Assembly: GCA_907165135.1 (NCBI GenBank)
Contig: OU015568.1
Coordinates: 4,526,001 to 4,590,000, forward strand
From: Oikopleura dioica
Taxonomy: Eukaryota > Animalia > Chordata
DNA length: 64,000 bases
Direction of reading: 5' to 3'
This document shows, piece by piece, positions 1-64,000 of the stretch. The number at the start of each line of letters is the position of its first letter. Position 1 is the first letter of the stretch. The translations under genes and the position numbers were made by a program. The notes beneath the pieces were generated by a model. That model was not told the origin of the DNA. It ran no database searches and was given only the letters and a program-made list of their open reading frames with translations.

Positions 1-240
1 GGAAATCAACGAAGACTTTCCATGTTGTCCGCCGGTCGCCAATTCACTGACATGACATTTCCTTTAGCACCGGAGGCGGGTTTCTACTCGAATAGGCGAC
101 GATCAACCCTCGTTACCTGCGCCGCGCATCAAAAACTTGGAAGAAAGCTTTCTCTGCAACCAATGCTTGAGTGAAAAATAAAATACAAATAGAGAAATAT
201 CCTTGTGAAATTTATTAATAAATAGTTTTGTTTGATCTTT

Positions 241-2446
241 TTAGTTATTCAAGATCTTCGACTCTTCGATTTCTTTGTGCGAATACATCGGGCATCGGTC
301 GGGTTTCTTAGAATAAGCTTTGTAGACGATGTAGAAGTATGTTGGAAATGTCACAAGCCCGGGAATAACGAGGAGATTGGTGAAACCGGCTCGGAATAAT
401 TCATTGTCGTAGAATTGGCAGCTTGTTCGCTCGCCACAGCCATCTTGTTTCCAGAAGATGCAGGTCGTATCTGAGAGAACTGTATTCAAATCATCGAATA
501 GTAAGTCCTACCGATCGCGGATCCAGCCAAAAACGGCCCTGGAGCGTAGCCGATCAACTTCATCCCCAAGTGCATGAGTCCAAATGTCACAACTTTCGTA
601 TTCGCTGGAACTCGCGACAGCAACAGCGAAACATAAGGACCACCAACTATCCCGTGGAAGAAAGAACTGATCGCGAAGCAGATCAGAACCTGTTGAAGAA
701 TCGAGTCTGGACAAGTTCGAAATTTACTTGAAGCCCAATCCGAGTTTGATTCTTTATAAAAGATGAAAAAGTATTTTTGAAATCAACGAAGAAAATATGA
801 TTTTTTTCACCTCACCTGAAACTGAAGATAAACAGCTACAGTCAGAAAAGTTCGATGGTCCGCTGACCGTCTGACATCCTGCCATACAAGGGCTTGAGAA
901 GATATTTCCAGCTTCATCCTTTACGAGTTGAATTTCTTGAGTCGGACAAGAACATGATTCGCTGAAGTCGGAGCAAATTGAATTCGGTTCAACAGAGCCA
1001 ACATTGTTTTCATCGATATTCAGACCGATAACTTCCGGAGTATCACAGCCTGAATTCATCCATGTTGTCGGAAAGAAGTTGAATCGTATGCTTACCGAGG
1101 TAATAGAGCGGCGCAAGGGCAATGACGGAAACGACTGTACAGGAAAGAATCAGCCAAGAAGTTCCTTTTTCCTGCAAATTGAATCTTTTGTGAAACCAGC
1201 CGCCGAACAAAGCGCCAAAAAACGCCCCAAGAATCGTGATCATCCCGTACTGAACTCCTGCTTCTTTCGCTGTGAGACCAAATTGGCGTTCGAGATATTT
1301 CATGCCGAAGCCATTCAAAGCGGCCGTGGTGATGGAGAGAATCCCATGATTGACGATGAGGATGACTGGGACGGAAGATGTGAGGACGAGTTTTGCCATT
1401 TTTGCCGCCGCAGCGGGTCCTGAAAATTAAGTTTGAAAAGAAAATCGGGAGGATGATAACCTTTCGGTCCATCAAACTCGACAGAAGTTAGACAAGGCGG
1501 GACTTTGGGAAAGCAAAGCATTGGCAGTGAAGCGGCGAGAGCGAAAATTCCGCTAATCAAGTATCCAATCCACCAAGCTCCCACCCATTCCGGATCGGAA
1601 GGGTCCATGATTGTTTCGGAGCGGTAAAAATCTACGTAAAGCAGGGAAGCAACTGGCTGAATGAAAGCAAAGGCGATCAATGGTCCGCAGACGAAGATGG
1701 CCAGAAGAATTCCCTTTTCAGAGGCTTTCTAGTGCCAGGAATCGATGTTGAAGGAATCAAGAAAAGCCCATTTCCTGATAGTAACCTCTTTTTCTCGTGC
1801 TCGTCAGCGAGTCGTGCAAATACGACATGCCCAGCGGCATGAACCCAGAAAACCCAAGGCCCATGAAGATCTCCCCAATCAGGAGGAAGAAGAAATATTT
1901 CGAAGCACTTTCGGTGCATGTCTTATTTTCCGCGTCGCATAAAATTCCTTGGCTAGAATCTCCAGTGGCGTCGTAAGGAGGTGAGAGGAATTGAGGTAAG
2001 GTGGCAGTGAAGGCGCCTAGTGACACAAGGAGACCCCCGATTGCTAGAAATTTCGGTCTAAAGTAGGTTCATTTTTGATCAACTGAAATGGTTTTTTTTA
2101 GCTTGACCCTTTCCTATGCAAAGAACTGCCATACACCGAAAAGAAAATCAAGCCAAAAGCAGCAGAAACATTGTAAAAGATGCTAATTGAACCGGAAATG
2201 GATGAAGGAAGTCCGTATCGTCGTTCAAAAGTTGTCGTGGCGACTTTTGAGTAAACTGTCACGCAAACCTGAACAATTGAAGGAAATTTACTACGATTTT
2301 CAGCTGTGATAAAATTTGGGGAATTAGCATATGGTGAGGTTTTCTGATGATCTCATGAAGTTTCAAATTGGCGTCGAAAAAAGTACCTGGCTGGCGCATA
2401 ATAGCGAAAGAACCGTCAGAAATTTAGCTTCAAATGAGCAGCCCAT
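241..2446 (-). CDS. Organic anion transporting polypeptide (OATP/SLCO family), multi-exon
   Basis: Spliced translation gives TFERRYGLPSSISG, LHRPKFLAIGG, DPSDPEWVGAWWIGYLISG, MKYLERQFGL, the Kazal-like FSSPCMAGC and CIFWKQDGCGERTSCQFYDN, all typical OATP motifs. Two introns (2058-2113, 1714-1774) need GA donors. The start Met is tentative. Confidence 0.93.
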
Positions 2447-2907
2447 TATTCATCACTCTTCTTCTCCTTCTTGCTTCTTTTTAATCTCTTGATAATTGTA
2501 GTTTTTTATGTTTTCGTATCTCTGGGCGGGGTTCTTTCCAAATTGGTGTGGCTGAGGTAATTTTTTGACCTTTTTTTTTTTTTGACCTTTTTGGCCGCCG
2601 CGAGCGGTTAGATCAACCAAAAAATAACAAAATAAAGGTTAAAAAGTTTATTCAATTTCTCTCTTCAAAACGACTTTTTTCTAGAAGAAAAGAAAAAAAT
2701 CGAAGAGCTCGATTGTTGAGTTTTAGTAAATTGCGCAACGAATAAAAGGGCGCCAAGTTTGAAAACAACGCAGTAATGGAGAAAATTGGGAGTTGTTGGG
2801 GTAAAATGATCAGTGCGTGAAAAATGCGTTTTTGATTAGCGAACTGAGTGTTGTAGGAACATGATGAGCAAAGCCCTCTAAAGCAAGTTAATTCTTTATT
2901 TCAGAAT

Positions 2908-3957
2908 TTAAAATTGAGGGTTTAGCAAGGAATGAAATTGTCGATCAAGGTTAGACATTCCCTCGTATCTTTTGAAATTTGTATGAAAAATGATAAGATA
3001 TGCAGTGTATCCTACCGTTAGAAAAGAAACAAGCCTAGAAAAGAATTTTGAAGAAATGAAAGTGTTGGATATTGTCAGAGCAATAAGCATGATCACCAGT
3101 CGGGAAAAAGTGTCCTCTAAGAAATATTTAAAACCACCCCAAAAACGCCAGTAGAAGACCTCCCGGGTCTCTCTAAATTCACGGTTTATAACAGGCAACA
3201 AATACCATGAAAGAGCAATCTTCACAAGTAAATCACAAGTAAAGCTTTCAGAATTGTTATTGTTAATGCAATCATCTTTTGTTTTGGCCGGTTTATCTCC
3301 AATTCTAACGCCATCTTGTCTATTTTTTCTTCCAATGCCTTGATGGTCAAGCTTTTTGTCTCATTTTCATTTTCTAGTACCGAAGCACGCTCTTTTAATT
3401 TCCGAACTTCCCACGGAAGTTTTTGAAGTTCAAGAAGCTCAGACCGGATTGATTCCAAACGACAGTCGATAATTTCTTCAATTTTATTTCCAGATAGCTC
3501 TGAAAACTCTGAAACTTCAAGCCCACTTGAGATAAATGAAGGTCCTACCCGTTTTATCGGAATTGTCGTTTTCTTTGTCGTAGCTAACAACGCTTTCAGA
3601 AACGGAAGGTATGCTCGGTGATGCTTTTGGGCTTATGAAACTCATTGCCTAAAAGTGTTTCTCTTTTTTTACTTGAAATATGCGAGTTTGTTCAGTCATA
3701 AAAATGGTTGACTCATTTGAAATCGGTACGAGGGTAAACATAAAAATCAACAAAAAGAATTTTGGTGCTTTATTGAAAGAAATATTTAATTTCTCATTAT
3801 TTTTTTTGCAATACGTCGATTGAACAAACTTGCAATTAACTGATTTCATTCGGTTCTTTTCTTCCTTTCGAGCTTTTATGTATGCTTGTAATCTTTGATT
3901 TTTCCGCATCGACAAAAGTTTGCTCTCAATTGCTTTTTGTCGAAGTGAATGATTCAA
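2908..3957 (-). CDS. Hypothetical coiled-coil protein with C-terminal hydrophobic segments (exon structure uncertain)
   Basis: Three adjacent same-strand ORFs. Plausible GT-AG introns link the first two; a heptad-like stretch (LESIRSELLELQK...LENENETKSLTIKALEEKIDKMALELE) is followed by hydrophobic segments. No family recognised. Confidence 0.35.
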
Positions 3958-4358
3958 AATCTCGTCATTTTTCTCGACAACTCCGTCTTTTCCGACATGT
4001 TTTTCAAAAGTTGTCTTTTCTGGGGGTCAAGAAAGAGTCTTCAAGGGAAAAAAACTGATCAATTTTTGACCCCTACTTATGATGGGCAATGTCATTGAGG
4101 TGCCTTATCATTTCTTCGTTGTGTGAAACGGCACTCGCCTGATCAATTGCTAAAAATGCAAGAAAAAGAAAAAAGGGTCGCATTTCGATTCTCAACAAAC
4201 CAAATGACAATTGTCAATTGAGCACGAGAAAGCATCTACTTCTACTGAAAAGTTTTTAAATATTAACCAAGCTTTTTGCAACCACTATCAAACCACTTCT
4301 TTTCGAGGATCAAAGTACAGTTTTAGACGGTTTTTAACAATTTATTAAAAGTTCAATT

Positions 4359-5646
4359 TTACAATGAACAAGCAATCTGGATTTGAATCGGGTCTTTATC
4401 GTCGTTTCGCTGAAAAATATTTGAAAACACGCAAGAAGTAATTTTCTGACTTGAATCATGAACGGAAAGTATCCATTTTCGTAGTCACCATGGCAGTTGG
4501 CTCCGTATTCACCGTATTTATTCATTGCTTATTTTGGTCGGCGGATTTTTCTTTTAATTTTCTATTTTTATGATTTATTGACCAATGCCTATTAGAGCGC
4601 CTTTAAAATTCGGAAAGACATCGATAATTCTTTGCATCGCATCTTTCGTCGCTTCACCAGGGGTCATTCCTAGTCTCATGTTCTCATGAGCCTGATAGGA
4701 AGGCACGAATCGCATCATTATGTCTCCATCGCCAGTTGCCGCAGCACCACCAGCTGGGCCAGCGTAACTGCCAGAGCCTGGAATCGGTGAATCGCCAACT
4801 CGGCCGGCAATTTTTCGACGTTTTCCGTTTGTCGATGTTCCTGTTCAAAATTGACTTGCTTGAGCTTATTTTGATACCTGCAGCTAGTTTTCCATTCAAA
4901 TCAAGAGCGACCATTCCGATCGTATCGTGATTGTCCTCGTTGATTTCAGCTCTCAAAGCTTTGACTCGTTCTTCATTCATCTCTGTTCTCATCGTTGCTA
5001 ATTGATAAGGGCCACAAGAATAAGCAGGATTAGGTGTCACGTTATTCCAGTAATTCGGCTGGCAGTTGCCCTGAAGCCACGTTTGATGATCAGCGGCAGA
5101 GTCGTTGGATGTCAGGGATTCTTCGACGCAGCCGAAGTTGAATGCAAAGTTTGATGCTTGATCTCCAACGAGCAAGGTGTGATCAGTGTTGTCAAAAACA
5201 TATCTCGCGACTTGAGCAGCGTTTTTGCATCTTCTCAGTCCTCCAACTGCGCCCACATTGTGCGTTTCTCCGTCCATTATCATCGCATCGAGGGTTGTCT
5301 CGCCATTTTCATCAGGGCTCCCGCCACAACCGACTGTTCCTCGACATCTGTCGCGCTCACAACTTGCCGTGCCAGTGGTAATGGCGTCTACCGCCGATCC
5401 GCCAACGCGCATGACTTCGAAAGCTTCGCTAGTTGCGGTGACGTAACCCCAAGTTGTGATTACGGCGGGGAGGATTGGACTTTCTGGCGGAGAAGGGGAA
5501 GAATCCGCGTTGTCCGATTTTCTCGCTAGAAAAATGAGGTTTTCGATCCTTTTCTGGGCGCCTACCAAGAACAAGAGCAGAAGTTGCGATGCAAAAATCA
5601 GCAAAATTGCAGCGCAAAAAGCGATTTGAATAATTCTCTCCTTCAT
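4359..5646 (-). CDS. AGA: N(4)-(beta-N-acetylglucosaminyl)-L-asparaginase (glycosylasparaginase)
   Basis: Motifs [31 protein letters not shown], the autocleavage site HDTIG, and after a 37-nt GT-AG intron [20 protein letters not shown] and [17 protein letters not shown]. Confidence 0.96.
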
Positions 5647-6553
5647 TTTTTTCAAAGTCAGATTTCAAGCGATTCTAGAGCTCAATGAAAGGTCCTTTTT
5701 TCTATTTGATTGGCATACAAAATGAACTTTTATGCTCATTTCTTTGAAAAGAATTCTGAAAATATAAGAGCACAAAGCTTCAGAAAGTTTCAAGAACATG
5801 TTAATAATCATTCTGTTTTTTTTTGTAAAGGAAAGTTTCAAAAAGTCAACTTTTGATTGAAAGCTTTCCAAATTTTCCGGAAACGCGAGGGCAATTCACC
5901 GCTTTTTTGAAATGTGGATGTGAATTATAAAGGAAATCGGATCAAGAGCAATTTCTCAAACTCGTCACTTCCTATCTGAGTAAAAAAGGGAGGAAGAATG
6001 GGACGGGCCGCGAAGTCGGAAGAATCGGAGGACATCAGCTTGGTCTTTGATTTGATCTTTGAAGAATTTATAATCATGTTTTGAGACTTGATTATCGAGA
6101 ATGTAGACCCCTTAGAAAAGCAAGTGCATTTCTGGAAGACCAATAAGCTTGTTGAATTTGGCCTACCGGCCAATCAAAATCCTGATCTATTAAATCACTT
6201 TCTTTTCTAAGAATCAAGTTGATTCTGCCCAGAAATATGACTCATCGAAATTGTCAAAAATTTAAAATTTTATAATTTTATTTTTAGTCGTCGAAATTGC
6301 AATTTCTATTTTGAAAAAACAATAAAAAAGACATGGTACATGAAAAATTGGGCGAAAGACGGGTCAAGTTTTGACTACACAATTCTAGCGTCGATAACAA
6401 ATTCCACTATTTGTCCTTGATGTTCCATAAACAACCAAAGGTTATCACACGCTCCTGCCATCAAAATACAAAAAAAGTCGAAAATCGTTTTTTTCTATTT
6501 TGAAATGATGAGCCACGAAGCATCTAAAAATAAGCGACCGGTTATCTTCGAGC

Positions 6554-7873
6554 TCAACTCGGCCTTTCAAGTTGAAACGCGTCCGGAGCTTGCACTGGCG
6601 AGTCGCTGCGGATGATTAATCGACCAAAGCCCAGGCGGCTTTCGTGAACACCGCGAACGAGAGGTACTTTTGCCAAAATTGATGATTGAGCGGGCGAAAC
6701 ATTCAGGACTGCTGAATCAGGAGCAACCAATAAATCATGGTTTTTCAATTTATTGAGCTAAAATTCTTGCTCTTCGGATCGATAGGTTCCGACTGAACTC
6801 TCAGAAATAATTGTCCCGGTTTCAGTAAAGAGCGGTTTTCGAACTGGCTTTGGCGGTTTTTTTTTCTGTCGATGATGGTTTTGGTGATCATGGTTTTTTC
6901 GAATCGCTTGACGATGAGGCTCATCTCCGTCATTTGCTGCATCATCTGGCTCGTGACATTTTCCAGGTCGCTAATTCGGTCTTGTTCGTTGATCGCTTCC
7001 CCAGCTAAAATGATGTAGTTATTCTTAATCAAATACTTTGGTGCTTACGGCGTTTGGAATATTTCGACTTGTAGGTGCCCAGAAGGCTCTCTGCATTATC
7101 AAGACGTTGTTGAATATCTGAAGGAAGCGAATTTTGCCGCACAATTTCCACTTCTTCTCTTTCTTCCTGGATAACAGAGAGATAACTGTTTCTTCTTTCT
7201 ACTGGTGAAGCTTGTACCCCTTCGTTTTGTCGATTTTGAAGTTCGACTGGTTGATTCTCTGAGCGAAGAGATTGAGGATCAAAAGGACTTGGTTCTTTAA
7301 TGCAACAAAAGATTTCAGAGCAACACTGTAAAGATTTGTCATTCGCTCATAATTTTCTTATGCCCTTACTTGAAATGCTGATCCAAAGTTATTAACAATA
7401 TGGTATGAAAAGCAAGCCACAAGGACGTAGCAAATAGTAGTTGCAATAAGGAGAACTCGAATAAATTCGAAAGAATCAGTTAGTTCCTCCCTTATATGCT
7501 TATTTTCAAACAGCTCGATGAAATCAAAAAAAATTGTTTTCGCCATCGAGGCAAGGGTACAGAGAAGATTGAGACTTGCTGCTACCATGAGTTGTTTAAA
7601 ATTAAACGCAAAGTTCGTCTGATTTGATTTCATTGTGATGAAGCATCCAAATAACGCAGTTATGATTCCAAAGCAACCAACAATCATTCCTGTCCAATTT
7701 TCCCAATCACTTTTGTCGATTTTTTCATCATTGTCCCAAATTTGGGTTGCGTCAATTGCATCGTTGAAAAAATGAATAAGAACTTGTTCATTCGTAATCA
7801 GCCAAACCGAAAGAATTAACAAGCCGATACAGTGAACGAAAAGATCAGCCTTCAATCTATTCTCGCTAATCAT
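6554..7873 (-). CDS. Tetraspanin-like 4-TM protein, with a possible coiled-coil C-terminal extension via downstream exons
   Basis: Four hydrophobic segments with the tetraspanin-like GCFG..LFGC motif; no CCG motif seen. The donor CAA|GTAAGG near 7367 can join in frame to downstream exons that run to 6554. Confidence 0.5.
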
Positions 7874-9400
7874 AAGTATTCTCTACTAAAAATGACTGTA
7901 AGTCGTTACTGAAGCTCATTTTATGCGGGCAAGTTTCCCTTTTCCTCATCATTCGCACATCTTTGCCAAGGCGTTGTCTTGTTATATTTTTACATAGTAT
8001 TGAACTTTACTGCTCATTACGAGCAATTACGAGAGAGAGACTTGACTTTCGCATAAAACATATTTTCGCCGTAAATAATGATTCATGACGCAGAGTTTCT
8101 GACGGGCTGACCTTTTTCCGGGTGTTAAAAGTTAACGGATCAGTGATGTAAAACTATTCACAGATTTCTAGCAACCAAAAAGCCCCTTTTTCTTTGAAAA
8201 CATCAGCTTATGTCAAATTACTCCCAATAATTATTCTTCTTGTTGAATTCCAAGTGGTACTCAGAGCCACGCTCTTGTAACCCCACTTGAGCGAGATTTC
8301 AAAAAAAAAGTTGACAAAAATTCAACAATCGTCGCCGACGAAAAACACGAAAAAACACAATAGAACTCGACATTCAGGAAGGATGCCAAAATTTCTCGGT
8401 CTCCGAGATTGAAAAATCTTTCAACAAAGTTTTTAGGGCGTTGAAATTTATTGACGCTAGAATTTTCTTTCTTGATCGAGGTGTGACGACTTATAAGGTT
8501 GGTGTTAGGGTTAGCATTTTCGTTGAGGTTAGGGTTAATGTAAGGGATCAAAGCCAATATAATGTAGATATTCAATAAGGGCTTTAAGGGCTTGTATATC
8601 CTTAAATTGGTAATCGAGAGATTATCAATTGAAGAACAGTTGCAGTTGAGGGTCTGATCTAAGGTAGCAACTAGAAGGGTCTACCTAAGATAGTTTTCCT
8701 AACCCTAACCCCATTTTCATGATTCTTGATGGGGGTCCTGAATGATAATGTCAAAATCAATTGAAATTTCGATAGAAGCGATAGATTTTTATTTGCGAGT
8801 TAGAATAAGGGTATCACTTTGTAAACTTTAGGGGATAAATTCCAAGAAAAAACGCCGAAATATCATGCCGACCCCCTTAAAATCGACCATACTCTTATAT
8901 TTTCAAATCTTCTTTTAGTACAACCTTTTCTTCCTTGCGAAGCTTGAGGAAGCCAAGTTGGACAGAGTCTGTTCTCTTGATCTCGTGATGGCGCTCTTGG
9001 TCCGCTCTAGCGCACTTTGCGCCGCGCTAACAGCCCGCCGCCGCGCTTTATTTTTTTCTTCCTCTTTCAATTTTTTTTTCTGTTATCAACGCTCTCTGCC
9101 GCGATAACTCCCTGACCAAGTCTTAAATTTATACATTTTTAAACATTTATATTTCGCCCTCGAGAGATAAGAAGCGAAAAAACACGAAGAAAAACAAAGG
9201 TAAAGACAGAAAAAATGAAAATTTGAAAAGTGAGAAGTTGGAAGAGGATTAGAGCTCAGAAGCTCAAGGGTTGAGTTTCAGCCCATTTCAAGTGCCAAAT
9301 GTTCAATTTACTGGCCAGCATTTTGGGTTCAATTCGGATATTTCAAAAGGACAAAATATTTCAAAGCGATTATCATTTTTGCGCAGAAATTGGAATTTTC

Positions 9401-9615
9401 TTTTCATTTAAAAAATTGTTGGCAATAAGTTGATACCCTTAATTTAAAGCAGCGACCCGTACTGACAACTTCATATTTATAATTTATAAATTATAATATA
9501 TTTATTATATAAAAATTTTATTATCATTTTTAAATTATAAATAAAAAGTTTCAGTAAGGCCTGTTGCTTTAAATTAAGGGTATCAACTCATTGTCAAGAA
9601 TTTTTTCAATGAAAA
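9401..9615. mobile_element. Foldback/MITE-like element with ~70-bp imperfect inverted arms and an AT-rich spacer
   Basis: 9401-9471 (ttttcatttaaaaaattgttggcaataagttgatacccttaatttaaagcagcgacccgtactgacaactt) matches the reverse complement of 9546-9615. Confidence 0.8.
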
Positions 9616-10063
9616 TAAAATAATATAAATTTGATAAGAAAAAAAACACATAATACACAAAGCATTTTTTCAATTATCAAAAGTTGTGGAATTCCATTGA
9701 GTTTTGTTTCCCCATCAATCACTAACGGGCACGTAAAAAGGTCGTTTTTCTGAGGTGAATTAGCATCAGAAAAGAAGAAAAAGAGTCATAAATGTATCGC
9801 CGGATCCGTTTTTGTTTTACGCCTTTCAGTACATCTGTACCGCCCCTTTTAAATCTTTCCCTTGAAAATCCCGCTCGTCAATGGGCCCATTTTTTGATAA
9901 AAGAGATAAACGACCTCCCTTCATCCCTTTTTTTCGAAGAAACATCGTACGTGTGAGTACTCGACGCGGTTGGCCGCGTTTTCCGGAGACCGCCATTTAA
10001 CATCTTTCATTCACGGCCAATTTATGGGGTCCATGATATGGTTTTTTATGAAGATCAGAAATC

Positions 10064-10307
10064 AAAATCGAGAAGCCGCTTGCGGCTTCGAGCTTCATAA
10101 TTGAAAAAGACGCGCGAAGCGCGGCTTTAACTTTTTTTCTCGAAGCCGCGAGCGGCTTTTTTGGGTATTAATTTTCGAAAATAATGTTTTAAAACGAAAA
10201 TTTCACCCGAAAAAGCCGCTCGCGGCTTTGAGAAAAAAAGTTAAAGCCGCGCTTCGCGCGTCTTTTTCAATTATGAAGCTCGAAGCCGCAAGCGGCTTCT
10301 CGATTTT
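10064..10307. mobile_element. Palindromic MITE of the GAAGCCGC-nn-GCGGCTTC family
   Basis: Near-perfect ~95-bp inverted arms around a ~50-bp AT spacer. The same motif recurs near 25410-25515, 52830, 55600, 57370-57460 and 62395-62460. Confidence 0.88.
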
Positions 10308-13300
10308 ATTTATGAGTTTTATTGAGTTAACTTTTGATTTATGGTTTGCATTTTTGAGTAGAAAAAAAGCAAATCCTCTTGCAATTCCGCTGATTTCTCC
10401 GCTAGGAAACGCGCCAAAAAAAAGTTGAATAAGATTCATTAGCCTAATCCGTGAAAATAAAATTTTATCACCCTAAAACTCAGCGGCAGGATTCATGAGG
10501 TGTGAAATTAATCGCTTTTGCTTATTTTTTTTCGAGAATCTGGAAGATGATGCTCTTGAATGTATGGTACCTTTAGGAGGAGGATTGAATTTGAAAGAGG
10601 GGGGCACTTTTGTTGGGAAAAAAGGGTTGAATGATGAATGGGGTTGAAAAACAACTTGAAGGTGTCTTGTTTCGTGAATTTTTAAAGGAGGGGAAGAAGT
10701 TTCGGTTGATTTTAAGGGTAGAACAAAAAAAGAAAGTGATTTCATACATCTGGATTTTGATTGGCCGGAAAGCAAAATACAGCAAGCTTATTGGTCTTCC
10801 AAAAATGCAGTTCTTTTTGTTGATTTTTGCCAAATGCTCGATTGATTGGACTCTAAAATGCCCCGATTTCGCTACTCAGATTGACCTGTAAAAACTGCTC
10901 TTGACACCCTTAAAATGAAAGAGAATAGTATCCCAACCGGTCACCGAAGGAAGCAATAAATATTTGACAGATCTGTTTTGGCACTCTGACACCAAGCTTT
11001 TTTCAGACTAATTCAAAATTAATCAATCGTGCATTTCTTTCTTTTTTCTTCTGAAGTTTAAAAAAGCGTCAGTACTCGAGTTGAATCTTTCTTTTGATTA
11101 CCGTCCTCGTCAGACTGGCTCCATTTCAGAATCTGAAATTCAGTAATTCTTCGAGAATTCTGAAAAGAAGCGCGAAGGATTCAATCTGAAATTCAACGCG
11201 GAAAATGAGCGATAATGAGTGCTTCACAAGAGCTTCAAGATTTTCTTCGCCCTGAGATGTTCCGGAAATTACTTAATTTTGCAATAAAGGCCCTGTGAGA
11301 GGACAATTTCGACCTTGTTTTCTCACAGTTTTTTTTTTCTCGACGAAAAAAAAGGGTTGAAATCAAAATAATATTTTCGAACCCTTTTTTTTCTCAAGAA
11401 AAAAAAGGTTTATTTTTGATCGCATAATCTAATTATCCCCGGTCGATCCCTTTTCGAATTATACATTCAGTCAAAAAATCGGTAAGATTGACGAGGGTTC
11501 AAATATGGAAAGAGTCACGCGCCATTAGCTCGCGTAAATATACAGCTATTTACATGGGACTAAGCGCTTTTGGAGAGGCGGCGGTTATTACCGAACACGA
11601 AGGGCTCGTTTCGCAAATTGAAATTACTGTAATTGGGCTGGAACCTCAAGGTCAAAGTCGAGACATTAAATTCCATGTTGCGCAATTTGAATATTCGAAT
11701 ATTTTTAGATTTTGGTAAAGCTTTTTCTGTTAGGAAATAGCTTAAAAAATAGGCAAAATAGTTAAGGGTATCTCTAGCTTAACTCTGTTAGAAAAAAAAA
11801 AATAATATTTAATCATAAAAAAGAGAGACTATCTGGAAAGACCACCCAGAAAGTCCTTAAACTCATAAAATGGCCATTTATGTGGCGTATTTGCGGATTA
11901 AAACGGGAGTAACGAAAATCGCGGGAAATCGCCAAAGGAAACGCCATTCCCGTGAAAAGATGCTAACTCGATGAAAAGGAGGGTATTCAGTGGGGCGGAA
12001 GTTCAACCAACAGCCAAGTCAAAGTTTTCAGCGCTTCAAAGGGTTAACCCCAGTCCGCGTGGATCTTGCCAGACGGGCTTTCAAAAGCGAGTCCTTTCAA
12101 AGGAAAAAAGTTCATGTTTCAAAGAATAAAATTAATTGAACAGAAAAAAGTCAATTTCTTTTAATTTTCCGAAAAAAAGTACCGATTCTTCATGATTTCG
12201 TGTAGACAGATCGAGATAAAAACCAGGAGCTCAGAGGTTTATCGGGGGGCATTTGATCTTTGATCAATGCTTATTATCTTATCGGCGCTTCCGAATTACG
12301 ATCCCGTCTCAGCAAACCGGAGCCTCTTTTCTCTTTTCTTGATTAGCTCTTCCGGGAATGGTTTAATAGGACTTTGATTGAGAATTTAGCGACTCTCATG
12401 ATTATATCATCCGATTTCGTTGAGACAGAATTAGGGTTAAGAAAACCCTGTTGAACGGGGTCTACCCCCTTAAAAATTTTGACTAGGCCTCGAAGGAAAC
12501 TATGGCTCTTGCGAAATTCCTTCGTTATCAATGTAAACGATGTCATAATTCGGAAAGCTTCTCCCAGGTGCGGGCTTCCTTCTGTACCTGGCCTGTCACG
12601 TGATGATAGTTTTCGGTGGTGCGGCGGTGTAATGCTGAAAAAACACGGGAGCGCGTTGGCACCGCTCCAGCCCTCCACCATGACGGAGAGGATATTTTCC
12701 ACTGACAGATTTGGCGCCAATTTTCACCAGAAATAGACACTTTTCGAAACTCAGAAAACTCAAACTCAAGAAAAAAAAATTAAACAAGAAATATTGAAAT
12801 CGAAACCAAGACAAAGAGAATAGGCTGCTTATCCTTCTGAGGAAATTACTCGGAAAGGGAATTTGAGAGGACGAAAAGGACAGAAGGGGATTGAGCGAGA
12901 TTCAGATTTAAGAAAATTCAGAGAGTAAGAGGTTAAAAAAAGACTCAAAAGAAGAGAAAGCGTTTTTCTTTTAAAAATTTTTTTGTCCGATTTTTTTGGG
13001 GATTCTTATTTTAAAAATACACCTTTTAGGGTCTTCTCTTTATTTCGAGTAGAAAAAATAAGGGTCTCACTATGATATTCTCAGTGAAAATTCTGCTTGA
13101 ATATATGCTCTTGTGTCTACCCCCTTAAAAGTTCATGCCAACTTATAAGCTCTTGTAAAAACTGCGGGCCAAGGGGTCCTTTGTAAAGCTGATAACCTAC
13201 AGGTGTATAAATGTTTCTCCTGTTGTCCCAATTGATAAGCTCTTTCTTTCTTTTTCTTCTAAATTTTACAACTGCCCTGAACTCAATTATAAAACGCGTT

Positions 13301-13956
13301 ATATCCTTATTACCTCCCTTCAGATTCGTCCCCACCTTCCGGTCCCAATTGCAGCCAACTTATCACTTTTTATACCGCAGTTAGTTTACCGGGCGGGGTC
13401 CCTTAAAATATTGCAGCCAAAAGAATTTTAAGGCGATCAGGTTATCTATCAATCATTTCCTGTTTTGCCAAATTCCTCAGCTTGCAAGTTTTCTTTGGAA
13501 TTTCTAGCATTTATTTTTGAAATTCCTGCAACGCATATTTCAAGTGTCAGACCCTTAGGAGCTCTTTAAATGACCATCCGGTTGATGATCCAACCACACA
13601 CCAGTAATTAACACTTTTTCAGTTCAGGCTTTTTCCAATCGATGATCGGCCTACTGTAACAACAGCAACAACGAGAACAACTGTACAAACAAGAAGAAGA
13701 GGGATGAAATTATCGGTAGCGCTTGGGCTTAGCCCAAATCTAGTGGCTGGAATATGCGAAATGATGAAGGAAAAAGTCCCGAGTCCAGAACAATGGAGAA
13801 ATTTAACTCAACACGGGCAAAATTATCACGGTAAGTGACCACGATCAAAGGTCAATTTTAGATTCATTGAAGATGAAAATGAAATGATAACAGTACTAGT
13901 AACGCCGATTTAAAAAGGGTTGATGTATAGTTGCATCTTTGAAGAAAGGTACCCAG

Positions 13957-14042
13957 CCGTCGATAGCTCAGTTGGCAGAGCGGGAGACTGTAGAGGGTTA
14001 GCAGTTATCTCTAGGTCACTGGTTCGAATCCGGTTCGACGGA
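13957..14042 (+). tRNA. tRNA-Tyr(GTA) with a 13-nt intron (13994-14006)
   Basis: Acceptor stem ccgtcga/tcgacgg plus discriminator A, A-box tagctcagttgg, anticodon GTA at 13990-13992, intron after position 37, B-box ggttcgaatcc and a downstream T-run. Confidence 0.96.
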
Positions 14043-14828
14043 AACTTTTTCTTTTGAAATTTTTGGCTCCGGTCGAAAATGCTTTATTTTTGTGCCGAAA
14101 TGGCCATCTTAGGCCCTTCTTGCGAAATGTTATCGACGAACTTGGGCCTTCAAGAATTGAATGTTGATTTCGAGTCGAATTTCTTGGCGAAGGTCTTTGG
14201 CTTCATTGATACGCACAAGTGGGTTAAACCAACCAGCTTAAATTGTTAGCCATTACAAATAAGCGAGCTTATATATTTACACCCCATTCGCACCGGTTCG
14301 CGATTAACCTGCTGTAACAATCGTGCGCCAAAAGGACAAGGCTCTATTGGCGTCCAGTCTAAATATTTTGCAACACAAACCGGCCTTTGAAAGCTTCAAC
14401 TGCTTATGATTACAAAACGGTGGCTTACACGCGCGAGCAGTTGAGAATAAAAATGGACACTTGTCAAAACATACTTTTTCATAAGTCAGAGCGTGTGAGT
14501 GAATAACCACAAATATCCCTCTTCGCTTTTGTCTATTAGACCTTAAGGGGGTTAAGAACCTTAACTTCTCAAAACACGGGCGCGCTACTATACCCTCAAA
14601 ACACGGGGTCCAATAATTGGACCACAATGCATTATCCAGCCCCGCGCGGCGCACCCAATTCATAGTGTGAAAAATAGCGCTCAGAACTTTTGGCTCTAAT
14701 TGACGTTTCCATTAAGTAAAAAAGATTATAAATATATTGTTAGAGAGCTTGAACCCTCTTCTATAATAATTTACAATTGTAAGTCGAAAAATCCGTTTCG
14801 ATATTCCACCAGAGAGCGAAAGAGAAAT

Positions 14829-17800
14829 ATGGCGCAAAACGCCACCACTTTTGAGTTTTCATTCGAAACTTCACAAAGTGGTTCGTTTTCGTCCTATCAG
14901 CTCACATTACAAAATTCAGGTCAAACAGATTACTAGAACGGGAAATACAGGAGGTAAAAGTCGCCGTGGTCCAATGATTGGACCACGTGCCTTGAGAAGT
15001 TAAGACCTTTTTGGACAGATTTTAAGCGAAATTAAAAAAAAGCGATTTCGAATGGATTGAAAATACCATAATTCTTGAATTCGTTAAGGGACACGCGCGT
15101 AAATACGGCGTCAGCGGGAATAAAATAAATCCGCGGTGGTATGCTTATTTCTGGCGCTGGAGTTGCGCCAGACCGCGGCCATTTGCAAGCTCCCTTCATG
15201 CAGCCATAAATAAGGAATAAAAAGATAAAAACAATTGTTTCTAGCTTTTAATAAACAACATTTTAGATCTTGTTTTTTATACATTTTGAAAAAAATAAAA
15301 AAAAAATTCAAAAATTTCAAAAAAAAATTTTGAAAAATGCCAAAAAAATCGGAACCCCAAATTTTCAAAATTTTCAAAGATTTTAAATTTTTATTCTTCA
15401 GGACAACTTCGACTAGCTGGCGAAACAGAAGTATACGGGCGTGGCGCGCTGCAAATTTTTAACGAAATCGAGCAAGAATGGGGAACACTGAGCAAGATCG
15501 GATTCGACTACAGCGAAGCCATGGTCGCTTGTACCGGATTAGGGTGAGTTAAACTTTCAGTGAAATTGACGCTTGGCGCCTTATTGGCGAAAGCATGGCT
15601 CACGTAAAATAAGGGGCCACACTATCGACGTTTATAAAAAAAGGCCGGAAGGAGCGAACAAAGTGACCGCTTTAGACTTGTGTTCCGGCGAGGCGGAAAT
15701 AAGCTGACTTTAAATGAAAATAAAACATAAAAAGGATAAATTCATTATTGATCACTGATTAGCCCAGAAGCCTGGCAGAAGGTGATAGACCAGATCATTT
15801 TCACAAATTTGTCTTTTTAGTCATTTTTTAAATGAAATCAAGGATGATTAAAGACTGGAAAAAACGGTCCTTTTGGTATTCATTGAAAAATGATTATTGT
15901 CAATTTTCGCTCGAAAGCGCTAGAATCGTAAATAATAAAATCTATCTAGCGAAAAGTAATCGGAAGCTCTGCGGTAAGTTCACCTGGTTCTTGCCCTGCT
16001 TCATGAGCCACCTGAGCTCTTTGATGAGTTCACCGAGCTCACCAAAGCACAAAGCAAAACTCATAACTGGCGATTTATAACCGTCAAGTCTGATTTGCAC
16101 GTCGTAATCAATCAAATTATGGCCTCGCTTTTTTTTTGCTGTTGAGTGACGTGCTGGACCCTCTTAAGATCAACTTTGAAAATGAAAAATAAATTTCCAA
16201 AATAACGAAAAATTCTAGCTTCGGATGCGTGATGGGCTGGGGCACACTTGGACAATGGAAGGACAAGTTGAACTACGAAGACCGCTTTATGGTGCAACAA
16301 AAAGACCTGCCCACGGGGTACTTTGGCCTCGATTGCCACGGGGATGAGCCTACTCTAGGGTAAGTATACCTCTTCTCTTCGCTTTTTTTGTAAAAGAGGA
16401 ATTAAGTTATTGTTGCCCTGGAGAGAAAAGATGGGGGAGCAAACTTGGCCATAATTTTGACCATGACGATGATGTTGTCCTCCATTGTGGATTTGCGAAG
16501 GATATTGGATTTGGGCCGGAAACTGTTTGTCCTCATAGAACGACTTTGAGCAATTCTGAAGCTGGTGGCTCCTGCAGAGAAGGTACAGTAACACCACAGT
16601 TCTCTCTGAAACAGGGGGAAGCGCGTTCCTCTCCCCAAATTACAGTGACAAGATCAAAAGTCAATTGCTAAGCAGTTTAAATTTTTTCACATATAGAAGC
16701 AGCTTAAATTGATATCCGCCTCTTATTCTGAGATAAGCCGGCTGGGCGCGGTGCCAGAGTGGAAACTATTAAACACGGCTGTAAATTATTTTTTCAAACA
16801 TTTCTTGTTTTATAACCGCGTTTAATGTTTTTCAGCAGCAAGTTCCGGAAGTTGTTTTAATGATAAAACGAAAAAACGGCAAAAGTTGGAATGTCAGATT
16901 TTGACTCGCCAAGTTGTACCACGTCATTTTTTCTTCTGAAAATGTATAGTGCCGAAACCGCAACGAGCACTTGGCCTTTCGAGCTTATCAATTTGCTTCA
17001 CACATTTTTGACGCGCTTTTCATCAAAAATTTTCTTCTAGGTCGAGTTCGACTAACTGGTGGAGACGATGCGCTTAACTGGGGCCGCTTGGAAATCTCGC
17101 ATGCCGGTCAATTTGGATCAGTTTCTGCTGATGAATTTACAAAAGTTGCCGCAGATATTGCTTGCCGGTCGATGGGATTTTCGGAAGGAGCGAAATTGTA
17201 TAAAGCGAAAAAAGATGTTCTTCAAGAAATGACTCTGACGGAGAAAGATTCTGAATACATGCATATTTGGATGTGGTCCCTCAAATGCAGAGGTAATATT
17301 CAATCATCAAACCTTTCACCTTATTTTGAATTCTAGGAAGAGAGCAATCTCTACGCCAATGCCTTTTCGGCGGCCAGACGACTCCGCTGAAGCGATCAGA
17401 TCGACTTTCTTGGGGAAAATACGCTCGTTTCCCATTTTCAAAATACTGGGGTTACACTCCAGCGAATCTGTATGATCATGAGAACGATGTTGTACTTTGG
17501 TGTTCTGGAGAGCCCGATATGGACAAAGTCGACGAAAATTGTGTTGGAACGGAGACTTACAAGAAGATGTTTGCCAAGTTTGCTCCGACAACTACCACGA
17601 CGACGACAACGAAAAAGCCGACAACAACAACCACAAGCACAACAACCACAACAACAACGACGACGACGACTACGACGAGTACGACAACGACGACGACAAC
17701 CAAAAAGCCAACAACAACAACTCTTGTCCCAACGACAACGACAACTACCTCATCAACAGTGACAACAACCTCAACACCGTCAAAAGCAACAACAAGGTAC

Positions 17801-19266
17801 TCCCTCTTCATCTTTTTCATACCTATTTCTATCATCTTCTTAGTGAGCCCTCGACGGGGATTTTCCACCTCTCCTACCTCATTTCTGACAAAGCCCCGGG
17901 CCGCTCTGAAGTCGAATTCACAGAAGATGTCGCAAGCGCAATTAAGAAATCGCTCGGATCATCCGTCGAAAAGGAAATTTTATCTGTCTCCGTCCGGGAA
18001 CTTGGAACGAATTCGGGCAAATGGGATGTCGCAGCAATCGTCAAAGCAGAATCACTTTCGCTTCAGGAATGAGCTTCAATTTTCTCAAAAACAATTAATA
18101 TCAACGATCAATTTTATGCCTTCAACCCCTTAAACGACTGAAAAAAAGCTCGCGAAAAGGAAATGAAAGACAAAACTGCAGTCTCGAACAGTGTCGCACG
18201 GAAGAGATTCAACCAAAAAGACATGTCCTTCAGCGTGGTTGTATCAAACTCAGATTATCAAGTGCCTGGAATCATCGCAGTCCCATTTTATGACTCCCCT
18301 GAAATCGTCACGGAAAAGCCAAATTCCTCAAACGCACCTGTGATTCCAACGCAATCACCAATTAGCCAAAAATCATCATCTGATAAGCCAAACACATCAG
18401 AATCGACAGAAACAATGCCAAACCTTGCCGAACTTGAAAGTATTGTTGTGACGGAAGTCGCAACTGATGGTCCAAAAGCCAGCTCGGATGTGACAACAAC
18501 TCTTGAAATCAAAGAAGAGGAAGTAATTGCCGAGAAATCACAAGGCGCAGAAGATGCCGATGAGCTTATTGTTCTCGAGCCAGATTTGGTCAACCCGATT
18601 TCAACAAAGAAAATTGAAACATCAACGAAATCGGCAACAACAACGACAACTAGAACTACTACTTCAACTCCGAAGCCGACAACGACTACAACCCAAACTC
18701 CTACCCCAACAACGACAACGACAACTACCCAGAAAAAAACATCAGCAACTTTGAAAATGACAAAAGAACCGAGAATCCTTTCCACAGAAAAACTCACAAC
18801 CAGTGTGGAAACAGAAAGAAATGAAATGCTCGAAGCTGACCCTGATGCAGCTGGGATGAATATGATTGTTGTCGGAGGAGTAATTGGCCTTGTTGTCATT
18901 CTCGGTAAGTAGAGGTCAATGAAGACCATCGTATTGATGTTGAATTTTAGGAGCGATTGTTGTTAGCTTTCACTTCAAGAAACGATCGAAACTTCAAAAG
19001 TAAGACCATTTTTCTTTTGATGCCTTCTCACCAGAACATTCAGAGATTCCCGAGCAAGTCTCAACGCCTCCCTCCAATCCGGCAAAGCTGAATCCTCCAG
19101 CTCCAACGCCACCAACGGCTACCTCCAAATGAACACGGAAGACCCCGACCTCAAGATCATCCGCGACGATTCCCTCGACCCCATCGACGCAACCGAACCC
19201 CACGAGACTCAAAATTTTATTCCAAAAGTTTCACGCGTCAGCGAGTACAAATTCGACAGCAGTTGA
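14829..19266 (+). CDS. Type I membrane protein: two divergent SRCR domains, Thr-rich mucin, SEA-like domain, second mucin stalk, TM helix and Pro-rich cytoplasmic tail (5' exons unresolved)
   Basis: GT-AG exons at ~15402-15543, 16219-16349, 16407-16581, 17041-17292 and 17337 onward give GQLRLAG..GALQIF..WGTL..ACTGLGF..CHGDEPTLGYC..DVVLHC and GRVRLTGG..GRLEI..ACRSMGF..CRGREQSLRQC..DVVLWC. Poly-Thr tracts follow, then the TM MIVVGGVIGLVVILG. Confidence 0.85.
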
Positions 19267-19482
19267 TAAAATCAAGCCTCGACAATTTTAACTTTAGCCC
19301 AAACTTTAACTAAACTATCGAAAGAAAAAAACCTCAGCATCCATTGTGACAGACCACAAAATTTTAAGATAAAGCATTCACTGTTCAACACACCTGTTTC
19401 TGATCAATGCGCATTTTTTTTTTCAATAAATGACTGTAAATAAACTTCAAATAAATACACCTTTTTATTCATGGAAAAAATT

Positions 19483-20899
19483 TCAGACACAATCAGTCAA
19501 AGTATCAGAACTGTCAACCGTCAGCAGCCTATTCCCAATTGACATTCGCCGCGCCCCATAAGAGATTCTTTTATCTCCTGGACCAACAACATTTCTTTTC
19601 TGAGCAATTCTTCGCAAAACCGACGATTTTTGCGAAACACGCCCGAATTTCTTGAAGATTTCATTCGTAGTGGTCGTTCGTCGCCTCGCCATTTCTATCG
19701 ATGTGGGAAACAGTGCTGAAAATGCTTGCCGTCTTCGAAAATTCTCGATGAGATTTTCTCGATTTCTGATTCTGTCACCGATAACGGGCAATTTCTTGAG
19801 GATCCATAGTTTAAAAAGGCAGAGTGTTGCTAATACTGATTGTAGAACTGGTATTCCAACGAAGAAAATGTGGATCTGAGGCAGGCTTTTTGCAGGGCGG
19901 TCAACTGGTGCACTTAATCTTGTGCTCAGACATTATACTTATTCAATAAAGCCTACACGATATTTTGTGGAGTTTGTTTCGCACCAGCAAACACTGCAAG
20001 AACGACGATTGCTGTCGAAATAATCCCATGCCAGCAGCCCGCGAACGATACTTAAAAAAAGATACTAGGAAAGTAATATTATGTATACCTTTTGTGTCGA
20101 ACCAAAGTATTTCAACAAGAAGAAAAATTAATGGTACAAACTCTTTGGCGATCATCATGATTGTTGTCATATCTGGCCATCTACGGGACATGTCACGGTA
20201 AGGGAAGAATCCAAGCCATTTTGTTCCATTGGTTATTGCGATGAAAAGCGAGAGTATAATCTTGTCAACAAATTAATTAATACTTTGAACTGTTATGTTT
20301 ACCTGGCAATTAAAGAAAAGAGAATGAATTTTGTTAAGCGTCTGCATTTTGCTTCCAAATCCGAGGATGATCTTTTTTCTATTGAAATTCGTGTATATTG
20401 TTAAAATCACAGCTATCAAAAATTTTCACCAGTGAGAAAATTAAAACTGTACCTATAGGATAGTTCAGGCCACGGAATGGAGTACTTGATCCAACCCATG
20501 TAAGACGCATGATTGAAGTAAGCCCAAGAATAAGACGTAGAAGGACGTAAACTCGATCATTTGTCACCAGAGTAGAATTGACGAAATTGATCGCAGGTTC
20601 TCGTCCAAGTTGACAAGCAAAAGCATACTTCTCGAATCTTGTCATTGGAATTTCGCCGATGAGTTTCATCGGATGAATCTTTTTTCTCACTCGCCATGTT
20701 ATAACGTAATTGATGAATGAAATTATGACCAAGACGATAAGATCTACGGCGCAATATGATTTACGAACACAAATGTCAAATTACAAATATGAGTTATTTT
20801 GTACCCCATTTGAAGAAAATTGATCGTCACACCCTTGTCGACCCAATGTTGGGGAATTTCATGATTCCAGGTGGACTCCATTCCAAGTCTTGTTTCCAT
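19483..20899 (-). CDS. Orphan multipass membrane protein, paralogue A
   Basis: Spliced ORF METRLGMESTWNHEIPQHWVDKG...FEKYAFACQLGREPAINFVNSTLVTNDR..., several hydrophobic segments and a basic C-tail. It shares sequence and the first internal intron position with paralogue B. Confidence 0.75.
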
Positions 20900-21197
20900 A
20901 GTACTAAAAGTTTTAGCCTAAATTTAAAGTCCTAAAACACTTTTATTTCATCACCCTGATCGTTCTTATTTGACCGCTCAAACTGATAACTGTACTGGCA
21001 AATAATAATGAAGATTACAGAAGTTCTAGAGACGCGTTTTTTAGACTTACGAAAATGAAATAAAATAACCTCTACAAGCTGTGCTTCCATGAATGATTTC
21101 ATAACATCTGTAACTTATCAATCCCCATTTTTTCCAATAAAGTACAGTTTATCAACTTCACATAAAACAAAGTTTATTAAACTACCAGAAAAGCATG

Positions 21198-22713
21198 TCA
21201 GTCATACTCAAATGAATCAAGACTCTCAACAGTCATCAGCGCATTCGCAACAGACATTCGTCTTCTTCCATAAGTCTGTGATATTCTTCTATCACCAACT
21301 TGGTTTCTTTGTTGATTTCTCTGTTGAAGTCTTCGTAAAATAGATTGTTTTTGCGAGACGCGTCCGAATTTCTTGAAGATTTCATTCGTAGTCGCCGTCT
21401 GTCGTCGCATTGCTCTCGTTACTGGAAAATGTTTCGTGAAAGCTTGTCGTTTTCGAAAATTCTCGATGAGGCTTTCTCGCAGTCGGACTCGTTCGCCAAT
21501 GACAGGGAGTTGTCTCAGAACCCAGATTTTTAAATCGCAAAGGAGGGAGATCGCCAACTGGATTGTCGGAATCGCAATCATGGCAATATGGGTTTGTGGT
21601 AGTGTTCTTGCAGGTTGGTCGACTGGTGCTCTGAAACATCATCATCATTACTTTACAGATCTTGATGTACGTACAGAACTGCCTGAGGCTGCTGCTTTTG
21701 ACCGGCAATCAGCAAGAGAGTCATTGAAGTCATTGTCGTCATAGCGTGCCAGACGCCGGCGAAATGAACTATCATTTTTTGTTAAAAAAATTATTCCTCA
21801 TCTTCGATTACCTCTTGTCTCCAACCAAAGTAAATCAACGAGCAGTAGAATTAACGGAGAAAACTCTTTGATCGCCATCAAATTATGGGATAAATCAGGC
21901 TTCCGAGACATGTCTCGAAAAGGAAATAATCCAAACCATTGCGTCCAGTTTGAGATTGTGATGAAAACAGCAAGAATGAGCTTTAAAAACAGATGTTCAG
22001 GGGTGTTTTTTGAAGTCAGAAGTACCTGGCAATTGAAGAAGTAGGAATGGACTTTGTTGAGCGTCTGCATTTTGCTCCCAAATCCGAGAATTATCAATTT
22101 TCTGTTGAAATTCGTGTAGACTGTCAGAATCAAGGCTAAAGACACTTCCTTATTTCTCGATTGAAAAACAACCAACCGACCTATTGGATAATTAAGACCG
22201 CGCAGCGGAGTACTTGCTCCAACAAAAGTTTGACCAAGAGTTGAAGTAAGCCCGAGAATCAAACGAAGAACGACATACGCTCGATCGTTTGTTACCAGAG
22301 TAGAATTGACGAAATTGATTGCAGGTTCGCGTCCAAGTTGACAAGCAAAAGCATACTTTTCGAATTTTGTCATTGGAATTTCGCCTATGAGTTTCATCGG
22401 ATGAATATTCTTCCTCACCTTCCAGCAAATGACGTAATTTATGATGCAGATGATCATGCCAACGAGGAGGTCTAAAATATTCATGAACAAACTTCAATCC
22501 AGCGAACTTACAACTTACAAGCATGCACTACTTTGTAACCAGCTTTAAGGTCGTCCATTGTCAGTCCCTGGTCGACCCAATGCTGAGGAATCTCTTGATT
22601 CCATGTTGGTTTCATCCCGAACCTTGATTGAGCTTCTGAGCTAAACGGATTTTCGGATCTTAGTTAAAAGGCAAAAATTACCTGTTCCACATTTTTGTCT
22701 TTATAAAATCCAT
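21198..22713 (-). CDS. Orphan multipass membrane protein, paralogue B
   Basis: GMKPTWNQEIPQHWVDQG...FEKYAFACQLGREPAINFVNSTLVTNDR...LPVIGERVRLRESLIENFRKRQAF is highly similar to paralogue A, in tandem on the same strand. Confidence 0.75.
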
Positions 22714-23003
22714 CTCAAAATTGCTCTTATTTTCTCTCCTTGTAACGAAATGATGACAACGAAAACTTATATGGACAATTATTGATTGTAGAATTTTGAA
22801 ATCAAATTTTACCATAAGTACAAAAATTGAGTCGGATTATAATTTTTTTGTCTACGAACTAATTGTTACGAAACATTTCTTACGTAAAAACAGTTCAATT
22901 CAACCAATTCTAGAAATTCAACAGCATTCAACGAAAACAGGAAAAGTTCATTGAACTTTGATAAACAATAAATTTATACACATTACAGTGTATATTACAG
23001 ATA

Positions 23004-23380
23004 CGCTCGAAAAAGACTGATATTCAAAGAATGTACAAATGACGCAATTCTTGTGTTTTTTCGGAACGCTAGAATTACTGTAGTTTTTTTTATCTTGAAG
23101 ATTCTCCGATATAAATGGTGGATACAATTTTGACGATTTTAAGAATAAAAGAATTATTTATTTACTTTTTTTAATAAACAAGATAAATTTATTTTTTATA
23201 TTTAATTATTTTTTGATAATTTTGATTTAATTTTTATTATGAAAATGCTCAAAATTGTGACTACAAATTATATCGAAGAATCTTCAAGATAAAATAAACT
23301 ACAGTAATTCTAGCGTTCTAAGAAAAAACGCAAGAGTTGCGTCATTTGTAGATTCTCAGAATATCAGTCTTTTTTGAGCG
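23004..23380. mobile_element. Foldback MITE with ~115-bp inverted arms and an AT-rich core
   Basis: cgctcgaaaaagactgatatt...gaagattctccgatataa is mirrored by ttatatcgaagaatcttc...aatatcagtctttttgagcg. Confidence 0.85.
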
Positions 23381-23736
23381 ACATCCGTGGGCGCGGGGCG
23401 CGCCAATAACTCGCGCTGCGAAAACAAGTGAAAACGACGCGAGAGGGAAAAAAGCGAAAAGAAGAGAAGAAAGATAAAACGCCCCTGAGGCTCGTGGGCC
23501 AGGAGCCCATTCTGACAAATTGACAATTAATTCTCAGAGGAAAAAGTGCGCGTTTGGGCAAAACACGTGACTCGTTTTGGAATAAAAATAGAGAGAAAAT
23601 AACAGAAAAAAAGAAGAAAAAGGAAGAAGAACCGACAGAAATAGCAGCAAATGACGCTGCAGGATGATCCTGATCAAAGGAAAAGCTTTTTAAAAAAATA
23701 AACAGGGTTTTTTCAAAAGAAAATTTTCAATTCGAC

Positions 23737-24100
23737 CAGGGCTGCTGAATTCGGAGCGTTTGCGTTTGCCCGCGATTTTTTGGCGGAAGATCCGCTGATT
23801 TTCGCCGTTTCTCCGCGCTATTCTCCGATCGTCCGATCGTCCGATTTTATCCGCCGCGCGGATCGTCCGCGATTACCCGCTACCTTTTTTCTCTAGCCAA
23901 TCAAAAGGGAGGAACACCGTTTAAATTCGTCTTTTCAGCGGAAATTTCGGCGGATTATCCGCGATTCTCCGCTCCCTTTTCTCCGCTTGAAACCGGCGGA
24001 TCTTCCGTGAAAAAAACTGCGGATTTTCCGTGAAACAGCTGCGGATTTTCCGCCAAAAAAATCGCGGGTAAACGCAAATGCTCCGAATTCAGCAGCCCTG
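23737..24100. mobile_element. hAT-type MITE (CAGGG termini, 8-bp TSD)
   Basis: TIR cagggctgctgaattcggagc... extends ~60 bp; the identical 8-bp flanks aattcgac lie at 23729-23736 and 24101-24108. Confidence 0.92.
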
Positions 24101-24162
24101 AATTCGACGAAAATCTTGTTTTTTTTTATTGAAATTGACAAAAAATAAGCATTTCAGCACAT

Positions 24163-24875
24163 GGGTAGGAGCCATTTAGTCAGGAGAGCCATTTGGTCAG
24201 GGAGCCATCTAGTCAGGGAGCCACTTGGTCAGGTCTGACCTAATGGCGCTTCTGACCTAGTGGCTCCCTTGACCAAATGGCTCCTTCCTTAGCGTGGGCG
24301 ATGATTGGTGGAATTTTACGTTGCTTTTTTCTGGTACTGAAGTCTGATTAATTGAATTCTGATACCAAGTAAGATCATCCAAATCTAATAAACTTGCAAC
24401 TGGCAAGCTAAAAAGATTTTTTTCCGTCTTAATGATTTTATAGTGCTCAATGTTTAAATAGTGCTCATTATAAAAATTAAACGGTTTTTCACATTTATTA
24501 TGACGATCTCATAATTTTGTGTTCAATTTCAGGCTTAAGAAATTGGTCTCCTAATTTATGGTTAGGGTTAGGTTTGTCTAAAATAAAAGTCGAAAATGTG
24601 AAAATTACTGCAGAAATTCTTTTTAAAGATAATTTCAGAAGGAAATACCAGATAGATTTTGTAGACCCTACTTGGTATTAGAATTCCATGGATCAGAGTC
24701 TGATTATCAGACTTCATTGCCAGAAAAATAGCAACGTAAAATTCCACCAATCATCGCCCACCCTTAAGAAGGAGCCATTTGGTCAGGGAGCCAGTAAGAC
24801 AGACCTGACTAAATGGCTCTTCTGACTAAATGGCTCGCTGACCAAATGGCTCTCCTGACTAAGTGGCTCCTACCC
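24163..24875. mobile_element. Mutator (MULE)-like non-autonomous element, ~190-bp TIRs with internal subrepeats, 10-bp TSD
   Basis: Termini gggtaggagcca.../...tggctcctaccc, TSD ttcagcacat at 24153-24162 and 24876-24885, and repeated tgaccaaatggctc-like units within the TIRs. Confidence 0.88.
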
Positions 24876-25126
24876 TTCAGCACATGGCTTTTTATAATTT
24901 ATTTTCTTGCCCTCTGGCAATGTCATTTCTTTCCTTGGGCGTGAGAAAGTACCGAAATTCTTGATTTTTCATTGCAAAATCTAGAAGAGTCCAATTTGGA
25001 AGGAATCCAGTCAACAAATTTCGAAATATTCTGAATCTGGATCGATTCCAAATGCATTTCTTTGCGTTTTTCTTAGGAGAATTTGTTTGCAAAGCTCTTC
25101 AACGAGTTCTCATCTTCTTCATACAG

Positions 25127-27321
<2,195 letters not shown>

Positions 27322-27429
27322 CGATTTCCTCCACTGTTGCGGAGTCCTCAACTTTTTAAAACTATTTTAAAATCTTAAACCGTACCAACTTCAAATTTCT
27401 TTCAAGTTCAAAATTGCTCTTTTCATGAA

Positions 27430-28266
27430 TTTCAAAATCTTCTTCTTTTGAAAAACCTTTAAAACCCTGTGTGTTCAAGACCTTTTTTAAGATGCTCTCT
27501 GCAGTTCCAAGAACGAATAAATAAGGTAACATTTTCAGCGCCCTTTCGTTGTATTCTTTTCGACAATAATCTAATCTTTGAGAAGCAGAAAAGACAGTAA
27601 AGAAGAAGGCCAGGACAAGTCCAGTCGCGGAAAGGCTAGAAAGAAGTTTTCGAGAGTCTTTTCTACAGTATTACCGGTCGATAACGACGGAAGCATATTT
27701 TCACTCGTTCTCGTACTTCAGGGCCATGTCTCGTTTTCTGATTTTATTCGCGATGACATGGATTTCTCGGTAAAGAAAGGATGCCGGTCTCTTTTTCATT
27801 TCAAAAGAAAAGGGGTGAGAATAACGAACAGATAGTAAAACCAGCTCGTCAGCCATCAACAAGGGTTCCATGTTGTTATGTACCGGCTCATTTTATGGTT
27901 GGTATTGGAGCATTTTTCATTAAAAAGTTTTTGTTTTGACCAATTTCGTGCAGAAAATGAACCGGAAATTTCTCCCCATTCCTGTTCTTCTCTTTTTATG
28001 ATAGAATTTCAGACTTATTACAATTCATGCCATCGAGTTGCTGTTCAAGTAGCTGGATGAGACGAGATACTGGCCGATACCTGGAAGCGTATTTGGGTTT
28101 CGAGGAGTCTTGCAACTCCATTGAGCCATGAAAATGACCATCGCGAGGCGAATCCTGATAGAGAGGGCGATACCGCGGTATTTTTACCGCTTTGTGCCGG
28201 GAGAAAGGAAGGGCAGGGGATAAGCAGGGCGCAGAGAATACAGGGAAGCACTAGAAATGCTCGCAC
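27430..28266 (-). CDS. Possible small multi-exon membrane protein, convergent with AMPK
   Basis: Open hydrophobic stretches (LLSSLSATGLVLAFFFTVFSASQ..., RAFLVLPCILCALLIP) with candidate splice sites. No start codon or family identified. Confidence 0.2.
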
Positions 28267-28413
28267 ATTTGAAGCCTTTAACTCTACTTATTTCGCTCTC
28301 TACTTCGCTCTTTTTTCTTCACTGTATATTTTAATAAGACATATTCAATTGAAGACAAAGGTTTGCGATTTTTGTTCAGTTGAAAAAATTATTCCTTAAA
28401 AAATATGGAAAGA

Positions 28414-38800: not shown

Positions 38801-41800
38801 TCGAAGACGCGATTAAATTCGATAAATATCTTCCCAACGCTCCTTCGATCCGCCACGATCGAGGAGACCCAGATGCCGCTTATGAAAAAGCAGAGCACAG
38901 GATTGAATCATCCGTGCGATTCGGGAGCCAGGAGCATTTTTACCTCGAGACACAGGGCAGTTATTGCATTCCGATCGACAATTCGGATGAATTTCACGTC
39001 ATTTCAAGCTGCCAAAATATCCTGGAAGGTCAATCTTCCGTTGCACGAGTTCTTAATGTGCCGATGAATCACGTGAAATTCTCAGTAAAACGGCTTGGTG
39101 GAGGTTTCGGAGGAAAAGAAATGCGGTTCAGGCTGCTTTGCGGGGGCGTCGCCGTCGCGGCGCAGAAATTCAACCGACCGGTTAGATGTGCTTTGGACAG
39201 AGAGGAAGACATGCTCTACTCTGGAGGTCGCCACTCATGCTTGTCCAAGTACAAAGTTGGATTTGAAAGCAGTGGTAAAATCACCTCCGTCTCCATCGAT
39301 GGCTACGCGAACGCTGGCTACTCGGAAGATGTCTCCATCGGCATGCTTTCCCGCTACATCGACCACTGCTTTAACTGCTATCACTTTCCGAACTACAGGG
39401 TCGTTGGTCACTGCATGATGACAAACACAAGATCGAATACTGCTTTCAGAGGAACAGGAGGGCCACCGGGAATGCTGGTCGCGGAGGATATCGTGCATAA
39501 AGTCGCGGATTACCTGAAAATGCCAGTTGATGATGTTCGAAAAATAAACATGTTGAAGAGAGGCGATCGACTCCCATACGGGCCGTGTGATAAACAGCTT
39601 TTGGACGAGGATCACATTTTGGAAGAAATCTACGAAAAAGCCAATGAGTCGTTCAAAATCGATGAGCGCCGAAAAATCATCAAAAAATTTAATGAAAAGC
39701 ATCAATTCACGAAGAAAGGAGTCGCCCTGGTTCCGATCATGTTTGGACTTGGCTTCGGACTCAAACATCTTAATTCTGGAGGAGCTTTGGTCCAAATTTA
39801 CACAGGTAAAATCAATCTTGAAATCTCTGCTCGGCATCATTTTAGATGGCAGCGTGCTTGTCGCTCATGGTGGCATCGAAATGGGACAGGGCTTGTATAC
39901 GAAAATGATTCAAATCGCTTCAAAAGAGCTGGGAGTGCCGATGGAAAAGATTCATACTCTAGAAACCTGCTCAACGACTGTTCCAAACGCAGCGCCAACT
40001 GCTGCTTCTGTGTCTTCAGATCATATCGGTTTCGCGGTGAAAAAAGCTTGTGAAGAATTAAGGGAACGCCTCTCGGTAAAGAAAAACCAAAATCGATGAT
40101 AAAGATTTCAGGTTATTGATGAAACGGATCCATTTATAACCTGGGAGGAAAAAATCAAGAAAGCGTATCTCCAGCGAATCAGCTTATCCGCCTCAGCATT
40201 TGGCCAGTCTTCAAGAATCGAGTGGGATCCAGTGACTAGAATAGGGAGGAAATATAATTACTACTGCTACGGAGTCTGTGGCTCAGAAGTCGAAGTTGAT
40301 TTGCTCACTGGAGACCATATCGTAATCCATTTGTTTTTGTCTTTTTCATATATTTCCGTAGATCCGGGAAGTTGAAATTCTCATGGACATTGGAAAATCG
40401 CTCAACCCTGCTGTCGATATCGGCCAAATCGAAGGCGCTTTTATCCAAGGAGTTGGGCTCATGACTCTTGAAGAAGAACTATTCAAGCCTGAGGGCGAGC
40501 AACTGACTAAAGGACCCGGAAGTTATAAAATCCCTGCTTTTGGGGATATTCCAGAGAAGTTCAAAGTGTCGCTTTTTGACAAAACGAGTAACAGACACGG
40601 CCTTTTTCATTCAAAAGTTAGATCTCTTCGACGCAAAATATAATCAAAACATAGGGCTGTGGAGAGCCGCCGCTGTTGATGGCTTCTAGCGTGCTTTATG
40701 CAATTCGAGATGCAGTAAGGCAAGTTAATAATGAAGAAATTATGAGCTGGAATTCACCTGCAACGGCTGAGCAAATCCGATTGAGTGTTAATGATTCTAT
40801 CGCGAAGATGGTAAAAAAATTTTGAGTTGGACAGTTGAAAATCAATGATAATTCAGGCGGGTCAAAGCACTGGCGAATCTGAGAGTGTGATCAGAAGATG
40901 AAATTCATGAAAAAGAATTTTTTGTTTCTAAAAATAAAATTTCTATTCAAACAGAAAAAATAAGAAAACTAATTATTTTTTATTTCGTGACATTTTCAGC
41001 ATCGGTTAAAAAGGCGTGTTTTTGGAGCAAGACTTCTATTTTGACCAGAACTCAACTTTAATTCAAAACTCATCCACCCTAAACTTTGACGAAACGGGAA
41101 AAGAAATCCAAATTTTTCTTGCGTCCGTGGCCGGGGTCTGCATCCTCGAGTTTTTACTGGTCATCTTTCTCTTCCCTTCGAAGCCGCAGTTCTTCGCAAA
41201 TAAGAGCTCTTTCGAAAAAGCTCAGAATTCAAAAGAAAAAGAAGGCCCCTTATCAGGCTTTCTTTCCATTCTCAAACGGCTTCTCATTCACAAATCTTAC
41301 ATGCTTCTTTTGGTAAATTACGGCTTGATCGTCGGGGTCTACTACGCCGTTTCAACCCTTCTGAGCCAGCTTCTGTCGCACGAAGCAGCTACAGTAGGAC
41401 TGATGGGCGCGCTCATGGTCATAACAGGACTCTTCGGATCCGTCCTTGGCGGAATCTTATTGGACAAGACGAAAGCATTCAAGAAAATTTCGCTCGTCTT
41501 CTATGTCTTCACCTTGATTTGCTGCTCGATTTTCACCGGAGTTCTGATGCTTGGAAACAAAGTGACTGATTTCGTTCTTATTGGAGTACTTGGCTTCTTC
41601 ATGACTGGATATTTACCGATTGGGTAAGTTTCAAAGAAGGATTTTTTTCCATTTTTAGCTTCGAATTCGCTGCGGAGTTGACGTACCCAGAGCCAGAAGC
41701 AATTTCTTCAGGTCTTTTAAATTGGGCAGGAATGACTTTTGGACTTGTAACGACGCAAATCTGCCAAATCGTCATTGTAAAATTGGTAAAAATCGACTGA

Positions 41801-41935
41801 ATTATTTCTCCTAGATAAATTAAGGGTATATTTCCGACATGCGGAATTATGATTGGAATGCTTGTAATTGGACTGTGCTTACTTTTTGCGATCAAGGAAG
41901 ATCTTCGAAGACATCAAGTTGAACAAAAAACTTGA
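35864..41935 (+). CDS. FLVCR-family (SLC49) MFS transporter, interrupted by the XDH-bearing intron
   Basis: [48 protein letters not shown], then after 41014 [28 protein letters not shown] and KEDLRR. Predicted introns: 35990-36050 (GA), ~36098-36217 (GA, MITE), 36580-41013 (GA) and two GT introns. Confidence 0.92.
36100..36217. mobile_element. MITE of the CTGTGTAGAAAACCTGAGTCAGG family making up almost all of FLVCR intron 2
   Basis: Arms ctgggcttgccaacctgtgtagaaaacctgagtcaggg and ccctgactcaggttttcttcacagcttgccgagctcag. Related copies or halves lie near 35645, 52970, 53500, 55545, 58080, 62320 and 63815. Confidence 0.85.
36581..41009. mobile_element. TIR-bounded 4.4-kb element carrying the XDH gene; no transposase
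   Basis: aaccggtgctgaaaatgtcacga (36582-36604) versus tcgtgacattttcagcatcggtt (40985-41007) is a 23-bp inverted repeat with 1 mismatch; aaagg lies on both flanks (36576-36580, 41010-41014). Confidence 0.75.
36715..40901 (+). CDS. XDH: Xanthine dehydrogenase / aldehyde oxidase family molybdo-flavoenzyme, apparently complete (7 exons)
   Basis: 2Fe-2S motifs [11 protein letters not shown] and [22 protein letters not shown] motif [10 protein letters not shown], Moco motifs [32 protein letters not shown] and GEPPL. Six short GT-AG introns, stop at 40899-40901 and an AATAAA near 40932. Confidence 0.96.
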
Positions 41936-42288
41936 GTTCTTATAAAAAGTTCAGTTTTACTTCCTAAAGTTCTTTTCTACATAATAAAATAAGCATAAAA
42001 GAAGAGAAAGTGCGAGAAACTTTTGTTAAGTGATATAATTTGAATTATACGACTCGCGAGAAGTATCACAGCTTCGCGTACGTAATCATTATTCTTAGTG
42101 TCAAATAAAAATTAACGGCGACTTTTGCATGATTACTTATTTTCTACGTCGACTAAGCTTTTATCTTCTGCTGCCATAAAAATAAAATATCGTTAAATTA
42201 ATGAGAAAAACCATTTTTATACGACAGTGTCTTCTGAGTCGGATAAGCTTAGTGTGACAAAAAACTTTCATAGAGATTTTCCGTGAAA

Positions 42289-44755
42289 ATGAAGCTTTAC
42301 CTTCTTTTTACCGGAATTCTTGCAAAGAGAGAATCTTCTAGAGCTGAATTCACCACTGACTTCCCATTCGACTTGATCACGGATTACACGACCGAGCTAC
42401 CGGGTGATTTAGTGACTTATTTCGCAGCTGATTCTAGCACTGATTCCCAAACCGATGAAGACTTAGAGCAAGAAGGCTTTACTACTGACTATCCCGCAAA
42501 CATCACCTCTTCTTTTGAAGCGCCAATATCCTCAACAACTATTCCTACTTCCACAAGCTCAACAGCAACATCAACAACAAGAACCACAGCTACATCGACA
42601 TCCGAATCTTCGACCAGAAGTACAATTTCTACAACGACCTCTTCTGAAGGTTCTTCGGGTGATTCTTCGGATGACTTTACCACTGAGTATCCATACTTTG
42701 ACACAGAAGACTTTACAACTGACTTACTCGTGGATTTCACCTCCCCTTCAGAAGAGCTTTCGTCTTCAACACTAAGTACCTTGATGTCAACTTCAACATC
42801 CACAACAAGATCGACAGCAAGCTCGACAACTGAGCCCCAAACTAAAACCACGACAAAAGAATCTTCAACGGAGTCAACGACAGAGTATCAAGGAACAGTC
42901 TCCACCGCGGATTACACTTCTACTTCCGAAAACTTTCATACGTCCACAAGCTCAACAGCAACGTCAACAACAAGAACAACAATGACATCAACAACTGAAA
43001 ACTCTTCGGGCGATTTTACTACTGACTATCCATACTTTGGCTCAGGAGATTATACAACTGATTCCCTTGAGGATTTCACCTCTACTTCAGAAGAGCCATC
43101 ATCTTCTACATTTAGTACGTTGACGGAAACTTCAACATCATCGACAGCATCTTCAACCCTTGCTTCAACACGATCACCACCCACTTGTCTTCAAAACACG
43201 GCCTTTGGTGACATTTTCGTCTGGGAAATCGCGCCTGGCATGGACAAGCCATCTCCTTATTCAAATTTCGAGCATGAAATCGCAAACTTTGCCGGAGACA
43301 CTCAAGATTGTCAGCGAGAGTGTGCAAGTTTCGCCGGCTGTTACAAGGAGCGGACTCTCGAAAAAACGTCGTAAATTTCTGATCTTAAAAATCATAAGCC
43401 GGAAGTACCATGAATGAGTCCAATAAAAGCTCCATCATGATGTTGACAACAATATTTGCGAGCTTCGTGGTGATGAAATTACTTTCTCAGAAGACGGAAA
43501 TGACTATGCGGTTTCTGGTAAATCCTGCGAATCCAGCTATGAGTGGATAGATTACGCGGTGAATCTCGAGTTTTATTGTCTTTTTTCGACTTCGCAAACT
43601 CCTGAGGATTTTCTCGCTATGCTGAATAGCTATAATCCACCTGGCTGGGTTACTTACACATCTCTTGGTTTTGCCTATTCGTACGAGTTTGCATTCGAAT
43701 TGGCTACAAACGTACCTTGGATTCAGCCAGCTGGACCAAATCAGATTTGGATCGCATTCGTTGGCGAACTTCATATACGATTCGAAAACTTTAATTTCTC
43801 CCGAAAGCGCCGATTTGCCATCCCTGAGGTTGAAGTTGACAGCGTCATTCAAGATGTCGCTGCCAACGCAACCACTGAGTTCCAATCGTCCATCGATGCT
43901 GGGAACGCTACTGTAGCTATTACAACAAATACAACCGTGGAAGTTGAAGAAGTCGCGCCAGTTATTGATCCTTTAGATCCGACATCTACACTTGCTCCAA
44001 CAACAACAAGCACTACAACCACCTCGACAACTACAACTACAACTACCACGACAACAGCAACTACCACTACTTCTACGACCACAGCAACATCAACAACCAC
44101 CACGACAATTACAACTACGACGACAAGAACGACAACTTCTACGTCATCAACTACTACAAGTTCATCAACAACGACAACAGCGAGCACAACTACCATTAGT
44201 TCAAACTCTACTGGGACGATTCCTCAACTAGGAAGTCTTTATGACTTGGGATTTTAATCAAAGCATCTGATTTATTTCAATAATAATTATCATCTTTTAT
44301 AACTTGTACAGAAAAATCCCGACAAAAGACACCCTTGAATTGGTTTTATCTGATGCCGTGGCCGATCACCCAAACAACAAACTGAAAAATTTCTATAAAA
44401 TCAAGGCTCGTTTCGGCTGGTTCAACGATTACGTCGAAACTCCCTGCGTGAATCCCGCCGGTGCTGGTCCAGGAAAAGGTCACTTACAGCCAAACATTAC
44501 TCTCTTGAGCAAAACTCAAAGACCTTTATAAAAGGAATCGCACCAGACTTTGTTGACCCGACGATTTCAATAAACGATCCTTGTCTTGCCGCCAAAACTT
44601 TCTACAATGCTCTCCTTGGCTTCTACGATGATTTCGTCTGCCTTGACAGAATCAGAAACAGAGGAATCACGAAAAACGTTGACAACAAACTCGACCAAGC
44701 AAAAGATCTTTTCAACCGAATCTTGAGAAAGACAACCTGTCCTCTTCTTGTTTAG
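42289..44755 (+). CDS. Secreted mucin-like protein: Ser/Thr/acidic repeats, PAN/apple-like module, SEA-like domain with RKRR, Thr stalk and Cys-containing C-terminal domain
   Basis: Signal peptide MKLYLLFTGILA, FTTDY repeats, CQRECASFAGCYK|LHHDVDNNICEL joined by a GA-AG intron (43348-43429), FSRKRRF, a Thr tract and terminal exons ending ...TTCPLLV. Confidence 0.8.
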
Positions 44756-44819
44756 ATAACAATAAGAGATTTTCTTTTACTATTTTGCTGTAGCATGTTT
44801 CTTTCATCTTTACACTATC

Positions 44820-45142
44820 CAGGGTTCGGTAATTTGAGCTCAAGCTAAAACTCATTTTGGCTAGACGCTCAAATTTCCTCAAATTGAGAACTCAAAGTGA
44901 CTTGAGAAATCATTTTGAGAAGATTTGAGAGTTTTGAGAGTTTTGAGTTTTTGGGAGATTTGAGAGTTTTGAGTTTTCAAAACTCAAATTAAGCGAGCAC
45001 TTCCTTGATTGGCTCATGGATCGCCAGAATTGATTTCTAACGCGAGCTCTCATCTCTGAGTTCTCAAAACTCAAATTAAAAAACGTGAGTCTCAAGCTTT
45101 GTTTCCTTGAGTTTTAGCGTGAGCTCAAATTACCGAACCCTG
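44820..45142. mobile_element. hAT-type MITE (CAGGG termini, 8-bp TSD acactatc)
   Basis: TIR cagggttcggtaatttgagctca/tgagctcaaattaccgaaccctg; TSD at 44812-44819 and 45143-45150. It is absent from the duplicated copy near 52195. Confidence 0.93.
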
Positions 45143-47329
45143 ACACTATCTATAATAAATTATAATTTATAATAAGTGTATTCGGCATTTTTCGAAGTTT
45201 GTTTTAAGATTTCAATATTTTCGACGAATTTCAGCCAGACTCGCTACCGACCCGATCGGAGTCATTTTACTTTCAACAGAGGACCAGTAGTGCAAATTCT
45301 GCGCTCCATTTGTGTAATATCGATCATTTGTGCAGCCAAATCTTCCAGTATTGAAGCGTTCTCCAAAACTTAAAATTTGCTTATCTCAACAGCTCTGCAA
45401 AAGTTACCTGAATCTGGACTTGACGGGATCTTTCGGACAATAATCCTTATTGTTAGTTCCTTGCCAATATTTGAAGCCACTCTTTGCTCTGAAAAATTCA
45501 AACTCAAGTTTAATGATTCTGATTCAAAGCTGACCTTAAACTGTAAGAAGACTGAAGGGCTCTAATCGATTTATTTCTTTGGCGCTCCTCACTTTCGAAA
45601 ATTTCAAAAACATAAGCTCAAGTTCACTTTGAAGATTTTTTTCTTTGAGAAATTTTCCTTGTTGATTTCAAATACAAGTGTGGGAGGTGAAGAGCTGATG
45701 CTGATTGAAAAGCTAAATAATGATGAAAAATCGATTTAGTTTTTGGGCTCAACATCCTGTGTAGGAGACCTGACTCAGGTTCCGAAAAGTCGCGTAGCTG
45801 CTTTTTCAAAAACGAAGCCGCTTTGCAACATCACTATTGATTAGTGGACATTTCAAGAAAAGGCGACATTTCAAGAAATCGGACATTTCAAGAAAAAAGA
45901 AGATTTCAAGAAAAAAAAATTTCTTGAAATATCCGGTTTCTTGAAATGGCTCTTTTGATTGAGATGTCTATTTTCTTCAAATGTCTCTCGTTCTTGAATT
46001 GTCTGTTTTTTTATGAAATGTCCGCTTTCTTGAAATGTCTCTTTTTCTTCAAAAGTTCCTTTTTCTTGAGATTTCCTTCTTTTAAATTTATTGGCGAACA
46101 ATTATTGATTGCAAATATATGTCCCCCGACATATCGGAGTCGAACACGAAATTCCGTCAGTCAGGAATGATAATCGCGGTATATCGATCCTTCCTCTAAG
46201 GGACCAGAAGATGTACCAAAGCTCGCTGAAAAATTCGGCGCTGATCTTCCAAATATCATGGCTCACATCAACAATGTCGCTGTTTTCGTCAATATCGTCG
46301 GCCAGATCATGGTTCTCTTTCTTGGCCTGCTGATGGAAAGCCCTCATTTACGAAGAAATCTTCTCCTCTGCGATCAAAATGATCTCAAATCTTCTCTCGC
46401 CGCTATTGCTGCTGAAAAATGCGGAGGAGTTTGGGGATACACGCCGAAAATAATACGAATTTCGGAGTCTCAAGAATTGAAAGAAATCGCGCTTCCTTCC
46501 GTCTCTCTTTTCATCGCGGGTGTGGCAGAAATGACAGGGGAGCATATCATATGCTGCGTATGCGCAGAATCAGGGCGAATTTCGCCGCGGCCCAAAATTG
46601 GCGAAAATGTCATGTTTTGGAGATTTATGAGTCAACCGAAATTGGATCACAACTTTTCCGGTTTATTTTCTTTTTTGATGTCTTCTTTCAAGAAATTCTA
46701 GAACTGGCCTCTTAGAAACCGATGAATTCGCCGAAAAAACAGGGCGCCCTGTCTCCGAATGTCTCCAAAAATAACAAAAATGTTCTAGAAACTACGAATA
46801 TCCGAATTTTGTCCGGACGATAGGAGACGTGTAAATGAAAATGTTACCTCCCCGATCAATGAGTTTTCTACCACAAATTGCGCGGAGCGCTTAATTCTAG
46901 CGGATTTTCAAAAGAAAATCATTTTCACAGTATCTAACATTATTTTTAGCTTATTTTTATTTTTACGTATTTTCGAAAAACTCTCTAGAACACGTATATT
47001 TTCCGTTTATTTTATGTTTATTCAACCGTCATTTATGTCCGTGAACCTGCTTGTGAATGGAAAAATTGACAAAAAACCACTTGCTGCAAAATATATTCAT
47101 TAAAAACAAAGTTTGTTTTTTTTCAGAAAATCAAAAAGATGACTTATCACTGATAAGTTATCAGACAAATTTCGAAAGAATTGGAATATAGGGGACCCCG
47201 TATTAGTACAAACTGTATATCCGAATATTGCTATTCTTCATAAATGAAATTCTATTATTTATTCTTTCGTTTTATTCATAAAGATCTCTTGTAATACATC
47301 AAAGTTTAAATGCAATAGTCAGAAAAAGT

Positions 47330-48960
47330 ACGAAAAAGAATAGGGTTCCGATACGAAGTACTGTTTCCAATTATTCCAGTATTCACTACTTGATCGTTAG
47401 CAATGTCAATTCTTTGAATAGGATTCCCTCTTCCATATCCGGCGACAGTAATAATTAAATTGTCGATAATCATTGCAGATCCATATGAGTCAGCCTTGAT
47501 TTATAATTTAATAAGACTGTAACTCATGAGCTTACGATTTGAAGTTCACCGATTCTTGTCCAGTTGTTGTTTTGAAGAAGCCAAATTCCTGTTTGACTTG
47601 TCCAACTCTCATTAACAATACTATTTCCACCAGCGAGCAAAAGATTACCACTTGGAAGCCCAATTAAAATGTGACTGTAGATCCCGCTTGAAATTATTTA
47701 AAAGCTGATGATAACTTATCACATTACTTCAACGGAAAATCCGATAAAGTTGACCATCCCGAGGAAGTTAAGGTTTCCACTTTTATCCGACTCTCGCCTG
47801 ATTGATTGCCAACAGTCGTTGGCTGCTGATGATAGAATCCAAGTTTGCCCATCGCATGATCAAACTTAGTTCCATAAGTTCCGACAGATGATGTACCATT
47901 AAAGATTTCACAATAGTTGTACGGCTTATACCAATGAAAGCAAACAAGAACACGGTCTCCGTTATCGATAGTCAGAGCAGCACTATGAAAGTCAACCCCG
48001 ACCTTCAAGCGTGCGGATTGTTCTTGCCACTCGCAACCTTCTAATTTTGATATCTAATGAAGTTTTTTCAAGGAAATCAAATCTTTATTACTCTTTGATA
48101 ATCCCATCCCCCACCAAATACAAATAACTCGTCTTTGAAGAGAGCATAAGGACACTGGCTTAGATATGAATCTCGCGTAGCATTTATTGATGGAAACGTC
48201 TTTGTTAATCCATCAATTGAAATTGTAAATGATTCTTTCAGACTGTCGGTCATAACAAGGATGTGCTTAAATTTTTTATTTAATATACAAATGAAAGAAA
48301 AATATATATTATTTTCATAAGTCTGCGATGATTCGTGTTTAGAATTTACCTGCATGATAGTTGATGATGTTGTTGGCACATAAGTCGACGTTTTTGTTGT
48401 TGTAGGTGAAGATGTTGTTGTCGTAATTATATTCTTAAAAAAATAAGCACATTATAGAAATTATCTCTTTACCTCTACGCAAGGGCAGCTATCCAAATCT
48501 TGTAACAGTCGATCATTACATTGTTCAAAGCAATCGCGGTCTGGAGGGCAGGCACGAATGCAGATGGCCTGATAAATAGACATTTGTTCTTTTTATTATA
48601 TAACTACCTGATTTTCTAATGACTCTTCTCTACATTCAATAAAATGATGGTTTTCTGTCGCTGCCGAATCGCATGCGTCCGAACAAACTGGACTTGCGCA
48701 GTTTAGACATCCGTTCGGACAATTTGTTCCACAAGGACAATATGAAGAGCATTCTTGATAAGGTGTTGAAAGAATAATTCATATATTTTTTTAATTTTTC
48801 ACTGCGATACCTCCGAACTTATTTACACATTCATTTTCACAAAGAGCATTTTCACAGCTCTCGCGGCACTGCAGAAAATCAATTCTGCAAAGACTGTAAC
48901 ATTCATTGAACAGATCTTCGTCACTTAAACAGAGAATGTGAATGTTTTGATTTTCCATAA
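47330..48960 (-). CDS. Cys-rich repeat plus Kelch-like propeller protein (paralogue 2; ends approximate), inside the foldback element
   Basis: CYSLCRIDFLQCRESCENALCENEC, YCPCGTNCPNGCLNCASPVC, DSCPC, a Thr linker, then FKDELFVFGG, VLVCF and KVETLTSSGWSTLSDFP; same architecture as the gene at 33740-35391. Confidence 0.68.
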
Positions 48961-48981
48961 TTGGTTCTTTCGTGGGGTGGC

Positions 48982-49161
48982 GGGCGCCCAGGTTCATAAT
49001 CGGTCGGTTCAAAATTTTGTGAACAAGGTTCATATTACGTCGAAAAAGTGACTCAAATAGACTGAAGGCGCAATTGCAGAGAAAGCTTATAACGTCAAAA
49101 ATGAGTTGAACCGGGTTCACAAAATTGTGAACAAGGTTCACAATTGTGAATCTGGGCGCCC
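48982..49161. mobile_element. Small MITE with gggcgcccag(g/a)ttca(t/c)aat TIRs
   Basis: Inverted termini and internal repeats of tgtgaacaaggttca; no clear TSD. Confidence 0.65.
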
Positions 49162-50332
49162 TACACCCCTTTCATGAAGATTTGCAATGAAAGATTTCTA
49201 TTTATATGAAATTGAAATTCTGCATTAGTAGACTCACACACAAGTTTCCGTCGAAATACTTGCTAAATTTTCTTCAAAAAGTCTTGTCTCTTTATCTAGC
49301 AATTTTTGAAGGCTTTTTGCTCGAGGTCGATCATTGAGTTGTTTTGCTATACATAAGCCATAAAAATGGAGGAATTGAAGAAATATCATTTTTTTCAATT
49401 GAAAAGAAGTCTTATTGCTTCATCAAGTCAAATTCAATTGAATAATTATTAAACAACTCGACTTTAGTCTCTCGAGCTTGTTCAAGTGATATTTGCTTCG
49501 ACCGTAAATGCATGAGCTTACAGATAAAACATAATTGCTGGAAAATATCATCATAAGAAGGAATCCCTCCGTCTATCCTGGGTAGGCTTCATCTCCCCAA
49601 GAGCTTTATTCTCCCAGAGCTTCATTTCTCTAAAAGCTTCGTTTCCCCAGCCTGGGCAGATGAAGCTCTTGGGGAGATGAAGCTCTTGGGCCAATGAAGC
49701 TCCTATTCGATTTTTTTAGTATTTCAGAAAAAATTTCAAAAATATTTCTAGAAATATCAATCCTTTTCGTATCAAACACGAATTCGTTGCTATAATAGAA
49801 TAAAATCAAGAAATATTTTTTCTCGAACGTCAAAAATTAGCTTCGCATATGACCGTTTACTATTTATATTTCTTTATTTATCTTTATTTAAAGGTGTCAA
49901 CATCGATTTTCGCATTATTTCTGCATCAGTTTAGGTATACCAAATCGTGCAATCAACCTTTAAAACAGTTTTTATTGTATCAATAAAGATTAAAAAAATT
50001 TTTCTTCAATGAAAAATTTTTGCCCAGAGTTTGGGGGCAGATATTCGTATTTTTTCTTTGTGCAATAGGATAATTTTTGAAAAAAAACGTACATTTCAAG
50101 AAAACGGAACATTTCAAGAAAAAAGAACATTTCAAGAAAAAAGAACATTTCAAGAAAGTAGACATTTCAAGGAGAGCAGACATTTCAATGATATCGGACA
50201 TTCCACGAATAAAAGAAATTTCAAGGCGATGGACATTTCAAGAAAAATATACATTTCAATCATTTCTTGAAATGTCTGCTTTCTTGAAATGTCTGCTTTC
50301 TTGAAATGTCTCTTCTTCTTGAAATGTCCTTG

Positions 50333-52069
50333 AACAGCAGGATCAACAACAAGAACAACAATGACATCAACTACTGAAAGTTCTCCGGGCGATTTTACCA
50401 CTGACTATTCCTATTTTGCCTCGGGAGACTATACAACTGACTCACTTGAGGATTTCACCTCTACTTCAGAAGAGACATCATCTTCTACATTTAGTACCTT
50501 GACGGAAACTTCAAAATCATCGACAGCATTTTCAACCGTTGCTTCAACACGACCACCACCCACTTGTCTTCAAAACACGGCGTTCGGTGACATTTTCGTC
50601 TGGGAAATTGCACCTGGAATGGACAAGCCATCTCCTTATTCAAATTTCGAGTATGAAATCGCAAACTTTGCCGGAGACACTCAAGATTGTCAGCGAGAGT
50701 GTGCAAGTTTCGCCGGCTGTTACAAGGAAAGGACTCTCGAAAATACATCGTTACTTTCTGATCTTAAAAATTATAAGCCGGAAGCACCATGAATGAGTCC
50801 AATAAAAGCTCCATCACGATTTTGACAACAATATTTGCGAGCTTCGTGGTGACGAAATTACTTTCTCAGGAGACGGAAATGACTATGCGGTTTCTGGGAA
50901 ATCTTGCGAATCCGGCTATGAGTGGATAGACTACGCTGTGAATCTCGAGTTTTATTGCCTTTTCTCGACCTCCCAAACTCCCGAGGATTTTCTCGCTATG
51001 CTGAATAGCTATAATCCACCTGGATGGGTTACTTACACATCTATTGGTTTTGCCTATTCTTACGAGTTCGAATTCGAATTGGCTACAAACGTACCTTGGC
51101 TTCAGCCAGCTGGGCCAAATCGGATTTGGATCGCATTCGTTGGCGAACTTCATATACGATTCGAAAATTTTAATTTCTCCAGAAAGCGCCGATTTGCCAT
51201 CCCTGAGGTTGAAGTTGACAGCGTCATTCAAGATGTCGCTGCCAACGCAACCACTGAGTTCCAATCGTCCATCGATGCCGGAAACGCTACTGTAGCTGTT
51301 ACAACAAACACAACTGTTGAAGTTGAAGAAGTCGAGCCAGTGATTGATCCATTGGATCCAACATCAACACTTGCTTCAACAACAACGAGCACTACCACCA
51401 CCTCGACAACTACAACTACAACTACCACGACCACAGCAACTACCACTACTTCTACGACCACAACAACATCAACAACCACCTCGACAATTACAACTACGAC
51501 GACAAGAACGACAACTTCTACGTCTTCAACTACTACAAGTTCATCAACAACGACAACAGCGAGCACAACTACCGTAAGTTCAAACTCTACTGGGACGATT
51601 CCTCAACTAGGAAGTCTTTATGACTGGGGATTTTAATCAGAGCATCTGATTTATTTCAATAATAATTATCATCTTTGATAACTTGTACAGTAAAATCTCG
51701 ACACAAGACGCTCTTGAATTGGTTTTATCTGATGCCGTGGCCGATCACCCAAACAACAAACTGAAAAATTTCTATAAAATCAAGGCTCGTTTTGGCTGGT
51801 TCAACGATTACGTAGAAACTCCCTGCGTCAATCCCGCCGGTGCTGGTCCAGGAAAAGGTCACTTACAGACAAACATTACTTTTTCTGAGCAAAAATCAAA
51901 GACCATTATAAAAGGAATCGCGCCAGACTTTGTTGAACCAACGATTTCAATAAACGATCCTTGCCTTGCCGCTGAAACTTTCTACAATGCTCTCCTTGGC
52001 TTCTACGATGATTTCGTCTGCCTTGACAGAATCAGAAACAGAGGAATCACGAAAAACGTTGACAATTAA
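50333..52069 (+). pseudogene. 5'-truncated duplicate of the PAN/SEA mucin gene with a premature stop
   Basis: Begins mid-repeat (homologous to 42954) with no signal peptide. AAC AAA has become AAT TAA at 52064-52069, removing the last ~20 codons; otherwise it is colinear with copy 1. Confidence 0.75.
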
Positions 52070-52880
52070 CTCGACCAAGCTAAAGATCTCTTCAACCGTA
52101 TCTTGAGGAAGACAACCTGTCCTTTACTTGTTTAGATAATGATAAGCGATTTTCTGTTATTATTTTTGCCTTAGCATGTTCCTGATTATCTATATTCTAT
52201 CTTTAATAAACAATTATTTATAGTAAGTATATTTGGCATTTTTCAATATTTTCGTCGAATTTCAGCCAGACTCGCTCCCGACCCGATCGGAGTCATTTTA
52301 CTTTCAACAGAGGACCAGTAATGCAAATTCTGCGCTCCGTTTGTGTAATATCGATCATTTGTGCAACCAAATCTTCCAGAATTAAAGCGCTCTCCGAAAC
52401 TAAAATTTTTCTTCATCACAAAAGCTCTGGAAAAGTTACCTGAATCTGGACTTGACAGGATCTTTCGGACAATAATCCTTATTGTTAGTTCCTTGCCAAT
52501 ATTTGAAGCCACTCTTTGCTCTGAAAAAAATTCAAACTCAAGTGCAAAAAGCTTCAAAGCTGACCTTAAACTGTAAGAAGACTGAAGGGCTCTTCTCGAT
52601 TTATTTCTTTGGCGCTCCTCACTTTCGAAAGTTTCAAGAAGATAAGCTCAAGTTCACTTTGAAGATTTTTTTCTTTGAAAATTTTCCTTGTTGATTTCAG
52701 GTGCAAATGTGGAAGATGAAGTGCTGATGCTGATTGAAAAGCTAAAAAATCATGAAAAATCGATTTCGTTTTTGAGCTCGGCATCCTGTGTAGGAGACTT
52801 GACTCAGGTTCCGAAAAGCTTAAATGAAAAGTCGCGTAGCGGCTTTTTCAAAAAGGAAGCCGCTTTGCAACATCACTATT
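50333..52880. repeat. Second copy of a ~2.55-kb direct segmental duplication (first copy 42954-45838)
   Basis: Colinear similarity runs from aacagca..tcaacaacaagaac to gcaacatcactatt and includes non-coding sequence. The length difference is explained by the hAT MITE in copy 1. Confidence 0.93.
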
Positions 52881-53019
52881 TACGTCAAATTTGAACTCCT
52901 GGAAAAGCCTCATCGCAGCTTCATTCAAAAAATCTGCGACGCGGCTTTTATTTGAGGTCGTTTGATACTGACTCAGGTTTTCTACACAGGTTGGCGAGCC
53001 GAGAATCTAGGCCCAAGAT

Positions 53020-53897
53020 TTTAAACACCTTCAGTTCTATCCCTGTATTCTTTGATATTGACAAATCTGTTCGCATCCACATCAAGCTCTTTCCACACTT
53101 TTGCCACATTCTCTGTCCGTCTCAGAATCCCAAGCGCTTGGAAAAACGTCCTCAAACATGCAAAAGAACTCGTTTTACCTGCATTAGCAGCCATCTCCTC
53201 TCTTTATCTCTGCTCTAATTTCCTCCGCTCTGGCTCCCGTAATGAAGCGATAGTAAGCTCTTCAAATAAAAATAAGAGATTGTTGCGCTGCCCAAAAAAC
53301 GGAACAAACTCGAGAGCTCTCCCAACAAAACTTCTGACGACTGAGACAGATTTCTTTCATTCGCCCCGCCCAGCTCAACCGCACTTGCTGGAAAACTAAG
53401 CCTCTGCGCTTTGTTACCATGAGCTTTTCAGTAGCATCAAGTTCAAGATACAGCCGCGCAATTTTTCGAATGAATATTTTATTTTAAGCTTTGCTCGGCA
53501 ACCTGTGTAGAAAACCTGAGTCCGGGTCAGAAATATCTTTGAAAATAGATTAAAATAATAAATTATTATTTATTTAATTCAAAATATATTATTTTTTTAA
53601 TTTATAAAAATTATTTAAATTATAATTAACAATCGATTAAAGCTCACGAAAGACTGCCGCCTGCTGCCGCTTATTGCCGTCTTGAGCCACAAAATACCGC
53701 CTAATGCCGGAAAGACAAAGCAAAAGTGGCCCTTTTTCTGATTTAGAAAGTCTGTTACTTCCACTGTCAAAAGCTGACCACACCCAATCGTAATTTTGGA
53801 GTACAGGCGGGAGGTGCACGTAACTCACTCTTGCAAAAGAACTATTTGCCGGTGGCGGTGGCGCGTCCCTTTTCTGACCGGTCGGCGATTGCGCCAA
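53020..53897 (-). CDS. Possible multi-exon gene ending in an EF-hand-like motif
   Basis: The last open stretch reads KVWKELDVDANRFVNIKEY (DxDxNxxxxxxE loop in a helix context). Linkage to the upstream ORF 53637-53897 is unproven. Confidence 0.25.
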
Positions 53898-54055
53898 TCC
53901 GCGCGCACTACGCCGCGCGTTCCATCATTCTTCGAGCGCTAGAATCCTTTCTGCTGAGTACCCACCAACCTCTTCAAGACATCACAATCAACATAATTTT
54001 TTCAAATCTTTCATTTTTCAAGAAAAAAGAGCAGAGAAAAGGAAGACGGCCATAA

Positions 54056-56674
54056 ATGGCCGCAGAAGGCCAAATGACTGGACAAACCATGGATCGTCTT
54101 CAAGGAACGGGTCGGAAAGATCATCATTTTTGTCCGAAAAATCCGCAAGGAATAGTACTAAAAAGGGGTTTAAAAAATAGCGCCATGTTTACTACACCGC
54201 CAGCGCGCTTTTTATGGCGCTGATAAGGGTTCAATTGACTGGGAAGTGCCGGAAAAAGGAGATTTTGGAATGCGATTATGAAGAATGTGAGAACATTCTT
54301 TCCGGGCTAGATTTTTTTCAGCATTTTTCTTGAGAAATTTGAGATAGAGCTTGTGAAGTGAAATGGAAGAGGAGAGGAAATTTAATGAAGAATCGGTTGA
54401 AATTGCCAGAGAAAACAGGGTAAAACTTTTTTTTTTTTAATTTTTTTTTTTTTTTTTTTAATTTTAAATTGCCAGAAAATTAATAACCAACCACAAAATA
54501 TGAACTGAAAGTCATTTATATTTTCTTGTAAAAAGGGGTTTGTCCTAGGATTATTGCATAATAATGATGTTCCATTTTAGAAAAGACATAATTGTTAGAA
54601 AGTCTCAATTTCTCTCGAATAAATCTAAAGACCAAGTTTAACCTCAAATTCTAAAAGGGCATCGTGACCGCCGACGTAACCGCGCTCCAAAACGAGCTTG
54701 CAGATTTGAACCAGCAACTTATCGATATTGAAATGCTCAAATCCTCGGCAGTCCAGCGCAATAGATTCGGGTTGCTTCTATTTTTCATTTGCTCGAGCTT
54801 TATTTCCACCTCTATCAACCCAGTACGAACAGGAGGCCAAAACGGCGCTAGAACTTTCTGCTGTTCCGACTGATTTCGGTCGCTTTGACAGCATTAATTC
54901 CCGGGAACCAATCGTGGGCGACCATTCCGACCCAGAACAAGACAAACAAGACCCGGAAACGGGCGAACCGATGCGACCGACCTTCAATTTCTGGAAATAT
55001 GAACTCTACCTCGACGACCTCAAAAGCATCGCCGGCCTTGTCCGATTGTCCCATTTTGCCCTGCTTCTGATAATGATGATTGCCGCCGTCGCCGGTGGAT
55101 CACCCGGAGCTCCGTTTAAGTTTCAGATCTTCCTCTGGCTCGCTGGAACTGCAGCGAATGCGTTTTTCTTGGTGAATGATTTTAGTACCAGCGGCGCGCC
55201 GGATCAACTTGGATGTAAGTTTATTCAACGATTTCTCGGGAAAACAGCTCAATTTCCCTCGCTTTATTCTAAAAATTCTCTCAGCCTTCAAATTCACCTT
55301 CGTCCGAATGCTCGCTTATTTCCTCCTCTTTCTCATCACCGTCATCACTTCCCTCGCCGCCTGGGGAAACAACGGAGGCATCGGGGCTCTCCAAGCAGCT
55401 GGCGCAATCGGTACCCTTGCTGGAATCTCGTTTGGCATCTCTGCATTCTTCGCTTATCAAGCTCACAGCGAGTATATGTCTGCCGAAGCAGAGCGAGAAG
55501 CTGAAGGTTTGTCCTCAAATCTCTGTTCCGCAACATTTGTTGAAAACCTGAGACAGGCTCTGAAATATCACCAAGGAAAAATCGCTCAGCGGTTTTTTTT
55601 AATGAAGCCGCGAAGCGGCTACGCTAGAATTTGAAAGTTGATTGAAAAAGCAATTTGGCAAAGCCGCTATGCGACTTCGTTTTTAAAAAAGCCGCTGCGC
55701 GGCTTTTCCTTGGTGATCTTTCAGAGCCTGACTCAGGTTTTCCACCATTTTCTTTTTCAACCTCTTTTCTAGCCCAGAAAAACTCTGACTCAAAAACGAA
55801 GGCAGAAAAGGAAGCAGAGGGTCCTCCAATCGATCGAACTACGAAGCCGAATACGATTTCCGGAAATGACTTTTCTGATCTTCATGGACAACAACACATG
55901 GTATGAGTTGGTTTTTCATACAGAAACATATGAAATTGATTTGATTGGATTATCGAAAAGATGGTCATCTTTTCGTTTGAATTGAAATCTCCTTGAAAAT
56001 ATTTTTTCCAAGGAGGGTGATTTCAACACACTTGCTCACCGCTCTCAGATGAATTCGCGCGAACTGGATTACGGTGAGCGCATTGGATACCGCGGTCAAA
56101 TGCAATACAACGAGCCGTACGAAGGGTCGCACCCACAGATTATGGATAATCCGCAGCCTCTTGCCACGCTCAGCCATCGAAATGACGGTCTTCAACGGGG
56201 ATTTCAGCAGGATGGTGAGTTTTATGATTATCTTCTATGATTTCAAAGGGAGTTGCGACAGGAACCGCCAAAAAATTTCGACAAATTTTGCACGGGTGGC
56301 TACTTGGCCTCTGATTGGCCGATGAGTCGAATCCGAGCATCTGATTGGTTGAAAATTTCCATGCAAAATTTGTCGAAATTTTTTGTCGGTTCCATACCCC
56401 TCCCCATTCTAAGTCCTTCTTTTTTGATCTTTCGTTGTAGATATGAGAGGAGATCCTTATGGAATGGACATGGACCCGTACGGGCGGGATTTCAGCACAC
56501 TACCTCGCGACCAAACTCTCGGGGTTCGAGGAGGCTTCGAAAGCCACGACAACACCGACCTACAGTATCCTCAAGACTTTCAAAACGTAAGAGATTCCCT
56601 CAAACCTTCCTAACCCTCTTCAGGACGCAATGATGCTTGCAAAACATCGAGCGGGTTTCGGAGATGATCAATAA
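54056..56674 (+). CDS. MARVEL-domain membrane protein with long cytoplasmic N- and C-tails (first exon tentative)
   Basis: YLDDLKSIAGLVRLSHFALLLIM followed by further hydrophobic helices ending AFFAYQ (MARVEL pattern). GT-AG exons continue in frame to a stop at 56672-56674. Confidence 0.72.
55545..55741. mobile_element. Composite palindromic MITE: CCTGAGTCAGG-type outer arms enclosing GCCGC-type inner arms
   Basis: aaaacctgagacaggctctgaaatatcaccaagg... is mirrored by ...ccttggtgatctttcagagcctgactcaggtttt, with inner aagccgc..gcggct motifs; it is intronic in the MARVEL gene. Confidence 0.85.
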
Positions 56675-58067
56675 TCAACAGATAAATCTTCGAAATGAAT
56701 GATGCCAAATTTCAACTTGCTCAAACTTACTATTTTCAAGCTCAATCACTGTACATATTATATGTAACATATAAAATATTTTCAAATGTTTTATTCTTAT
56801 TAATAATAAATAAATGGAACGTTCAAAATCATTTCACAGCCATTTTTACTTTAATAATTATGAATTAATAATTAGCGACCAGCCTGTTTTCATGCTGTTT
56901 TTTACCGAAGTAATATGCGGGAAAGAATTTTAAATGATGCTCTAATGATTTAAACAGGTAAACCGCATGGGAATGTCATTCCACTGGCATTACTGTCGAC
57001 CTATATAACAAGTTTTTTCTCCATCCAGTGCAGTCGAAAACCTGAAAGTGAAAAAACATGAATTTGAGCTTCTTTCTTTTTGCTTTGAGCTCTGCAAACT
57101 CTCTTGGCCAGTTTTCGGGCTTTGAGCCGCGATCTATCGAGGTAAACTTGAGAGAAAATTCAATGGTAAAATATGATCTGAATTCATATACAATTTAGAG
57201 CGAGGAAGATTTTTTCCAAGCGTTGTCTAAACTGGCGGATATGCGAATGGGTAAGTCTAATTACCGCGATTCTCAAAGCTGCCCGACCGAATTTCGCTGG
57301 AATTGAAATTCTTCCCGAAATGACTTCAGAATTGAAATTCATTTCAGTCTGAAGTTCAGAAAGTCGAAAAGCTGCCTGCGGCTCTCAGTAAAATATAACG
57401 GAAAAGCCGCGCGAAGCGCGGCTTAAATATTTTACTTGAAGCCGCAGGCGGCTTCTCGAATTTCCGTAGTTTTTTCGAAAAGAACCGGAATTCCAGCGAA
57501 AATCAGTCGGGCAGATAGGAGAATCGCGATCGAGTATAAAAGCATAAAACATTCAATAGAAAAGAAGCCGCGAAGAATTGTCATCCCGACACTTTTCTAG
57601 GACGAAAACCTTTTATTCTCAATTCATTTCTTCTCACTCAATAAACGCACATTTTATACATAAAATATTTGACAATCCGGGGCATTAGACAGAGAAATCC
57701 ACAGATAAATCCGTTATTTATGGCATTTTACTGACATTCTTCTTGGCATACGAGCGGTATCATCTTTTTCGATCCAGAGCAGTCTAAAATTGAGACAGAA
57801 AGGATGAAGATCAGCATTTTTCTGAGCATTTTTGCCAGTGCTTTTGGAAAGTTTCGAGCTTTTGAACCCCACCCAATCAAGGTAAGAAAGAAGCAATTTC
57901 AGAAACAGATAGGAAATTTTAAAGAACCAGGAAGATTTTTTCGAAGCCTTGTCTCATTTGGCAGATATCCATATCAGTAAGTAATCTTGTCAATTCTGAG
58001 ACTAATCGATTCTTAGAGCATAGACCGGACAAAATTGTCATGAAAACTCTCTTCTAGTTGATTCCTG

Positions 58068-58177
58068 GTTTTGGGGTCGGCAACCTGTGTAGAAAACCTG
58101 AGTCAGGGTCTCCGGCTTTTCATGAAAGATCTTTCAGACCCTGACTCAGGCTTTTTACACAGGTGACCAAGCCCAGC
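58068..58177. mobile_element. CCTGAGTCAGG-family MITE copy
   Basis: caacctgtgtagaaaacctgagtcagggtc...gaccctgactcaggctttttacacaggtg. Confidence 0.85.
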
Positions 58178-58236
58178 CCTGATTTCTCCGTCAATAAACA
58201 CAAAGAATAATCAGCAATATAGTAGCGTCTTTTTAT

Positions 58237-59034
58237 TTACATGCAGTAGGCAAATTCAAGTTCGTCAAAAAGATTGTCAATTTCGACAACCAGTTTTTGA
58301 TGCTTCTTGTCGAGTTTTCTGTGGTAGTTAAAGTTGTGCACGCTGGACCAATTTTTCAAGACATTCGTGAATACCAGGGCTTTTTCGCAGTTGTTTGAAG
58401 CTTCCATGATTGGGCTAGAAATGGTTAAAAGTCTGTGCTTTTCGAAAAGACTTACAATTCAAGTGCTTCAGTAAGAGCAAAGCCTTTTTTGATTTTCTTG
58501 TTGTAATCACGAAGGAGTCGTTTTTTGATGTAATTGACGTTGTCGACGATAAACTCATCATCAGCCCAGAGGGATTCAGCCCAAGAAGAAGTCAGTCTAT
58601 CCAACTCATCAATTGGGTCTTTCAGAGCGCTAAAAGATGGCTTTTCTTACTGGTCCCTCTTGAGTTTTGATTCAATACCTTGGCTCGCAGCAATATCGAA
58701 TCTGATGCTGCCCATTGCCCAAATCTTTCGACTCGAACCAGTCTGGAATCTCCGCCCTTGTTACCTCTCCTGATCGCGAAGAAAGCTCCTCATTCATCTG
58801 GTCAAAGGCGCCAGCGCAAACTGTCGATCGCATTTCTTCGTTCATGAAGTTCACCACAATATTCGAATTTTGAACCAGCGCGAAAGAATAAAAACGAGCG
58901 TTTTCAAAGTTGGACGGTTGTTGGTGAATGCTTGTGTCGAAGGCAAAATCGCAGGTTGCATTGTGGTCGGCGAGGAGGTTTTTGATTGAGGAGGCAAACG
59001 AGAGGCCTGCTCCGAAAACACAAATTATTTTCAT
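58237..59034 (-). CDS. Hypothetical secreted protein
   Basis: Signal-like MKIICVFGAGLSFASS, a GT donor after ...SGE, and downstream helical exons ending ...DELEFAYCM*. No family recognised. Confidence 0.5.
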
Positions 59035-59966
59035 GCTTTTTTTGTCAAGTTTTTTCTTAACAATAATTTTCCACGTTTTCAGACAGTGGGCTATTTATAG
59101 ATCGCGAAGATGTAAAATTTAATGATGGCGCTGCTTGAATTTCACGCTTTGAATTGAAGCCATGTTACATGGCCCATCATGAACATTGTTCTTTCCGGCC
59201 TTCGATAATTTTTTTCGAGAAATTAATGCACGCGTAGCGTCTTTACCGATCATTTTCTGCGTCATTTGCATATCATTTTTCTGCTTATACAACGATTAAA
59301 GGTCTTTTTTGAACGAAATTTAGCCCTAATTAGCTAACTGATTCGCTAATTATCAACTTATGAACATAAGCATTGCTCATTAAAATCTTGATTTATATCT
59401 CCGATAAACCCGGTTCATTGTGAATCGGAAAGTGTCAGTGCCAGTAAAGAACTCAGAAGCGCTGAAGTTCAGAAAGACTAAATCACTCTTTTTTATCCTT
59501 CATATTTTCCAGTATTCTTCTTTCTTCCATCATTTCGGAGGACTCACGCTTCTTTCCCACGCAGTCGGAGGAGCGCAGCGCACGCAAAAGAGAAATCACT
59601 TTCGCAAAATTTAATGAAAAATTCTAAAATTAGAATTCAGTAGCACTAGAATTTCTTCTTTCATGAGAATTTTAAGTACAGGAAAAATATTAAACAAATA
59701 CCGAGAGAAGAAAAAATAAAGAATTGACAAATAGAAAAATTATAATTTATAATCGATATTTATAAAATATCTCCGCTATTAGCTTGAAGCGTCCCTTGAA
59801 CTTGTCTTTTCAATCCCTTCTTTCTTGTATACGAGCCATCATAAATCGAAAATCAATATTTTCTGATTAACTACGAGTAGTCAACTCCCTATTCGCCTGT
59901 TTCTAAATTTTTCAACACCTCCTTTTTCTCCCTCTTCATCACTTTTTATTCAGAAAAAGTGCAGAA

Positions 59967-62900
59967 ATGAGCGATCCACAGAAATTAAAAGAAGAAGCAG
60001 ACAAATTAGCATCTTCCTCTGGCGGATTTCTTTCGAAGATCTTTGGGGGCGGAAACAAATTGGAAGAAGCATGCGAACTTTATACTCAAGGTGAATTTTT
60101 TACAAAATTGCAAAAAAGAAAACCGGAATTTTATTTTTCAGTATGAGTTCAGCAACTTCTGTAGAAAACCTAAGTGAGGGCCCCCGTTTTGGCCATTTTC
60201 AACTGGAAATTCAGCCGATTTGGGCAGATGAATTGGGGCGTATAATAGCTCTACGGATAGCCCAGGTGCTGATGAATTACCATAAGAATTTTTTGGGCAG
60301 AAAATTTCTTTTCGAGTTATCACTATATTCTGAAAGCCCGCATCAGAATTAGTGGATTCCCAAATTTCTAGCGCCTAATGACGTCATTATGACGTCATTA
60401 ATGATGATTTAAGGTTAAAAAAAGGCCCCAAATGATGAAACTTTTTAACCGTTTTTGACATGGATTTTGTTTGAAATTCATTTTTTTCTTTTTAGAATCT
60501 TGTTCAGCACGAAATACTGAACAATCACCCAGCAATATTTCATCGAACCGACCGGTTTTATTTTTAACCGGCGAAATTACCGGTCGGTTAACTACGATAT
60601 CGGACGGTTTAATGTCGGGTGATTATTCAGTTTTTCATGCTGAACAATATTCTGAAAAGAAAAACACGAATTTCAAACAAGAACCCTCTCAAAAACGGTT
60701 AAAAAGTTTTGCCTATCTTGATGATAAAATCATCTTTTCTGACGTCATAATGACGTCATCGGGCGCTAGAATTTTGGGAATCCACTTATTCTGATATGGG
60801 CTTTCAGAATAAAGTGATAACTCGCAAAAAAAATTTTCGGCCAAAAAATTCTTATGGTAATTCATCTGCTATCCGCTATTCTCTAGTACAGATAAGTTTT
60901 TTGCTCAAGGCAAACCTTCCACTAGGAGGCGTCAAAGTTCGAAAATTTCGAAAAAGGGCCATTTTAGGCTATTTTTGACTCGAAATTCAGCCGACTTGGG
61001 CTTAGATAAACACGATCTAAAAACAGATACAGATAGGATGAAGCCTAATCTTTGATTTCTAGTACAGAGAATTTATTTGGTCAAGTAATAAAAAAATTTC
61101 TTTAAGAACAACCAAATGTACCCATTTATGGCGATTTTTAGTGTTTTTTTGCTCTCTTGCGCCAATATAAGGCTGATATTTCTAGTGCGGTTATAATATT
61201 CTTTTCCAGTGCGTTCTAAGCTGTCGATTGACCCCTTATATGTCTTATTTCGATGACATTGAAAAACCGAAAAAACATCTGATTTTTACGCTAAGTACAA
61301 TTTACATGCATTTTTGAAATCTTTGAAGGCTTATATTTTGAGGAAAGATGTTCGTAAAGGGGTCAAATGATACATCAAAATGATCCTCAGAACACGAGGA
61401 ATCTGAAAATACCAAATATAGACCCTTATCAAATACTTGAAAAAACAGGGGGGGATCCCTTAAGGGTGTCCCCAACGATTTTTTTAAAACAGGCTATACT
61501 TTGAGCTATTTTTTAGAGGACTTCCTGAAGGCTTTTCGGCTAAAAGAAATATATTCATTATTATTTAGACCCTTTTCTATGCCATAAATTTGGCAGAATT
61601 TTGAAATTGTAATCTTTTAATCCCCTACCGCTTCTTCAAAGAGTTCTGATTTTTCTATTCTGACCAATCTTTGAGATCGTTTTTCTCGAGTTCTACAAAT
61701 TCAATTTTTAAATTTCGACCAGATCCTGATTCCTTGAACGCTCCTCTATGCCATAAATTTGACGGATTTTTAAAATTTATCTGTATGCATCAGATACGAT
61801 GCATTCTTTGAAGTAACGATTTTGCTGAAGTTTGAGCTCGATTCTAGCGCTGTTCCTGAAATTCAATTTTTCTCATTTTTACAGGGATAATAGTTTGATC
61901 TTTTTTCAATCTCCCGGTACGCTCAGATTTTGCGTTGATAAGACCCTTAATCCCTTTTCCGGCGCCAAAGTGCAGGTGTTTGCGACTTTTGGCGCACTGT
62001 TTGAAAGTGAAAAATTTGTGCTATCGTATTGATATAGGTATCATTGAATAGAGAATTTTTCAAGCTCTCAGAAAATATACAGGTCGATATATAAAATCGA
62101 AAGTTTGAAAATGACACTTTTTACAGTGCATTTCTATCGAGCCGTAATGCATTAGCGCTGTCAAAGAAACAGTAATATCTCGAGAATCAGATGAGATATT
62201 TCAGATCTGAAAAAAGCTCTAGAATCAGCTTCCTTTAATTAACTCAAAAAAATTTGGTCATCAGACTAAGATTAGTCGAATCCGATCATTGGGGACACCC
62301 TTAAAATGCGTTTTCTGGATCCTGACTCAGGTTTTCTACACAGGTTGCTGAGCCAAAATAAAAGATAAACTTGCGGTGATTTTAAAATGCAATTGAAGCC
62401 GCGCTCGTCGCGGCTCTTTTTGCTGTTTTACTCGAAGCCGCAAGCGGCTTCTCGATTGATAAACTAACGCCATTTTTCAGCCGGTTCTCGTTTCAAAATC
62501 GCGCAAAGCTGGAGTGACGCTGGGGAAATGTACGAGAAAGCAGCAACAATCCAGCTCGAAAAGCTGCAAAACCGCCACGAAGCCGCGCAAAATCTCGTCG
62601 AAGCTGGCAACTGTTGGCGAAAAGCAGAGCCCAAGCGCGCTTCTCATTGCCTCTCCCGTGCCATCGAAGTGTACATTGATCTTGGGCGGGTTAATTTGGT
62701 GGCGAAGCAGCATGTAACGCTCGGGGAAATTTGGGAAGCAGAAGCAGAAATGGCGGAAACGGCGATTGAACATTACACGAAAGCGGCGCAGATTTTCAGA
62801 GGAGAGGAGCAACAAAGTCAGGTACCGTTGGAACCTTTACCTCAAAATCAACAGCCATTTTTCAACCCTTGATGCCTCATTTTAGACCTCTATTCATTCA

Positions 62901-63494
62901 AATTTAGGCGAATAAATGCGACCTAAAAGCTGCTTCCATGTACGCATCGAACAAACAGTACGAAGAAGCCACGCATATCTTCGAAAAGGTAAAACTTCTT
63001 TATCATCGAGCACCCCCTTAAAACTCCCCTCCCAGGTCGCTATGAGTGCATGTGAAACGCCCCTGCTAAAATACTCCGCAAAAGAATATTTCTTCAAAGC
63101 CGCCCTTTGCCGATTTTGCCTAAACACCGACGACGCTAGAAATGCCATCGAAAGGTACGCTATCTTTCGTTTTCCCAGCAATCATTTCTTTCAGATACGA
63201 GGGTGTTTTCCCAACTTTCATCGATACAAGAGAAGCAGCGCTCTTGAAGGAACTTCTTGAAGCAGCGGAAAAGAACAACATTGATGATTATACCGACGCT
63301 GTCAAAAAGTAAGTCGCGAAAAAACGCTCCATAACGAATTCTTCTTTACAGGTACGATTCTGTATCGAGAATTGACACTTGGCTCACCGCGATTCTCCTG
63401 GCTATCAAAAAGCGTCTCCAGTCCACGGACGGTAAGGCCCTCCTTTCTTTAATTCAAGTTATGCTAAACCTTTCCAGAAGCTGATATTCTCTGA
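59967..63494 (+). CDS. NAPA: Alpha-soluble NSF attachment protein (alpha-SNAP)
   Basis: FLSKIFGG..KLEEACELY, FKIAQSWSDAG, HEAAQNLVEAGNCWRK, AIEVYIDLGR, LLKYSAKEYFFKAALC, FIDTREAALL and YDSVSRIDTWLTAILLAIKK. All introns are GT-AG; intron 1 spans 60091-62480. Confidence 0.96.
60255..60885. mobile_element. ~620-bp near-complete palindrome (foldback) in alpha-SNAP intron 1
   Basis: The arms pair almost to the centre (aaactttttaaccgtttttga/tcaaaaacggttaaaaagttt; atgaattaccataagaattttttgg/ccaaaaaattcttatggtaattcat); the loop is near 60560-60590. Confidence 0.88.
61464..62300. mobile_element. Kolobok-like non-autonomous element (TTAA flanks, GGG...CCC termini)
   Basis: ttaa|gggtgtccccaacgat ... 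atcattggggacaccc|ttaa gives a 16-bp TIR with 1 mismatch and TTAA on both sides. Confidence 0.8.
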
Positions 63495-63805
63495 AAAGAA
63501 TCCCCACTTTCTCAACTTCAAGAAGAAAAAATCCTTCCGTTCCTCCAACAACCTCGTCATTTTTTTCAAACCTTATTCATACCACTATTCTACCACGCAT
63601 TCATATTACTACTTTTTCGTTCTAAAAAACCAAAAAAATTCTTCATGTTCTGATCTGTTCAATCATTTTTCTTTCGTTTCAAACCAGATACAGTACGGGA
63701 CTATACAGGAATGAATAGATACTGTGCCATTTTCCATTTTTATCAGGGAAAAAATGGGTTCCTTATGTACTGAAATCCAGCAAGCTTTTAGTAATTAACT
63801 ATCTC

Positions 63806-63910
63806 CTAGGCTCGCAAACCTGTGTTAAAAACCTGAGTCAGCTACGCGGCGTTCTCAGGAGCTCTTTCAAGGCCCTGACTCAGGTTCTTACACAGATTTC
63901 CGAGTCCAGT
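63806..63910. mobile_element. CCTGAGTCAGG-family MITE copy
   Basis: aacctgtgttaaaacctgagtcag...ccctgactcaggttcttacacag. Confidence 0.8.
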
Positions 63911-64000
63911 TAAAATGAGAACTTCGTTTTTTTGTTCAAAATTATATCGATGCAATATGACAACTATTCCTTTTTTTCTATCTACCTGTGTGTAGTAATT

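What the first reader, a model, noticed from the sequence alone, without database searches (positions are those of the whole stretch)
42954..52880. Foldback-like element with gene cargo sits exactly at the junction of a 2.55-kb direct duplication
Seen in sequence: the order is [copy 1, 42954-45838] + 7 nt + [element, 45846-50329] + 3 nt + [copy 2, 50333-52880]. The element's ends are mirror-image arrays of a gacatttcaagaaa subrepeat with exact outer termini; similarity of the inner ends of the arms is weaker. It encloses a Cys-rich/Kelch gene and smaller MITEs, and there is no short TSD. Established: foldback-type elements with subrepeat TIRs (FB, Galileo, some MULEs) promote rearrangements at their ends. 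Inference: insertion or aberrant transposition produced a kilobase-scale flanking duplication and imported a gene, making this a second cargo-carrying TIR element in the same window.
Basis: partly seen in the sequence, partly recalled or inferred. Interest (0 to 1): 0.8.

Follow-up and report, generated by a model that had tools for sequence, protein, structure and literature searches.

The report
Foldback transposon at tandem-duplication junction
In what is almost certainly the Okinawan Oikopleura dioica genome, a 4.5-kb hairpin-ended jumping element carrying two genes sits exactly between two copies of a 2.55-kb gene segment, which is what a botched insertion would leave; this kind of event is already known from maize and flies.

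Summary
Copy 1 (42954-45838) and copy 2 (50333-52880) are 93% identical over the 5' 1.87 kb and 87% over the 3' 0.7 kb. It belongs to a real low-copy foldback family. Other copies have paired GATTAGTGGACATTTCAAG termini, the same layout of 4 outer and 5-10 inner inverted 18-bp units at each end, differing interiors and 9-bp target duplications. The window's copy has no such duplication: its right end lacks the last 7 bp and joins copy 2 through a 3-nt filler. Copy 2 ends in the middle of an intact palindromic MITE, which is an unfilled target site, and copy 1 has only the left half of that MITE. The duplication starts inside an exon that is unbroken in copy 1. So this is a tandem duplication with the element at the junction. 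It is most likely an aberrant, one-ended insertion whose other end was joined by host repair, leaving a "giant target duplication". The interior holds one full-length member of a gene family with at least 150 copies, for which "Kelch" is only a weak match. It also holds a coding piece 90% identical to a gene 1.4 Mb away. A haplotype mis-join in the assembly is not excluded (about 0.1). The scan has already noted foldback and MULE elements elsewhere in this genome. This is a new member of a known kind.

The parts
42283..43374 (+). First long ORF of a Thr/Ser-rich mucin-like gene (starts MKMKLYLLF...). The proximal duplication boundary x (42954) lies inside it and the ORF is unbroken.
42954..45838 (+). 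Copy 1 of the duplicated segment. It has a 1-bp frameshift at about 44505 in the third ORF relative to copy 2 and to paralogs.
44820..45142 (.). MITE found only in copy 1 (TIR CAGGGTTCGG...), with 8-bp TSD ACACTATC at 44812-44819 and 45143-45150. It inserted after the duplication.
   Evidence: (I11)
45743..45838 (.). Left half only of a palindromic MITE, cut off at the element's left terminus. This is the distal boundary y, with target ATCACTATT.
45839..50329 (+). Foldback element, 4491 bp, divergent member of the GATTAGTGGACATTTCAAG family.
45839..46089 (+). Left end: canonical terminus GATTAGTGG, 4 outer units, then 8-10 inverted inner units. It folds into a hairpin on its own.
46180..47106 (+). 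Interior coding segment 'S' (46180-46740 and 47023-47106, open frame of about 173 aa). It is 90-91% identical to C1:3195221-3195722 and 70% to C4:798166, and is interrupted by a MITE at 46730-47005.
47309..48952 (-). Interior gene 'K': six stop-free segments (Cys-rich N-terminal part, then propeller-like repeats), colinear with paralogs. It belongs to a family with at least 150 matches in the genome.
48975..49172 (.). Nested multi-copy MITE-like repeat.
49579..49890 (.). Nested multi-copy palindromic MITE-like repeat.
   Evidence: (I17)
50072..50329 (+). Right end: 9 inner units, then 4 outer inverted units. The terminal ACTAATC (7 bp) is missing. It folds into a hairpin on its own.
50330..50332 (.). 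TTG filler at the non-canonical junction. With the following A it forms an in-frame TGA that closes copy 2's reading frame upstream.
50333..52880 (+). Copy 2: 5'-truncated, lacking the first 671 nt of the ORF (about 224 codons, including the start). All three ORFs are open.
52775..53003 (.). Intact palindromic MITE spanning the end of copy 2 (52880|52881). This is the unfilled target site, with a single ATCACTATT and no footprint.

Best explanation
A non-autonomous foldback-type DNA transposon arrived at this locus in an aberrant transposition event that also duplicated 2.55 kb of target DNA in tandem. The family has a 9-bp TSD and is probably Mutator/MULE-like. This copy carries about 4 kb of passenger DNA that includes one complete gene and one gene piece. 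The left end was joined by transposase at ATCACTATT in the loop of a resident MITE, and this junction is canonical. The right end was not integrated in concert. It lost 7 bp and was joined by host end joining 2.55 kb upstream, inside an exon of a mucin-like gene; O. dioica is reported to rely on MMEJ, which I take from memory and from the discussion in PMC11067885. Fill-in or replication of the stretch between the two attachment points gave U-[x..y]-element-[x..y]-D, which amounts to a kilobase-scale target-site duplication. Shown: the anatomy, the family membership, the intact outer sites and the non-canonical right junction. Inferred: the order of events, the enzymes involved and the single-step nature of the event.
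For: Both boundaries of the duplication coincide to the base with the element's ends. The left terminus GATTAGTGGACATTTCAAG is identical to that of other copies, which have 9-bp TSDs: L045 CTTTTGATA, L046 GACTAAAAA, L047 GCTTTGATT/GCTTTAATT. The same 4-outer/5-10-inner unit layout is found at C1:15.835 Mb, C4:0.302 Mb, C4:14.029 Mb and C5:16.035 Mb. The right end lacks ACTAATC and carries a TTG filler, and there is no second ATCACTATT next to it. Copy 2 runs without any extra bases into the right half of an intact MITE whose loop has the same length as in other family copies. This means the site shows no element and no excision footprint. The exon at x is uninterrupted in copy 1. The interior has no counterpart downstream of copy 2. 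A 6-nt match, GTCCAC, links the canonical right terminus to the exon just upstream of x; this is a lead only. In maize, tandem direct duplications made by Ac show the same layout, with the element at the junction and no element or footprint at the outer breakpoint (PMC3744419).
Against: There is only one such event: the other family copies have no flanking duplication. No transposase with these termini was found. The observed junction is not the simple product of the GTCCAC microhomology; it would need an extra 5-bp loss and 2 substitutions. The 5'-truncated copy 2 shows purifying selection as strong as copy 1 (11 synonymous to 4 nonsynonymous changes on its lineage, and no indel in 1.55 kb). 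That is unexpected for a promoterless fragment and would fit alleles as well as paralogs. No reads or other strains could be examined.
Confidence: 0.6

Rival explanations
1. Two-step origin. The element first inserted normally at ATCACTATT with a 9-bp TSD and was polymorphic. Later a break at its right terminus, from abortive excision or hairpin fragility, was joined to position x on an element-free homologue. Alternatively it was joined to the sister chromatid, and the second element copy was then lost by recombination with an empty allele. This includes the sister-chromatid and hybrid-element types of alternative transposition.
For: The left junction is canonical and the right junction looks like end joining. 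Alternative transposition is documented to give an element at the junction of a tandem duplication. Heterozygosity in this animal is high, about 3.6%, so empty alleles are plausible.
Against: It needs two breaks and an inter-homologue join, or an extra loss step. A donor-site repair after excision should leave two TSD copies or a footprint at 52880/52881, and none is present.
Confidence: 0.2
2. Assembly artefact. Copy 1 plus the element, and copy 2, are the two haplotypes of one locus (one insertion allele and one empty allele) placed in tandem by Canu/HaploMerger2.
For: The assembly was haplotype-merged from 99.3 to 64.3 Mb in an animal with about 3.6% heterozygosity. Both copies show equal, allele-like purifying selection. 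The copy lacking a start is as well kept as the complete one. A MITE present in one copy only and a 1-bp frameshift are typical allelic differences.
Against: There is no N in the window. The false join would have to fall within 7 bp of the element's right terminus and in mid-exon. Divergence is 7% overall, 13% in non-coding DNA and dS 0.12-0.22, several times the genome-wide heterozygosity. The flanks U and D are single-copy with sharp boundaries, not a gradual bubble. No other copy lies on the small scaffolds.
Confidence: 0.1
3. The tandem duplication arose first by an unrelated mechanism, and the element later inserted by chance at its junction and lost its right terminus and TSD.
For: A small deletion of 16 bp or more at the right end could hide a TSD.
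Against: It requires an insertion within a few bp of one particular junction in a 64-Mb genome by a family with only about ten copies. The left flank's 9 bp are wholly MITE sequence.
Confidence: 0.04
4. Unequal homologous recombination between two element copies flanking the segment.
For: Repeats of this kind can mediate such exchange.
Against: That route leaves elements at the outer ends of the duplication. Here neither outer boundary has one: the exon at x is intact and the MITE at y is intact. The maize paper uses the same argument.
Confidence: 0.02

Closest known systems
Tandem direct duplications made by alternative transposition of maize Ac/Ds (reversed-ends and sister-chromatid transposition; PMC3744419), and P-element hybrid element insertion in Drosophila
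   Same: One element lies exactly at the junction of two direct copies. There is no element and no excision footprint at the outer breakpoints. The duplicated segment starts at an arbitrary nearby site.
   Different: In maize both junctions are made by transposase and carry intact termini and an 8-bp TSD, and two nearby elements supply the ends. Here only one junction is canonical. The other is truncated by 7 bp with a filler, there is a single element, and no reciprocal deletion product is available.
Drosophila Foldback (FB/FB-NOF; RepeatMasker class DNA/MULE-NOF, from memory) and Galileo
   Same: Long inverted ends built from short tandem subrepeats, variable and mostly non-coding interiors, a 9-bp TSD as in FB, and an association with rearrangements.
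   Different: Each end here is itself a hairpin, with an outer array followed by an inverted inner array. There is no sequence similarity to FB or Galileo that I could test, and no linked transposase. Galileo makes 7-bp TSDs.
Non-concerted (one-ended) retroviral integration, where the second end is joined by host repair with large target duplications or deletions (RSV work of Oh, Hughes and colleagues; from memory, not checked here)
   Same: One canonical enzyme-made junction, one truncated junction made by host repair, and a target duplication far longer than the normal one.
   Different: A different class of element. Here it is known only from a fossil structure and not from experiment.
Pack-MULE-type gene capture (plants), and the MULE and foldback elements carrying host-gene pieces that this scan noted elsewhere in the same genome
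   Same: A non-autonomous element with passenger host DNA. Segment S is 90-91% identical to a gene 1.4 Mb away.
   Different: The interior holds an apparently complete multi-exon gene (K) with no close parental copy; the best paralogue is about 55% identical at the protein level. Pack-MULEs usually carry only decayed fragments.

Membership tests
Foldback-type DNA transposon (structural class) | Long terminal inverted repeats made of short tandem subrepeats | tested here: met
   17-18-bp GGACATTTCAAGAAA units, 12-14 per end, in mirror orientation
Foldback-type DNA transposon (structural class) | Several dispersed copies with paired ends, conserved termini and target-site duplications | tested here: met
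   At least 4 other paired copies and 3 truncated copies. Termini are GATTAGTGG...CCACTAATC, and 9-bp TSDs are seen at L045, L046 and L047
Foldback-type DNA transposon (structural class) | This copy flanked by the family's TSD | tested here: not met
   ATCACTATT is present only on the left, and the right terminus is truncated. This copy is an aberrant insertion.
Mutator/MULE superfamily (MULE-NOF-like) | 9-bp (8-11 bp) TSD | tested here: met
   9 bp in three copies and 8-9 bp in the sister family at L049
Mutator/MULE superfamily (MULE-NOF-like) | An autonomous copy encoding a MULE transposase between the same termini | tested here: inconclusive
   No long ORF in the interiors of E46, E47 or E49. 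Weak PF10551 hits (25-28 bits) elsewhere in the genome are not tied to these termini. Further DNA could not be fetched.
Alternative-transposition tandem direct duplication (Ac RET/SCT, P HEI) | Element at the junction; outer breakpoints without element or footprint | tested here: met
Alternative-transposition tandem direct duplication (Ac RET/SCT, P HEI) | Both element-flank junctions made by transposase (intact termini, TSD shared with the reciprocal product) | tested here: not met
   The right end lacks 7 bp and has a 3-nt filler. The reciprocal product cannot be tested.
Pack-MULE-like gene capture | Interior DNA with a recognisable parental gene elsewhere in the genome | tested here: met
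   Segment S is 90-91% identical to C1:3195221-3195722, with a third-codon-position excess of substitutions. Gene K has no close parent; the best paralogue is 53-56% identical at the protein level.
Kelch-repeat protein (interior gene K) | Pfam Kelch repeats above the gathering score | tested here: not met
   The only hits are Kelch_2 and Kelch_6 at E = 0.13-0.14 (12.8 bits against a cut-off of 21-25) on one exon. The other exons, the PDB and the Atlas give nothing.

The most novel reading that the evidence does not exclude
Hairpin-ended foldback/MULE elements, joined by this animal's error-prone microhomology repair, may be a recurrent source of the segmental duplications and synteny breaks behind the extreme genome scrambling of O. 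dioica. This locus would then be a dissected fossil of that process. It would also have made new expressed genes: a 5'-truncated mucin-like copy kept under selection, fed by a pyrimidine-rich tract and CAG acceptor at the element's end, plus an imported member of a gene family with at least 150 copies that may itself spread with such elements. A second lone element end lies 760 bp upstream of another family member at C5:15.32 Mb.
Probability: 0.12. Interest if true: 0.7.

Novelty: new member of a known kind. Interest (0 to 1): 0.45.

Why it matters
Transposon-made tandem duplications are well documented experimentally in maize and flies, but clean natural fossils are rare. Here both pre-event sites can still be read off the outer boundaries. 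In O. dioica the cause of the exceptional rate of rearrangement is an open question; PMC11067885 only speculates about MMEJ and cut-and-paste transposons. This locus gives a concrete structure that can be checked by PCR: one transposase-made junction and one repair-made junction. It also suggests a simple genome-wide test, namely whether foldback/MULE termini are enriched at duplication junctions and synteny breakpoints. Finally, it shows a whole gene and a partial gene placed in a new context, a possible route to new genes in a very compact genome.

Tried and rejected
1. Two independent hairpin MITEs flanking resident DNA. Rejected: the conserved terminus occurs only at the outermost ends, and other copies show the same paired layout.
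2. A flanking duplication as a habit of the family. No duplication was found around the other copies in the sequence fetched; the flanks of L049 are satellite.
3. A search for an autonomous partner. The interiors of E46, E47 and E49 have no long ORFs, and E49 is filled with satellite.
4. Other strains or haplotypes through the protein searches. One search was swamped by Thr-rich words. The second gave only a distant hit from a marine metagenome with a ZP-N domain. Records of this genome are withheld from that look-up.
5. Function of the genes. Pfam, the PDB and the Atlas gave nothing above threshold, and one Atlas call failed because the machine was busy.
6. Joined, spliced models of the genes were not built.
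7. A literature search for 'Oikopleura dioica' together with 'foldback' found no paper.
Full report
ORGANISM AND ASSEMBLY. The window is C1:4526001-4590000 of a 64,281,565-bp genome in 19 sequences, the longest 17.09 Mb. These figures match the OKI2018_I69 assembly of Oikopleura dioica from Okinawa: 64.3 Mb, 19 scaffolds, longest 17.1 Mb. That assembly was made with Canu and then haplotype-merged with HaploMerger2 from an animal with about 3.6% heterozygosity (PMC8008620). Earlier notes of this scan on the same genome (tiny and non-GT introns) agree with this identification. The window contains no N.

THE DUPLICATION. Self-BLAST and a global alignment confirm the direct duplication. Positions 42954-44819 match 50333-52201 at 93.2% with no indel in the first 1,551 bp. 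Positions 45146-45838 match 52197-52880 at 87.3%. Copy 1 is longer mainly because of a 323-bp MITE (44820-45142) with an 8-bp TSD ACACTATC. Copy 2 has the unfilled site, so that MITE inserted after the duplication. The segment carries three plus-strand ORFs of a Thr/Ser-rich, mucin-like gene region. None has a Pfam or PDB match. The only outside relative found is a marine-metagenome protein with a ZP-N domain.

THE ELEMENT. The unit GACATTTCAAGAAA occurs 16 times in the window at one mismatch or fewer, against 0.26 expected, and all occurrences lie in two arrays. Each end is itself a hairpin. On the left, 4 forward units (45846-45915) are followed by 8-10 inverted units (45920-46089). The right end mirrors this at 50083-50259 and 50263-50328. 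Each end folds alone far better than shuffled sequence, at -49 and -61 kcal/mol with z = -6.5 and -11.5.

The same layout recurs elsewhere in the genome with paired ends in fixed orientation:
- C1:15835544-15838453 (2.9 kb).
- C4:302400-305394 (3.0 kb).
- C4:14029359-14029674 (0.3 kb, no interior).
- C5:16035077 onward (right end truncated).
- A 165-bp derivative at C5:5529603.
- A lone 86-bp end at C5:15321999.
- A sister family with GGACATTACAAATAAAC units, 8.3 kb long with a satellite interior, at C2:12893209-12901555.

All share the terminus GATTAGTGGACATTTCAAG.../...CTTGAAATGTCCACTAATC. Intact copies have 9-bp target duplications: CTTTTGATA, GACTAAAAA and GCTTTGATT/GCTTTAATT, with 8-9 bp in the sister family. 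Interiors differ between copies and lack long ORFs. This is therefore a real, low-copy, non-autonomous foldback family.

CORRECTED ANATOMY OF THE JUNCTIONS. The element is 45839-50329 and abuts copy 1 with no spacer. The 9 bp to its left are ATCACTATT. The right end stops at ...GAAATGTCC, so the terminal ACTAATC is missing. It is followed by TTG and then copy 2, and there is no second ATCACTATT.

The end of copy 2 (52880|52881) lies in the loop of a complete palindromic MITE (about 52775-53003) that belongs to a family with dozens of copies. In an alignment with six other members, the copy-2 MITE is full length and has the same loop length. This site therefore has no element and no excision footprint. 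Copy 1 has only the left half of that MITE, up to the element.

At the other boundary, x (42954) lies inside the ORF 42283-43374, which is uninterrupted in copy 1. The structure is thus U-[x..y]-element-[x..y]-D with both outer sites in their pre-event state. The 4.49 kb between y and x is new DNA at this locus. It has no counterpart downstream.

MECHANISM. A tandem duplication whose two boundaries coincide to the base with the two ends of a transposon cannot reasonably be coincidence. Unequal recombination between two elements is excluded, because it leaves elements at the outer ends; the maize Ac study uses the same argument (PMC3744419). Sister-chromatid or hybrid-element transposition from a resident element at y predicts two TSD copies or a footprint at the copy 2|D junction, and neither is seen.

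The layout is exactly what a widely staggered integration gives: left end attached at y, right end attached at x, and the interval filled in. This amounts to a 2.55-kb target-site duplication. One junction is canonical and the other is truncated with a filler. I therefore favour a non-concerted event in which transposase joined the left end and host end joining attached the right end.

The canonical right terminus (...GTCCACTAATC) and the exon just upstream of x (...ACGTCCACAAGC...) share GTCCAC. This fits microhomology-mediated joining, the pathway O. dioica is said to depend on. However, the present sequence would need a further 5-bp loss and two substitutions, so this remains a lead only. 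A two-step variant also remains possible: normal insertion, then a break at the right end joined to an element-free homologue.

AGE AND SELECTION. Between the two copies dS is 0.12-0.22 and dN/dS is 0.14-0.32. Non-coding divergence is about 13%. Polarised with a paralogue on C5, the two lineages carry 21 and 22 changes, with 12 synonymous to 6 nonsynonymous on copy 1 and 11 to 4 on copy 2. Both copies have therefore been under purifying selection. Yet copy 2 lacks the first 671 nt of the ORF, including the start, and its frame is closed upstream by a TGA formed at the filler.

Copy 1 carries a 1-bp frameshift in the third ORF. Copy 2 and two paralogues keep the long frame, so the functional copy of that part is copy 2. 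Either copy 2 is expressed, or gene conversion is at work, or the two copies are alleles. For expression, the element's end supplies a pyrimidine-rich tract and AACAG|CAG just before an ATG at 50361; this is speculation.

THE ASSEMBLY-ARTEFACT RIVAL. The selection pattern would also fit two haplotypes placed in tandem. Several points argue against that:
- There is no gap in the window.
- The divergence is several times the genome-wide heterozygosity.
- The boundaries are sharp.
- A false join would have to fall within 7 bp of the element's terminus.
- No further copy lies on the small scaffolds.
I put this rival at about 0.1.

CARGO. Gene K (minus strand, 47309-48952) consists of six stop-free segments separated by 150 nt or less. 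They are colinear with paralogues. K belongs to a family with at least 150 matches in this genome, and the best paralogue is 53-56% identical. 'Kelch' rests on one sub-threshold hit (E = 0.13).

Segment S (46180-46740 and 47023-47106, plus strand) is coding, shown by a third-position excess of 73 against 42 and 46 substitutions. It has only two relatives, at 90-91% (C1:3.195 Mb) and 70% (C4:0.798 Mb). It therefore looks like a captured or duplicated piece of a host gene. Three multi-copy MITE-like repeats are nested in the interior. 'Imported a gene' is thus supported by the logic of the empty sites, although no donor copy of K exists.

COMPARISON AND NOVELTY. The structure works like the tandem direct duplications made by alternative transposition of Ac in maize and by P-element hybrid insertion. 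It fails one defining feature of those events, two transposase-made junctions. It resembles even more closely the one-ended integrations with large target duplications described for retroviruses; that comparison is from memory. The element is a foldback-type transposon with FB/MULE-like 9-bp TSDs, but superfamily membership is unproven because no transposase was linked to it.

This scan has already noted many foldback and Mutator-type elements on other DNA of this genome. These include elements carrying host-gene pieces and one note that MULE termini are themselves subrepeat hairpins (unchecked). My look-ups showed none at a duplication junction. The finding is a new member of a known kind. 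Its main value is as a concrete, testable example for the open question of how O. dioica rearranges its genome so fast (PMC11067885).

Noticed in passing
L051:3000-6769 (G000:C5:15321999-15325768): A lone, truncated 86-bp left end of the same foldback family lies 760 bp upstream of another member of the Cys-rich/propeller-like gene family. The gene points away from the end, the same relative arrangement as in the window's element. I estimate roughly a 2% chance of this by coincidence, given at least 150 family members.
   Followed up: partly
window 44812-45150: A 323-bp MITE (TIR CAGGGTTCGGTAATTTGAGCTCA) with an 8-bp TSD ACACTATC is present in copy 1 only. The unfilled site is visible in copy 2 at about 52196.
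   Followed up: yes
window 44505 vs 51885: A 1-bp indel shifts the frame of the third ORF in copy 1, the copy with the gene's start. Copy 2 and the paralogues at C1:996720 and C4:2802938 keep the long frame.
   Followed up: partly
L049:709-9056 (G000:C2:12893209-12901555): A sister foldback family with the same GATTAGTGG terminus but GGACATTACAAATAAAC units. It is 8.3 kb long, its interior is filled with a tandem satellite, and it is itself inserted in a different satellite array of about 170-bp period.
   Followed up: partly
window 42537-42800 vs 42931-43139: The mucin-like gene has an older internal repeat with a period of about 394 bp (80-90% identity). The proximal duplication boundary lies 12-23 bp into the second repeat unit.
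   Followed up: no
L048:4078-5300 (G000:C5:16035077-16036300): Another family copy has a truncated right end: the inner array stops and the outer units are missing. No TSD partner lies within the 10 kb fetched, so this may be a second irregular junction.
   Followed up: partly
G000:C1:5821086-5821304 and C1:5820005-5820023: A weak MULE-domain hit (28.3 bits) in a 596-aa open frame lies 1.1 kb from a sequence that differs from the foldback terminus at three positions (GATTAATGAACTTTTCAAG). The orientation does not fit a simple element, and the DNA could not be fetched.
   Followed up: no
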